In this document: positions 1 to 64,000 of the stretch, in pieces
Layout: each line of letters begins with the position of its first letter
How positions within the stretch are numbered: position 1 is the first letter of the stretch
DNA from: Escherichia phage PMBT57
Length of the DNA: 64,000 bases
Sequence record: MG770228.1
Reading direction: 5' to 3' (one strand)
The notes under the pieces: generated by a model
The model's input: only the letters and a program-made list of their open reading frames with translations
Told to the model about the DNA's origin: nothing
Database searches by the model: none
Program-made: the position numbers and the translations under genes

Positions 1-11700: not shown

Positions 11701-13307
11701 TCAGTTGCTTCAACAGCATCACGAATAGTAACTTCTGCTTCTGGTGCTTGAGCCATAGCTTCTTGTGCTGCCTGTGCAACATAGTCATCAGCAACAGGAG
11801 ATGCTTCTTCATTCTGCTTCATAACCCGTTCACCACGAGCTACCAAAGTGTTCTTAATAGGAGAAACAACCTTACCTGCTACACTACCAGCAGCTTTAAC
11901 ACCAGCCATTGTGGTACGCAATACAGGAGCAGTTGCAGCACCTGCTAAACGAGCAGCACCAGCCGGAGCCTGTACAACACCAGCAGAACCAAAGCCATAA
12001 AGAGCACCTAAACCAGCTTGTGTACCGACACCTTTAAGCAGGTCTTGGTTCTTATCAATGTTTTGTTGCTGTGCAATATTCTGAGCCAGTTGGCCTGTAG
12101 CACCCTGAACACCTTCTTCCACTGTTTCACGGGCAAGGTTCATACCTACAGCACCTAAAGAACCAGCACGGAAAGGAGCCATCTCAAAACGAGATACTAG
12201 AGGACCAGTTGCAGCAGCAATAGGTAATTGAATAGCAGCAGCAGTAAGACCAGTTTCAGATGCAGTTTGACGACGAGCCTGTTCAGGGGACATACCATCT
12301 TTAATATGTTGCTGATAAACAGGAGACTTCTCTAAGTCTTTAAGACTCATCTTCATAATTTCGTCAGCAGTTTGTTGGTATGCACCACCAGCTTCCATTG
12401 CACCAACACCAATCATACCTGGTGCAGCTCTGCCTACAGTAGAGGCAATACGAGCCAGTGACTGAGTACCAGTACCTGCATCAATAGCACCAGCCAATGC
12501 AGCACTACGAAGAGTATTTACTGGAACAACTGCTTTACCCAGTAAAGATGCACCCCTTAATACAGGACCAGCACCTAATAGAGAACCTACCCCTTCCGCT
12601 AACCCATCAGAAATAATAGAGTCAGTTTGAGCAGCGTTCTCAATTGAACCTACAAAATCACGTCCAAATTTAGATAAGGAAGCTACTATGTCATTAGTGC
12701 CTTCTTTCTTATCTGTTTGATACTGACGTTCACTCTCTACTTCACTCATTAAATTACGAGCAGCAAAGAGCTTACGTTTATCTTGTAATGCTTGGCTTTG
12801 GGTAGCATGGACAGCATCATTAAACTTACTCAATTGTTGGGCAATGACAGCACCTGCATCATCGTTGAGTAAGCCTGCCCCAAGAGCACCAATGCCCCCA
12901 AGGGTATTAACAAAACCAAGACCAACACCAGTAGCAATATCCCCCAGTTCTTCCCCAGGAGTTCTTGTAGTAACTGAATCATTAAATACCTGGTTCCCTG
13001 CATCAGCACGAGCGTTGATAAGTTGTAAGCCTTGCTCAACCCCATACTTATTCATGATTTGCATTGGAGTCAGATTCATGAAATCTGATTGCACTGTCCC
13101 TGGTTCAAATGCATTAGCCCCAACATTACCAGTACGGGCAGCTTGCATTTGATAAGCAGCATCAGGAGAAACAAGAGGAGTAGTGACACCTTGTTCAGCT
13201 TTCTTCTGGGCGGTTGCAGTAGAGACGTCAACTTGCTTTGCATTGGTTACGCTGTCTGCGAACCCAGCCAGTCTATCAAATACTGACATAGTAGGTTTCC
13301 TATACAA
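2787..13307 (-). CDS. virion-encapsidated RNA polymerase (N4 gp50-like vRNAP), 3506 aa
   Basis: Single 10.5 kb ORF; size and position at the start of the structural block are hallmarks of N4-like phages. Confidence 0.85.
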   Translation of the reverse strand: MYRKPTMSVFDRLAGFADSVTNAKQVDVSTATAQKKAEQGVTTPLVSPDAAYQMQAARTGNVGANAFEPGTVQSDFMNLTPMQIMNKYGVEQGLQLINARADAGNQVFNDSVTTRTPGEELGDIATGVGLGFVNTLGGIGALGAGLLNDDAGAVIAQQLSKFNDAVHATQSQALQDKRKLFAARNLMSEVESERQYQTDKKEGTNDIVASLSKFGRDFVGSIENAAQTDSIISDGLAEGVGSLLGAGPVLRGASLLGKAVVPVNTLRSAALAGAIDAGTGTQSLARIASTVGRAAPGMIGVGAMEAGGAYQQTADEIMKMSLKDLEKSPVYQQHIKDGMSPEQARRQTASETGLTAAAIQLPIAAATGPLVSRFEMAPFRAGSLGAVGMNLARETVEEGVQGATGQLAQNIAQQQNIDKNQDLLKGVGTQAGLGALYGFGSAGVVQAPAGAARLAGAATAPVLRTTMAGVKAAGSVAGKVVSPIKNTLVARGERVMKQNEEASPVADDYVAQAAQEAMAQAPEAEVTIRDAVEATDATPEQKVAAHQYVSDLMNATRFNPENYQEAPEHIRNAVAGSTDQVQVIQKLADLVNTLDESNPQALMEAASYMYDAVSEFEQFINRDPAALDSIPKDSPAIELLNRYTNLTANIQNTPKVIGALNVINRMINESAQNGSLDVTEESSPQEMQNVALAAEVAPEKLNPESVNVVLKHAADGRIKLNNRQIAALQNAAAILKGAREYDAEAARLGLRPQDIVSKQIKTDESRTQEGQYSALQHANRIRSAYNSGNFELASAYLNDFMQFAQHMQNKVGALNEHLVTGNADKNKSVHYQALTADREWVRSRTGLGVNPYDTKSVKFAQQVALEAKTVADIANALASAYPELKVSHIKVTPLDSRLNAPAAEVVKAFRQGNRDVASSQQKADSVNQVKETPVTKQEPVTSTVQTKTPVSEPVKTEPTTKESRPQAIKEPVSQSEKQDATLTNEDTIEQPTESVKETETSVKERTVTEELREGIDAVYPSLVGTADSKAEGIKNYFKLSFTLLEEQKSRTVGSEAPLKEVAQALSSRARYELFTEKEVANPAFNGEVIKRYKELMEHGEGIADILRSRLAKFLNTKDVGKRFAQGTEANRWVGGKLLNIVEQDGDTFKYNEQLLQTAVLAGLQWRLTATSNTAIKDAKDVAAITGIDQALLPEGLVEQFDTGMTLTEAVSSLAQKIESYWGLSRNPNAPLGYTKGIPTAMAAEILAAFVESTDVVENIVDMSEIDPDNKKTIGLYTITELDSFDPINSFPTAIEEAVLVNPTEKMFFGNDIPPVANTQLRNPAVRNTPEQKAALKAEQATEFYVHTPMVQFYETLGKDRILELMGAGTLNKELLNDNHAKSLEGKNRSVEDSYNQLFSVIEQVRAQSEDISTVPIHYAYNMTRVGRMQMLGKYNPQSAKLVREAILPTKATLDLSNQNNEDFSAFQLGLAQALDIKVHTMTREVMSDELTKLLEGNLKPAIDMMVEFNTTGSLPENAVDVLNTALGDRKSFVALMALMEYSRYLVAEDKSAFVTPLYVEADGVTNGPINAMMLMTGGLFTPDWIRNIAKGGLFIGSPNKTMNEHRSTADNNDLYQASTNALMESLGKLRSNYASNMPIQSQIDSLLSLMDLFLPDINLGENGALELKRGIAKNPLTITIYGSGARGIAGKLVSSVTDAIYERMSDVLKARAKDPNISAAMAMFGKQAASEAHAEELLARFLKDMETLTSTVPVKRKGVLELQSTGAGAKGKINPKTYTIKGEQLKALQENMLHFFVEPLRNGITQTVGESLVYSTEQLQKATQIQSVVLEDMFKQRVQEKLTEKAKDPTWKKGDFLTQKELNDIQASLNNLAPMIETGSQTFYIAGSENAEVANQVLATNLDDRMRVPMSIYAPAQAGVAGIPFMTIGTGDGMMMQTLSTMKGAPKNTLKIFDGMNIGLNDITDASRKANEAVYTSWQGNPIKNVYESYAKFMKNVDFSKLSPEALEAIGKSALEYDQRENATVDDIANAASLIERNLRNIALGVDIRHKVLDKVNLSIDQMAAVGAPYQNNGKIDLSNMTPEQQADELNKLFREELEARKQKVAKAKAEVKEETVSEKEPVNPDFGMVGCEHKASGVRILSATAIRNLAKISNLPSTQAATLAEIQKSLAAKDYKIIYGTPTQVAEYARQKNVTELTSQEMEEAQAGNIYGWTNFDDKTIYLVSPSMETLIHELVHASTFEEVYSFYQGNEVSPTSKQAIENLEGLMEQFRSLDISKDSPEMREAYADAIATIEGHLSNGFVDPAISKAAALNEFMAWGLANRALAAKQKRTSSLVQMVKDVYQAIKKLIWGRKQAPALGEDMFSNLLFNSAILMRSQPTTQAVAKDGTLFHSKAYGNNERLSQLNQTFDKLVTDYLRTDPVTEVERRGNVANALMSATRLVRDVQSRGFNMTAQEQSVFQMVTAALATEAAIDPHAMARAQELYTHVMKHLTVEHFMADPDSTNPADRYYAQQKYDTISGANLVEVDAKGRTSLLPTFLGLAMVNEELRSIIKEMPVPKADKKLGNDVDTLLTNAGTQVMESLNRRMAGDQKATNVQDSIDALSETIMAAALKRESFYDAVATPTGNFIDRANQYVTDSIERLSETVIEKADKVIANPSNVAAKGVAHLAKLTAAIASEKQGEIVAQGVMTAMNQGKVWQPFHDLVNDIVGRTKTNANVYDLIKLVKSQISQDRQQFREHLPTVIAGKFSRKLTDTEWSAMHTGLGKTDLAVLRETMSMAEIRDLLSSSKKVKDEISTLEKEIQNQAGRNWNLVQKKSKQLAQYMITGEVGNNLLRNAHAISRLLGERITNSPVADVAAIDKLTTLYSLELMNKSDRDLLSELAQSEVEGMEFSIAYMVGQRTEEMRKAKGDNRTLLNHFKGYIPVENQQGVNLIIADDKEFAKLNSQSFTRIGTYQGSTGFRTGSKGYYFSPVAARAPYSQGILQNVRNTAGGVDIGTGFTLGTMVAGRITDKPTVERITKALAKGERGREPLMPIYNSKGQVVAYEQSVDPNMLKHLNQDNHFAKMVGVWRGRQVEEAKAQRFNDILIEQLHAMYEKDIKDSSANKSQYVNLLGKIDDPVLADAINLMNIETRRKAEELFGKDELWVRRDMLNDALGYRAASIGDVWTGNSRWSPSTLDTVKKMFLGAFGNKAYHVVMNAENTIQNLVKDAKTVIVVKSVVVPAVNFLANIYQMIGRGVPVKDIAVNIPRKASEINQYIKSRLRQIDAEAELRAAEGNPNLVRKLKTEIQSITDSHRRMSIWPLIEAGEFSSIADAGISRDDLLVAEGKIYEYMEKLANKLPEKVRNAGRYALIAKDTALFQGIQKTVEYSDFIAKAIIYDDLVKRKKKSSSEALGQVTEEFVNYDRLPGRFRGYMESVGLMWFYNFKIRSIKVAMSMIRNNPVHSLIATVVPAPAMFGNVGLPIQDNMLTMLAEGRLDYSLGFGQGLRAPTLNPWFNLTH

Positions 13308-13356
13308 ACTTATATCTATTAGAAATCACACTATACCTAGTGTAAGGACGAGAAAA

Positions 13357-13372
13357 AAGCCCCGAAGGGCTT
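13357..13372 (-). terminator. terminator-like hairpin between upstream virion gene and vRNAP
   Basis: Stem aagccc/gggctt with tetraloop; on the minus strand followed by TTTTT. Confidence 0.45.
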
Positions 13373-13389
13373 TTGTATTATGGTAGAAA

Positions 13390-15324
13390 TTAACGAGGAA
13401 ATATATCAGGGATACCCAATCGACGCCCGGCATCTCTGCCTAAACTTCTCCGGTTTGCCTCGCTCTCTTCCTGTTTAATATTTTGTAGGCTCTTAATATC
13501 CAAATTCTGAGGGTCAGCAGCTACAGCACTACGAGCACCATCAAGAAGACGTTTAGCAGTGTTAACTCGCTCCTGATAGCGAGGTAGTACACTTCTAAGG
13601 TTTTCCTGACCGGTTTGAATACGACGCTGTACTTCACGTAAATCAGCAAGTGCAGTATCTAACGTATTCTGTGCTGCATAGATGTTTGATTGAATTTGAG
13701 CAGTAAGCTGATTACGGGCATTCTGTTCAATAGCAGTACCGGTAGTTGCAAGTTTTGCATTTGCTTCTACGGCTGCTTTATCCAGTTGGTAATCACCACC
13801 CAAATCAATAACATCAATATCAAAGGCATTTCGAATACCACTAAACCATCCCTCTGGTTTACCGGTGATACTACGTTGAATGATTGCTCCTGCCATAGCG
13901 GGAGAAATAGCATTCTGTTTTGCTACCTCATTGATTTGTCGAACCAGTGCACCTTGGTTAATGCCTTTCAGTTCATTGCTATCAATAATACGTTTAGCCA
14001 CCTGACCAGTCGTAGAAGGGTCAACAGTAGCAGCTTGGTATTCAGGCAGCAGAGTATTACCAATATTCTGCATATTACGAGTGCCAACAGTATTACCAGC
14101 AACAGAAGTGAATGCTTGTTCCTGTAATGGATTAATAGAATTACCTGTTTCTGCTTGAGCAATGTAATCCTTCATTTCATCCCATGACAGGTTCTTATAA
14201 GCACCAGGGGTATCATCTGGTAAAGCAGCCCATGTACTCTTCAGATTACCATTCTTACGAGCATTAAAAATAGCTTCACCCAGTTTGTCTTGGTTCTCCG
14301 GAGACATAGGAATGTTCTGCCAATCTTCACCAAATACCTTTGGAGCAAAGTCTTTAAGGGTATCTTGGTTAATCTGGTATGCACCAACAGGAGAAGCACC
14401 TAGTGTCTTCTTCATAGTGTCTTGATGCTGAACCACCTCACCTAAGTTCATCTGAGTAATAGGTACATCAGTTGGTGTGAACTTATAGGTAGTGTCATAT
14501 GCAGAACCATTCCGAGTACCCTGAGTACCAGGAGGAGATAGAGATGCAGAACCAGTTCCCGGAGTATATGCACCTGGATATGCTCTATCTAACTGAGATA
14601 GTGCACGACTTACTGCTCCTGGTGACATTTGGTCGAACGTACCCTCTGCAAGCATACGAGCATCGTCAGCACTGTATGCACCACGACGAATATTATTCAG
14701 TAACTGCATAGCAGCCTGAGTATCCGCATCGTTACGCATATCAACACCTAAGTCGAATAAGCTACGACGTTGACCAATACCAGCAGTACCCTGTCCTTGA
14801 AGGTTGTTCATGTAGTCCATAACAACACCAGCAGGAAGGGTTTTTAATACATCCCCATACTGAGCCTGTGCTGCCTGAACCTTTCTTGGGTCACCAGATT
14901 GATAAGCCAGAGCCAATTCCTGTAATGCAGGGGCAGCAGCATCAGTAGCTGCATTTACCTTCATGGTTCTGTCATTACTGTATCGAGTGAAATCCAGATT
15001 TTGTTGTTTAGATGCTTGGTCTAACAGATTGCCAGCACGATTATCTAAGTTCTCCATAGTACGAGAAGAAATTAGAGAAGGGTCATAGCCAGCAAATAAT
15101 GCTCCAGAAGCTAAGGCATTACGATACTCATTAGGGTCTTGGTAACGCATGGCTTCAGCCATAATTGCATCACCAGCTTGCTGTCTTGCAGAGTTTCGAA
15201 AATCACCTAATGCATTACTCAATCCGGCAGTGGCATTACCCAGCATATTGGAGAAAGTACGAATACTATCCCCAACACCAGAGAAAGAAGGAGCATCAAC
15301 ATTACGCCATGTAATTTGAGCCAT
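13390..15324 (-). CDS. virion/ejection protein (N4 gp51-like by position), 644 aa
   Basis: ORF track; synteny next to vRNAP. Confidence 0.5.
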   Translation of the reverse strand: MAQITWRNVDAPSFSGVGDSIRTFSNMLGNATAGLSNALGDFRNSARQQAGDAIMAEAMRYQDPNEYRNALASGALFAGYDPSLISSRTMENLDNRAGNLLDQASKQQNLDFTRYSNDRTMKVNAATDAAAPALQELALAYQSGDPRKVQAAQAQYGDVLKTLPAGVVMDYMNNLQGQGTAGIGQRRSLFDLGVDMRNDADTQAAMQLLNNIRRGAYSADDARMLAEGTFDQMSPGAVSRALSQLDRAYPGAYTPGTGSASLSPPGTQGTRNGSAYDTTYKFTPTDVPITQMNLGEVVQHQDTMKKTLGASPVGAYQINQDTLKDFAPKVFGEDWQNIPMSPENQDKLGEAIFNARKNGNLKSTWAALPDDTPGAYKNLSWDEMKDYIAQAETGNSINPLQEQAFTSVAGNTVGTRNMQNIGNTLLPEYQAATVDPSTTGQVAKRIIDSNELKGINQGALVRQINEVAKQNAISPAMAGAIIQRSITGKPEGWFSGIRNAFDIDVIDLGGDYQLDKAAVEANAKLATTGTAIEQNARNQLTAQIQSNIYAAQNTLDTALADLREVQRRIQTGQENLRSVLPRYQERVNTAKRLLDGARSAVAADPQNLDIKSLQNIKQEESEANRRSLGRDAGRRLGIPDIFPR

Positions 15325-15334
15325 GTGATACCTC

Positions 15335-15787
15335 TTAACGAGTTAAGCGATTAGCTGCAATGTAAGCATCAGCCGTAGATTGGTCACGATTTTCTGCAAC
15401 AGCACGACTACGAGCACGGTCTTCCAGAGCAGTGTTATAGGACTTAATCTGGTTATTCAGATTAGTGTTAGTAACATCTTTAGCAAAAGAGAACTGATTC
15501 TTAGCTAACTTGTTAGCCTGTAATGCACCATAGATATTACCCAGTGCATTAAGACCACCTAACCCCAACTGGAAGGTAGGAATGTTCAGACCCAGTTGGT
15601 CAGTAAGCCCTTGAGTCTGTCCACCGGTATTCCCTGTAGCACCACCAGTAATGTTCTGAAGCCAGTCATTACTAAGGATGCCGGATTGCATAGGGTTATA
15701 GTTCATGGTTGGGGTATTAAAGGAACCATATCCATAGCCAAAATTGCTTTGTGCAGATGGGGTTCCAAAAAGGAAATTAGTATCCAT
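15335..15787 (-). CDS. small virion protein (N4 gp52-like by position), Gly/Asn-rich
   Basis: ORF track; synteny. Confidence 0.45.
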   Translation of the reverse strand: MDTNFLFGTPSAQSNFGYGYGSFNTPTMNYNPMQSGILSNDWLQNITGGATGNTGGQTQGLTDQLGLNIPTFQLGLGGLNALGNIYGALQANKLAKNQFSFAKDVTNTNLNNQIKSYNTALEDRARSRAVAENRDQSTADAYIAANRLTR

Positions 15788-15800
15788 AAGGATTCTCCTG

Positions 15801-18458
15801 TTACGTATCTAAATCAAGCTGCAACGTTATATCTGCAAAGTTGGTAATCATGTTGTTAGACATATCAGCTATATCATGACCAGTCATAAGAGTACGGCTA
15901 AGGAATGAATCCAGTGGTTCAAATTGTTGGCCTACATTAGTTAGGTTCATTGGGTCAATGTAACCCATGCCCTCAGTGCCAAACATTTCCTCGTACTTTT
16001 CCTGAATGGTTTTCATCTGGTCACGGTACTCTGCCATAAGTTTCTCTGTCTTTTTGACAGTTTCCATAGCAGAAGCATTGATGTAATCACTTATGCCATT
16101 TCCTACAGATGAAGTGAGTTTAATGATGTTGTCTGCTTTCATCATTTCACCCAGCATCGTAGACATGGATGAACCAGTGGATAAAGCTGTGCCGACATTC
16201 ATGGCTACCATAGAGGCAATAGTAGCAACAATGATTCCAATCTTATCCCCAAGCAGACTAACAGAGACTGTTTGAATAATGGACATCAGAATCATAGCTG
16301 CAATGGCATTAGCCACAGCCCCAACGATAATAGCAGCTAACCCTGCAAAACCTAATGCAGCACCAATAGAAGCAGCAGTACCCATTACCCCAGCACCAGC
16401 AGCAGGGGTAAAGAACACAGACACCACTACTGCAACAACAACCACTACTACTTTAAAGATGCCAGACTGATACCATTTCTTCTTAACTTTCTTATATGAG
16501 TTAAGAACCAGATAACAACATGCTGTAGATAACTGAGTACCATTTACCAAAGACATACTACGGTAAATGTTGTTATGAAGAGGGATGATAAATCCAGACT
16601 CTTCATCATCATTTAGTGCATCTACACCAGAAATGCTTACAGATTTATTCTTGTAAACATTATTGTTATGGTTCAGGCCATAGACAGAAATCTTCCTCCA
16701 TGAGTTATCCCCATCCTGCCAATACATTGTTATCTTATCTAGCCTGTAGATAGTAAACCCAACTTTGTCATTACCCTTTTCAGAGTACATAACAGCTTTC
16801 TGCATAAGGACTACAGTACCTTCATAAGCAAACTTGAGCTGCCCTTTCTTGGCTCCAGAGAATGCTTTACCTGAACCAACGGACTCTTCAATGAAGTTCC
16901 AACTAATAGTCATGTTGTAATGGTATCCACCGTTAGAACGGATATTAATGGATTTAGAAGGTATTGTTGGGTATACGGGTCTTTTAGGGGGCTTCCCTAT
17001 GGGAATATCCCTATTACCACTACGAGATTCCCACCATTCCTGGTAAGCATCAAAGTCCCTGTTAGCCTGAGCAAAGCCTTCTACCAAAGCATCCATAGTT
17101 GGGTAGTTTGGGTCAGCAGGCATTGACTGATTCACTAACTGGAAGAATCTGTAGATGTACTCTTTAGCTGTATTTTCAGGACTATTAAGAGAACAACCAA
17201 ATACAGCATAGATATACTGAATATCACCAATATCTTTGTTCTTCTTTAGGTCATCCATAATGTCAGAAATCTTACCCCCTGTAGCCTTCTTAAAGGCTTT
17301 CTTACAAAGAGTATATGTAGAACCAGAAATCCAGTTCTTATCACTACGGATAGGGATGAATGAATAGAATCTGTTATTGGTTGTCTTATTAATAAACAGG
17401 GCATCAAGGACGGCATTACCACTGTTCTGTTTATAAATAAACAGTTGAGGCATACCACCAGCAGACATAGTAGTAACTACATCTGTATTCTGATAAGACC
17501 ATGTATAACCTAAAGTATCTGTAGTTACTGTAGTAGTTCTGGTTTCAGTAACCCCACCACCTAAATCAATAACTTCAGTGTTTGTAGTGGAACCAGTGGA
17601 TACAGTGCCAGTCTGTACCTGGGTCATTGTAGTCTTACGAATAATGATTAAGCCTACTTCACTTGGTTCACGAAATTCTTTCTCGTAAACATCTGAGAAG
17701 TTAGTCCAACTAACCTGTTCTTCTTCAGTATTGGTACTTTCCTCATCAGGTCTGCCATCAGAGAATACACTCTTAATATGAGTAACTGTCTTCAGGGTAG
17801 CTGACTTAGGAGTATGGTTCTGAGATACCTGAGTCCATTCAGAAGTAGAAGGTAAGTCATCAGCAGATGATACAGATACAGCAGGGTGAACCACTGGGTC
17901 TGCAACACTAGTAGGCTGTATGTAGTAATAGTTCACATACAGATACATTGCATCCTGACTGAAATTCTCTGGGTAAAAGGATAACTCACTACCATCAGTA
18001 GCAGTGAGTACAATCCTGTCATCATCCATGATGTCTATTTCAAACTCTTCAGTAATACGGTCTGGATAATTCTCATAGAGGAATTTATCAGCCCATTCCT
18101 CAAAATCACCAAATCCAATCCTACTGCTCTGAACCTGTACCTCATAACCTGCTTTTTGAGGAACTTGCCATTTAACTACTTCAGGGTCTATCTGAGACAG
18201 TATTGACAAGTTCCCGTAAGCAATACCAATTGAAGGGTCATAGTTAGTTGCAGCCCAACCAGGGAATCTACGTAAACGAATGCCAGGTCCATTTAAATAA
18301 GAGTCAGTGATGGTATCACCCATACTAAAGTCAGATTTACTGACGATGTTACCAATCACCGTAGTCTTTAAATAATTTGGACGTTTATGTATATCCCCTG
18401 CCAAATTGTAGACAGAGGATGCTACGTAGATTTTAGTCTTACTGCTAAATAGTCCCAT
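15801..18458 (-). CDS. large virion protein with long hydrophobic segment, 885 aa
   Basis: ORF track; about 100-aa Ala/Gly/Val/Ile-rich membrane-like segment. Confidence 0.5.
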   Translation of the reverse strand: MGLFSSKTKIYVASSVYNLAGDIHKRPNYLKTTVIGNIVSKSDFSMGDTITDSYLNGPGIRLRRFPGWAATNYDPSIGIAYGNLSILSQIDPEVVKWQVPQKAGYEVQVQSSRIGFGDFEEWADKFLYENYPDRITEEFEIDIMDDDRIVLTATDGSELSFYPENFSQDAMYLYVNYYYIQPTSVADPVVHPAVSVSSADDLPSTSEWTQVSQNHTPKSATLKTVTHIKSVFSDGRPDEESTNTEEEQVSWTNFSDVYEKEFREPSEVGLIIIRKTTMTQVQTGTVSTGSTTNTEVIDLGGGVTETRTTTVTTDTLGYTWSYQNTDVVTTMSAGGMPQLFIYKQNSGNAVLDALFINKTTNNRFYSFIPIRSDKNWISGSTYTLCKKAFKKATGGKISDIMDDLKKNKDIGDIQYIYAVFGCSLNSPENTAKEYIYRFFQLVNQSMPADPNYPTMDALVEGFAQANRDFDAYQEWWESRSGNRDIPIGKPPKRPVYPTIPSKSINIRSNGGYHYNMTISWNFIEESVGSGKAFSGAKKGQLKFAYEGTVVLMQKAVMYSEKGNDKVGFTIYRLDKITMYWQDGDNSWRKISVYGLNHNNNVYKNKSVSISGVDALNDDEESGFIIPLHNNIYRSMSLVNGTQLSTACCYLVLNSYKKVKKKWYQSGIFKVVVVVVAVVVSVFFTPAAGAGVMGTAASIGAALGFAGLAAIIVGAVANAIAAMILMSIIQTVSVSLLGDKIGIIVATIASMVAMNVGTALSTGSSMSTMLGEMMKADNIIKLTSSVGNGISDYINASAMETVKKTEKLMAEYRDQMKTIQEKYEEMFGTEGMGYIDPMNLTNVGQQFEPLDSFLSRTLMTGHDIADMSNNMITNFADITLQLDLDT

Positions 18459-18461
18459 GTA

Positions 18462-19370
<909 letters not shown>

Positions 19371-19382
19371 TCATTGGTTCAT

Positions 19383-19420
19383 TAAAAGAAAACGGCTCAC
19401 GGTTTTACCCAGTGAGCCGT
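19383..19420 (-). terminator. intrinsic terminator-like hairpin (minus strand)
   Basis: 9-bp stem acggctcac/gtgagccgt, T-rich tract on the minus strand. Confidence 0.45.
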
Positions 19421-19440
19421 GCTGACTTACAGATTAACTC

Positions 19441-20067
19441 TTATTGAGAGTCTACGCTACCAGCAGCAATCTGAGCAGCAGCCAGAGTTTGCAATTCTTC
19501 CTTAGTCAGTGGAGGCAGAACTTCAATGGCAAACTCACGTACCCATGCAGACGTAATATTAGGCTGACCATTCTTACCTTTGGTAACTCGAATGTTCAGG
19601 AACTTACGTTCTTTGAGAAAGTTATAAATACAGTAAGGGATGTGATAGCCCTCATCAGTAGCTTCACCAAATGGAACGAATTTACGAACAGTACCAATAT
19701 ATTCGTTAGCTACTGTAATAATCTCACCAGGCAGGTCTTTCTTCTTAGGGTCAAGGTTCTGAATACGTACTCGAACCAGCTTTAATTGTTCTAAGCGTTG
19801 CTGGTGACGTAAAGAAGTTGCCGTAGTTACTGTACCTGTAGACAGAGCCAGAGGATTAGGCTGAGGTTCTGCTGGTTCCTGAGCTTTATTTTCCTGTGCT
19901 GCTTCAATCTTCTTACGAAGAGTTTCAGCACTAATATTATTTGAGTATGAAATACCCATCATATTAGCTCGTTGTTTCAGCAGAGAAAGTTCATCAACCT
20001 TAACTTCATCAACGGTGTCATCGTTGCCCTGAGTTAAATCAGCGGTCGGTTTATCGTTAATGCTCAT
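19441..20067 (-). CDS. hypothetical structural protein, 208 aa
   Basis: ORF track; directly downstream of the capsid gene. Confidence 0.5.
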   Translation of the reverse strand: MSINDKPTADLTQGNDDTVDEVKVDELSLLKQRANMMGISYSNNISAETLRKKIEAAQENKAQEPAEPQPNPLALSTGTVTTATSLRHQQRLEQLKLVRVRIQNLDPKKKDLPGEIITVANEYIGTVRKFVPFGEATDEGYHIPYCIYNFLKERKFLNIRVTKGKNGQPNITSAWVREFAIEVLPPLTKEELQTLAAAQIAAGSVDSQ

Positions 20068-20083
20068 GTGTATATATCCTATT

Positions 20084-20111
20084 CATAAAGTAAGGGGAGG
20101 TTTCCCTCCCC
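20084..20111 (-). terminator. hairpin downstream of the major capsid gene
   Basis: Stem ggggagg/cctcccc between the 20130 stop and the 20067 start. Confidence 0.4.
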
Positions 20112-20129
20112 CTGATGTTAGCCCAACTA

Positions 20130-21335
20130 TTACAGCGGAGCTACAGTTTTAATAAGAGCCAGACGTTCTGGACGTTTAACCAGAATACCGTAGTACCATT
20201 TGATGCTGGAGAAGCCAGTTTCACCATATGGGTCATTACGGTCAGCAGTTTCTTTACCAGGCATCTTAGTCATAACGGTAAATTTAAGTGACTTACCGTC
20301 AGTCTGGAAGCCAATGGAGGTAAAGGAATCATCACCTACTACCAGCATTGGGTAAACGTCATAGTGCTCTTGGCCAGATACCATAGAGGTACGGTAACCA
20401 GGGTTAGCTCCAGTAGCCTGTGCACCAGCACCCGCCCAGTGCAGCATCTCTGGAACCTGAATGATACGGAACTTATCAATAGAACCGACTTCACCATTCA
20501 TGATAGTACCTGCATCAGCATAGTGCTGAGTTTCGATAAAGGCTTTATTACCGAACAGGTCTTTCATTGCTTTCAGTTCTGGAACCAGTTCAGAACCTAC
20601 ATACATGACACGAGTAGCACCGATGACTTTAGTATCAATCATACGGGAACCAGTGATGATGGTAGTCTGAGTAGGAGTACGGTTCTCCGTCAGAATCTGG
20701 TCAAGACGCATCAGGTTCTTATAAGAAACTACAGACGGGGTAGAACCTTCACCAGTGATGGTGGAATCAGAAGTAGCAGCACCAGCATACAGAACAGTAC
20801 CAGCAGCAGCCAGCAGGTCTTTTTGCAGTACAGCTTCAGTAATCTGAGTAGCACCATTCATCAGTTCACGGGACAGGTGTTCCATCAGGCCATCATCAGA
20901 ATCGAAGTCAATAGATTCCTGAGTGAACTCATAGAAGAAGCCAAACTTGTGAATAGAACCTTCACGAGCAATACGAGTAAAGCCAACACGGTTAACTCGA
21001 CCACCGTTTTCAGTCAGTAGAGGCAGTTTGGAGGTAATGTTACCGATGTCTTTGCTGGAACCATACAGGTTACCGTTAACGATGGTAGCACCACTTGCAT
21101 CAATACCCTGGTCATTGATGTTACGGTCATCCAGCAGAGGAACATATTCATATACCTTGATGGTCTTACCGTAATGCTTCGGCATGTTAGTTACAGAGGC
21201 CAGTGGCATGAAGTACTGCTCTTTACGGGCAGTGATGATTGCTTTCTTCAGCCAGAAGAAGGTTTGCATCTGGTCAGAGTTAGCACCATCAATACTAGAT
21301 TTCTGACCGTCAGTAGGAGCGTTATAGTTCAACAT
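20130..21335 (-). CDS. major capsid protein (N4 gp56-like), 401 aa
   Basis: Size and position between scaffold-like and downstream genes; terminator hairpin after it. Confidence 0.65.
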
Positions 21336-21346
21336 GTCTCAATTCC

Positions 21347-22564
21347 TTATAGGCCGTTCAGCCGAGGTAGTTTCATAAAGTCCTCGTCACTCATTGCAAG
21401 AGGATTAACAAGGACTTCTGTCTTACGCGGTGTAACCCGTGATGGGGATGCCGCTGCTGCCTGTTGAGTATTAGTGATTTCAGACTTAGGAGTTGCAACA
21501 CGAGTTGCTACTGGCTGAACCACTGGTTTAGGTTGTTCAACAGGTTTCTGCTTAATCAAATCATTAAAACCACCATTAGCAGCAAGGTAGTTACCGACTT
21601 GATTATAAGCATCCAGGAATGCTGTACCGATTGGGATTTGGCCTAAGATTTTGAGTCGTTCAATTTCAGAAACAATACGGTCGTAAATACCGTTAGCTTT
21701 CTGTTCAACGATGGTATTAACCAGACCACGGTTTTCCAGCAATGCCTGTTTGCTGTGGTCATCCCACGTAGTCGAAATTAACTGAAGAGTAGCTTGTCCT
21801 TCTGGAGTGGATTTAGCATCTTCCAGTTCGGTTGCAAATGCTGCTTCAGCATCTGACACACGGTGATTACCAGCTTGGTATTTAACTTCCTCTTCCGGAT
21901 TAATATCCAGAACATCAATACCAGATTCTTTAACCAACTTCTTAATAGCATCAGGATTCCCTTTAACTAAATCGATAGCATAAGAGAGTTGCCTTTCATC
22001 TAATAATCCGTTGTTTTCTAACATCAGGAGATACTTACGATACGGCTGAATCTCCTGCATTTTACGGGTATAGTTAGCTCCCATTTGCATCAGGCTAATG
22101 ACCTCTTCAGGACTCTGAGGAGTAATCATTTTGCCGTTAGCTTTAAACGGAGCCATTATCCGTTCATAACCAGCCTTATAGTCGAAGTCAGTTTTCTGGT
22201 CTGATACCTGCTTGTCTTCTTCTACTTTTGCTTGGCCTTGCTCAGTAGTAGAAGATGCATTATCAGTAGCAGGCTTACTGTTGCTGTCAACCTTATTTGG
22301 GTCAACTGTAGCACTATCATTACCAGTTGTGAATGCATCTGAATTGCTTTCTGATTCAGAAGTATTTTCTACTTCAGTTGGTTCAGTAGTTACTTCTGTT
22401 TCATCAGTTTGTTCAACTTCAACAATTGGGTCTGGTTGTGCAGGAGTATTATTTTCTACCGGTTCCGGGTTGTTCTGAATGCTTGTTGGACCAGGCATGT
22501 TCAGAATCTCTTCATCCGACATTTTAAAAATGTCGGAAGCTGTTTTTGCAGCTTCCGTAGTCAT
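21347..22564 (-). CDS. scaffold-like protein, 405 aa
   Basis: Acidic low-complexity N-terminal half; sits between portal and capsid genes. Confidence 0.45.
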   Translation of the reverse strand: MTTEAAKTASDIFKMSDEEILNMPGPTSIQNNPEPVENNTPAQPDPIVEVEQTDETEVTTEPTEVENTSESESNSDAFTTGNDSATVDPNKVDSNSKPATDNASSTTEQGQAKVEEDKQVSDQKTDFDYKAGYERIMAPFKANGKMITPQSPEEVISLMQMGANYTRKMQEIQPYRKYLLMLENNGLLDERQLSYAIDLVKGNPDAIKKLVKESGIDVLDINPEEEVKYQAGNHRVSDAEAAFATELEDAKSTPEGQATLQLISTTWDDHSKQALLENRGLVNTIVEQKANGIYDRIVSEIERLKILGQIPIGTAFLDAYNQVGNYLAANGGFNDLIKQKPVEQPKPVVQPVATRVATPKSEITNTQQAAAASPSRVTPRKTEVLVNPLAMSDEDFMKLPRLNGL

Positions 22565-22589
22565 GGGAGTATCTCCGAGTTAGGATTAA

Positions 22590-22937
22590 TTAAACTTCTT
22601 CAGGTTCACCACGAGCAACATCCAATGCATTCTCAATATCTGATTGGACACCTACCAGTGTTTCTGCTTTCTGAAGAGTAATTTCCAGATAACGTTTTAA
22701 ACAACCAGCAGCTTGAGCCATAGCAAGAGCATCAGCACGTTGACGGTCTTCAAGTAATGGGTCACAGGATTCTTGTACATAACGAGCACAGTCTACAGTA
22801 CAGAATTGCTCAAGAATTACTTTACGGAAAAGGGAATTACCCATCAGCTTACGAACATCTTCTGCATAAGCACGAGCAGCTTTAATACCCTTCAGTTGGT
22901 GTTCCAGTCCTTCAATTTCTTTTTCTTTGCTGTACAT
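22590..22937 (-). CDS. hypothetical protein, 115 aa
   Basis: ORF track. Confidence 0.45.
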   Translation of the reverse strand: MYSKEKEIEGLEHQLKGIKAARAYAEDVRKLMGNSLFRKVILEQFCTVDCARYVQESCDPLLEDRQRADALAMAQAAGCLKRYLEITLQKAETLVGVQSDIENALDVARGEPEEV

Positions 22938-22939
22938 AA

Positions 22940-25782
<2,843 letters not shown>

Positions 25783-26336
25783 TCCATCCTGTAGTGTACT
25801 CAGGCATATTAAGAGATAAATAGTAGTTTAACTGTTTACCATCTAGAGACTTCAAAATGAGCTTACAGGCTTCTACTTTGCCTCGTTTATTCTGAAGGCT
25901 TTTATATGCACTTAGAGTTCCAGAACCGACTTTACCATCAACTTGTATTTTAGGGTAGTCTTTGCCATTTCTGGAGAAAGCATTAAGAGATTCTTGTAAC
26001 CAACGAGATGGTCTTGCAGGTCCAGTATTAACACCAGCATCTACTAGTTTTTCTGTTACCGCTGGTGATACATCTGCAAACTTAACAAAGCCAGGCTTCA
26101 AGATGTAATCGTTGTAATAAATACTTGATGCCATTTCCTGAGTTAAGTTCTTCATTGAACCATCCCAGTTATACATCGACTCTAGTTCTTGCTTATGCTT
26201 TTGAGCAACCTGAATAGTTACACCATGATTAGTTTCACCTCCTGGGTCTTTGGGGTCATTAACGTATCCACCCTCAACAGCAAATACAGCAGCAATGATT
26301 GCTGCAATAACCCCTCCAACACCGCCAACCTTCTTC

Positions 26337-26600
26337 TTACTTATTGCCACACCAATCCTCCTTTGGTTTCAAACGAACCAGTCGGCAAATAATATTCAGC
26401 ACAAAGAGTGCTATAGCAATGTTATTGCCATGTGGAATATCTTTGAGGATATGTTGGGGTAATGCAGAGAAAGAACTGGATAAGACATCCACACAAGAGA
26501 AGAACAATATTGCTAATGTGCTAATCTGAATAGATGCCCATTTCCAACAACGTTTCCAATTAGGAACCATTTCCACATGTTTGGTTAACTTGCGAACCAT
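26337..26600 (-). CDS. holin candidate with two predicted TM segments
   Basis: Internal Met start (MVRKL...) of ORF 26337-26666; sits directly upstream of the endolysin. Confidence 0.4.
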   Translation of the reverse strand: MVRKLTKHVEMVPNWKRCWKWASIQISTLAILFFSCVDVLSSSFSALPQHILKDIPHGNNIAIALFVLNIICRLVRLKPKEDWCGNK

Positions 26601-26917
26601 GCAAAAATCTCCCGTCTGGCAGCAGCCAGTATACCAATAATGATACCCGCTCCAGCCCATACCCATTTACCAAACAATCCAGCACCAACAACTTTGTGTT
26701 TGATGGTAATGAACTCTTCAATAGTAGGGGCAGACTCAGCCAGAGACTTTTCTACATTCTCTAGTCGAGTGTCCATCTTATTAATAGACAGTTGAAGGTT
26801 ACGTACAGCATCATCTAAATCTTGCCGAGATTTAGCATCACGGGCATTATTTTCGAAGAGTGTCTTCATACGTTCCTCCATTCGAGCTAGGAGCACCTCT
26901 ACGGATTCATGACTCAT
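26585..26917 (-). CDS. coiled-coil protein with C-terminal TM anchor (lysis-associated, antiholin candidate)
   Basis: ORF track; C-terminal hydrophobic VVGAGLFGKWVWAGAGIIIGILAAA. Confidence 0.45.
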   Translation of the reverse strand: MSHESVEVLLARMEERMKTLFENNARDAKSRQDLDDAVRNLQLSINKMDTRLENVEKSLAESAPTIEEFITIKHKVVGAGLFGKWVWAGAGIIIGILAAARREIFAWFAS

Positions 26918-27020
26918 GCTAAATCCTTATTGAAAAAGCCGGGGATACCCGGCTCTGTTAGTCCTAATGAACAGAGAGTGTGTTTATACACCCGTCAAAT
27001 AGTACCGATATTTACTAGTA

Positions 27021-28277
<1,257 letters not shown>

Positions 28278-28306
28278 TTAATACCCCCATTGCTGGGGGT
28301 TCCTTG

Positions 28307-34880
<6,574 letters not shown>

Positions 34881-36515
34881 TCACACGATATATGAAGAGA
34901 GTGGGTTAACACTTCCAGTATCATCACCATCATCCCACAATGGGTCACCTGATGTATTAACTGGAACCATACCTGCTTGTGGTTTCCACGGGTTCAGGTA
35001 GCCAAGCATTGAAATGGTATCAATACAGTCATCCTTACCTTTAAGACCATTGATAGTGGCTAAACGAATTTGCCCCATAAAGAGTGTCATGATTGGGCTA
35101 TCTTTCATCTCAGCAGGAAAATACATCTTACCAGCTTTGAACCAGGGAACCACGAGGTTAAACCTTGATAGCTTACTGGTTACAGGATGAATACCCGGTT
35201 GGCCTCCACGACTGGATGCAAAGTTAAAGAACACATTACGGTTAAGCATTTCCTTCTGAAGAAGAGAAATAAAACCACCTTGCTGTCCGGTAGTTTCTAC
35301 ACCAACTTGTTGTGGTTGGTATTCCTGAACCAGACGGAATAAGTCATCAAAGTTCTTATCCATAGTTTGACGGCAAGCAATACCATCTACCCAGAACCAG
35401 TCACCGTTAGAACCATATGCCCATACTGATATTACAGAGTAATCAGATACCTGCTTCTCGCTGGTAGCAAAGTCAGTGGTGATATAGAAGTTATAACAAG
35501 AACGTAGACGTAATAGCTGCGTACGGGAATACCATTTAATCTCTGAATCTTGAATCAGACGTTCATCTTCAGAGCTGATACGTAACATCAATTCCTGATA
35601 AAAGGATGCCAGCTTACCTGTCTTCAATGCCATCTGGTATTGGTCATTGATGTAGTCATAGGAGAAACGGTCTTCCCAAGCACCTTGAAATTCTTCTCGC
35701 GTACATGGGAATTTCTCACATACAGGCCATACGTTGACATCCCAAGCACCAGATTCAACTGCTTCAATAAGAATGTCTTCCTTATTAAAGGGAGTACCAT
35801 TAAATATTACCTTGCGTCTTGTTGGGTCAAGAGCATGGTTCACGCCCTTATATACCGTGTCTTTAATGGCCTCCATTGATGTACGTGAGCGAGCATCATC
35901 ATCGCTAACTAAGTCATCCAGTACACAAAGAACGGGACGTTTACCAAAAATCTTAGTACCACGAAGACCTGTCTTAGCACCGAACATCTTCACACCAAGA
36001 CGGTGACCTTCAGCATTTACAAACTCAAGGTAGTTATCTGTGAAGGTAGCTTTAGGAATCCATTGTTGCAGGAATGGTGAATTGTTGTATCGAAACTCAA
36101 TGTTCTTACGGGCAGACTTAACACCGTTATCCATAGAGTCAGATACATAAATCATTCCTTCTACTTTACCCAAGCTAGGTAGATGCCCAAACACTGCTAA
36201 GAACAAAGTAAAGTATTCCATGAACAGAGTTGTCTTTGCTGCACCACGGAAACATAAGTTAGCAATGTACTGATTCCTACTGGTTATCTTATCCAGCATC
36301 TTTAAGTGAACAGGAGGGGTTTTGTTTGATTCCCCCTCCTTACCATTAACCAGCTTAATAAAGTTAGCAAAGGTCAGTGCAAACTCGGTTGGTATATACG
36401 TAGGGGTATTCAGAACGGAATAGTCCACTTGGTCTAGCCATTCATCCAACTCCTGTTTAATTAGTTCAGACATCAATAATATCCTCGTCTTCTCGAACCA
36501 GTGTGGAACCTGCAA
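34881..36515 (-). CDS. terminase large subunit
   Basis: 544 aa; Walker A-like RGAAKTT near N-terminus; position at end of structural block. Confidence 0.65.
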   Translation of the reverse strand: MQVPHWFEKTRILLMSELIKQELDEWLDQVDYSVLNTPTYIPTEFALTFANFIKLVNGKEGESNKTPPVHLKMLDKITSRNQYIANLCFRGAAKTTLFMEYFTLFLAVFGHLPSLGKVEGMIYVSDSMDNGVKSARKNIEFRYNNSPFLQQWIPKATFTDNYLEFVNAEGHRLGVKMFGAKTGLRGTKIFGKRPVLCVLDDLVSDDDARSRTSMEAIKDTVYKGVNHALDPTRRKVIFNGTPFNKEDILIEAVESGAWDVNVWPVCEKFPCTREEFQGAWEDRFSYDYINDQYQMALKTGKLASFYQELMLRISSEDERLIQDSEIKWYSRTQLLRLRSCYNFYITTDFATSEKQVSDYSVISVWAYGSNGDWFWVDGIACRQTMDKNFDDLFRLVQEYQPQQVGVETTGQQGGFISLLQKEMLNRNVFFNFASSRGGQPGIHPVTSKLSRFNLVVPWFKAGKMYFPAEMKDSPIMTLFMGQIRLATINGLKGKDDCIDTISMLGYLNPWKPQAGMVPVNTSGDPLWDDGDDTGSVNPLSSYIV

Positions 36516-37158
36516 TTACTTTAGTAGGTGTACCAGCTTCAATAGCTGCTTTCTGAGCTTCAGCCAACTGGGTTAGTGTGTTCTTGAGTTCAGTCAATCC
36601 AGAGTTTTCTCTCAAATCCAGATTGATATTAGTAACAGCATCCTTCGGTTTCTGGAGGTGAGTAAGGATAGAGTTGGCAGCATCACACTGTACCTTCTCA
36701 CTGGTAGCATTCTTCATGAGCCATGCCTGATGGTTCAATGCTTCCTGAAACAAATCCTGATTAACAATCCATACTGGAATCAGTGATTGTTCCATAATGA
36801 GGTTTACTAACTTACCTCTATGGTAAGCAGATACATAAGCAGAGATGTCCTTCTCACTGGTTCCCCTTGCTACTAATTCAGCTTGTCTGTTGGGGAATGT
36901 TTTGAAGTAAGCATCTTTGTTGCTATACCCCATGTGTTTGTAAGTAACATATTGAACAGCATTAAGATAATCCTGGGTCTTAAACTTCCCATCCTTCATC
37001 ACCCCAGCATAAGTCACAAAGTTATTTCTAATTTGCTCTGCTGCTGTCTGGTCTTGGGTCACATTGTTAATCATGTTTACCAGTTGGTCAGTAACACTGC
37101 TTTTAAACTGGGGAGGCAATGCAGAAACAATGTCTTTCTTCGTCAGTAGTGTGCTCAT
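36466..37158 (-). CDS. putative terminase small subunit / packaging protein
   Basis: First gene of the late operon, overlaps the terminase large-subunit start by 50 nt. Confidence 0.4.
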   Translation of the reverse strand: MSTLLTKKDIVSALPPQFKSSVTDQLVNMINNVTQDQTAAEQIRNNFVTYAGVMKDGKFKTQDYLNAVQYVTYKHMGYSNKDAYFKTFPNRQAELVARGTSEKDISAYVSAYHRGKLVNLIMEQSLIPVWIVNQDLFQEALNHQAWLMKNATSEKVQCDAANSILTHLQKPKDAVTNINLDLRENSGLTELKNTLTQLAEAQKAAIEAGTPTKVIAGSTLVREDEDIIDV

Positions 37159-37285
37159 AGTCTTCCTACAAATTATCTAGAGTGAAGAGGATTCTTTTCT
37201 TGGGGTTAGCACCCCTTGCAGAAACCTATACATAGATTTAGACTTTAGACTTTCTTTAGTCTCCTTACAATAGTAAGACAGAGAC

Positions 37286-37627
37286 ATGGGGAGCCTATTG
37301 CCCAAAGGAACCAGTAACATGAGACTATTCTATAGTTTTGACGGTAATGACCAATGGAATGAGATAGACTTCAGTAAAATAGGTGGAGCTATCCCAGTTG
37401 GAGGGGCTATACCAGGTGACCATATCTTATGTCACGATGAGGAGTCTTTCCATTACATCTCCGGTATGATGTTAATCAATAACGTCACTGGGTTTACTGT
37501 CCATAAACCTGCACCAGTACGTGTCATTACCAAGCCTATTGAGGGTCTTGCATTCTTTACAAGAATACCTCAAAGTATCTCTATCAAACGACAGCGTGAC
37601 GCCATCGAGATGACCGTGGTTGCTTGA
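37286..37627 (+). CDS. hypothetical ORF in the terminus region
   Basis: ORF track only; overlapped by two antisense ORFs; a plus-strand terminator follows. Confidence 0.25.
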   Translation: MGSLLPKGTSNMRLFYSFDGNDQWNEIDFSKIGGAIPVGGAIPGDHILCHDEESFHYISGMMLINNVTGFTVHKPAPVRVITKPIEGLAFFTRIPQSISIKRQRDAIEMTVVA

Positions 37628-37790
37628 TAAGCCATTGCCCGCCCAGGAGTTGGTGGCGGGAAACAGGGAACTGTTTGAATAACCACTCCAGCTACATTCA
37701 CCCATCTCCAAGACACCTTTGTTATCTGCCATTGGGTGATGAGTAGTATCAGAGAGAACTGATTTAACAAACACACTCGGTATAGGAATT

Positions 37791-37818
37791 GGGAGCCATT
37801 TGGCTCCCTTTTTCTTTT
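37791..37818 (+). terminator. intrinsic terminator-like hairpin
   Basis: 7-bp stem gggagcc/ggctccc, loop attt, then TTTTTCTTTT. Confidence 0.55.
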
Positions 37819-37837
37819 ATGAACCAAGGAGTTCTAT

Positions 37838-38203
37838 ATGAACATTCGTCCTAATGAAGTTTATGGTATCAACCTAGAATACACTACAAACAAACCTGCT
37901 CTATTTCACTGCGGTTCCACCAATCTATTCCATGCTATGTGTGGTAATACCAAACCTCTTTACTTACCCGAATCGGATGATACCCATGCCCTACTAGGTA
38001 ACTGGTTCTTAGAAGGTAAAGACATTAGTACCATTCTTCTCGAACCAAGGAAGAAAGTAGCAATACCTACTAATGCATGGAATAACGAAGTCATTTACTT
38101 CCTAGCACCAGAAGGCTTTGAACCAGTGATAGAACAGAATCACTTTAATCATGCAGTTACTTTCTACTTCAGAGAGACTTCAAAGTTATCTGCTTATAAA
38201 TAA
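37838..38203 (+). CDS. early hypothetical protein, 121 aa
   Basis: ORF track; RBS aaggag 7 nt upstream of ATG. Confidence 0.6.
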   Translation: MNIRPNEVYGINLEYTTNKPALFHCGSTNLFHAMCGNTKPLYLPESDDTHALLGNWFLEGKDISTILLEPRKKVAIPTNAWNNEVIYFLAPEGFEPVIEQNHFNHAVTFYFRETSKLSAYK

Positions 38204-38212
38204 GGAAAGCTA

Positions 38213-38340
38213 TGTGGTATATAACAGTTAAAGGTTTATCCGAACCAGTGATGATAGATAGCCTGGCATTCGTAGAAGTAGGTCATCCTATTCTTATAGA
38301 AGGTAAGTTGTATGAAGTTGTTAGTATTTATAAGAGATAA
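38213..38340 (+). CDS. small early ORF, 42 aa
   Basis: ATG with RBS aaggaa immediately after previous stop; below ORF-track size cutoff. Confidence 0.3.
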
Positions 38341-38506
38341 ATAGGAAGTCTATTAGATAGATACCTTATAATTTTTTCTTAGTGAAAATAGTCATAGTTA
38401 CTTATGAGTTCAGTATTTGGTGGGGCTACACCCCTTACACCATAAGCACCCCCCCCCTGTCTTTACTAGTGTAGCCTTAGCCTACCCCACCTTGTACACG
38501 TTACAC

Positions 38507-38519
38507 GTTGCTTCGCAAC
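38507..38519 (+). promoter_or_regulatory. 5-bp stem / 3-nt loop hairpin, candidate vRNAP-type promoter
   Basis: gttgc-ttc-gcaac; template strand gives loop GAA with central purine; about 50 nt upstream of ATG 38571. Confidence 0.35.
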
Positions 38520-38570
38520 TTATGGACATGTTGTCCGTATCTTATCAATCAACTATTGGAGACTAATACT

Positions 38571-38897
38571 ATGACTACTCAGGCTAACGTTCGTATGACT
38601 GTAGGAACTCTGTTGGGTACTGTTAACGAAGCAGCAACTACTGTAGCTGATACATTCGGTACTGCTACTAAAGCAGTAGGTATGCTTAATCGTTATGTAA
38701 CTAAACAAGCAGATAAACAAATCATTCGTGACAAATTAGAAATGCATGAGTTTACCAATAAACTTATTGAAGAAACTGCAATGCAAGAAGCTATTCGTCA
38801 GAAACAAATCTTAGACTTCTGCAAAGATGAACAAAACAAAGAATTGTTCTCTAATGCCTATGACCGTCTTAGCAAAATCTTAGCAGACTCTAAATAA
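38571..38897 (+). CDS. early hypothetical protein, 108 aa
   Basis: ATG with RBS ggagac; ORF track frame opens at 38508. Confidence 0.55.
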   Translation: MTTQANVRMTVGTLLGTVNEAATTVADTFGTATKAVGMLNRYVTKQADKQIIRDKLEMHEFTNKLIEETAMQEAIRQKQILDFCKDEQNKELFSNAYDRLSKILADSK

Positions 38898-38909
38898 CAA
38901 CAAACAAAT

Positions 38910-38933
38910 GGAGGCTCCTCGGAGTCTCCTTTT
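38910..38933 (+). terminator. intrinsic terminator
   Basis: Stem ggaggct/agtctcc (one G-U) followed by TTTTAC. Confidence 0.5.
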
Positions 38934-38973
38934 ACATAGAACCGATAGTTCAATAACTATCTACTTTAAAGAT

Positions 38974-38990
38974 AAGAAGCTCCGCTTCTT
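38974..38990 (+). promoter_or_regulatory. 7-bp stem / 3-nt loop hairpin, N4 vRNAP early-promoter-like
   Basis: aagaagc-tcc-gcttctt; template strand reads AAGAAGC-GGA-GCTTCTT, matching the N4 P2 promoter hairpin as I recall it. Confidence 0.5.
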
Positions 38991-39100
38991 TTGGATGAAG
39001 TAATGCATCCAATCCTGTATGAAATCTTAACCTTTTGTCTGGGATTACTTACCGACAAAGTAGTCTCAACTAATCAAAATCAACTATCTGGAGAGTACAA

Positions 39101-39488
39101 AATGGCTATCACTACTTTTGCTAAAACCTTTGGTCAGACTTCTACTAAAACTGAATCCAACAATGGTTCTCGCCCGAAAGCTCAGTTCTGGATTAACGTT
39201 GGCTACGTAGCTAATGAAGGCACTGAAGATGAACGTTTCATCTCTCTGCCTACTGGTATTCCACTGGATACTCAGGAGCATCTGCCAACCAATTCCTCTA
39301 ACGAAGACTTCCGTGCAATGCGTTGTGCACAGAACGATTTGTTAGACCAACTGATGGAATTTGCTAAGACTCTGGAACCGGGTCAAGAAGGAGTTATCTC
39401 CTTGCAAGTTCAACTTCGTCGAGTTAAAGAAGAAGCTCCTGCTATCTCAGCAAGTGAGAATAAATATGCTCGTAAACTGACTTTCTAA
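39101..39488 (+). CDS. early hypothetical protein, 129 aa
   Basis: ATG with RBS ggagag; ORF track frame opens at 38991. Confidence 0.55.
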
Positions 39489-39496
39489 TCTCTATA

Positions 39497-39521
39497 GGAC
39501 TACCTTCGGGTAGTCCTTTTT
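39497..39521 (+). terminator. intrinsic terminator
   Basis: 8-bp stem ggactacc/ggtagtcc, ttcg tetraloop, TTTTT. Confidence 0.7.
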
Positions 39522-39588
39522 AATTTTAACTATCTAAATACTAAAGTAGAGATTTTGACCCTTTTCGACGAAGGGATACTAAAAAGTA

Positions 39589-39945
39589 ATGGATAGTTTG
39601 AGCAGATGTTTTAGAAGAAGGAGTATACAGATGCATCCTCTTATAAAACGATTCCTGATGGACTATCAGGAGTGGTTAGATAATGGAGCCAGTGAACCTC
39701 ATTACCTGTTTGATAGGGGTAGTGGACTGTGTGTTCAACTAGGCAAGTATCTTAGAAGACAGCCAATCAGTGAAGAAACAGTAGATGCTCTGTGTAAGAG
39801 CTTTACTCATTTACTTCCTGATAATGATACCAATCTACCATTCAATGTAGATGTTCTCGACTACATGATGGAATGTTCTGATGGAAGATGTCATCTGAAC
39901 CAAAGTCGAATTAATTGGATTAAGAGTCAGTTGGAGAGTAAGTAA
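39589..39945 (+). CDS. early hypothetical protein; likely true start at ATG 39631
   Basis: ORF track; RBS aaggag before the internal ATG. Confidence 0.55.
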   Translation: MDSLSRCFRRRSIQMHPLIKRFLMDYQEWLDNGASEPHYLFDRGSGLCVQLGKYLRRQPISEETVDALCKSFTHLLPDNDTNLPFNVDVLDYMMECSDGRCHLNQSRINWIKSQLESK

Positions 39946-39948
39946 ATT

Positions 39949-40386
39949 ATGTCATATGAAATTGTAAAACATTGGACTTCTAAGGCTGGGCTGAAAGCTT
40001 GGGTATTGCTGGTAAATGGTGGTAGTCATCATTGTGGTTACGTAGAAATACCTGAAGCATTACTGGATAAAAACTTCTATGACTATATCTGTGATGATGA
40101 AGAAACACTTCATATTGCAGTACATGGTGGAGTTACCTATCAAGGTGTTCCTCAGTGGGCTGATGGGATTAAAGTCATAGGTTATGACTGTGCTCATGCA
40201 GGGGATAAACTGAAATGTCCTAAACAATTCATTGGCTCTCTTAGGGAGAGACTCTATGAGGATTCTTATGGAGTATGGCGAGATGAAGAATACTGCATCA
40301 ATGAATGTGAAAGCATGGCAGACCAGTTAATTAACCTGATACCAAAATTAGGGTTTAACGATGAAATTCAGAACAGTAATGGTTAA
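39949..40386 (+). CDS. early hypothetical protein, 145 aa
   Basis: ORF track. Confidence 0.55.
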   Translation: MSYEIVKHWTSKAGLKAWVLLVNGGSHHCGYVEIPEALLDKNFYDYICDDEETLHIAVHGGVTYQGVPQWADGIKVIGYDCAHAGDKLKCPKQFIGSLRERLYEDSYGVWRDEEYCINECESMADQLINLIPKLGFNDEIQNSNG

Positions 40387-40558
40387 TGCTCTTGATACCA
40401 GGGGTAATGAAATCATTAGCTATAAAGTGCAAGGCTTTAAATGGTTCAAATGGAAAACATTAACTAGCTTTAAAGAATTTGAGAAAGATAAAGCTATTAA
40501 GTTAACCAAGAAGTTGAACCAACGTAAGAAGATTAAATTAGTTACTGTAATTAAATAA
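40361..40558 (+). CDS. small basic hypothetical protein, 65 aa
   Basis: ORF track; overlaps upstream gene by 26 nt. Confidence 0.4.
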   Translation: MKFRTVMVNALDTRGNEIISYKVQGFKWFKWKTLTSFKEFEKDKAIKLTKKLNQRKKIKLVTVIK

Positions 40559-40568
40559 GGATAAGGCA

Positions 40569-40727
40569 ATGCGTAAATCACTAATCATGGGAACCAAAGA
40601 AGACGTTGCTAAGATGAAAGCTAAACGTCAGATGAATAAAGCAGTAACGTTTGCAGAACGTTATAGTACGTCTGAACCAGTACGTCGTATTGTTACTTTC
40701 AACCATCCAGCTATTAAGGGTATGTAA
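40569..40727 (+). CDS. small ORF, 52 aa
   Basis: ATG 10 nt after previous stop; stop overlaps next start; below ORF-track cutoff. Confidence 0.35.
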   Translation: MRKSLIMGTKEDVAKMKAKRQMNKAVTFAERYSTSEPVRRIVTFNHPAIKGM

Positions 40728-40936
40728 TGCAAACTAAAGATAAGAAAGACTTAGAACGTCTTCTCCGTGTATATGGTGATTATGCATTGTTAGCAGAGAT
40801 AACTAATATTATCGAAGAAGACTGTCGTAACGGTTATGCCAATAACCCACAAGCAATAATTCATCGTGATGCAGTAGTGCTTAGAGAAGCAGTCAGTAAG
40901 ATGCAAGTATTACATCCATTAAGACAACGAGCATAA
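40727..40936 (+). CDS. hypothetical protein, 69 aa
   Basis: ORF track. Confidence 0.5.
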   Translation: MQTKDKKDLERLLRVYGDYALLAEITNIIEEDCRNGYANNPQAIIHRDAVVLREAVSKMQVLHPLRQRA

Positions 40937-41009
40937 ATAGGAGGGGGCTACTAAGCCCTCTTCTTATTTTTATCGTGGTTATTAAGCAACTATCTTAGAG
41001 GAAGGAATA

Positions 41010-41225
41010 ATGGAACAGTTAAACTACGGTTATAAGATTAAACGCAATCAAGTAAGAGGTTCTTGGTTATTTCTCGTTTATGGTAAACCAATCTATGAAT
41101 TACATCGTGGAGAGAAATCCAAGACCTATTACGTAACTCATATTGCTACAGGAAAAACTCCTGCATGTGCAGGATTGCTTCGTGATGCAATTATGAAAGC
41201 ATGTATGTTAGAAGGACTTCTATGA
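41010..41225 (+). CDS. hypothetical protein, 71 aa
   Basis: ORF track; RBS ggaagg. Confidence 0.5.
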   Translation: MEQLNYGYKIKRNQVRGSWLFLVYGKPIYELHRGEKSKTYYVTHIATGKTPACAGLLRDAIMKACMLEGLL

Positions 41226-41536
41226 ACCAAATCATTGCTATCCCGCAGCATAAAGCTCGTATTGCTGACAGGAATATTCGTATTCATTATCCAATGCCTT
41301 TGAGTAATCCATTTCAGAAAAATGAGAGAACCACGGATGAAGATATAGCAGCAGCTTATGAGGCATATCTTCGTAACCGTTTGGTAAGTGGTGACAAGCT
41401 CATTACGGCTGAAATGGAACGAATTGCTAAATTCGTTATGGATACTACTGACAAACCAGTTGGCCTCATCGGTAATGAACTGGAAGTGAATGTAATCCGT
41501 AAGATTATTATGGAGGCTCTTAATGGGAATCAGTGA
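41222..41536 (+). CDS. hypothetical protein with partial DUF4326-like N-terminal motif
   Basis: LSNPF and AAYEAYLRNRL motifs resemble the N-terminal half of DUF4326; lacks the Cys/His cluster. Confidence 0.45.
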   Translation: MNQIIAIPQHKARIADRNIRIHYPMPLSNPFQKNERTTDEDIAAAYEAYLRNRLVSGDKLITAEMERIAKFVMDTTDKPVGLIGNELEVNVIRKIIMEALNGNQ

Positions 41537-50729: not shown

Positions 50730-51236
50730 ATGGTTGTTAATGGAAAACTATTGTTAGGTGCTATGCCCATTAAAGGCATGGTCAACAGTAAACTCAGTTC
50801 AGGTGAGACTACGTTTGGACTGGGAGAAGCTGGTTATGACATCCGTATTAAACAGGATGTTACCTTCTACCGATTTCTTGGTTTGATTCCCTGCATCAAG
50901 ATTAAGGATGAAGGAAAGACCAAGTGGAAGTTTGGCACTTTCACATTAGCTTCTGCAATGGAACGTTTCAATGTACCTGCTGGCCTAGTAGGTATTGTCC
51001 ATGACAAATCTACATGGGCAAGGCGTACATTATCTGTATTCAATACCGTTATTGAACCAGGATGGTCAGGCTACCTGACTTTAGAACTGGTTTATCACGG
51101 TCGTAAAAAACTTCATATCCCTGCTGGTTCAGGTATTGCTCAGGTTATCTTCCATGAGACAGTAGAGAATACTGCTTACAATGGACGATACCAGAACCAG
51201 CCTAATCAACCTGTAGCTGCTAAGTCAGCTCGTTAA
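50730..51236 (+). CDS. dCTP deaminase / dUTPase-fold protein
   Basis: GLVGIVHDKSTWARRTLSV...IEPGWSGYLTLEL resembles the dCTP deaminase core. Confidence 0.55.
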   Translation: MVVNGKLLLGAMPIKGMVNSKLSSGETTFGLGEAGYDIRIKQDVTFYRFLGLIPCIKIKDEGKTKWKFGTFTLASAMERFNVPAGLVGIVHDKSTWARRTLSVFNTVIEPGWSGYLTLELVYHGRKKLHIPAGSGIAQVIFHETVENTAYNGRYQNQPNQPVAAKSAR

Positions 51237-51249
51237 TTAAGGAAATATC

Positions 51250-51450
51250 ATGTCTATCTTTACTACTAAGGTTAATGGTCAAAAAGTTACTGTTGTTGCT
51301 CGTAACGTAGCTTACGTTACTGAAAACAGTGAAGGCCGTGGTGTAATTACTTTTACTAACGGTGATTCCATTGATACCCAGGTAGGTTATGACTCTATCC
51401 GTCGTAACGTAGCTAAAGCACTTGATGGTGCTAAAGACATCGCAGAGTAA
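51250..51450 (+). CDS. hypothetical protein, 66 aa
   Basis: ORF track; RBS aaggaa. Confidence 0.5.
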   Translation: MSIFTTKVNGQKVTVVARNVAYVTENSEGRGVITFTNGDSIDTQVGYDSIRRNVAKALDGAKDIAE

Positions 51451-51525
51451 GGTGTTTACAGTAATGGGGCTACTATATAGCCCCATTTATGGAAATTCCT
51501 TTCTCCATTGCTTAGTCCCAACTAT

Positions 51526-51548
51526 GCCCACTTTATGTGGGCTTTTTT
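51526..51548 (+). terminator. intrinsic terminator (second of two tandem hairpins after 51450)
   Basis: Stem gcccac/gtgggc then TTTTTT; preceded by hairpin 51467-51485. Confidence 0.6.
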
Positions 51549-51563
51549 AATTAGAGACTATGT

Positions 51564-51806
51564 ATGAGCAAACTAGGTATACACGTTTACATAGATGAAG
51601 CCGAGAAGATATACCCCTATACATTATTTAGTTCCAGTGATTTACTTCAGATGAAGGTAAACTCCATCATCGTAAACTACTGGTATAACGATAAGAATTG
51701 GGATTACTGGGCTGCACGACAGAAGAGTAAGAACAAGAAAGATATATTCAAAAGCAAATCAACTCCACACATGTTTCCTTGGTATCACAGAAACCGGAGA
51801 TATTGA
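51564..51806 (+). CDS. hypothetical protein, 80 aa
   Basis: ORF track. Confidence 0.45.
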   Translation: MSKLGIHVYIDEAEKIYPYTLFSSSDLLQMKVNSIIVNYWYNDKNWDYWAARQKSKNKKDIFKSKSTPHMFPWYHRNRRY

Positions 51807-52267
51807 TGACAAGAATACCATTTTTAAAACCCAGAAAACGAACACCAAAGCTGTATCAAAAGACTTCAGAAGACGGTTTAGCCTTGAACCAGAAAGCTAT
51901 TAAGGCTGTTAGTGCACTGGTTCAAGGTAAACAGGATGCTGTTGCTTTACGTCTTGTTGTTGAGCAAATCTTAGTTGCTCTGACACTGGCTCAGGTAGCT
52001 AAACAAGAAGGTAAACAAGAAACCTGTAAAACAGCATTAGGTGCTTTGTACTGGTTGTATAAAGACCTTGCTGACAACTTTGAAATGTCTATGGATAAGT
52101 GGCAGGGCATTTCTTGTGTACTTGCTCTTAGAGAAGGGCAGGAATTACTGTCTACTCTACCAAAAGCAGAATTTAAACTAGCCTACACTGGAGCACATAA
52201 GATTGTTCTTGGTTCCAGTAAGGACATCTTTAACCACCTCAAGCTATTCAAGGCTTTCTATGATTAA
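51806..52267 (+). CDS. hypothetical protein, 153 aa
   Basis: ATG overlapping upstream stop (TGATG), RBS ggaga. Confidence 0.5.
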   Translation: MTRIPFLKPRKRTPKLYQKTSEDGLALNQKAIKAVSALVQGKQDAVALRLVVEQILVALTLAQVAKQEGKQETCKTALGALYWLYKDLADNFEMSMDKWQGISCVLALREGQELLSTLPKAEFKLAYTGAHKIVLGSSKDIFNHLKLFKAFYD

Positions 52268-53201
52268 TGCAAAAATCCTCGCTGATAGTATTACTCTTTC
52301 TGGTGACCGTCTGGTAACAATGGAGCTGGTTTATCCACGTTTCATTCATTCAGAATTTATGACTCACCGAGCACTTAATCGTAATGCTTCTAGTAGTCGT
52401 GCTATTCCTACCCAACGCCTTATTGAGCAAGTTCGTAATGAACCAGTAATGCCAGTACATTGGGGTAAGAACCAGAAAGGAATGCAGGCAAGTGAAGAAC
52501 TCACTCCTATGGAAATTAAGGATGCCGAGTTCATCTGGGAAAATGCTGCCTCTGCTGCTGCTGTGTATGCTGAACAACTTCGTCGTGGACAAGTACATAA
52601 GCAGATTGTGAATCGTATTCTGGAACCATTCACGCATATCCGTGTAGTAGTGACAGCTACTCAATGGAATAACTTCTTTGGTTTACGCATTCATCCTGAT
52701 GCTCAACCAGAGATTTGTGAATTGGCTACTAAGATGAAGGAACAGTATGACCAATCAAAATCCCGTACCCTGTTGGCTGGGGAATGGCATTTGCCGTACA
52801 TCACTAATAGTGATTACCTTGATGCTTACGATTATTGCAAACATCAACGAATTACTCGTGATGAACCAAGTAGTGATGAGATTAATTGCCTGTTAGTAAA
52901 AATCTCTGCTGCTCGTTGTGCCCGTGCTTCCTATAACAACTTTAAAGGTACTCCTTCTACTATCGAAGAAGACCTACGTTTGTTCTCTAAATTGGTTGAA
53001 AGTAAGCCTGTTCACGCAAGCCCTACTGAACATCAAGCAACTCCTCAGCATGTAATGAGTAAAGGCTTAAATGAGCCTACTGACCCATCTACATGGGAAA
53101 ATGGCATTAGCCACATGGACAGAGATTTACGTTTATACTCAGGTAATCTGTGTGGCTGGATTCAATTCCGTAAGCTGCTTGCAGATGAATGCATCCACTA
53201 A
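52260..53201 (+). CDS. thyX: flavin-dependent thymidylate synthase ThyX-like with C-terminal extension
   Basis: HR-x7-S-x2-SR signature THRALNRNASSSRA resembles the ThyX RHR-x7-S motif. Confidence 0.5.
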   Translation: MINAKILADSITLSGDRLVTMELVYPRFIHSEFMTHRALNRNASSSRAIPTQRLIEQVRNEPVMPVHWGKNQKGMQASEELTPMEIKDAEFIWENAASAAAVYAEQLRRGQVHKQIVNRILEPFTHIRVVVTATQWNNFFGLRIHPDAQPEICELATKMKEQYDQSKSRTLLAGEWHLPYITNSDYLDAYDYCKHQRITRDEPSSDEINCLLVKISAARCARASYNNFKGTPSTIEEDLRLFSKLVESKPVHASPTEHQATPQHVMSKGLNEPTDPSTWENGISHMDRDLRLYSGNLCGWIQFRKLLADECIH

Positions 53202-53246
53202 GTAGGTCTTTTGTGGGTGTAGACCACTCATAATAAACTCCGCTAT

Positions 53247-53274
53247 TTGCCTCCTACATGGAGGCAATTTTTTT
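53247..53274 (+). terminator. intrinsic terminator
   Basis: 8-bp stem ttgcctcc/ggaggcaa then TTTTTTT. Confidence 0.7.
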
Positions 53275-53298
53275 GATTCCATGTACATAGGAGGCTAT

Positions 53299-53532
53299 AT
53301 GGCTAAACCACGTAAATTCCGTATTAAGGATAAGCCTGTAATGGGTAGTGCTGCTGGTCAGTCACATGAGAAAGGAGACATTGTTTATGAATGCCTTCAG
53401 TATGATTACGGCGTTGCTCATGATGACACTCGTGCTACTGGTGTCCCACATACCTCAGTAACTCTTGAGGAAGATGGTAGTTACCCATTCTTCACTGTTC
53501 CTACTCATAACCTGGAAGAAATTCATGATTGA
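53299..53532 (+). CDS. hypothetical protein, 77 aa
   Basis: ATG with RBS ggaggc. Confidence 0.5.
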   Translation: MAKPRKFRIKDKPVMGSAAGQSHEKGDIVYECLQYDYGVAHDDTRATGVPHTSVTLEEDGSYPFFTVPTHNLEEIHD

Positions 53533-53851
53533 CCCAAATATCATCCATGCCAAAACAGGCGAATCCCATAAGCTGTCTGAATATTCCAAAGTAGAAGATA
53601 TTGCAGTTTGTCCTGCAAATATTGCTTCTCTTTGTATCTGTATTGCAGAGCTATCTAAAGAACGCCAACTATGGTTATCTCCTAATAAAACAATGGTTCA
53701 GGCAGGTCTGGCAGAAGTACAACGTATGCTGGATGAATGGTCTGAAGACCAGATGTTCATTGATGGCAATGCAGAAGCAATAACCGATGACATGGCCTCT
53801 GATATGGCTGTGTTTGTATTACAAGCAATGGCTGAAAAGCGTAGTAGTTAA
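53525..53851 (+). CDS. hypothetical protein, 108 aa
   Basis: ATG overlapping upstream stop. Confidence 0.5.
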   Translation: MIDPNIIHAKTGESHKLSEYSKVEDIAVCPANIASLCICIAELSKERQLWLSPNKTMVQAGLAEVQRMLDEWSEDQMFIDGNAEAITDDMASDMAVFVLQAMAEKRSS

Positions 53852-53876
53852 TTAATAATTTACTGGAGAAAATTCG

Positions 53877-56402
53877 ATGCAAGTAGCTGACTCTACTGAA
53901 CTGACCACATCAGCAACGTTGGGTGCTCAAGATGCTATGGCCTTCGGTATTTCTGAAGACCCAGCATTCTTCCAAATACTCAGTGCTAACCTCTATTCTA
54001 ATCAGAAACTGGCAATGGTACGTGAGACATTGTGCAATAGCTGGGATGCTCATATTGAGGGGAATAAAACAGATATTCCTATCCATGTAACCATTGATAA
54101 AGATGGTTTCCTTATCTTCCGTGACTATGGTTCTGGTATTCCTAAAGATAAGATTCAAGAGGTCTATGGGGTATATGGTGCATCTACCAAGAAAGCTAAT
54201 ACTGCTTCCACCGGTGGCTTTGGCTTAGGATGTAAATCCCCTATGGCCTATACAGACAGTTTTACTGTCACATCTATGTGTGACGGAACCAAGACTGTCT
54301 ATCACATTGCTAAATCTTCTGTTGAGACTAACGGTAAACCAGGGATTATTCCTATCGTTAGCGTACCTACTGAAGAATCCGGGCTTGAAGTTAAAATTCA
54401 GCTTCAGTCAGAAGATATTTTAGAAATTGATTCATATATTCGAGCCATTGTATTACATGGTGAGATTAAATGTATTTACTGCAATCAGTATACAGGACCA
54501 AATACAGTAGAATTACTGCCTGTACTGGGTATGTCTTTTGAACCAGGTAGCTATAACCTAGACCATAGCACATGGCATAAATATTACATGGGCAGTCATT
54601 CAATATTTATCCGTTATGGTAATGTTATGTACCCTGCTTTGGATACCCCTGCTACACATGAAGCATTAAAACTGGTTAAACAGTTTATGCAGGTTATTAA
54701 CTGTAGCCGTATCGTTGTTCAAGCTGCCCCATCATCACTAGCTGTAGCACCTAGCCGTGAAACACTGTCATCTCAAAAAATGACCGAAGACGGTATCGTA
54801 AATTTGGCTGTAGCTTTAGTAGATAAAATGGAAGCAGATATTAAAGCTCGTCTTCCAAATGCTATTGAATATATTGGAAAAGCTATTAAAGAATATAGTC
54901 CTCACCGTTTTGAAGTAAATAGTTATTTGCCTTACACCAATTTAGTGCCTGATGTTATTGTCAGTCGTTATATGTCCTCTACTTTATTCAGTAAGCAATA
55001 TGCTCATCTGTGTAAGAAATGGGGGAATATGGAAATTGACCGTCAACTAGAACATCCTGCACTGGCTCATTTCTCTGGTTCTCAAAAAGCCCATCTCCGT
55101 AAGCATTTAAAGAGGGCTAAGGATTTACGTAATTACAGGGAATTAACTAAAGTATTTACTGATATGGCTATTAAGCCGATGTTCAAAACCTTTGCTAAAT
55201 TAGGGATTACTAAAGGTATTTCTCTATTTCACTATCAATATGGTGTTGAACTGTGGCGTAATAATATTGTTAATAGTGTCCGTAGAATACACTCATTAAA
55301 CTTCATGACTTATAGTTCTAAGAAGTGCCGTGTATTTGTTACCCCACGTATTACCAATATTGAAGATAGTCTGGCTGGGTATCCAGAGTTTGATAATCTT
55401 TCTACTGAGACACTGGTGAAATATAACTCAATCATTGTCAAAGTTGGAACCAAGAAAGGTGAAGCAGAGGCTATGACTAATCTGCTCACTAAAGCAGGAT
55501 ACGAAGTCACTAATATGGCTGAGTATCATGAGTGGGATTGTATAGCTCGCAGACGTAAAGAGGAACAAGAGGCTAAATTAGCCATTTCCAAATTACAAGC
55601 TAAGAAAGCTACTAATAAGAAAAAGGTTAGTCCTAATCGTCTTATTAGTATGAATATCCTTGAAATACCAAAAGAGCATCGTAGCTATTCGAGTGAAGTA
55701 TGTGGTTCTCACTACGCTTCTCGTTCTCATGACCGAATGGTTGATGTAGATACTCCCCAGTATTACATCATGCAGGAAGATATTAATAACTACACAGGAA
55801 GGCTTGGTGTTCTTTCTATGTGGCAATTAACCCCTGCTACCATTAAAGATGTGACTGTTGTTTGTCGTAATAAAATTGAACGTAATAAAGCTATTAAGCG
55901 AGGTGCTGTTCATTTGGATGAATGGACTGCTCCGTATATTGCTTCAGTTCTTACATCCAAACAATTCATTAAGTATGTCACTAAAGAACGTCAGAAAACG
56001 TTAAGTGATATTGGTATTTACTCCAAACACCTCAGATTACTGAGAGAACTAGATATTACATATGCCCCATTGAAAGGTCTGCGTTATGACCCAGAACTGG
56101 AGAATGCTTATCTCTTCTTACAAAGTAGTAGCTACCCTAAGCTACGTGCATTGTTAGGGAAGGGTCTGATTACTGAAGAAGAGTATCACTTCCTCAGTGA
56201 TGTTGATGTGCATTGCAAGACTTTCAGTAAGTACTCGGAACTTCGTAGGATACCGAAGATGTTCCTTGATATTGATGCTGGGGGTTATATGTTGGCTGCA
56301 TGTACTGTAGACACATTGCTTCGTGAAATCGAACAATTCCCTGAATCAATCCCTGCAATCAAACTGCTTGTAAAAGCTGCTCTTAAACGGAATACAGACT
56401 GA
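53877..56402 (+). CDS. rIIA: rIIA-like protein with N-terminal GHKL-type ATPase motifs
   Basis: ETLCNSWDAH, RDYGSGI, GGFGLG; 841 aa. Confidence 0.6.
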   Translation: MQVADSTELTTSATLGAQDAMAFGISEDPAFFQILSANLYSNQKLAMVRETLCNSWDAHIEGNKTDIPIHVTIDKDGFLIFRDYGSGIPKDKIQEVYGVYGASTKKANTASTGGFGLGCKSPMAYTDSFTVTSMCDGTKTVYHIAKSSVETNGKPGIIPIVSVPTEESGLEVKIQLQSEDILEIDSYIRAIVLHGEIKCIYCNQYTGPNTVELLPVLGMSFEPGSYNLDHSTWHKYYMGSHSIFIRYGNVMYPALDTPATHEALKLVKQFMQVINCSRIVVQAAPSSLAVAPSRETLSSQKMTEDGIVNLAVALVDKMEADIKARLPNAIEYIGKAIKEYSPHRFEVNSYLPYTNLVPDVIVSRYMSSTLFSKQYAHLCKKWGNMEIDRQLEHPALAHFSGSQKAHLRKHLKRAKDLRNYRELTKVFTDMAIKPMFKTFAKLGITKGISLFHYQYGVELWRNNIVNSVRRIHSLNFMTYSSKKCRVFVTPRITNIEDSLAGYPEFDNLSTETLVKYNSIIVKVGTKKGEAEAMTNLLTKAGYEVTNMAEYHEWDCIARRRKEEQEAKLAISKLQAKKATNKKKVSPNRLISMNILEIPKEHRSYSSEVCGSHYASRSHDRMVDVDTPQYYIMQEDINNYTGRLGVLSMWQLTPATIKDVTVVCRNKIERNKAIKRGAVHLDEWTAPYIASVLTSKQFIKYVTKERQKTLSDIGIYSKHLRLLRELDITYAPLKGLRYDPELENAYLFLQSSSYPKLRALLGKGLITEEEYHFLSDVDVHCKTFSKYSELRRIPKMFLDIDAGGYMLAACTVDTLLREIEQFPESIPAIKLLVKAALKRNTD

Positions 56403-58492
56403 TGAAACGAAATTATCTCGCCATTATTGCCCTGTCAGTAGACAGCCGTAACCTCACCTTATGGCAACCAGATGGTTCTACTATGGTCATCCCCCAAGGG
56501 GATGCCCGTGTACCACGTATTGTTGCTGAAGCAAAAGAAAAGAATCTTACCCCAGGTAAGATTATCGAAGTGGATGTCACTATCGAAGCTCAGATTCGTC
56601 AGGAGTTTCTGGACGCTGAACGTGATACAGGTGGCTTTGTTAAATTCTTCCGTATTACCAAGAAGAAGCTACAAGAGTTCTTCTTAGGGGAAGAGGAAGA
56701 ACAAGTCCCTCATGTATCACCTGTAGAGTTAGGTGCTAAACCAACTGCTTTCAATGCTTTTATTGCTAATGCTGTAGGCAAAACTCTTGCTGTACAACAT
56801 GCATCGTTAAAAGTACCTGAACCAGAAATGACGGTTACTCATGAGCGTTTTTACGGTAACTATGCTGTATGGATTACAGATGTAGACCCACGGAATCATC
56901 GTATTGAGGTTATTCATGTTATCCGTGAAATCTCAGGAAGAACCAGTGAATATGTCAATAACCTGCTGGCTCAACCAACCCCATTCAAAGTATTTGATTG
57001 GCTCACAGAGACTCAGGCTAAAGAGTTTGTAAGACGTTTGAATAACACTCAGGGTGTTATCTCTGTCTATAACAAACTGGAAGACGGTATTCCTGCTAAG
57101 GTTGCTGTAAAGGCCACAGAGCCAACCAATAAGGAAAAGCTAGAAGCTGCATCAACTAAGCTGAAAGCTATGGGTGCTGTCGCTACTGATGCTTATGAGT
57201 TTCATACTGACTTGAATGAGAATGAAGAGACTATCGTAGCTGTAGTGAATGATAAGGTGGTTCCTGATGTTCAGAACCTACACCGTCACATCCGTCAATC
57301 TGCAAACCTGAAAGACTATAAAGGCTTTACTAAGTTCCTTGAACGTCTGTCTACTGTAATTGATAAACGTCGTCACTCTGTTGAAGACCTGATGAAGTTT
57401 ATGGAAAAAGGTGACCTGCCAATTGCAGATGATGGCTCCATTGTTATCTTCAAACGTCTGGAAAGCAAAGACAATCCTGAACATCTCAAAGACGTAATGG
57501 ATGATGTATTTGTTGATTGCCATTCTAAGAAGATTGAGCAATGCGTTGGTATGCGTGTAATGGTTAAAGAAAACCTTGTAGACCAGAACCGTCGTAAAGA
57601 CTGTTCTCATGGTTTGCACGTAGCTTCTCTGCAATACATTCGTAATTTCTCAGGCAACGTAACCATTATTGGTAAAGTTGCTCCAGAGGATGTATTTGCA
57701 GTACCAGAATACGATGTTACTAAGATGCGTGTATCTGCTTATCACATCATTACCAAGCTACCTGATGCTATTCGTGACCATGTTAATAATGGCAATCCAA
57801 TCTCCACCATTGAGGGTGGTACGGAAATCCTGAACATGGTTCTCAGTGGTAATCACCCCGAACCTTCCCGTCAGGTACTGGTTGGTGGTCATTATGGAAC
57901 CAATCTGACTTATTCAGAACTCACCCGTAATTATCTGGATGATGATGAAGACAGCGTTATTCCAGATGAACCGGTAATTAAGAAAACTGCCTTGAATATG
58001 GAAGAGAGCTTTACGGCAACTAATCCTAAAGCTGAACCAGTGAAGGCAACGGATGTTAAACCTATTAAGAAGACTAAGATGGAAATTCTTAAAGACCTTT
58101 GGAACCAGTTCCTGAAAGCAGAAACTTCTAATGAAGCTATTGCACTGGCTGATGAAATCATTGCTGCTAAGGGCAAATGTAAGAAGTCATGGGCTTCTTT
58201 AGGCTTCAGTGGTGACATGGTTCAGAAACTGATTGATGCTCGTGCTAATAAGCCTAAGCCAGAAAAAGCAGTCAAACAGGATAAAACTGTTGTACCTAAG
58301 AAAACTACAGTCACTCGTAGTCGGAATGCTGATGTTATTCGTAGTTATTTGAATGACAAAGGTATGTCTGATTACTGTAAAGCTCATGCCATTCACGATG
58401 TGAAACGCGCTGCTAAGAAATCTTATGCTGCACTGGGTCTGACTCCTGAAGAATGCAGCCAAATTGATAAACTGAAGCATCACCTGAAGTAA
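56402..58492 (+). CDS. rIIB-like protein (by position), 696 aa
   Basis: Translationally coupled to the rIIA-like gene (ATGA overlap). Confidence 0.4.
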   Translation: MKRNYLAIIALSVDSRNLTLWQPDGSTMVIPQGDARVPRIVAEAKEKNLTPGKIIEVDVTIEAQIRQEFLDAERDTGGFVKFFRITKKKLQEFFLGEEEEQVPHVSPVELGAKPTAFNAFIANAVGKTLAVQHASLKVPEPEMTVTHERFYGNYAVWITDVDPRNHRIEVIHVIREISGRTSEYVNNLLAQPTPFKVFDWLTETQAKEFVRRLNNTQGVISVYNKLEDGIPAKVAVKATEPTNKEKLEAASTKLKAMGAVATDAYEFHTDLNENEETIVAVVNDKVVPDVQNLHRHIRQSANLKDYKGFTKFLERLSTVIDKRRHSVEDLMKFMEKGDLPIADDGSIVIFKRLESKDNPEHLKDVMDDVFVDCHSKKIEQCVGMRVMVKENLVDQNRRKDCSHGLHVASLQYIRNFSGNVTIIGKVAPEDVFAVPEYDVTKMRVSAYHIITKLPDAIRDHVNNGNPISTIEGGTEILNMVLSGNHPEPSRQVLVGGHYGTNLTYSELTRNYLDDDEDSVIPDEPVIKKTALNMEESFTATNPKAEPVKATDVKPIKKTKMEILKDLWNQFLKAETSNEAIALADEIIAAKGKCKKSWASLGFSGDMVQKLIDARANKPKPEKAVKQDKTVVPKKTTVTRSRNADVIRSYLNDKGMSDYCKAHAIHDVKRAAKKSYAALGLTPEECSQIDKLKHHLK

Positions 58493-58559
58493 GTAGGTTA
58501 ACTATTCAAGTAGCTCCGGTTGAAATATACTGGAGCTATCTTTGAAGAGGATACATACT

Positions 58560-58955
58560 ATGGCCAAAGTTTATCGTGCTAACCGTAAAGCCCATGATGA
58601 CGATATTATTCGTATGAATGCAGTCGGTTTATCATTGGGAACCATTGCTAAAACATTAGGTGTTCACCCCACTACAGTTACCTTACGATTACGCTCTCTT
58701 GGTATTGAACCAGCCGACACACGTCGAACATTTATGGAGAACGTACTAGCACCATTACCTACTCACGTAGCTGATTGGTTATCAGAACAAGTAGGACCAA
58801 AGTATGAGATTCGACAATACGTTCGAGACTTATTACTGGAAGCCTACAATAATCGTCATAATCATAAGGAAACTGCTCATGAACGATTCCTCAAAAGATA
58901 CGTTGGTACAAACTCAGAACTGGTTTCTGAAGGCAGTACCCAGCCCAACGAGTAA
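58560..58955 (+). CDS. hypothetical protein with helix-turn-helix-like segment
   Basis: ATG 58560 with RBS gaagagg; LSLGTIAKTLGVHPTTVTLRL. Confidence 0.5.
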   Translation: MAKVYRANRKAHDDDIIRMNAVGLSLGTIAKTLGVHPTTVTLRLRSLGIEPADTRRTFMENVLAPLPTHVADWLSEQVGPKYEIRQYVRDLLLEAYNNRHNHKETAHERFLKRYVGTNSELVSEGSTQPNE

Positions 58956-59340
58956 AAACATTAGTACCCAAATTGGTTGTCATCTGGAAGAAGTAGTTGA
59001 GATGCTGGAAGAATTGGCTCCAAATTCTGAAGAAGCATACGATACACTTCATAATGCCATTGCAGCTTTAACTGAATTGTCAGAATTAATGAAGTCCTCT
59101 GATAAAGAAGTTTATGCACCTAACAGCAATCGCTTGGCTGTTCTGGATGCACTGGCAGACCAGATTGTTACAGCAACTGGCGTCGGTACTTTCTTGGGTA
59201 TGAACGTACCTGGAGCACTCACTGAAGTGAACCGTTCTAATTATTCAAAATTTGAAGACGGTGAGCCTGTTTTCGATGAGAATAAGAAAGTAATGAAAGG
59301 TAAGGATTATACTCCGCCTGATTTAACCCCATTCATTTAA
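58879..59340 (+). CDS. putative all-alpha NTP pyrophosphohydrolase (MazG-like); start uncertain
   Basis: EEVVEMLEEL (EExxE) motif; ORF overlaps the upstream gene. Confidence 0.4.
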   Translation: MNDSSKDTLVQTQNWFLKAVPSPTSKNISTQIGCHLEEVVEMLEELAPNSEEAYDTLHNAIAALTELSELMKSSDKEVYAPNSNRLAVLDALADQIVTATGVGTFLGMNVPGALTEVNRSNYSKFEDGEPVFDENKKVMKGKDYTPPDLTPFI

Positions 59341-59344
59341 AAGA

Positions 59345-59368
59345 GCCGCCCATATAGGGCGGTTTTTG
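59345..59368 (+). terminator. intrinsic terminator
   Basis: Stem gccgccc/gggcggt then TTTTT. Confidence 0.65.
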
Positions 59369-59382
59369 TATCTGGAGAACTC

Positions 59383-60702
59383 ATGTATAAAAGTACTACT
59401 AAGCTGCCACTAAATCCTGGTCAAGAGGCAGCGGCAGAAGGCTTCTTCGACTTTCTGCTCGACCCCAATGCTTCTGAACTTCGTATTAGTGGACCTGGTG
59501 GTACAGGCAAGACATTTACAATGGCTCATATGATTGACGAGATTATGCCTCGTTATCATGAGACATGTAGTCTGATGGGAATCCCTGCTCTCTATAACGA
59601 AGTTATTATGACTGCTACTACTAATAAGGCAGCAGAAGTATTAGCCCGTGCAACAGGACGTCCTACGTCTACCTATCATTCCTTTCAAGGTCTGACAGTA
59701 CGGAATAACCTGAAGACTGGGGAAGCAGACCTGATTCCGTCTAAGTCCTTCAGTATCAAAAAGAATAAGGTCATTTTTATTGATGAAGCATCAATGATTG
59801 ACCGTAAACTGAAGAAGTTTATTAACGAAGGTACTCACCAAAGTAAGATTGTTTACTTAGGTGATAAATGCCAATTGTTACCTGTAAAGGAAACTTCTTC
59901 CCCTGTCTACAATGACAGTAGCATTAAAGAGTTTATGCTGACCCAGCAGATGCGTACTGATGTCCCTGAACTCCATGCACTGCATGAACAACTTCGTGGA
60001 ACCATTGAAGGTAAGCACGGATTCCTGCCTATTAAAGCAGTTCCAGGTATTATCGACTGGATTGAAGATGGTGATGAAATGAGAAAAGAAGTCGAAGGTC
60101 ATTTCATGACTAAGACTGACACTCGTATTGTTGCCTATACCAACCAACAGGTTGTTAACTATAACACCTTCATTCGAGCCATGAATGGATTCCACGGAGA
60201 GTTCTGTATTGGTGAAGAGTTAGTAAGTAACTCTGCTATTCAGATTGGTGCTGGTGACCGCCTTAGTATTGAACAGGAATGCCAGATTGTTGACCAGGAT
60301 TCTGCTACTCGTAAGATTCTGATTGATTCCTCTGGCATCGAATTAGAAGTACGTGATTGCACCCTGGATACTGGTTATGGTGGTGTCTTTGAAGGTATCC
60401 CTATTCCGGTAGATATGGATTATTTCATTCGTTTGCAAAAGTACTATGCACACCAAAAGAACTGGGAACGTCACTTCTATTTGAAAGAAACATTCCCTGA
60501 ACTTCGAGCATTACATGCTTCTACTGTGCATAAGTCTCAAGGTTCTACCTACGACACCATCTTTATTGATGCTACTGATTTATCTACTTGCCGTCAGCCT
60601 GATGTAGTAGCACGTCTGCTTTATGTAGCAGTATCTCGTGCTCGTCATCGTGTTGTGTTCTATGGCTCTTTGGCAGAGAAATTTGGTGGTCTGGTTCGCT
60701 AA
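59383..60702 (+). CDS. SF1 DNA helicase (Dda/RecD-like)
   Basis: Walker A GPGGTGKTF; C-terminal TVHKSQGSTYD. Confidence 0.75.
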   Translation: MYKSTTKLPLNPGQEAAAEGFFDFLLDPNASELRISGPGGTGKTFTMAHMIDEIMPRYHETCSLMGIPALYNEVIMTATTNKAAEVLARATGRPTSTYHSFQGLTVRNNLKTGEADLIPSKSFSIKKNKVIFIDEASMIDRKLKKFINEGTHQSKIVYLGDKCQLLPVKETSSPVYNDSSIKEFMLTQQMRTDVPELHALHEQLRGTIEGKHGFLPIKAVPGIIDWIEDGDEMRKEVEGHFMTKTDTRIVAYTNQQVVNYNTFIRAMNGFHGEFCIGEELVSNSAIQIGAGDRLSIEQECQIVDQDSATRKILIDSSGIELEVRDCTLDTGYGGVFEGIPIPVDMDYFIRLQKYYAHQKNWERHFYLKETFPELRALHASTVHKSQGSTYDTIFIDATDLSTCRQPDVVARLLYVAVSRARHRVVFYGSLAEKFGGLVR

Positions 60703-60711
60703 GGAGAACTT

Positions 60712-61239
60712 ATGCAACTGGGTGAAAAACAAATCCGTGAAATGACTAATAGTAGTGAACTGGTTCAGGAATTATTCTTAGCCGAGTTACGTCGGCTAGA
60801 TAAAGTACTGGATAGTATCATTACACGTAATGGGGAAACATTCGCTGTATACAACTCAACAGGGTTCCTGTATTTAGGGGAGTTCTATTCGAGTTCCCGT
60901 TCATCACAACAACCCCCTTCTGGTCATCGTCTGGCTCTAGCTAATCACCTACTGGATGATATGCGGGAGTATCTGGAACAAGCAGGTAAACTTCTGCTAG
61001 AAGTCCATATGGTAAATCAGATGGTCTTTCGTCTGGTTCAGGGCTGTAAAACTTATCAAGACGTTCGTGATGCATTGCCAGAATGCCTCATTGCTATGGA
61101 TAAACAGGGTCATCTGAAATCCTTACAGAGAACCAGAAAGGCAGCATTTACTCTGGATAATGATGCTATGGCTCTCCGTCAGTATGAGAAAATCTTACCG
61201 ATTATCGAATACTATGCGGGAACCCATCTTATCTTTTGA
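60712..61239 (+). CDS. hypothetical protein, 175 aa
   Basis: ORF track. Confidence 0.5.
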   Translation: MQLGEKQIREMTNSSELVQELFLAELRRLDKVLDSIITRNGETFAVYNSTGFLYLGEFYSSSRSSQQPPSGHRLALANHLLDDMREYLEQAGKLLLEVHMVNQMVFRLVQGCKTYQDVRDALPECLIAMDKQGHLKSLQRTRKAAFTLDNDAMALRQYEKILPIIEYYAGTHLIF

Positions 61240-61246
61240 GGTCTGT

Positions 61247-63211
61247 ATGCGTCACATTACATTCAACAATGAGGGTATCTACCCTATTGCTATCCTTACT
61301 ACAACGTTACGTAAGGATGATATTGTCAAAGCATACATGGAACCCTGGGATGTAGATAAAGATTCAGTAATGATTCTTGAACTTCATACAGCCCCAGGGA
61401 AAAAGAAAACTCCTGCTAAAGAGATGCAGGAGTTTATTACCCAAGAATTAGTGCCAGCATTCGAAGCAGCACAAACTCAGTATATCATCTGTGGTGATTC
61501 TGAATATTACAAACAGCTAACCAAACAAGGTAAAGCTGATGCCAATATTGGCTATGTAATGGATTGTGCTTATGGGAACCAGAAAGTTATTTACGTTCCC
61601 AATTACAGACAAATCTTTTATGACCCGGATAAGGTAAAGACTAAGATTGCTTTATCTATGCAGGCTCTGATTGATTATGTCTCTGGTTCTTATGTTGAGC
61701 CAGGAACTAAGATTATCCACTATGCTGATTATCCATTAACTCCAGAAGCTATATCTAAGTGGTTAGATAAGTTACTGGAGATGAATGTTCCATTAGCAGT
61801 AGATATAGAAACTTTCAGTCTGAAGCATTATGACTGTGGTATAGGTACTATTACATTCTGCTGGAACAAGCACGAAGGGATAGCATTCCCTGTGGATTAT
61901 GAACCAATTGAGGGGGCTACTGAAGCTCCTTATGGTAGACAAGTTCACAACATGCTTGTTCGTTCTATGCTCAGGGACTTTTTTATTAAGTATCTGAACA
62001 GGCAGATGTATCACAATATTGCCTTTGACGTATATGCACTCATTTACCAGTTATTTATGACAGACCTTCTGGATACGGAAGGGTTGTTGCATGGCATGAG
62101 TATCATGCTAAGAAACTGGGATTGCACTAAGTTAATTACCTATCTGGCCACTAATTCTTGTGCTGGTAATAAGCTAAGTCTTAAAGACCAGGCTCAGGAA
62201 TATGCTGGTAACTATGCTCAAGAAGAAATCAATGACATTACCAGAATCCCATTAGCAGAGTTGTTGGAATACAACTTAGTGGATGGATTATGTACCTGGT
62301 ATGTCTATGAAAAGCATTGGGATACTCTGGTTAATGACCAACAGTTAGATGTTTATACAAACATCTTTAAACCTGCATGTGAAGATATTATTCAAATGCA
62401 GTTAACTGGTATGCCTATCAATATGAAGACAGTATTGGAGGTAGAAGAAGCATTAACCCAAGACTATAACAATGCGTTAAAAACGATTGCTGACAGTAAA
62501 GTAATCAAAGATTTTACCCGTCTTCTTAATGAAGAATGGGTAGAAAAACAGAACCAGATTCTGAAGAAAAAACGAGTGACTTTAGCTGATGCTAAAGAGC
62601 AGTTTAATCCAAACTCAGGTGTTCAATTACAGAAGCTACTTTTTGAGTTCCTGGAGTTACCTGTGCTGGGTCTGACTGCAAGTAAACTACCCGCTACTGG
62701 TAGTGGCATACTCAAGTCTTTGAAGAACCATACTCAAGATGCCAGTATTCTGGAAATTCTTGATGCTCTGATTGATTACAAAGCTGTAGATAAAATTCTG
62801 ACAGCATTCATCCCAGCATTAAAAAATGCCAGACAAGGACCAGATGGTTGGCATTATCTCTTTGGTAATCTGAACTTAGGTGGGACTGTATCAGGCCGTC
62901 TATCCAGTAGCGAACCAAACCTACAAAACCTACCTTCTGGTTCCAGATATGCCAAGATGATTAAGAAATGCTTTGAGGCTCCCCCTGGATGGATATTCTG
63001 TGGGCTAGACTTTGCTTCTCTCGAAGACCGTATATCTGCTTTAACAACCAAAGACCCTAATAAACTAAAGGTGTACATGGGTGTGACCGTTTATACAGTT
63101 ACTATAGAAGGGGTTGACCATCATATCCGAGATGATGATACAATCGTTTATGATGGTAAAACTTATACCGGTGAGGAGTTCTATGACGCTTTTACCCGTG
63201 GCCTTCTATGA
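61247..63211 (+). CDS. DNA polymerase (family A), N-terminal fragment: 3'-5' exonuclease domain through motif A; last ~44 codons are probably read-through into an intervening sequence
   Basis: Exo motif LAVDIETFSL; motif A CGLDFASLEDRI; homology ends near KLKVY (~63076). Confidence 0.75.
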   Translation: MRHITFNNEGIYPIAILTTTLRKDDIVKAYMEPWDVDKDSVMILELHTAPGKKKTPAKEMQEFITQELVPAFEAAQTQYIICGDSEYYKQLTKQGKADANIGYVMDCAYGNQKVIYVPNYRQIFYDPDKVKTKIALSMQALIDYVSGSYVEPGTKIIHYADYPLTPEAISKWLDKLLEMNVPLAVDIETFSLKHYDCGIGTITFCWNKHEGIAFPVDYEPIEGATEAPYGRQVHNMLVRSMLRDFFIKYLNRQMYHNIAFDVYALIYQLFMTDLLDTEGLLHGMSIMLRNWDCTKLITYLATNSCAGNKLSLKDQAQEYAGNYAQEEINDITRIPLAELLEYNLVDGLCTWYVYEKHWDTLVNDQQLDVYTNIFKPACEDIIQMQLTGMPINMKTVLEVEEALTQDYNNALKTIADSKVIKDFTRLLNEEWVEKQNQILKKKRVTLADAKEQFNPNSGVQLQKLLFEFLELPVLGLTASKLPATGSGILKSLKNHTQDASILEILDALIDYKAVDKILTAFIPALKNARQGPDGWHYLFGNLNLGGTVSGRLSSSEPNLQNLPSGSRYAKMIKKCFEAPPGWIFCGLDFASLEDRISALTTKDPNKLKVYMGVTVYTVTIEGVDHHIRDDDTIVYDGKTYTGEEFYDAFTRGLL

Positions 63212-63760
63212 ACAACGGTATAAGATTTCCGATGAAGGTTTCATCTTAAATCTTGCAAACAATCAACCCCTAAAACCGACTCTCAATCCTAACGGATACC
63301 TTAAGGTTGGGTTAGCTAATGGGGATGGTACACATCACCAAGAGCTACTTCATATTCTGGTAGCTAAACACTTCATCCCTAATCCTTATGGCTATGAACA
63401 GGTGAACCATAAAGATGGTAATAAACTGCATTGTCATAAGGATAATCTGGAATGGTGCTCTGCTACTCAGAATGTTGAACATGCACTTAAAACAAGGCTA
63501 CGTCCTGGTTACATGTCTGCTGACGATAAAGAAAAGTATCTCTTTGAGGTGCTGGCAGGTAAGCAAGTTAAAGACATTGCTTTTGAAATAGGTAGACGTC
63601 CTGAAACTTTGCATAAGATGCTCAGAACTACTGCTGACCGACTTGGTGTTCGAAATGAGTGGGATGATGTTATGAGGAGAAATAGAAAAGATGTTGCTTT
63701 ACGACAGCTTGCCAAAATCAACTCATGACTTCACTGGCAAGAAAATTGACAACGTAGTCA
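63077..63760 (+). mobile_element. intervening sequence in the DNA polymerase gene carrying an HNH homing endonuclease ORF (group I intron or free-standing endonuclease insertion)
   Basis: Polymerase homology stops near 63076 and resumes near 63760 in a different frame; HNH ORF lies between. Confidence 0.55.
63183..63728 (+). CDS. HNH homing endonuclease; start uncertain (ORF-track frame opens at 63114)
   Basis: YKISDEGFILNL ... NPNGYLKVGL ... VNHKDGNKLHCHKDNLEW. Confidence 0.65.
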   Translation: MTLLPVAFYEQRYKISDEGFILNLANNQPLKPTLNPNGYLKVGLANGDGTHHQELLHILVAKHFIPNPYGYEQVNHKDGNKLHCHKDNLEWCSATQNVEHALKTRLRPGYMSADDKEKYLFEVLAGKQVKDIAFEIGRRPETLHKMLRTTADRLGVRNEWDDVMRRNRKDVALRQLAKINS

Positions 63761-64000
63761 AAGCCGGGAGTTCATCAGGTTACGATGGGCATAGTCTTCG
63801 TGCATATGCTTACTTCGGTGAGATGATGCCCGACATTAAAGATACGGTAGAGTCTGTTAATTCTATTCAGGAGAAGTACAAAGCATATCGTCAGGATTCT
63901 AAAGCACCTACCTTTGCTCTTACCTATCAGGGTACGTACATCACTTTGATGAAGAACTGTGGTTTCCCTGAACAGAAAGCTCGAATGGTTGAGGAACGTT
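63691..64000 (+). CDS. DNA polymerase (family A), C-terminal fragment, partial: continues past the window end
   Basis: Frame +1 relative to the HNH ORF; GYDGHSLRAYAYFG and motif B-like RQDSKAPTFALTYQG. Confidence 0.6.
   Translation, partial: MLLYDSLPKSTHDFTGKKIDNVVKAGSSSGYDGHSLRAYAYFGEMMPDIKDTVESVNSIQEKYKAYRQDSKAPTFALTYQGTYITLMKNCGFPEQKARMVEER

Follow-up and report, generated by a model that had tools for sequence, protein, structure and literature searches.

The stretch of DNA that was analysed (the window) comprises 64,000 nucleotides of Escherichia phage PMBT57 (MG770228.1). This study concerns positions 37159–37837, at a strand switch, and their surroundings; the features of the region are listed in Table 1. 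With coliphage N4 and closely related phages, a 2.5-kb query around this interval shared 98.5–99.2% identity. In the N4 record (EF056009), the final 4,154 bases (positions 66000–70153) aligned without gaps to window positions 34264–38417; the first 4,000 bases aligned to 38418–42417. N4 position 70153 thus corresponds to window position 38417 and N4 position 1 to 38418, with no overlap between them. These alignments on both sides of 38417/38418 bear out the view of the initial annotation that the window represents a rotated genome. Because the N4 record shows no similarity between its two ends and a self-BLAST of the window revealed no long internal repeat, the terminal repeat is present only once. 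The window is a rotated N4-type assembly, in which the right end is joined to the left end and the terminal repeat occurs in single copy. The DNA of the gp69–gp70 intergenic region, of gp70–gp72 and of the left end with the early promoters P1 and P2 was 98–100% identical to N4, and the 182 nt at 37159–37340 were 100% identical. Gene order and coordinates of N4 therefore carry over directly to the window. The N4 record contains no annotation within the gp69–gp70 intergenic region.

Table 1. Positions, strands and supporting evidence of the features at and around the strand switch. Positions refer to the window; sequences in the first column are short motifs.
Feature	Position	Strand	Basis
gp69, heading the leftward late operon in this phage	36466–37158	−	N4 gp69; phrog_2109, E = 5.5e-102
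Predicted 5′ leader of gp69 mRNA	37159–37235	−	Predicted transcript start
Rightward −35 candidate TTGCAG	37216–37221	+	TTG offset count
11-mer TTAGACTTTAG with two overlapping candidate −10 boxes	37238–37248		Alignment of annotated phages
Plus-strand −10 candidate TAGACT	37239–37244	+	Comparison of lineages
Minus-strand −10 candidate TAAAGT	37247 to 37242	−	Comparison of lineages
Leader hairpin GTCTCCTTAC / AATA / GTAAG(aca)GAGAC	37259–37285	+	Covariation
Leftward late −35 candidate TTGTAA	37265–37270	−	TTG/CAA offset count
CCTATTG(Y)C box	37294–37302	+	Alignment
gp70, 102 aa, start MRLFY	37319–37627	+	N4 annotation; phrog_7213, E = 4.6e-38
gp70 3′ untranslated region, 163 nt	37628–37790	+	Hairpin; block conserved in KP8
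Intrinsic terminator closing the gp70 unit	37791–37818	+	Terminator scan; relatives
gp71	37838–38203	+	N4 annotation; gp71/gp72 match phrog_9160 and phrog_19797
gp72	38212–38340	+	N4 annotation; gp71/gp72 match phrog_9160 and phrog_19797
Predicted direct terminal repeat, one collapsed copy	~38416–38828		N4 junction; KP8 and IME11 boundaries; motifs
P1, virion RNA polymerase early promoter hairpin GTTGC-TTC-GCAAC	38507–38519	+	Sequence; KP8 annotation
gp1	38571–38897	+	N4 annotation transfer
P2, early promoter hairpin	38974–38990		Sequence; KP8 annotation

The strand switch lies at the start of the leftward late operon, as described previously: gp69 starts at 37158 on the minus strand, and the next genes are all rightward. 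Homologues of gp69 have amino-acid identities of 49–86% and are annotated as small terminase subunit in the phages KP8 and Philippe. The predicted gp69 leader contains a hairpin (GGGGT-TAGC-ACCCC) and a ribosome-binding AGGAAG, and is conserved at ~80% identity in Gamaleyavirus and KP8-like phages. The tandem TAGACTT reported earlier was recovered at 37239–37245 and 37246–37252, and hairpins, likewise described before, were located at 37202–37215, 37259–37285 and 37638–37660. Taken singly, the hairpins of the interval did not fold more stably than expected by chance, with z-scores of −1.0 for the gp70 leader and only −1.2 for the gp69 leader, and the gp70 3′ region including the terminator reached −2.6. 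It is the comparison with relatives that argues for these hairpins.

Several lines of evidence show that the open reading frame at 37286–37627, which had been suspected not to be a real gene, corresponds to the conserved gene gp70 with a shared start. Homologues in KP8, St11Ph5, Axy13, JWAlpha, phiAxp-3 and Axy10, representing five genera, were 27–37% identical, and all six start at the methionine of MRLFY (window position 37319). Public data contain further homologues, and overall homologues occur in six or more genera. The ATG at 37286 was considered as the start of gp70 or of a small upstream open reading frame, and was rejected because the homologues start at MRLFY and neither this ATG nor its frame is conserved. 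The AlphaFold2 model of gp70 (mean pLDDT 85.5) had no fold match in the PDB (E above 0.6). In BFVD it matched only uncharacterised small proteins, and the significant matches (E ≤ 0.001) were all proteins of N4-like phages. Several of the matched proteins are uncharacterised, ~100 aa long and from N4-like phages, some of them from the same genomes. KP8 contributed at least four different proteins, and a weak match was to an OLB145 protein as long as gp71 (121 aa). The model comparisons suggest that the gp70-like small proteins may form a paralogous family.

Downstream of gp70, the 3′ untranslated region contains the conserved hairpin CCCGCC...GGCGGG with the loop CAGGAG, and a block at 37738–37817 that is ~80% identical in KP8. 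A gap of similar or larger size follows the gp70 homologue in every genus examined; between annotated genes it measures roughly 200–290 nt in most relatives and 521 nt in Axy13. It could be a 3′-UTR RNA element or a small unannotated gene. The plus-strand terminator of the initial annotation was found in place, with a stem-loop at 37791–37808 and a T-run extending to 37818. A terminator scan of 36900–39700 yielded six terminator-like sites, against 1.8 expected. It has the features of a Rho-independent terminator, and KP8 and St11Ph5 form the same structure from different sequences; in JWAlpha the annotation puts a terminator at this position, and AL25 has one annotated too. Judging from these relatives, the terminator closes the gp70 unit and marks no genome boundary. 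Because only 20 nt separate the terminator from gp71, we infer that gp71 and gp72 are expressed by read-through. The gene at 37838 had been taken for the first early gene. It is gp71, which is located at the right end of the N4 record; in the virion DNA, gp70–gp72 come last, at the right end, and gp71 and gp72 are not early by position.

The 11-mer TTAGACTTTAG, which includes the first TAGACTT copy, was invariant in the eight annotated phages that were aligned, except for one base in St11Ph5. The plus-strand −10 candidate varies across lineages as TACACT, TAGAGT, TATAGT, TAGAAT and TAGTAT, and the minus-strand candidate as TAAACT, TATAGT and TAAATT. These variants keep TAnnnT (A at position 2, T at position 6) on both strands; the exceptions, on the minus strand, come from some of the most distant lineages. 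Of 20 non-redundant lineages, 8 had a TTG at exactly 17 bp upstream of TAGACT and 12 lacked it; other offsets occurred mostly 0–2 times, with a maximum of 4. On the minus strand, TTG (CAA on the plus strand) was found at a 17-bp spacer in 12 of the 20 lineages and one base further in two more, against a background of 0–1. The spacers between the −35 and −10 boxes are unrelated in sequence across lineages. A −35 box at 16–18 bp, as in sigma-70 promoters, is thus present, though not universally. Since each of the overlapping −10 boxes has a TTG box 17 bp away, a polymerase could start either leftward or rightward. The match of the hexamers to the consensus is weak: the plus-strand promoter agrees with it at 7 of 12 positions, the minus-strand promoter at 8 of 12. 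A promoter scan with a threshold of 9 of 12 reported instead TTTAGA-16-TACAAT at 37244–37271, which is not conserved in other genera.

The late promoters of N4 were reportedly mapped in 1995, by Cho. According to two papers, late transcription of N4 proceeds leftward from the right half of the genome and is carried out by the sigma-70 polymerase at weak promoters (PMC4496689; PMC9163698). The candidate promoter described here shares with the N4 late promoters the leftward polarity, the location in the right half, the weak match to the consensus and the position at the head of the morphogenesis genes. It also resembles the bidirectional sigma-70 promoters of bacteria (Warman et al. 2021, as described in PMC10268837). 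In both, −10-like hexamers oppose each other on the two strands of a short pseudo-symmetric segment, and each arm drives an mRNA, which is a prediction in the phage. The predicted starts here are 16 bp apart, which is within the 7–25 bp given there for divergent bacterial starts. In contrast to the bacterial promoters as described there, the distance is not the commonest one of 18 bp, positions −7 and −11 are not reciprocally coincident, and both arms also have −35 TTG boxes. The comparison across lineages indicates that 37216–37270 is most likely a compact bidirectional sigma-70-type promoter. The host sigma-70 RNA polymerase would start leftward at ~37235 to transcribe gp69, the terminase gene and the virion genes, and would start rightward at ~37251 to transcribe gp70; both starts are predicted.

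Rightward of the 11-mer, the leader hairpin and the CCTATTG box form the second part of the conserved sequence. In seven alignable lineages, RNAalifold predicted a hairpin of 10 pairs, four of which had compensatory changes. Of the cells in this alignment, 95.7% were paired, and the observed covariation was reached by none of 500 shuffles. In distant lineages the hairpin is rebuilt with the same purine-rich right arm and a different left arm. A contiguous-stem test over 21 lineages gave a combined p of 0.0026, in a crude and weak test that misses bulged stems. Several G-U pairs, workable only in plus-strand RNA, favour the view that the hairpin acts as plus-strand RNA. The CCTATTG box lies 6–9 nt (mostly 7–8 nt) 3′ of the hairpin and upstream of the ribosome-binding site of gp70; among the 31 distinct loci that were aligned, almost all retain it with no more than one mismatch. 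Some phages have a second hairpin after the box, before the ribosome-binding site and gp70. We rejected CCTATTG as the −10 or −35 box of a further rightward promoter, as there was no consistent partner hexamer. The rightward transcript would thus carry the stem-loop 37259–37285, followed by a single-stranded CCUAUUG, the ribosome-binding site, gp70 and the terminator at 37791–37818. The leader sequence GGGGAGCC (37286–37300) is complementary to the 3′ half of the terminator stem, GGCTCCC (37797–37815). This may reflect 5′–3′ pairing within the gp70 mRNA; it spans only 7 nt, and is perhaps due to chance.

The 75-nt core at 37238–37312 is shared widely. Its identity reached 92% in inbricus (a Pseudomonas phage) and Axy13 (an Achromobacter phage), ~85–86% in KP8-like phages, JWAlpha and phiAxp-3, and 78–86% in JWAlpha, Axy12 and Axy10 (~78% in Axy10). 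Across four genera outside Enquatrovirinae, it was 78–92%. The adjoining terminase and gp69 genes were only 68–70% identical to those of the Achromobacter and Pseudomonas phages, and the remaining intergenic DNA did not align. A profile search found the module in 36 of 80 IMG/VR loci that contain gp69. Its orientation is constant, and its place is immediately upstream of whichever leftward gene comes first, also in loci with additional genes ahead of gp69. It occurs in phages of Escherichia, Klebsiella, Pseudomonas and Achromobacter; its conservation is weaker in Stenotrophomonas phage Philippe and in uncultured N4-like contigs. An exact-pattern scan of IMG/VR for both boxes gave 47 matches, of which only ~9 were true N4-like loci; the others were chance matches, in line with the expected number. 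Both TTAGACTTTAG and the CCTATTG box are single-copy in the window, no commoner than chance predicts, and for this reason we rejected them as a repeated promoter consensus or as iterons. The module was not annotated in the records inspected, in Rfam families or in the literature searched. We regard a single-copy, non-coding module of ~65–90 nt at the head of the late operon, conserved above the terminase genes, as a modestly new observation from sequence comparison.

The ends of the N4 genome are said to have been known since 1988, from work by Ohmori. The initial annotation had considered, by analogy with N4, that the physical ends and terminal repeats probably lie within 37159–37837, and had proposed an alignment to the N4 genome ends as a check. 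The ends of N4, KP8 and IME11 aligned at 38416–38418 and ~38828, which is outside the interval and which the initial annotation itself had named as a result that speaks against its proposal. Neither homology to mapped or annotated relatives nor self-BLAST revealed a terminal repeat or physical end inside 37159–37837. What stands of the earlier proposal is that, relative to the size of the genome, the ends are close by; the terminal repeat is located 0.6–1.0 kb to the right of the interval. The KP8 record has an identical 404-bp repeat at both ends, which starts with ATTGGTGGGGCTACACC and ends with TTCTGCAAAGAT, and the first and last bases of which align to window positions 38416 and 38828. 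Likewise, the boundary motifs GGGGCTACACC and TTCTGCAAAGAT align at the edges of the repeat in the window (38416–38432 and 38817–38828). In IME11, read-start peaks identified the termini GTGGCTGGGGCTACACCCGG and AATCTTTGCAGAAATCTTCG, 401 bp apart (PMC3896407), and the same two motifs were found at the repeat boundaries in the window. The same paper gives short direct terminal repeats of 390–440 bp for N4-like phages, with one end unique and the other variable, and for four Gamaleyaviruses PhageTerm indicated repeats of 401 bp (PMC11927229). In the records of Axy13, phiAxp-3, Axy10 and Axy22, the right-hand repeat is annotated 1.3–2.5 kb to the right of the strand switch. Nucleotide similarity to KP8 restarts at 38417, and the alignment block of contig L064 stops at 38831.

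Because the N4 junction, KP8, IME11, the Gamaleyaviruses, the Achromobacter records and the similarity limits of KP8 and L064 agree, we assign the terminal repeat to ~38416–38828. By homology, the physical left end maps to 38416–38418. The right boundary would be at about 38828, within a range of 38807–38857 based on the published 390–440 bp of N4, which gives a predicted repeat of roughly 411 bp. The homologous boundary motifs of the direct terminal repeats of N4 (390–440 bp), IME11 (401 bp) and KP8 (404 bp) are present at 38416–38422 and 38817–38828. The window has one copy, outside the interval, since the assembly collapsed the repeat. At the left boundary, the window and four other loci have (G)GCTACACC or GTACAC followed by a C-run; the right boundary is at or shortly after TTCTGCAA(A/G)GA, within the coding sequence of gp1. 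Conserved across genera, the boundary motifs are probably recognition or cleavage signals of the terminase. The ends of the Achromobacter and Pseudomonas phages have related but different motifs. In the Enquatrovirinae that were checked (N4, KP8 and IME11), GGGGCTACACC and TTCTGCAA(A/G)GA(T) can serve annotators as a genome-end landmark. That the strand switch is not the genome end likewise gives them a dependable landmark.

The early region is found to the right of this terminus. Both P1 and P2 are directly followed by TT(A/T)TGGA, and the KP8 record has early promoters annotated at the matching places, the one homologous to P1 at 89–110. Going by these positions, the true first early gene is gp1, and the early region begins at P1. 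P1 is located within the terminal repeat, so that the virion DNA must have a second, outward-facing copy at its right end. No early-promoter hairpin of the virion RNA polymerase (a 5–7 bp stem with a 3-nt loop and the conserved downstream sequence) was found in 37159–37837.

That the physical ends and terminal repeats nevertheless lie inside 37159–37837 is, in our judgement, highly improbable. Such a position would fit a strand switch with little coding sequence and the cumulative GC-skew minimum close by, at 38–39 kb, and at least one public record, that of AlfredRasser (GenBank MZ501049), is cut exactly at window position 37159, the base after the gp69 start codon. The cut at the strand switch in AlfredRasser was the annotator's choice, and hence record boundaries in the N4-type group are no evidence of physical ends. 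Moreover, the N4 record ends at 38417 and begins at 38418, the termini of KP8 and IME11 map to 38416 and 38828, the four Achromobacter phages have their repeats annotated 1.3–2.5 kb to the right of the switch, and the interval contains a conserved gene with its own terminator. We consider it probable that 37159–37837 combines a divergent control region, heading the N4 late operon, with one self-contained gene unit, and is not a terminus. This late-region interval most likely holds a bidirectional promoter, a structured leader and gp70 with its own terminator.

A promoter alone would not need the CCTATTG box or so strong a conservation, and this counts against a promoter-only reading. The most economical reading of the hairpin and the box, admittedly speculative, is a leader that stabilises or regulates the gp70 mRNA. 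It is also conceivable, as a tentative proposal, that hairpin, CCUAUUG box and promoter core form a Schitoviridae-wide cis-regulatory module, either as an RNA leader or as a DNA site bound by a phage factor, which could balance leftward packaging and structural transcription against rightward gp70 expression, or link packaging to late transcription that proceeds toward the concatemer junction. We think it unlikely that 37238–37302 serves primarily as a DNA site for packaging (of the pac type, with gp69 as small terminase) or as a replication origin rather than as a promoter. Such a site would explain why the element is single-copy in the genome, adjoins the terminase genes, is far more conserved than the flanking DNA and has three TTTAG(A/T)C repeats in N4; the in vivo replication origin of N4 is not covered in the literature searched. 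The cut sites, however, are 1.1–1.6 kb away with conserved motifs of their own, in other genera the 7-mers do not persist as repeats, the conservation fits hexamers at a 17-bp spacing with free spacers, and the G-U pairs of the hairpin point to RNA. A role of the hairpin and the CCTATTG box as a gp70 promoter recognised by one of the phage RNA polymerases, either that of the virion or RNAPII, and resembling the hairpin promoters of N4 early and LUZ7 middle genes, is improbable too. The fixed distance of 7–8 nt between the hairpin and the conserved box and the covariation of the stems agree with such a role, and in LUZ7 the middle promoters consist of hairpins that precede the start site by ~15 bp (PMC9163698). 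The early hairpins of N4, however, have 3-nt loops followed by TT(A/T)TGGA, whereas the loops here are 4–10 nt and lack this tail. According to PMC4496689, the minimal promoter of N4 RNAPII is AT-rich and extends from −7 to +2, with starts in the left half of the genome; moreover, the box occurs only once in the genome. If the preferred reading of a bidirectional late promoter with a regulatory leader is correct, it offers a testable handle on how N4-like phages start late transcription, and also on the expression of the uncharacterised genes gp70–gp72.

A search of 36000–40000 with the covariance models of Rfam 15 gave no match besides a sub-threshold one to L20_leader at 39421–39531 (25.5 bits against a gathering threshold of 58.7; E = 0.061), which overlaps the end of gp2 and a terminator at 39496–39517 and is probably due to chance. 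ARAGORN found no tRNA genes near the interval, and a tRNA cluster (Asn-GTT, Ser-TGA, Thr-TGT and Pro-TGG) lies on the plus strand at 716–1394.

Follow-up and report, generated by a model that had tools for sequence, protein, structure and literature searches.

A conserved motif module at the left genome end of an N4-like phage: a putative packaging signal

The locus and its place in the genome

The stretch under study, positions 38415-38500 of the 64-kb window (the whole piece of DNA that was analysed), reads ...TATTTGGTGGGGCTACACCCCTTACACCATAAGCACCCCCCCCCTGTCTTTACTAGTGTAGCCTTAGCCTACCCCACCTTGTACACG. Its neighbours place it on the map of coliphage N4. A megablast search with positions 37800-39100 matched N4 and its close relatives at 98-99%, and the window represents a phage about 99% identical to N4, assembled in circularly permuted form. 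The first-pass annotation had located the stretch between the first early genes and a hairpin. The upstream genes are instead homologues of gp71 and gp72, which are the last genes of the N4 map, and gp1, the first early gene, lies downstream. The gene of the large terminase, gp68, is about 2 kb away. The features referred to below, given with their strand where one applies, are the following:

34881-36515, minus strand: large terminase gene gp68 (PHROG 38)
37838-38203: gp71 homologue
38212-38340: gp72 homologue
38393-38400, plus strand: upstream junction box U1, CATAGTTA, non-coding and outside the terminal repeat
38409-38416, plus strand: upstream junction box U2, TTCAGTAT, adjoining the cut from outside; family consensus TGYAGTGT
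38417/38418: putative mature left end, and left boundary of the direct terminal repeat at the concatemer junction, placed from EF056009 and the relatives
38418-38857, plus strand: direct terminal repeat, collapsed to one copy, with a predicted right boundary
38419-38425 and 38485-38491: outer inverted repeat, GGTGGGG and CCCCACC (repeat finder)
38424-38431 and 38469-38476: inner inverted repeat, GGCTACAC and GTGTAGCC (repeat finder)
38427-38431 and 38436-38440, plus strand: first direct TACAC pair, with a short C run between the copies
38449-38457, plus strand: C box, a C9 tract, followed in the N4 clade by TGT
38481-38491, plus strand: P box, CCTACCCCACC, which holds the right arm of the outer inverted repeat
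38495-38499 and 38502-38506, plus strand: second direct TACAC pair, directly 5' of the P1 hairpin
38507-38527, plus strand: early promoter P1 of the virion RNA polymerase, with the hairpin GTTGC-TTC-GCAAC at 38507-38519, then TTATGGAC
38571-38897, plus strand: gp1, the first early gene, whose 3' part reaches past the terminal repeat

The P1 assignment is based on Klebsiella phage KP8, where the homologous site is annotated as P1. The layout with hairpin P1 and gene 1 within about 150 nt downstream is identical in all relatives. The window has a second hairpin promoter at 38976-38988.

Window positions 38418-38571 are 100% identical to positions 1-154 of the N4 record EF056009. The match to this record is split at the locus: its first base corresponds to window position 38418 and its last bases (70153) to window position 38417. 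The match runs without interruption through the permuted records of AlfredRasser, Jura, AL25, SPSP, and the BEU phages. Judged by this correspondence, the flagged stretch would be the first ~85 bases of an N4-type left genome end, where the direct terminal repeat starts. Only one copy of the repeat is present within the 64-kb window, as a collapsed circular assembly would lead one to expect, and we take the record to be a permuted assembly with a collapsed repeat. The first-pass annotation did not register a physical genome end at 38417/38418.

According to Ohmori, Haynes & Rothman-Denes (1988; cited in PMC3896407, PMC3670811, and PMC5557969), N4 DNA carries direct terminal repeats of 390-440 bp and short 3' extensions; its left end is unique and precise, and its right ends are several. 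The measured ends of relatives fall within about 2 nt of the base homologous to window position 38418. The commonest read starts of IME11 are GTGGCTGGGGCTACACC, and its repeat is about 401 bp long (PMC3896407). KP8 has a repeat of 404 bp and its record opens with ATTGGTGGGGCTACA, the repeat of Mimir124 is annotated at 1-403, and the terminal-repeat feature of G7C starts at the homologous base. Once mapped onto the window, the boundary identified by PhageTerm in the UE phages (401 bp) is position 38418, and the ends of phiAxp-3, LUZ7, and LIT1 are known from direct end sequencing. The records of 3HA13, VEc25, and OLB145 start at the same base, but probably by the N4 convention, and were left out of the independent support. 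We thus assign the element to the N4 left-terminus class by sequence identity, and predict a physical end at this position in the phage's own virions because the ends of its relatives were measured at the homologous position.

The right boundary of the repeat is expected at 38807-38857 from the 390-440 bp of N4 and at ~38818-38821 from the 401-404 bp of the relatives; in relatives with both copies, the repeat is 404, 404, and 433 bp long. In KP8, IME11, Mimir124, and the Achromobacter phages, the boundary is at, or 14-20 nt past, the sequence TTCTGCAARGA, which corresponds to the FCKD codons of gp1 and lies at ~38817-38827 in the window, inside the range reported for N4.

The terminus itself is thus already known. 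What had been described as a structured intergenic region is relabelled here as the left genome end of N4, mapped in 1988, and our proposal concerns the putative function of its motifs. In permuted assemblies of N4-like phages the real ends are concealed, and in some records spurious ORFs have even been annotated over the ends. We considered a small protein-coding gene across the region (ORFs 38382-38474 and 38417-38566) and rejected it: the frame shifts with the length of the C tract, the ORF crosses the physical end, conservation takes the form of blocks with indels, and the annotations of the relatives disagree.

Conserved motifs and variable inverted repeats

We compared the terminus with its homologues in a 30-sequence alignment covering Enquatrovirus, Gamaleyavirus, Kaypoctavirus, Moovirus, and uncultured contigs. 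It contains invariant blocks amid DNA that is about 75% identical, in genomes that are only about 47% identical overall. In order, these blocks are GGGCTACA-CCC-TACAC, the C tract, CCTACCCCACCT, two TACAC, and the P1 hairpin followed by TATGGACATGTYGTCC. The TACAC repeats are invariant in 29 of 30 relatives and occur in two to four copies in other lineages. The P box is the same in all 30 aligned sequences, and CCCC is invariant across 19 lineages. In the window, four direct copies and one inverted copy of TACAC lie within 80 nt. This is its densest cluster in the window, and a chance origin is ruled out (Poisson P ~3e-7). The next densest cluster, at 26987, is ordinary-looking.

In relatives for which the right-end copy of the terminal repeat is available, conservation extends beyond the repeat. 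Box U1, about 45 nt upstream of the first TACAC, has the family consensus (G/C)ATAGCTA, of which T, A, and A are invariant or nearly so in an alignment of 19 diverse lineages. The sequence ..TGTAGTGT(AT) precedes the right-end copy of the repeat in KP8, the JW-like and Axp-like phages, and G7C. Across the 19 lineages there is therefore conserved non-coding sequence on both sides of the cut, as one would look for at a terminase site.

The C9 tract is the sole homopolymer of at least 8 nt in the 64 kb; the first-pass annotation had called a run of this length unusual in a compact phage genome. The next longest run of G or C has 5 nt, and since only ~0.04 C runs of at least 9 nt are expected in 64 kb, a chance origin is ruled out. 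Among the ~45 relatives compared, every one has a tract of at least six C, and wherever a left end has been mapped by experiment, 29-35 nt separate it from the start of the tract. Across the family, the C box has the form (TA)C6-13 then GGT, usually with C7, so that the C9 of the window can be read as the C7 element of the whole family, expanded and prone to slippage. The tract is C8 in BEU5; C9 in the window, N4, VEc25, and BEU13; C10 in Jura, AlfredRasser, AL25, 3HA13, and OLB145; C12 in SPSP; and C6 to C13 elsewhere in the family. The suggestion that it is a point of length variation is thereby borne out, with C8, C9, C10, and C12 found among isolates whose flanks are ~97-100% identical, a variation that sequencing error may cause in part. 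The presence of at least six C in every relative examined indicates that the tract is a real and selected feature, not an artefact. It is the most widely conserved element of the terminal module, one that keeps its position while its length varies.

Such variation among close relatives is also what a contingency switch would produce, but the tract was not found in a reading frame or in a promoter spacer that would switch a gene. The region has no sigma-70-like promoter and no intrinsic terminator, the sole terminator-like site being at 38910-38929, after gp1. Rfam covariance models gave no match at E <=1 on either strand of 38200-39100.

We then used the order of the motifs to search IMG/VR. 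A scan with an earlier 14-base pattern had returned mostly chance matches, and it was replaced by the composite pattern TACAC-N2-5-TACAC-N0-12-C7GG. The latter identified 28 loci, mostly from contigs of 70-78 kb. All the inspected loci show the same succession of elements: TACAC repeats, the C box in its family form, a variable spacer (often with an extra TACAC), a CTACCCC box, a hairpin with a 5 bp stem and a 3 nt loop, TTRTGG, a ribosome-binding site, and a gp1 homologue. More distant phages have recognisable versions of the module. In the Achromobacter phage phiAxp-3, four TACAC-type repeats are accompanied by a C7 (nt 34-40), by CCTACCCTACCCCCC, and by a hairpin promoter. In Pseudomonas phages, LUZ7 has C7 then GGTGG at nt 29-35, and LIT1 combines TTAT-C7-GGTACC (C7 at nt 30-36) with an exact copy of the N4 box, CCTACCCCACCTTG, at nt 70-83. 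As far as these matches go, the composite motif appears to be specific to the N4-like phage family.

The nested inverted repeats show a different pattern. The sequence and the repeat finder confirm that they are present, together with the C9 run, where the first-pass annotation had reported them. Perfect nested repeats of 7 and 8 nt within 85 nt gave 33 seed combinations in the window, where Markov simulations average 2.9 per 64 kb, yet the inverted repeats are only mildly unusual, and the chance reading is not rejected for them. Folded as single-stranded DNA, the two strands had z-scores of -0.54 and -0.08 relative to dinucleotide shuffles and were no more stable than these. In the outer repeat, the right arm (CCCCACC) falls inside the invariant P box, whereas the left arm takes the forms GGTGGGG, GGCTGGGG, ACAGGGG, and CTAGGG. 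The inner repeat has as its right arm GTGTAGCC, made up of the single inverted TACAC and neighbouring bases; Enquatrovirus and most of Gamaleyavirus have this arm, G7C and Moo19 carry GGGTGTA in its place, and the KP8-like phages lack it. The inner partner is absent from many other lineages too. We found no compensatory changes in the 30-sequence alignment, in which no pair had changed on both sides.

The P1 hairpin serves as a positive control for this last result. Its stems covary freely (GTTGC, CATGC, GACGC, GGTGC, GGCGC, GCGGC, GCGAC) around a constant 3 nt loop and TTRTGG, and a real structure therefore leaves covariation in this data set. Invariant blocks, together with helices of inverted repeats that show no compensatory change, suggest that conservation is of the sequence type and not of the structure type. 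When the terminal 16 nt were compared with the 80 nt that follow, their complementarity was greater than in shuffled sequence (P<0.05) for no more than 6 of the 19 lineages, and because of this we regard the inverted repeats as lineage-specific by-products of an inverted TACAC copy and of the C-rich and G-rich boxes. The comparison with relatives that the first-pass annotation had proposed thus separates its two observations, the C tract being kept in every genome and the inverted repeats not. Its idea of a functional structure formed by these repeats does not hold up against missing inner partners, uncompensated changes, and folding at the level of shuffles.

A putative signal for processing the concatemer junction

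We propose that the first ~90 bp of the genome, together with the boxes at 38393-38416, probably form a signal that acts in cis at the concatemer junction to direct DNA maturation and packaging. Concatemer processing would be positioned through recognition of the TACAC repeats, the C tract with its GGT, the CCTACCCCACC box, and the two outside boxes. The terminase (the large subunit gp68 and a partner) or a maturation complex would bind the repeated motifs and make the precise left-end cut at 38417/38418, at a fixed distance of about 30 bp from the C tract, while the right-end cuts, about 400 bp away, would be less precise. Among the explanations considered, a junction-processing signal gives the best fit because the conserved blocks flank a precise cut, a short motif is repeated, and the distance between the C tract and the end is fixed. 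Non-coding boxes beyond the repeat are also expected of such a site. That the packaging machinery reads the module, and that it does so in this manner, we infer from three sets of observations: the identity with N4, the ends of the relatives, and the pattern of conservation. An earlier suggestion that the region is regulatory or origin-like pointed to the right general area, in the sense of a cis-acting terminal element, but the inverted-repeat structure on which it drew is unsupported.

A general promoter-upstream element was considered and set aside, since the window has no other cluster of TACAC and C tract, not even upstream of the second hairpin promoter (38976-38988). In the literature searched, in which Ohmori et al. 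1988 is represented by the papers citing it, we found no description of the function of the terminal motifs and no link between them and the terminase; the function of the module is thus uncharacterised there. The module is at once the leading end at ejection, a sequence 50-90 bp upstream of P1, and part of an end that needs replication, and conservation alone cannot separate roles in packaging, ejection, transcription, and replication. The upstream boxes could also serve an unrelated function for the genes of the right end.

These multiple roles of the end make docking a serious rival to the packaging signal, even if we consider it unlikely. The module would then anchor the first DNA entering the cell, as a docking site of the leading end for ejection and early transcription. 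It would bind an ejected virion protein or a membrane complex, for which the non-catalytic domains of the giant virion RNA polymerase and gp51/gp52 are candidates; host gyrase would supercoil the closed segment of ~500 bp, and the P1 hairpin would be extruded. The left end does enter the cell first, and the need for gyrase on a linear genome implies, as a review notes (PMC4496689), an end that is topologically constrained when the P1 hairpin is extruded. The role of the C-terminal domain of the polymerase is open, and it may bind or unwind DNA according to the authors of a 2026 structural paper (PMC13434306). Moreover, the distance of the module from the end is fixed, and in most lineages P1 is abutted by the P box and a TACAC pair. 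Docking leaves unexplained, however, why conserved boxes lie across the cut, outside the repeat, and the promoter is only loosely coupled to the module in LIT1, whose first hairpin lies ~50-100 nt away from the C and P boxes. A fold-back mechanism has weaker support, and we find it improbable. In this telomere-like element, the 5' end would be resected and the 3'-ended bottom strand would fold through the inverted repeats, pairing the terminal CCCCACC with GGTGGGG and GTGTAGCC with GGCTACAC, to prime DNA synthesis or protect the end. The outer repeat indeed takes in nt 2-8 of the genome, which pair with nt 68-74, other terminal complements exist in Gamaleyavirus (GTGGCT/AGCCAC) and in one Achromobacter phage (GTGTACA/TGTACAC), and Bal31 resistance has been described in the literature for the ends of JA1 and VchO139-I, which are Vibrio N4-like phages. 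But many lineages lack terminal complementarity, the excess over shuffles being confined to the six mentioned above; neither covariation nor stability above chance was found, since the loops of 37 and 59 nt fold like shuffles; and pairing does not explain the elements that are truly invariant, the direct TACAC repeats and the C tract.

Two explanations remain. The strongest excess of C over G in the window is found here (GC skew -0.37) and C runs are conserved at three positions, which would suit a non-B DNA conformation of the C-rich top and G-rich bottom strands—i-motif, G-quadruplex, or A-like rigid tract—acting under supercoiling or as a pause for the packaging motor. Given that the G runs (G4, G9, and G4+G2) are separated by long loops of 14 and 27 nt, we give this very little credence, and it is not independent of the packaging and docking readings. 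Least credible of all is that the C9 is a sequencing error at an assembly junction and the repeats a coincidence. The length of the homopolymer does differ among near-identical records, for which sequencing error may partly account, and the inverted repeats are thermodynamically unremarkable, so for these repeats the chance reading is largely right. For the C tract it is effectively refuted: a run of at least six C recurs in this position across four genera of Enquatrovirinae, the Achromobacter and Pseudomonas N4-like phages, and uncultured contigs, and the relatives were sequenced by different methods.

Whether the module acts as the packaging signal we favour or at another step, its motifs may be of practical use. 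The TACAC repeats, the C tract at a fixed distance, and the CCTACCCC box could predict the genome ends of N4-like phages from sequence alone, and the map of conserved motifs could guide the dissection of cutting, packaging, and first DNA ejection in these phages.

Comparison with known terminal systems

The closest system is N4 itself. Its left end (EF056009) has the same order relative to gp72, P1, and gp1, and its DNA is no different; in the window, the terminus appears as an internal junction because the assembly is permuted and the repeat collapsed. The module directly adjoins P1, but the flagged inverted repeats do not resemble the N4 promoters P1-P3. Hairpin promoters of the virion RNA polymerase have a GC-rich stem of 5-7 bp, a loop of 3 nt, and TTRTGG, whereas the loops of the flagged repeats have 37 and 59 nt; only the neighbouring element at 38507-38527 fits the promoter form.

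The cos site of lambda and the pac site of P1 have copies of short motifs beside or flanking a defined cleavage position, close to the terminase genes. The N4-type terminus, as a putative recognition site, would be similar in having repeated short motifs around a defined cut near a terminase gene. It differs from both in its product, which consists of terminal repeats with 3' extensions instead of cohesive ends or headful permutation.

The T7/T3-type podoviruses (Autographiviridae) likewise have a short direct terminal repeat, fixed ends, and a left end that is ejected first. The terminal repeat of T7 includes short direct repeats, of CCTAAAG, where the N4-like unit is TACAC. A C run lies 26-32 nt from the left end in both groups of this type, C5 in T7 and C7 in T3-like contigs. 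More precisely, T7 has C5-ATA-G5-TACC at nt 26-41 and the hairpin GTCAACC-TTC-GGTTGAC at nt 65-81. The T3-like contigs have GTA-C7-ATAG, with the C7 at nt 26-32, then CCCTACCCC at ~nt 62-72 and a GC-rich hairpin, GGTTAACC-TTC-GGTTAACC, with a TTC loop, at ~65-96 nt. Variable poly-C stretches have been described in T3-like terminal repeats (PMC5923468). The N4-like phages differ in that their right end is heterogeneous and their hairpin serves the virion RNA polymerase as a promoter. Global alignments of T3/T7 with N4-like ends were not significant (z at most ~2), and the likeness consists of positioned motifs picked post hoc. We thus treat the resemblance with T3/T7 as a lead only.

With this in mind, one may speculate, at rather long odds, that a C7-GGT about 30 nt from the leading end, a CCTACCCC box about 70 nt in, and a GC-rich hairpin constitute an undescribed cis-signal common to the N4-like family (phages of Escherichia, Klebsiella, Shigella, Achromobacter, and Pseudomonas) and possibly to the T3/T7-type podoviruses. 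The GC-rich hairpins in question have a pyrimidine-rich loop of 3 nt, most often TCC or TTC. If such a signal exists, it might be a pause-and-cut site where packaging stops, a set distance away from the portal, or a docking site for the first ejected DNA, and the hairpin promoter P1 of N4 might have derived from an older hairpin of the terminal repeat.

A terminal module shared by N4-like phages

Sequence comparison showed that the terminal module is common to N4-like phages infecting Escherichia, Klebsiella, Shigella, Achromobacter, and Pseudomonas, and it is also found in many uncultured contigs of 70-78 kb. Its parts are TACAC repeats, a C7 run 29-35 nt from the end with GGT after it, a CCTACCCC box, and the hairpin promoter. 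We found no account of such a module in the searchable literature.

Terminal module and ORFs annotated over the terminus (L-numbers are the sequence loci of compared phages and contigs)
38418-38527 of the window: terminal module
L147 1-110, L148 1-110, L193 1-150, L165 1-110, and L171-L191: terminal module in other loci
L127 642-827 (AlfredRasser bas69_0081), L138 614-724, L140 612-710, and L124 89-199: terminus-spanning ORFs

Several public records carry small hypothetical ORFs called over the genome terminus and the C tract. These annotations disagree with one another, and their reading frame is set by the length of the homopolymer. They are probably spurious.

Flanks of the terminal repeat and a candidate reader

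Two conserved non-coding boxes adjoin the terminal repeat on its outer side, in AT-rich surroundings (24% GC over 38300-38399). Only concatemers, and virion DNA at its right end, have these boxes joined to the repeat. At the other side, the right boundary of the repeat lies in several genera at TTCTGCAARGA, a conserved DNA motif within gp1 that encodes FCKD, or 14-20 nt past it. Because of this recurrent position, the FCKD coding stretch of gp1 may possibly have a dual role and also serve as the right-end cutting signal.

Elements flanking the repeat
38393-38400: (G/C)ATAGCTA box, conserved, non-coding
38409-38416: TGYAGTGT box, conserved, non-coding
~38817-38827: right-boundary motif, TTCTGCAAAGA
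L126 ~390-404, L142 ~1015-1035, L124 ~385-403, L165, and L167: right-boundary sites in relatives
36466-37158, minus strand: gp69 homologue, 229 aa, PHROG 2109

The large terminase gene begins inside the gene of the gp69 homologue, a protein with no Pfam match and no function assigned to its PHROG. Its gene occupies the usual location of the gene for the small terminase subunit, which makes the gp69 homologue a candidate for the protein reading the terminal motifs.

Sequences around the early promoters

A further small inverted repeat, GGACA-TGT-TGTCC (38524-38536), lies directly downstream of the hairpin of P1, the early promoter of the virion RNA polymerase, at or close to the point where the gp1 transcript begins. 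In the alignment of 30 relatives the greater part of this block (GGACATGT-GTCC) is invariant; a stem of 5 perfect base pairs was found in the T variants alone, which make up roughly a third of the sequences. The second virion-polymerase promoter is not part of the terminal repeat, and no TACAC/C-tract module accompanies it.

Elements downstream of gp1
38910-38929: terminator-like hairpin, after gp1
38976-38996: second virion-polymerase promoter, GAAGC-TCC-GCTTC then TTTTGGAT, downstream of the terminator-like hairpin

One uncultured Gamaleyavirus-like lineage (L163 394-700 and L183 1935-2250) has an insertion of about 150 nt between the terminal module and gp1, which contains extra GC-rich palindromes and shifts the usual hairpin promoter downstream.

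Comparison with T7 and T3 ends

We compared these ends with those of T7 (L192 1-110) and of T3-like contigs (L194 1304-1420 and L195 8-120). The overall alignment between T7/T3 and N4-like ends was not significant. In terminal repeats of the T7/T3 type, a C run occupies nt 26-32 counted from the left end, followed in the T3-like contigs by CCCTACCCC at about nt 62-72. T7 and T3-like ends also have, at about nt 65-96, a GC-rich hairpin whose loop is TTC. This arrangement resembles the N4-like layout, and the hairpin resembles the P1 hairpin of N4.

Follow-up and report, generated by a model that had tools for sequence, protein, structure and literature searches.

The window, by which we mean the entire 64,000-nt stretch of Escherichia phage PMBT57 DNA that was analyzed (sequence record MG770228.1), carries a small inverted repeat at positions 38507 to 38519 of the plus strand. 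The repeat is intergenic, lying downstream of the rightward genes gp70 to gp72 and upstream of an open reading frame at 38571 to 38897, also on the plus strand. This frame had been proposed as an early gene, and its product is identical at 108 of 108 residues to gp1 of phage N4, an early protein that serves as cofactor of N4 RNA polymerase II (PMC4496689). Its ATG is preceded by a Shine-Dalgarno sequence, GGAG at 38558 to 38561, which was read from the sequence and is invariant in orthologues. A 1.6-kb query around the site matches the Enquatrovirus phages Jura, AlfredRasser, AL25, and N4 at 98.6 to 99.2% identity, with Jura as the best match. By sequence match, position 38418 corresponds to nt 1 of the GenBank genome of N4, its left end, and the end of the N4 record, ...gagttcagtatt, is contiguous in the window with tggtgggg.... 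Because the end of the N4 record abuts the N4 start at this point, the window is a circular permutation that reads through a collapsed terminal-repeat junction. Judged from these matches, the permuted genome is that of an N4-type coliphage (Enquatrovirus).

The repeat consists of the arms gttgc (38507 to 38511) and gcaac (38515 to 38519), which enclose the loop ttc (38512 to 38514). Since the next pair outward, c38506 and t38520, is unpaired, the stem is exactly 5 bp long. The first-pass annotation had described a perfect 5-bp stem with a 3-nt loop, a template-strand loop GAA with a central purine, and a position about 50 nt upstream of the ATG at 38571. All of this agrees with the sequence, in which the reverse complement of ttc is GAA and 51 nt separate the last stem base from the ATG. 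While the plus, or non-template, strand reads GTTGC-TTC-GCAAC, the functional hairpin is that of the template (minus) strand, 5'-GTTGC-GAA-GCAAC-3', which occupies promoter positions -17 to -5. When the two strands were folded in isolation, both were computed to form the expected hairpin, at -3.7 kcal/mol for the template strand and -3.3 kcal/mol for the other. The template-strand value corresponds to a z score of -2.6, and as a DNA folding energy it is modest. Nearest-neighbor parameters miss the extra stability of GNA mini-hairpins. The template-strand stem is topped by exactly GCGAAGC, the sequence of the extraordinarily stable d(GCGAAGC) mini-hairpin, with the difference that here the motif forms part of a longer stem, of 5 bp, and acts as a protein recognition element. 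In a review of such extraordinarily stable DNA mini-hairpins, the N4 promoter is given as a natural example of the GCGNAGC motif.

Comparison with N4 identifies the site. Window positions 38418 to 38600 are 100% identical to nt 1 to 183 of N4, and therefore the hairpin corresponds to nt 90 to 102 of that genome. An 81-nt native "P1 promoter" template was used in a 2026 paper for run-off transcription by the N4 virion RNA polymerase, or vRNAP (PMC13434306), and the published 81-mer aligns with the minus strand of window positions 38475 to 38555 with 0 mismatches. By our own arithmetic, trimming the 81-nt oligonucleotide by the 30 nt of native sequence said to flank the promoter at either end leaves a 21-nt promoter core, 5'-CCATAAGTTGCGAAGCAACGT-3', which spans template positions -19 to +2 (38505 to 38525, minus strand). 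The same study obtained cryo-EM structures of vRNAP with P1, using an oligonucleotide that contains the hairpin GTTGCGAAGCAAC, and described the hairpin as being bound in the way that earlier crystal structures had suggested (PMC13434306). Since both the 81-mer template and the hairpin of the cryo-EM structures match the window exactly, the hairpin is the known N4 P1. Furthermore, the start sites of N4 P1, whose sequence is identical to that in the window, have been determined in vivo as well as in vitro (reviewed in PMC4496689, which cites Haynes and Rothman-Denes 1985 and Glucksmann et al. 1992 for work on this early promoter). The hairpin at 38507 to 38519 is thus almost certainly the P1 early promoter of an N4-type coliphage, with a mechanism that has been established for N4 on an identical sequence.

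In other words, the site is already known, having been characterized genetically, biochemically, and structurally in N4, and it adds no new biology to what has been described from the work of 1985 and 1992 onward. Identity between the window and N4 covers the hairpin together with at least 89 nt on its upstream side and 81 nt on its downstream side, and the site shares with N4 P1 its location (in front of gp1, at a distance of 90 nt from the left genome end), its determinants, and its polymerase. As a promoter it does not differ from N4 P1, and the source phage is a close relative of N4, not necessarily the type strain. The value of the call is that of a calibration point, in which a rare type of promoter, made of a DNA hairpin on a single template strand and used by an injected polymerase, was recognized from raw sequence. 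The original proposal of a vRNAP hairpin promoter upstream of an early gene has accordingly turned out to describe N4 P1, with all of its determinants in place, gp1 downstream, and conservation in relatives.

The rules for vRNAP promoters have been summarized in a 2015 review (PMC4496689). Conservation extends from -17 to +1, and a GC-rich heptamer centered at -11 is flanked by inverted repeats. Specific recognition depends on -11A/G, -10G, -8G, and +1C, and a G:C loop-closing pair is required (PMC4496689). The start point lies 8 nt downstream of -8, and the four bases in between measure this distance as a ruler (PMC4496689). When these rules were applied to the sequence, every published determinant was found on the template strand of P1. 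Specifically, the template bases are A at -12 (38512, plus-strand t), A at -11 (38513, plus-strand t), G at -10 (38514, plus-strand c), C at -9 (38515, plus-strand g), and G at -8 (38516, plus-strand c). The heptamer is GCGAAGC, closed by a C:G pair that involves -9C, and -8G lies within the stem. The last stem base is at -5 (38519), and it is followed by an unpaired spacer from -4 to -1 (38520 to 38523, plus-strand ttat) and by C at +1 (38524, plus-strand g). The stem of 5 bp falls within the range of 5 to 7 bp and carries the 3-nt template loop of this class, which reads G(-10), R(-11), A(-12) with the purine in the center, and the hairpin is found at the far left of the genome and shares its strand with the early genes. 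From the ruler rule together with the +1C requirement, we infer that the P1 transcript would begin with a G at 38524, opposite the template C and 47 nt upstream of the gp1 ATG, a position that is assigned to this isolate by rule.

Short hairpins are common, and it is reasonable to ask whether this one could be a chance inverted repeat in intergenic DNA, devoid of function. The window contains 118 perfect hairpins with a 5-bp stem and a 3-nt loop, about 1.6-fold more than the 74 ± 8 found in dinucleotide-preserving shuffles, and a bare hairpin of this kind at P1 is not statistically remarkable. The 118 hairpins are spread evenly, with no recurrent loop or stem motif. Likewise, the core heptamer GCTYCGC/GCGRAGC taken alone occurs at chance level, with 4 occurrences observed and 3.6 ± 1.9 expected. 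Yet the picture is different for the full determinant motif, which we defined as the GC-T(Y)C-GC core plus three more complementary pairs plus a G four nt after the stem. This motif occurs at three sites (38507, 38976, and 42965), all of them on the plus strand in the early region. Across 300 shuffles its mean was 0.027, and none of the shuffles had three or more, which places the observed number about 100-fold over expectation.

Related phages, in which the first-pass annotation had suggested that conservation be checked, provide a second line of evidence. We read the orthologous position in KP8, K60PH164C1, G7C, pSb-1, PhAPEC7, ECBP1, IME11, K57alpha1.2, Moo19, and the Achromobacter phage Axy10, which belong to four other genera (Kaypoctavirus, Gamaleyavirus, Moovirus, and Pourcelvirus). 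The hairpin is kept in 10 of the 10 relatives with compensatory changes in the stem. The core GC-TCC-GC, a 4-nt spacer (YTAT or GTAT), and the GG start are also present in all ten, and the outer stem triplets vary among GTT/AAC, CAT/ATG, and GAC/GTC. Covariation was then quantified in an alignment of 13 promoters from five genera, made up of eight P1 orthologues and five other promoters of the same type. Every stem cell in this alignment is paired (100%), and double compensatory changes are seen in three of the five pairs (14 cells), with the outer pairs reading GC/CG/AU, AU/UA/CG, and UA/CG/AU. Neither the observed pairing nor the covariation score was reached in any of 500 shuffles, and sliding the 3' arm by 1 to 3 columns lowered pairing to 14 to 43%. 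This pattern matches the literature, according to which contact bases are conserved and variable bases need only pair.

Taken together, these observations leave a negligible probability that the hairpin is a functionless chance repeat. Its sequence is that of the experimentally used N4 P1 with all determinants in register, its stem has changed in a compensatory manner around an invariant core, the full motif is confined to the early region, and the published run-off transcription and structures on the exact sequence effectively refute such a reading. The P1 orthologues in these other Schitoviridae resemble the P1 of the window in lying near a genome end upstream of a gp1 homologue and in sharing its core heptamer and GG-start spacing. 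In phage LUZ7, mapping has placed early transcription starts, with G as the first base, downstream of hairpins of this kind. The compensatory stems, the invariant GC-TYC-GC, and the fixed spacing to the GG start make a compact illustration of the published rules. The GenBank record of KP8 labels the orthologue at 89 to 110 "early promoter," and most Schitoviridae records, including that of N4 itself, have no early promoter annotation. The GC-TYC-GC pattern could serve to annotate early promoters in other members of the family.

As gp72 ends at 38340, upstream of the hairpin, the repeat could also be read as an intrinsic terminator of the rightward genes gp70 to gp72 or as an element that stabilizes their RNA. 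The sequence on its 3' side is ttatgg, with no T-run, and the stem is short and weak. Our terminator scan makes no call here, in line with the initial view that this is not a terminator, yet it does call terminator-like hairpins at 37791, 38910, 39496, and 40939. Furthermore, 167 nt separate the hairpin from the gp72 stop, and the physical genome end at 38417/38418 falls between the two. A role in ending or stabilizing the gp70 to gp72 transcript is thus hardly credible, and the promoter remains the reading that we adopt. A conventional sigma-70 promoter was considered as a source of gp1 transcription and was rejected, as a scan for -35 and -10 hexamers with a spacing of 16 to 18 nt returned no plus-strand site between 37272 and 41741. 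Sigma-70-like sites are depleted in 37200 to 43600 (9 vs 20.9 expected). Finally, an Rfam scan of 37000 to 44000 at a permissive E-value gave no match at the hairpin and one sub-threshold match to the L20 leader, at 39421 to 39531.

The two other sites with the full motif correspond to P2 and P3. The comparison hairpin that had been pointed out at 38974 was found as aagaagc-tcc-gcttctt at 38974 to 38990 (plus strand); identified by its motif as P2, it has a 7-bp stem and contains the hairpin GAAGCGGAGCTTC of the published P2 oligonucleotide. The third, AAGCTGC-TCC-GCAGCTT at 42963 to 42979 (plus strand), also with a 7-bp stem, is identified as P3 by motif and position. Their predicted +1 sites, at 38993 and 42982, respectively, fit the same register as that of P1. 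By their position, the 269-aa and 416-aa open reading frames downstream of P3 are taken to encode the RNA polymerase II subunits gp15 and gp16. P2 and P3 share with P1 the GC-TYC-GC core, the 3-nt loop, the C:G closing pair, -8G, the GG start, and a 4-nt spacer that is T-rich on the non-template strand. They differ from P1 in three respects, as P1 has a stem of 5 bp vs the 7 bp possible in P2 and P3, a template loop GAA (-11A) vs GGA (-11G), and a spacer TTAT vs TTTT. In the window and the 13 related records read, of roughly 87, the TTC loop (-11A) of P1 occurs only in Enquatrovirus (the window, N4, Jura, and SPSP), whereas TCC (-11G) is found in 10 of 10 relatives examined as well as in P2 and P3. 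Promoters with a GGA loop are bound with high affinity by mini-vRNAP, with a Kd of 2 nM according to a review.

A relaxed scan of both strands for a fourth promoter, which allowed T-Y-C loops and stems as short as 4 bp, yielded no candidate with both a C:G closing pair and -8G. One hairpin at 47596 to 47612 on the plus strand (AAGAAAG-TTC-CTTTCTT, about N4 nt 9180) has a 7-bp stem, a 3-nt loop, and a GAA template loop, and it was rejected for its wrong closing pair and lack of -8G. We also judged the fourth copy of the heptamer, GCGGAGC at 20135 to 20141 (within 20123 to 20143), to be a chance occurrence. It points leftward with +1C in register about 60 nt upstream of gp55. Its stem has only three Watson-Crick pairs, and the heptamer coincides with the Ala-Pro-Leu codons that end the major capsid gene, whose stop lies within the wider segment 20123 to 20143. 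Nor is it conserved, the corresponding sequence being GCTCCTC in ECBP1 and GCACCAC in VLCpiP4a. The Discussion of one paper (PMC13492108) speaks of "four early promoters (P1-P4)," whereas its Introduction gives three, as do all other sources. Our scans support three early promoters, and the census may not be fully settled.

The cognate polymerase is encoded in the same window. A 3506-aa open reading frame at 2787 to 13307 on the minus strand was assigned to vRNAP by alignment to the solved N4 vRNAP structures; its central polymerase domain aligns end to end with the N4 vRNAP of the PDB, with scattered substitutions only. The residues of the -11 recognition element, K114, R119, and W129 in mini-vRNAP numbering, are all present. 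Four plus-strand tRNA genes (Asn-GTT, Ser-TGA, Thr-TGT, and Pro-TGG) lie at 716 to 1394, just past the 3' end of the vRNAP gene at 2787.

If the phage behaves as N4 does, P1 would work as follows. According to the literature on N4, the left genome end would enter the cell first, and host DNA gyrase would supercoil the topologically constrained DNA so that the inverted repeat extrudes as a cruciform. Escherichia coli SSB would melt the non-template hairpin, and the template hairpin 5'-GTTGC-GAA-GCAAC-3', with its very stable GCGAAGC, would survive. The injected vRNAP would then bind the template hairpin, with the purine at -11 stacking on W129 and -10G contacting K114, and its specificity loop would read -8G and -9C through the major groove. 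With the four unpaired bases after the stem serving as the ruler, RNA synthesis would start opposite the template C at 38524. The resulting transcript, with a 47-nt leader, would carry gp1, which serves the second RNA polymerase of the phage as a cofactor. The P1 transcription unit would probably end at 38910 to 38933 on the plus strand, where the terminator scan places an intrinsic terminator-like hairpin plus TTTT after gp1. The biochemistry in this account comes from the literature, the start site and terminator are the ones that we infer, and sequence identity, determinants, covariation, and cognate polymerase come from the present analysis.

The location of P1 raises the question of whether, besides being a promoter, it serves an end-related function, for example in replication priming by vRNAP or as a signal for packaging or end recognition. 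P1 falls within the terminal repeat, at 90 nt from the left terminus, and since the terminal repeats of N4 measure 390 to 440 bp in the literature, P1 (nt 90 to 102) is present at both ends of the virion DNA. The orthologue in Axy10 also lies inside an annotated terminal repeat, of 404 bp, and DNA replication is among the processes that a review names as involving the N4 transcription machineries. Nevertheless, we found no direct evidence for such a role, and because P2 and P3 are built in the same way at a distance from the genome end, transcription alone explains the architecture of P1. An additional end-related function is, in our estimation, improbable, and we continue to treat P1 as an early promoter.

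The DNA to the left of P1 has features of its own. The left-terminal 90 nt (38418 to 38506) are unusually C-rich and structured, and much of this segment is conserved in KP8. It includes GGTGGGGCTACACCCC, an inverted repeat at the very genome end, a run of nine C at 38449 to 38457, and TACCCCACC at 38483 to 38491. A tandem ACACGTT-ACACGTT directly adjoins the P1 stem. This C-rich structure is possibly related to end formation or packaging.

On the other side of P1, the transcript would open with a structure. A perfect inverted repeat, GGACA-TGT-TGTCC at 38524 to 38536 (plus strand), begins exactly at the position assigned to +1, and it is the only stem kept in the centroid of the RNA fold. The P2 transcript is likewise predicted to form a 5'-terminal stem-loop (GGATG...CATCC, 38993 to 39010), the +1 region of Axy10 (GGGT...ATCC) could form a similar stem, and the start of P3 has no clear equivalent. 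Among the P1 orthologues of the Enquatrovirinae (four genera), GGACATGTYGTCC is nearly invariant even though it is noncoding, and a T-to-C variant of the repeat cuts the stem to 4 bp. If selected, the repeat may act as an RNA stem-loop at the 5' end, either shielding the early mRNA or helping to peel the nascent RNA off the single-stranded template. Conceivably, promoter function at P1 extends past the hairpin through a selected +1 repeat, and, separately, the -11A loop may be a tuned, lower-affinity variant for the first-injected promoter; both are ideas that we put forward tentatively and regard as rather doubtful.

Farther downstream, the start of gp2 as annotated in N4 (nt 586, ATG at 39003 in the window) is only 10 nt past the predicted P2 +1 and has no Shine-Dalgarno sequence. 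An in-frame ATG at 39102 has GGAGAG upstream, at 39090 to 39095, and gp2 is marked as a pseudogene in the Jura record. The annotated gp2 start may be wrong.

Follow-up and report, generated by a model that had tools for sequence, protein, structure and literature searches.

Judging by its sequence, the window analysed here, a 64,000-nt stretch of Escherichia phage PMBT57 (MG770228.1), comes from the genome of an Enquatrovirus with about 99% identity to coliphage N4, assembled in circularly permuted form. A query of 1.2 kb around a hairpin at 38974-38990 was 99.2% identical to Escherichia phage N4 (EF056009 / NC_008720) and ca. 99% identical to the N4-like isolates Jura, AL25 and AlfredRasser, among others. 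Position 38418 of the window corresponds to nucleotide 1 of N4, and the hairpin to N4 nt 557-573, in the gap between genes gp1 and gp2. It is therefore situated in the left, first-injected end of the genome, faces rightward and lies ahead of early genes, as do two other sites that precede gp1 and gp15; in N4, this end carries all the promoters for the virion RNA polymerase, vRNAP (PMC4496689). The relevant features are the following:

2787..13307, minus strand: virion RNA polymerase gene, gp50 homologue, an ORF of 3506 codons from the first TTG (ORF and alignment)
38507..38519, minus strand: presumed P1 hairpin, plus-strand GTTGC-ttc-GCAAC, template loop GAA with A at -11 (motif, folding)
38571..38897, plus strand: gp1, early gene upstream of P2 (reading frame and N4 annotation)
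38910..38933, plus strand: terminator-like hairpin (38910-38929), GGAGGCTCC-TC-GGAGTCTCC, followed by TTTT, just past the gp1 stop (terminator scan)
38974..38990, minus strand: hairpin very probably of the P2 promoter (sequence, folding, covariation, P2 oligonucleotide match, PMC4496689, PMC13492108)
38989..38994, plus strand: four-T non-template spacer (38989-38992) and then GG, with the predicted +1 at 38993 and +2 at 38994 (sequence)
39003..39488, plus strand: gp2 frame as annotated in N4, where it is 586..1071 (N4 annotation)
42963..42979, minus strand: presumed P3 hairpin, plus-strand AAGCTGC-tcc-GCAGCTT, template loop GGA (motif, folding, N4 annotation)

Genes gp1 and gp2 did not show a family in Pfam; gp2 is described as a single-stranded DNA-binding cofactor of N4 RNAPII (PMC4496689). 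A search of the hairpin region in Rfam gave no match above threshold. A sub-threshold match to L20_leader at 39421-39531 (25.5 bits for a gathering score of 58.7, E = 0.074) was regarded as due to chance; it overlaps the end of gp2 and a terminator-like hairpin at 39496-39517.

The plus strand reads aagaagc (38974-38980), tcc (38981-38983) and gcttctt (38984-38990), forming a perfect 7-bp inverted repeat with a 3-nt loop. Coordinates and sequence are as described in the first-pass annotation, which was also right in reading the template loop as GGA with a purine at its centre: the minus strand is 5'-AAGAAGC-GGA-GCTTCTT-3' and its loop centre is the G at 38982. Folded as single-stranded DNA, the hairpin reached -5.3 kcal/mol on the minus strand and -5.0 kcal/mol on the plus strand (z of about -2.7 to -2.8), a small difference between strands that is due to the special GNA loop not being modelled by the DNA parameters of ViennaRNA. 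The stem-loop geometry by itself is not distinctive in this window, and it is the full motif, defined below, that exceeds chance. Perfect hairpins that combine a 3-nt loop with seven or more stem pairs number 15, compared to 4.9 +/- 2.3 in 200 dinucleotide-preserving shuffles of the window, so that the architecture invoked in the first-pass annotation is present as claimed but is not rare per se. This roughly threefold over-representation of 3-nt-loop hairpins is itself an observation on the genome; further examples are the hairpin at 51311 and several long ones that are not in the early region, such as those at 22526 (stem of 10 bp), 25690 and 56553 (9 bp each). The vRNAP heptamer is absent from all the long hairpins outside the early region, which may be terminators or other signals.

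The requirements of vRNAP have been described in detail for N4. The enzyme requires a GC-rich heptamer centred at -11 with inverted repeats on both flanks (PMC4496689, Lenneman and Rothman-Denes) and specifically recognises -11A/G, -10G, -8G and +1C; extrusion and stability depend on a C:G pair that closes the loop and on the G and A at the 5' and 3' ends of the loop, respectively (PMC4496689). Four As preceding the start act as a ruler, the start being set eight nt downstream of -8, and the stem of P2 is 7 bp, the two outer pairs of which are melted by the polymerase (PMC4496689). On the minus strand of the window, numbered from the predicted start, the corresponding positions are:

38980: template -13, G, pairing with -9 to close the loop
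38981: template -12, A, loop
38982: template -11, G, loop centre
38983: template -10, G, loop
38984: template -9, C, loop-closing
38985: template -8, G
38989-38992: template -4 to -1, all A
38993: template +1, C
38974/38990 and 38975/38989: outer stem pairs, reported as melted by the intercalating hairpin of the polymerase

All the determinants listed are thus present, namely the -11 purine, -10G, -8G, the C:G closing pair, the 5' G and 3' A of the loop, the four As and +1C. The template strand carries a 3-nt loop of the form 5'-G-R-A-3' (GGA, at 38983, 38982 and 38981) on a stem within the 5-7 bp range; the 5'C(-9):G(-13)3' closing pair and the G at -8 occupy columns that are invariant in the 24 promoters aligned below, and the template C at +1 lies 11 nt from the loop centre. 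The transcription start is therefore predicted at the G at 38993, with a transcript beginning GG.

The natural P2 sequence was compared by way of a synthetic oligonucleotide from a 2026 paper, the list of determinants in a review and the GenBank record of N4. The "hairpin P2 promoter" oligonucleotide used in that cryo-EM study of full-length vRNAP is 5'-CATTTAATTGAGAAGAACGAACAGCCAAAAGAAGCGGAGCTTCAAC-3' (PMC13492108). The longest stretch that it shares exactly with the window, the 19-mer CCAAAAGAAGCGGAGCTTC, occurs a single time, on the minus strand at 38976-38994, and spans positions +2 to -17. The P2 hairpin given in the first-pass annotation, GAAGC-GGA-GCTTC, agrees with this oligonucleotide, and the comparison with published promoters proposed there yielded both the 19-nt exact match and the N4 GenBank record, EF056009, which is identical across the promoter. 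Within 38930-39110 the window and the N4 record differ only at 38973 (position -20) and 39084, neither of which falls in the -17 to +1 core; the two are identical from -19 to past +90, 39084 being a base of the leader. The base at 38973, adjoining the 5' side of the P2 stem, is T where the N4 reference has G, and T is also found in isolates Jura and SPSP. The site has the same location (between gp1 and gp2), the same orientation and the same polymerase contact residues as N4 P2, from which it differs in the bases at 38973 (T for G) and 39084 and in that the permuted record places it at 38974 instead of at ca. 557. Crystal and cryo-EM complexes with N4 P2 include PDB 3C2P, 3C3L and 3Q0A. A full-text literature search for GAAGCGGAGCTTC returned only two unrelated papers, and a loose search for GAAGCNNNGCTTC, allowing two mismatches, produced 43 matches that were mostly meaningless. 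These comparisons indicate that the element is almost certainly the known early promoter P2 of N4, here in a near-identical relative, and as such already known; as far as the sequence goes, nothing speaks against this reading.

Template GCGRAGC appears on the plus strand as the heptamer GCTYCGC, of which that strand has just three copies, at 38510, 38979 and 42968. Each copy is accompanied by a stem of 5 bp or more and by GG at +1/+2, and they lie upstream of gp1, gp2 and gp15, respectively. The full motif, taken as the GCTYCGC heptamer plus a stem of at least 5 bp plus GG 11-12 nt past the loop centre, appears three times in the window, always on the plus strand and in the early region, and was not found in any of the 200 shuffles. 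The sites upstream of gp1 and gp15 are presumably P1 and P3, the labels deriving from map order and gene context. Mapping of P1-P3 is said to be the work of Haynes and Rothman-Denes (1985), Glucksmann (1992), Davydova (2007) and Gleghorn (2008). The predicted +1 G is at 38524 for the presumed P1, upstream of gp1 (ATG at 38571), and at 42982 for the presumed P3, upstream of the RNAPII subunit gene gp15 (ATG at 43020). Both sites share with P2 the template GCGRAGC heptamer, the 3-nt loop, a stem of 5-7 bp and the GG at 11 nt from the loop centre; the presumed P1 departs from it in its 5-bp stem, its GAA loop (-11 A) and its TTAT spacer, while in the presumed P3 the stem, also of 7 bp, has another sequence (AAGCTGC) and the spacer is again TTTT. 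The literature on N4 likewise places three promoters, P1, P2 and P3, at its left end (PMC4496689). The minus strand has a fourth heptamer, GCTCCGC (20135-20141), but with a stem of only 3 bp and no GG at +1 it was not accepted as a promoter.

Conservation was evaluated in the regions upstream of gp2 from the annotated phages Moo19, PhAPEC7, JZBo1, F22 and VLCpiP4a and from 23 IMG/VR contigs. Relatives whose gp2 is 70-78% identical, plus one at 52%, contain a similarly spaced hairpin ahead of gp2, with an invariant GC-tcc-GC core and GG at 11-12 nt past the loop centre; the stems seen are AAGAAGC, AAGACGC, AGACGC, GACGC, GGCTGC, AGCTGC and ACCTGC, and the spacers in relatives are ttat, taaa and ttga, so that the T run is not kept. 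When 24 promoters of the window phage and its relatives, 16 of them distinct, were aligned, the GG at +1/+2 was invariant and the five inner stem pairs were paired in all 16 distinct sequences, with two-sided changes in four of the seven stem pairs. The covariation score was 0.438, against 0.139 in shuffles, and was reached by none of 500 shuffles, whereas pairing fell to 21-47% when the register was slid. The two outer pairs were often unpaired, which agrees with the published stem range of 5-7 bp. The 5-bp core stem thus covaries across the Enquatrovirinae, the two outer pairs being optional, consistent with their reported melting by the polymerase.

The more distant gp2 homologues (43-58% identity, excluding the one at 52%) are preceded by other hairpins or by none. 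Such divergence is not unexpected among schitoviruses, by analogy with Pseudomonas phage LUZ7: its early promoters, mapped by ONT-cappable-seq, likewise have a short stem, a conserved 3-nt loop and an initiating G, but they start 13-14 nt from the hairpin centre and have stems down to 4 bp (PMC9163698). The 11-nt spacing of the window P2 is N4-like, unlike that of LUZ7. Hairpin early promoters have also been predicted in LUZ7, LIT1 and PEV2 (PMC3715699).

Some related Enquatrovirinae contain additional vRNAP-type hairpin promoters, with the GC-tcc-GC core and GG at +1, between the equivalents of P1 and P2. They are located, by sequence and position, at:

L008:1260, extra vRNAP-type promoter
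L012:970, extra vRNAP-type promoter
L019:1094, extra vRNAP-type promoter
L020:154, extra vRNAP-type promoter
L018:480, extra vRNAP-type promoter

Members of the subfamily thus differ in how many early promoters they carry, the window having three. The record of phage F22 (L007, OP870143.1) starts, at 1-330, with an inverted copy of the P1 region that contains Ns, and its minus-strand motif at 197 adjoins a normal P1 at 317; this inverted copy probably arose in assembly, as an artefact of the genome end.

Other functions could be envisaged for an inverted repeat in this position. Being downstream of gp1 and having a stem that leads into a short T run, the hairpin could act, instead or additionally, as an RNA terminator or attenuator for read-through from P1 (RNA AAGAAGC-UCC-GCUUCUU, then UUGG). 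Nevertheless, its stem contains only three G:C pairs and only two unpaired Ts precede the GG, and in a consensus scan for intrinsic terminators (G+C-rich stem followed by at least five Ts) the P2 hairpin was not reported, the scan detecting instead a stronger site 40 nt upstream; this is the terminator-like hairpin at 38910-38929, which separates the P1 unit from P2. Relatives, moreover, keep the loop, the closing pairs and the GG at a set distance, and not the T run, a pattern that is promoter-like, and we consider a role in termination very unlikely.

An intergenic inverted repeat immediately 5' of a gene might also be a palindromic double-stranded operator for a dimeric protein of the phage or the host. 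The half-sites of an operator would keep their sequence, whereas stem positions -5 to -7 vary freely while remaining complementary; besides, all the P2 sites have the same asymmetric loop, TCC/GGA (TTC/GAA in the presumed P1 of the window), which is the signature of a folded single strand, and the N4 literature describes recognition of a hairpin in the single-stranded template (PMC4496689). An operator thus appears extremely improbable. As for a functionless chance palindrome, about five perfect hairpins of 7 bp and 3 nt are expected for the size and composition of the window, but this explanation is hardly worth entertaining in view of the absence of the full motif from all 200 shuffles, the exact match to the published P2 core, and the maintenance of the hairpin, through compensatory changes, in phages that share only 50-78% identity in gp2.

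The cognate virion RNA polymerase has its gene in the window as well. The mini-vRNAP segment of the 3506-codon ORF aligns end to end, with few substitutions, with PDB 3Q0A, 3C2P and 2PO4, and the full-length cryo-EM chains likewise align with few substitutions. Residues K114, R119, W129, K267, K268, K849, K850, D901 and R904, named as contacts of the P2 hairpin (PMC4496689), are all kept in the alignment with the window polymerase, which therefore has the residues that read the promoter. In N4, activity of these promoters needs gyrase-driven extrusion and E. coli SSB, is resistant to rifampicin, and has been documented by initiation in vivo and in vitro (PMC4496689). The mechanism is carried over here from the N4 literature, and we infer extrusion, SSB dependence and the actual start from the near-identity of both phages. 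Once the phage DNA is injected, supercoiling of its leading end by host DNA gyrase would extrude the short inverted repeat as a cruciform. The template arm has the core GCGGAGC and would form a GCGNAGC mini-hairpin, unusually stable, with a sheared G:A pair in the loop; E. coli SSB would melt the non-template arm, and the template arm would stay folded because it belongs to this mini-hairpin class, with a Tm above 70 C. Injected virion RNA polymerase would then bind the template hairpin, with docking unlocking its active site, and its intercalating hairpin (K267/K268) would open the two outer stem pairs. With the four template As as a ruler, synthesis would proceed from the template C at 38993, GG first, and rightward into gp2.

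Fragments GCGNAGC are known as exceptionally stable DNA mini-hairpins, with a Tm of 73 C for N=G and 76 C for N=A (PMC13037366). The template core GCGGAGC, as well as GCGAAGC in the presumed P1, corresponds to the d(GCGNAGC) mini-hairpins of Hirao and colleagues (PMC13037366), sharing their two G:C pairs and sheared G:A pair. Those mini-hairpins are, however, a motif of physical chemistry and not a class of promoters, while the P2 core sits in a longer stem that is read by the polymerase.

The first-pass annotation had the hairpin oriented for plus-strand transcription toward a gene at 39101. The orientation is correct, rightward towards gp2, and gp2 does lie downstream, but the ATG is at 39102 and the annotated frame opens at ATG 39003; the gp2 frame probably starts at the latter codon and not at 39101/39102. 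ATG 39003 is situated 10 nt past the predicted transcript start and is not preceded by a clear Shine-Dalgarno, whereas the internal in-frame ATG at 39102 is preceded by GGAGAG (Shine-Dalgarno). Gene gp2 seemingly has two start codons, and database records place its start at the upstream codon in N4 and PhAPEC7 and at the internal one in Moo19. The frame from the upstream ATG/GTG to the internal ATG is open in all 19 close relatives compared, with length differences of whole codons (31, 33 or 44; 33 in the window), and it encodes a conserved, hydrophobic peptide (MHP[IL][IL][YI]E[IL]L[TS][FL][CF]LG..TD). Variable columns in this extension fall three times at codon position 2, as compared to 12 at position 1 and nine at position 3, which looks like a coding signature. 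Additionally, the internal ATG and the bases just before it, 18 nt in all (tctggagagtacaaaatg), read the same in 18 of 19 sequences, the exception being Moo19 with one base changed, suggesting that the internal start is used as well. Since gp2 is reported to be tightly membrane-associated (PMC4496689), we speculate that the hydrophobic N-terminus might explain this association.

The transcript from P2 would begin at +1 with a stem-loop, GGATG-aagtaat(g)-CATCC (38993-39010), which encloses the first gp2 ATG (39003), and that from P1 would also begin at +1 with a stem-loop, GGACA-tgt-TGTCC (38524-38536). Among the relatives, the P2-class stem-loop shows one compensatory change (GGATTC/GAATCC, in L021), its other pairs being invariant, and the P1-class stem-loop also shows one (GGGTA/TGCCC, in L023 and L026); the structure is absent from P3-type leaders and from several of the extra promoters (L004-L026 compared). 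With a single compensatory change the covariation is weak, and we do not put forward the P2-class RNA hairpin as an established structure. We found no description of stem-loops in N4 early transcripts in the searchable literature, a scope outside of which the key primary papers fall. In the presumed P1 leader, an ATG at +5, inside the 5' hairpin, opens a 12-codon frame (38528-38566; MLSVSYQSTIGD) that stops 4 nt ahead of the gp1 ATG (38571). The position of this ATG parallels that of the P2-leader ATG within its hairpin, a likeness read by eye that may be incidental.

Virion RNA polymerase lacks the RNA-separation domain of the T7 type, and for this reason a hairpin at the 5' end might help to peel the nascent RNA off the single-stranded template. 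A role of the 5'-terminal hairpin in this peeling, in protecting the 5' end of the early mRNA, in controlling the first start codon of gp2, or in adjusting the ratio of long to short gp2 is a tentative proposal that we regard as rather unlikely.

What has been correctly identified here is a promoter that ranks among the best characterised in phages; this is a rediscovery and, as a finding, of small weight. It does illustrate that single-stranded hairpin promoters are recognisable from raw sequence, and its value for annotation is that the three early transcription units of a permuted genome are fixed, with predicted starts at 38524, 38993 and 42982. The promoter itself being known, any novelty would reside just downstream of the P2 hairpin where, if the last of these proposals were true, the 5' hairpin would govern how much long gp2, which might associate with membranes, is made relative to short gp2.

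Follow-up and report, generated by a model that had tools for sequence, protein, structure and literature searches.

An HNH homing-endonuclease cassette interrupts the DNA polymerase gene of an N4-like coliphage and probably leaves the enzyme as two self-assembling polypeptides

Results

The polymerase gene is interrupted by a cassette of chained reading frames

The window analysed here is a 64,000-nt stretch of the genome of Escherichia phage PMBT57 (MG770228.1), an N4-like coliphage; it is 99% identical to phages Jura, VEc25 and AlfredRasser, and all features described below lie on the plus strand. At the end of the window, a family A DNA polymerase gene is interrupted between motifs A and B by an HNH insertion, as a sequence-only reading of this DNA had proposed, and we found all of the elements described there at about the same positions. 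The N-terminal polymerase polypeptide, PolN (61247-63211; 654 aa by ORF and translation), contains the exonuclease, the thumb and the palm with motif A (DFASLEDRI, 63008-63034), followed by a tail encoded by the insertion. Residues 433-610 match Pfam DNA_pol_A (E = 1.9e-25), and the first 610 residues are collinear with residues 1-610 of N4 gp39. The last native residues, KVY, end at 63076, and the TGA stop (63209-63211) follows 44 codons later. The C-terminal polypeptide, PolC (63691-64000, cut by the window end), carries the fingers with motif B (RQDSKAPTFALTYQG, 63889-63933, in frame in this window) and the remaining palm, also matches Pfam DNA_pol_A, and is 276 aa long in VEc25. The earlier statement that the polymerase resumes in another frame and then exits the window holds: the PolC ATG is at 63691 and the native residues (SSGYDGH...) run from 63772, in the third frame.

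Phage N4 has a single polymerase of 859 aa encoded by an uninterrupted gene, in which KVY-TD-GYDGH is read across the site, and its flanks are 97.8% identical to those of the window. Alignment with this empty site, a comparison suggested in the sequence-only reading, places the inserted cassette at 63077-63771 (695 nt), between the codons for KVY and TD. The native residues of the two window-type halves, 610 in PolN and 249 in PolC, add up to the 859 aa of N4, and therefore no native polymerase residue has been lost. The cassette is also missing from 3HA13 and OLB145, members of the same species, where the gene is again continuous and encodes 859 aa; the idea that uninterrupted homologues might normally be this long or endonuclease-like between motifs A and B is not borne out, N4 being continuous and without the insert. 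Beside the cassette, native positions have been recoded: TCATCA (Ser-Ser, 63772-63777) is the counterpart of N4 ACCGAT (Thr-Asp), and other lineages have ST, TP, TG or TD there. Cassette bearers are viable lytic isolates.

The cassette consists of three chained, overlapping ORFs (the end of PolN, the HNH gene and the start of PolC), each offset from the one before by +1. It encodes 44 residues at the PolN C-terminus (the tail, MGVTVYTVTIEGVDHHIRDDDTIVYDGKTYTGEEFYDAFTRGLL, 63077-63208), a 181-aa HNH protein (63183-63728) and 27 residues at the PolC N-terminus (the head, MLLYDSLPKSTHDFTGKKIDNVVKAGS, 63691-63771). In the window, the HNH gene shares 29 nt with the end of PolN, and its own last 38 nt are shared with the start of PolC. 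A Shine-Dalgarno-like GAGGAG (63173-63178) stands 4 nt upstream of the HNH start, within the tail codons for TGEEF, and a second GAGGAG (63674-63679), inside the 3' end of the HNH gene, stands 11 nt upstream of the PolC start, a rather long spacing. This layout is kept in more than 10 lineages. The overlap between the PolN stop and the HNH ATG is 23-29 nt, and that between the HNH stop and the PolC ATG is 38 nt in nine of the ten resolved loci and 44 nt in the remaining one, L008, whose first start codon is GTG; at the PolC start position itself the codon is ATG in 9/10 lineages and GTG in one, and this start is annotated identically in VEc25, SP5M and Pollock. Shine-Dalgarno-like sequences precede both the HNH and the PolC starts, with a purine-rich counterpart of GAGGAG upstream of the HNH ATG in 10 loci and GAGGAG or AAGGAG at an equal distance from the PolC start in 10 loci; in 10 loci, stop codon, Shine-Dalgarno sequences and ATGs are all conserved. 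This conservation suggests that each polymerase half has its own translation stop and start signals.

The sequence-only reading had also placed an HNH_3-type endonuclease ORF between the halves, and the profile matches agree: the ORF scores above the Pfam cut-offs for both HNH_3 (26.1 bits, cut-off 24.8) and NUMOD4 (23.8, cut-off 23.4), and its residues 6-105 match the I-HmuI structure 1U3E (E = 3e-15). H76, N88, N97 and H100, which make up the H...N...N/H catalytic motif, are invariant among five homologues, and the gene has a dN/dS of 0.07-0.10. By architecture and catalytic motif, the product is an I-HmuI-like HNH homing endonuclease, with presumed cleavage activity and target.

The tail and the head evolve as protein

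Neither the 44-aa tail nor the 27-aa head is present in the unsplit N4 polymerase, and both are under purifying selection. Substitutions in the tail, counted by codon position in the PolN frame, were [1,1,9], [0,3,13] and [1,3,16] in three comparisons, and the pooled count from 10 lineages was [340,352,739]. Read in the PolN frame, the tail has a dN/dS of 0.045-0.07; the other two frames give about 0.5 to 7, with values above 1 for the comparisons among the window, Pollock and SP5M. In the head, codon periodicity turns to the PolC frame right after the HNH stop, with pairwise counts of [0,1,4] and [4,3,9] and pooled counts of [377,290,494]. The tail and the head thus evolve as protein in the polymerase frames. 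Head conservation is much lower (37-96% identity). Conservation of the tail at the TGEEF codons could partly reflect the ribosome-binding site of the HNH gene.

AlphaFold2 folds the tail alone with a mean pLDDT of 92.4, into four strands and a helix. All lineages have acidic tails (pI about 4.3), whereas heads are mostly basic (pI 5.4-11); in the window their net charges are -6 and +1, respectively. An exhaustive profile search for the tail among 1.84 billion representative proteins gave 33 matches. Of these, 32 are PolN-type proteins or fragments that end with the tail or continue for no more than about 10 residues beyond it, and none of the 32 is fused to downstream polymerase. The remaining match belongs to L034, a locus without the endonuclease, in which the gene caller had read through the stop codon.

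The sequence-only reading described the polymerase frame as drifting into about 44 non-polymerase codons before stopping at 63211, and counted some 170 nt of the insert as non-ORF. The 44 codons and the stop are confirmed; the drift is not, this being conserved coding sequence and part of a mobile cassette, and the about 155-170 nt outside the HNH ORF turn out to be conserved coding sequence in the two polymerase frames. That the 44 and 27 codons are conserved cassette parts travelling with the endonuclease gene, and that assembly extensions have a published precedent in T4 topoisomerase II and Aeh1 NrdA, had escaped it.

The cassette moves as one unit and the split outlives the endonuclease

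The same cassette occupies the same site in Pollock, SP5M, PD205, Pylas and the metagenome/IMG-VR loci L008-L022. Between the window and Pollock, the polymerase parts are 51% and 67% identical, while identity is 93% for the tail, 93% for the HNH protein and 96% for the head; between Pollock and Pylas the figures are 85% for the polymerase and 74%, 67% and 41% for the cassette. A second insertion site, 17 codons downstream, holds a related HNH gene (50-55% identical) together with a related tail (hhalign P = 2.6e-6, probability 89%). Altogether, the cassette family spans more than 15 lineages and two insertion sites, and tail, HNH gene and head move horizontally as one mobile unit. In L034 the HNH gene has been lost except for about 100 nt, and the tail with its stop and the ATG with its head are retained; the split persists after loss of the endonuclease gene.

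Resemblance to T4 topoisomerase II and Aeh1 NrdA

In the T4 39/mobA/60 arrangement, as in the window, an HNH-family endonuclease gene splits an essential replication enzyme within its catalytic domain, adding a beta-rich tail to the C-terminus of the upstream half and a head to the N-terminus of the downstream one. The extensions total about 70 aa in T4 gp39/gp60, compared with 44 + 27 in the window; the T4 tail and head hang outside the domain in the solved structure, as a pendant of roughly 70 aa described as an assembly bracket (PMC11461880). Close relatives T2 and T6 carry the unsplit gene, much as N4 carries the empty site. At the same time, the T4 host gene encodes a topoisomerase rather than a DNA polymerase, the window has no translational bypass of the kind found in T4 gene 60, and the window cassette, unlike that of T4, is seen in many lineages and at two sites. 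A Foldseek search of the PDB with the predicted tail ranked T4 gp39-gp60 first (8yo3_C) and third (8yo4_C), with a TM of about 0.50 and E = 0.59. By hhalign, the T4 tail matched the tail profile with P = 3.4e-5 and 6.9e-5, and the tail profile matched a profile of six T4-like tails with P = 0.023. Given this last P of about 0.02 and the Foldseek E of 0.59, homology between the tails is unproven. The head has no detectable similarity to the T4 gp60 head, and the window HNH gene gave no BLAST match to the T4 mobA region.

The second precedent is nrdA-a/mobE/nrdA-b of phage Aeh1, in which an essential gene is likewise split by an HNH homing endonuclease whose own gene overlaps the half that follows it (Friedrich 2007; Crona et al. 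2011, PMC3045599), and in which, as we propose for the window, there is no RNA or protein splicing (PMC3045599). The charge polarity of the Aeh1 extensions is reversed, and weaker, in the window family (tail pI about 4.3, head pI 5.4-11), and Aeh1 is a single known event, whereas here a conserved unit of tail, HNH gene and head has passed from one polymerase lineage to another. In the window, as in such genes in pieces, an HNH ORF stands between gene halves that are continuous in relatives, the parts have their own start and stop signals, and the extensions are absent from unsplit homologues. In our best model, the window cassette joins this known but rare kind, alongside T4 gp39/mobA/gp60 and Aeh1 NrdA/mobE.

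Discussion

A split polymerase with a probable clasp

The explanation that we favour, and consider probable, is that the HNH cassette has split the polymerase into two polypeptides that reassemble non-covalently, with no RNA or protein splicing, and that the tail and head likely act as a clasp. The phage has a single family A DNA polymerase gene, and a free-standing I-HmuI-like HNH cassette would have entered it between motifs A and B. The cassette would give PolN its 44-aa acidic C-terminal tail and a stop codon, and would bring its own ribosome-binding site and endonuclease ORF, the 3' end of which would in turn supply the ribosome-binding site, ATG and 27-aa head for PolC. The halves, of about 654 and 276 aa, may then come together without a covalent link to make the active polymerase, the tail and head probably forming a small clasp beside the break, comparable to the gp39 tail and gp60 head of T4 topoisomerase II. 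Polymerase alleles that lack the cassette would presumably acquire it whole, through cleavage by the endonuclease followed by recombinational repair.

The polymerase could instead be split in the same way without the extensions serving as a clasp, the tail and head being retained as carriers of expression signals, such as ribosome-binding sites for HNH and PolC and translational coupling, or for some other interaction, and the halves associating through the native palm interface alone. The 3' codons of the tail do hold the HNH Shine-Dalgarno sequence, the 5' codons of the head overlap the end of the HNH gene, and the head is poorly conserved; moreover, the Aeh1 tails are dispensable for forming the heterodimer of the two halves, and a fused T4 enzyme is as good as the natural split one (PMC11461880). 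However, expression signals start only beyond the first 100 nt of the tail, a stretch that nonetheless evolves with a dN/dS of 0.05-0.07 and shows a confident autonomous fold, the tail is acidic in every lineage, L034 keeps tail and head despite losing the HNH gene, and the Aeh1 tails are essential for activity. We therefore regard a split without a clasp as unlikely.

Why the insert is probably not an intron

The DNA polymerase gene of phage SPO1 contains a group I intron that encodes I-HmuI, and other HNH-bearing group I introns lie in the DNA polymerase genes of phage Bastille (I-BasI) and of the T7-like phages PhiI and W31. The I-HmuI-like endonuclease of the window would fit a group I intron with a homing-endonuclease gene, in which case 695-701 nt would be spliced from the mRNA and one continuous polymerase translated; the SPO1 case further resembles the window in having a family A polymerase as host gene, an endonuclease of the same family and an insertion into a highly conserved stretch near the active site. 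Genuine group I introns also occur at other sites in related N4-like polymerase genes, and the 5' 150 nt of the insert fold somewhat better than shuffled sequence (z = -3.2). An intron is moreover what has been published or deposited in three places: the Pollock genome paper terms the same insertion 'intron-encoded', and Pylas and AlfredRasser annotate it as a spliced (joined) CDS.

We nevertheless consider an intron very improbable. The intron boundaries given by the BASEL authors were drawn from a comparison of genomes rather than from signs of a ribozyme. The covariance search that the sequence-only reading had suggested, with Rfam RF00028, gave no group I intron match in window positions 62800-64000 at E up to 10, nor, at E up to 1, in the homologous loci L004, L005, L007 and L008. 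Scans of this type did find three genuine introns, namely a complete 799-nt group I intron in motif A of L023 (1408-2206; 37.8 bits, E = 1.7e-6), which contains a 531-nt ORF and is of much the same size as the insert, and truncated ones in L009 (1-172) and L034 (1-141). RNAalifold on the 5' 160 nt of the insert from 11 lineages found no compensatory pairs, the one hairpin having 11 pairs and a covariation term of +0.42. The HNH flanks show third-codon-position substitution in the polymerase frames, with stop and ATG conserved and the tail dN/dS at 0.045-0.07, and the endonuclease-less L034 still has its stop and start. The window thus differs from the SPO1 introns in having no detected ribozyme and in having coding flanks. 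The sequence-only reading had left the intron and two-polypeptide models both open; the lack of a detected core and of covariation, together with the coding flanks, argues strongly against the intron and favours two polypeptides.

Protein splicing and recoding

The smallest Hint domains measure about 125 aa or more and carry blocks A, B, F and G. Tail and head together come to about 71 aa, which speaks against a split-intein 'fractured gene', in which they would join PolN to PolC through protein trans-splicing, the endonuclease gene lying in between. The gene order of the window does match that of fractured genes, with a half-gene plus extension, a free-standing endonuclease gene, and an extension plus half-gene, and phage-like replication genes are among those fractured in this way (Dassa et al. 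2009, PMC2677866). The insertion lies directly before a Ser or Thr, the head ends in Gly-Asn in three lineages, and the stretch DDTIVYDGKTYTGEEF loosely resembles intein block A, a resemblance that is our own reading and not significant. Unlike the extensions of fractured genes, those of the window are too short and have neither catalytic residues nor Hint blocks: the cassette begins with M, Q, T, L or A, with no conserved Cys/Ser, and ends with S, N, L, R, I or K, with no conserved Asn, and only the following Ser/Thr is usually present. Searches of Pfam and the PDB gave no intein or Hint match even at E = 10, and we give trans-splicing hardly any credence. It is scarcely credible that two successive +1 shifts or hops in the ORF overlaps make PolN, HNH and PolC as one polypeptide, for, while the three frames are each offset by +1 and +1 or +5 recoding seems to operate at motif B of this gene in relatives, the overlaps contain no slippery motif or conserved stimulatory element, a Shine-Dalgarno sequence and ATG are kept at both junctions, the L034 stop and next start are about 100 nt apart, and a 181-aa endonuclease within the palm-fingers loop would be without precedent.

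Implications

If the polymerase is indeed split and clasped, a broader and more doubtful idea may be entertained, namely that tail and head are a portable two-chain clasp co-mobilised with I-HmuI-like HNH genes, and hence a third self-neutralising vehicle for homing endonucleases beside introns and inteins. Such a clasp could enter different sites, perhaps different genes, and may share ancestry with the TOPRIM insertion of T4 gp39/gp60; in some lineages it might occur together with T4 gene 60-like ribosomal recoding within the codons of motif B, either +1 at UUU_C or by a 5-nt hop from Thr to Thr over UGA, possibly protecting the DNA from a nuclease. We regard this as a tentative suggestion.

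The sequence evidence for a two-piece polymerase contradicts the intron of the Pollock paper and the spliced CDS of Pylas and AlfredRasser; if the polymerase is made in two pieces, the exon-joined polymerase proteins are probably fictitious. Among endonuclease-split enzymes, just two with extensions for assembly have been examined so far, Aeh1 NrdA and T4 topoisomerase II, and the authors of both studies asked how general this solution might be. The cassettes described here make up a whole family, in which the extension is conserved, confidently folded and inherited with the endonuclease, so that generality can be put to a direct test in an E. coli phage that can be cultured and whose sister phage, N4, keeps the site empty. 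A family A polymerase that remains active despite a break between motifs A and B, with extensions of 44 and 27 aa, would offer a natural basis for split-polymerase and other split-enzyme designs.

A three-frame cassette inside the polymerase gene

Our comparisons matched 61240-64000 at 98-99% identity with eleven N4-like coliphages, including vB_Eco_Jura, SPSP, AlfredRasser/Bas69, AL25, VEc25 and BEU isolates. Against N4, 3HA13 and OLB145 the identity is 97.8-98.3%, over only 75% of the length and in two pieces. The N4 polymerase gp39 is one continuous 859-aa chain; at the insertion site N4 reads ...AAGGTGTAT ACCGAT GGTTACGATGGG, encoding KVY-TD-GYDGH, and the window, when aligned to it, reads ...AAGGTGTAC, then the insert (63077-63771, 695 nt), then TCATCA GGTTACGATGGG. 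The native residues of the two polymerase halves (610 + 249, the C-terminal half being truncated by the window end and its full length taken from VEc25) add up to exactly the 859 residues of N4, and therefore the insert replaced nothing. Substitutions between N4 and the window are in mild excess within 200 nt of the junction, which was not decisive for a co-conversion tract.

The insert holds three chained ORFs, all on the plus strand. The N-terminal polypeptide PolN (61247-63211), with motif A at 63008-63034, continues for 44 codons past KVY, here called the tail, to a TGA at 63209-63211. The HNH endonuclease ORF (63183-63728) begins at ATG 63183, preceded at 4 nt by a GAGGAG encoded by tail codons, and shares its first 29 nt with the end of PolN; its Pfam HNH_3 and NUMOD4 matches exceed the cut-offs. 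The C-terminal polypeptide PolC begins at ATG 63691, 11 nt after a second GAGGAG inside the HNH gene, overlaps the HNH end by 38 nt, and consists of a 27-aa head followed by native SSGYDGH and, in the third frame, motif B (63889-63933). This bears out the sequence-only reading, which had described a polymerase frame with motif A, about 44 extra codons and a stop at 63211, an HNH_3-type ORF inside the interruption, and polymerase resuming in another frame up to motif B; the alignment to an uninterrupted N4 polymerase that it had proposed puts the native break between KVY and TD.

The same layout is found in Pollock, SP5M, PD205, Pylas and metagenomic and IMG/VR loci. Across lineages PolN and HNH overlap by 23-29 nt, HNH and PolC by 38 nt in nine of ten resolved loci (44 nt in L008), and PolC starts with ATG in 9/10 lineages and GTG in the remaining one. 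We rejected the upstream HNH starts at 63114 or 63132 (AlfredRasser annotation) because the constraint on those codons follows the PolN frame rather than the HNH frame.

Protein-type evolution on both sides of the HNH ORF

Both flanks evolve as protein, in the polymerase frames. Within the insert's first 102 nt, counting differences by codon position in the PolN frame gave [1,1,9] for window/Pollock, [0,3,13] for window/SP5M and [1,3,16] for Pollock/SP5M, with dN/dS of 0.045-0.07 in that frame; the other two frames gave values above 1 for window, Pollock and SP5M, and from 0.5 to 1.3 when Pylas was compared. The tail counts from ten lineages taken together were [340,352,739]. Past the HNH stop the periodicity moves to the PolC frame ([0,1,4] and [4,3,9]; pooled, [377,290,494]).

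Evidence against an intron and against an intein

Three independent tests speak against an intron. First, Rfam group I models found no match in 62800-64000 of the window in a permissive scan at E up to 10, nor in four homologous loci at E up to 1. As a positive control, the related polymerase locus L023 yielded a complete 799-nt group I intron (1408-2206, RF00028, 37.8 bits, E = 1.7e-6) that interrupts the motif A codons and encloses a 531-nt endonuclease ORF. Truncated 3' halves of RF00028 introns, bearing typical GUUCAGAGACUA and GAUAUAGUC elements, were recovered at L009 1-172, in the same place as the L023 intron, and at L034 1-141, ahead of the NLQNLP codons. Comparable scans thus detect introns in related polymerase genes, and would therefore have revealed one of this size and design. 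As a side observation, N4-like polymerase genes have been invaded by several kinds of mobile element.

Second, RNAalifold on the 5' part from 11 lineages gave a single hairpin, CCAUCAUA/UAUGAUGG (63118-63125 pairing with 63149-63156), whose sequence is kept in all 11 and comes from conserved His-His(-Ile) and Tyr-Asp-Gly codons; there were no compensatory pairs, none having changed on both sides. The 150 nt of 63062-63211, which include the HNH ribosome-binding site, fold better than shuffles (z = -3.2), and this fold may restrict translation of the endonuclease, an effect reported for mobE, or may simply follow from the conserved codons. Third, the flanks carry the coding signature described above. 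In addition, the sequence was read by eye for a pair of splice sites, with U ahead of the 5' site and G as the last intron base, able to restore KVY-xx-GYDGH; no combination gave the native length. The sequence-only reading had left both an intron and two polypeptides open; the coding flanks favour the two polypeptides, and the lack of an RF00028 match and of covariation argues strongly against the intron.

A split intein is also poorly supported: the gene order is similar to that of split-intein 'fractured genes' and a few heads end in Gly-Asn followed by Ser or Thr, but tail plus head come to only ~71 aa, searching Pfam and PDB profiles with the tail or with tail plus head at E up to 10 turned up no intein or Hint match, and a census of the cassette's first residue (M, Q, T, L or A) and last residue (S, N, L, R, I or K) excluded the catalytic positions.

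When 1.84 billion representative proteins were searched exhaustively by profile, 33 tails were retrieved, 32 of them lying at the C-terminus of a PolN-type protein or fragment or no more than ~10 residues from it; the one exception is a gene call in L034 (P0034) in which the TGA is read through as a sense codon. No naturally fused tail-head or intact version occurred among the 1.84 billion representatives, and a word-index search with the tail returned three tiny ORFs and nothing else.

The cassette moves between lineages and sites

Sequence comparisons indicate that the cassette is a mobile unit. The window and Pollock belong to different subfamilies, with polymerase bodies 51% and 67% identical, but share tail, HNH and head at 93%, 93% and 96% identity; Pollock and Pylas have polymerases 85% identical, and tail, HNH and head at 74%, 67% and 41%. 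A second insertion site lies 17 codons downstream, after ...YF(K/G)DEMPNI(K/E), in L023 (2260-3050), L024 and L025 (2400-3060) and L031 (1500-2900). In the first three of these loci the second-site HNH is related to that at the window's site (50-55% identity), and the second-site and first-site tails align across all 44 columns (P = 2.6e-6 and 89% probability in hhalign). The L031 variant has a different HNH lineage and an extra 168-aa ORF between tail and HNH.

The HNH gene matches I-HmuI (structure 1U3E, E = 3e-15), is under purifying selection (dN/dS 0.07-0.10) and has invariant residues H76...N88...N97/H100. An endonuclease-less derivative in L034 (300-680) has ~100 nt of the HNH 3' end left, and its remnant RNA is far too short for a ribozyme. 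It retains the tail and stop codon (498-500) as well as the PolC ATG (601) and a head, and thus the split state outlasts the endonuclease gene.

Tail and head compared with the T4 and Aeh1 systems

In every lineage the tail is acidic, with a net charge of -2 to -7; the heads are mostly weakly basic. The 44-aa tail alone, modelled by AlphaFold2 from a three-sequence alignment, gave four strands and a helix with a mean pLDDT of 92.4. Its best Foldseek matches in the PDB were 8yo3_C and 8yo4_C, the T4 topoisomerase II gp39-gp60 fusion, with TM ~0.50 and rmsd 2.5-3.2 A, though the E-values were 0.59 and 1.7; the viral library BFVD gave nothing significant. In T4, insertion of the mobA endonuclease created a C-terminal tail on gp39 and an N-terminal head on gp60, which form a ~70-aa pendant outside the TOPRIM domain that its authors read as an assembly bracket (PMC11461880). 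In Aeh1, activity requires the tails that arose when mobE inserted into nrdA (PMC3045599).

Comparison with the T4 mobA cassette was suggestive for the tail against the single T4 sequence (P = 3.4e-5 and 6.9e-5 against cassette tail profiles) but weak against a profile of six T4-like tails (only P = 0.023); the head did not match the T4 head, and the HNH showed no BLAST similarity to the mobA endonuclease. Since this comparison is ambiguous, what we claim is that the element would work like T4 39/mobA/60 and Aeh1 nrdA/mobE; common descent is not claimed.

Predicted recoding at motif B in related loci

In four lineages of related polymerases, forward recoding is needed in motif B (RQxSKxPTF/ALTYQG), right after Pro-Thr. 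L020 (~935-985), L024/L025 (~3090-3150) and L031 (2880-2960) read ...ACN TTT C GCA CTT ACC TA..., need a +1 shift and have the 15-mer TTTCGCACTTACCTA in common, and each of these lineages was found in 2-3 independent metagenomes. L023 (~3085-3150) reads ...ACC TGA CT TTC... and needs a 5-nt Thr-to-Thr hop over the stop, ACC-TGA-CT to ACT. A hairpin whose sequence varies by lineage (-10.8 to -21.4 kcal/mol) lies 0-6 nt upstream of each site, with a weaker version in some in-frame alleles; motif B is in frame in 20 other loci and in the window. No start codon that would permit a further split was found at the recoding sites. This predicted recoding appears strikingly similar to the T4 gene 60 bypass, which accompanies the mobA cassette and for which a role in protection from the nuclease of that cassette has been proposed (PMC5009743).

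Discussion

Database records and the literature already contain this insertion, its nature having been assumed without a test. It is annotated as a joined (spliced) polymerase CDS in MZ501049 (AlfredRasser) and MH899585 (Pylas), as two polymerase CDSs in VEc25, SP5M, Jura and Pollock (KM236242), and in AL25 (OW991345) with the 44-aa tail as a separate 'DNA polymerase I' ORF. The Pollock genome paper simply stated that the insertion is intron-encoded, and in the BASEL work the intron boundaries came from comparing genomes; these published 'intron' readings had no ribozyme basis. HNH genes splitting N4-like polymerases had already been noted in Vibrio phages.

Alongside the anatomy, selection pattern, mobility and negative intron and intein tests presented here, we infer PolN/PolC assembly, a clasp role for the extensions, and the activity and target of the endonuclease. 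Translation of three overlapping frames in the mRNA would yield PolN (~74 kDa), PolC (~31 kDa) and the endonuclease. The two halves would associate via the palm, the sheet of which requires both motif A, present in one half, and motif C, present in the other, and tail and head would stabilise the break. The endonuclease would cut cassette-free alleles such as that of N4, and repair would copy in the whole cassette. The cassette joins the rare kind defined by T4 39/mobA/60 and Aeh1 nrdA/mobE, and adds to it an extension that is conserved and travels with its endonuclease across lineages and sites.
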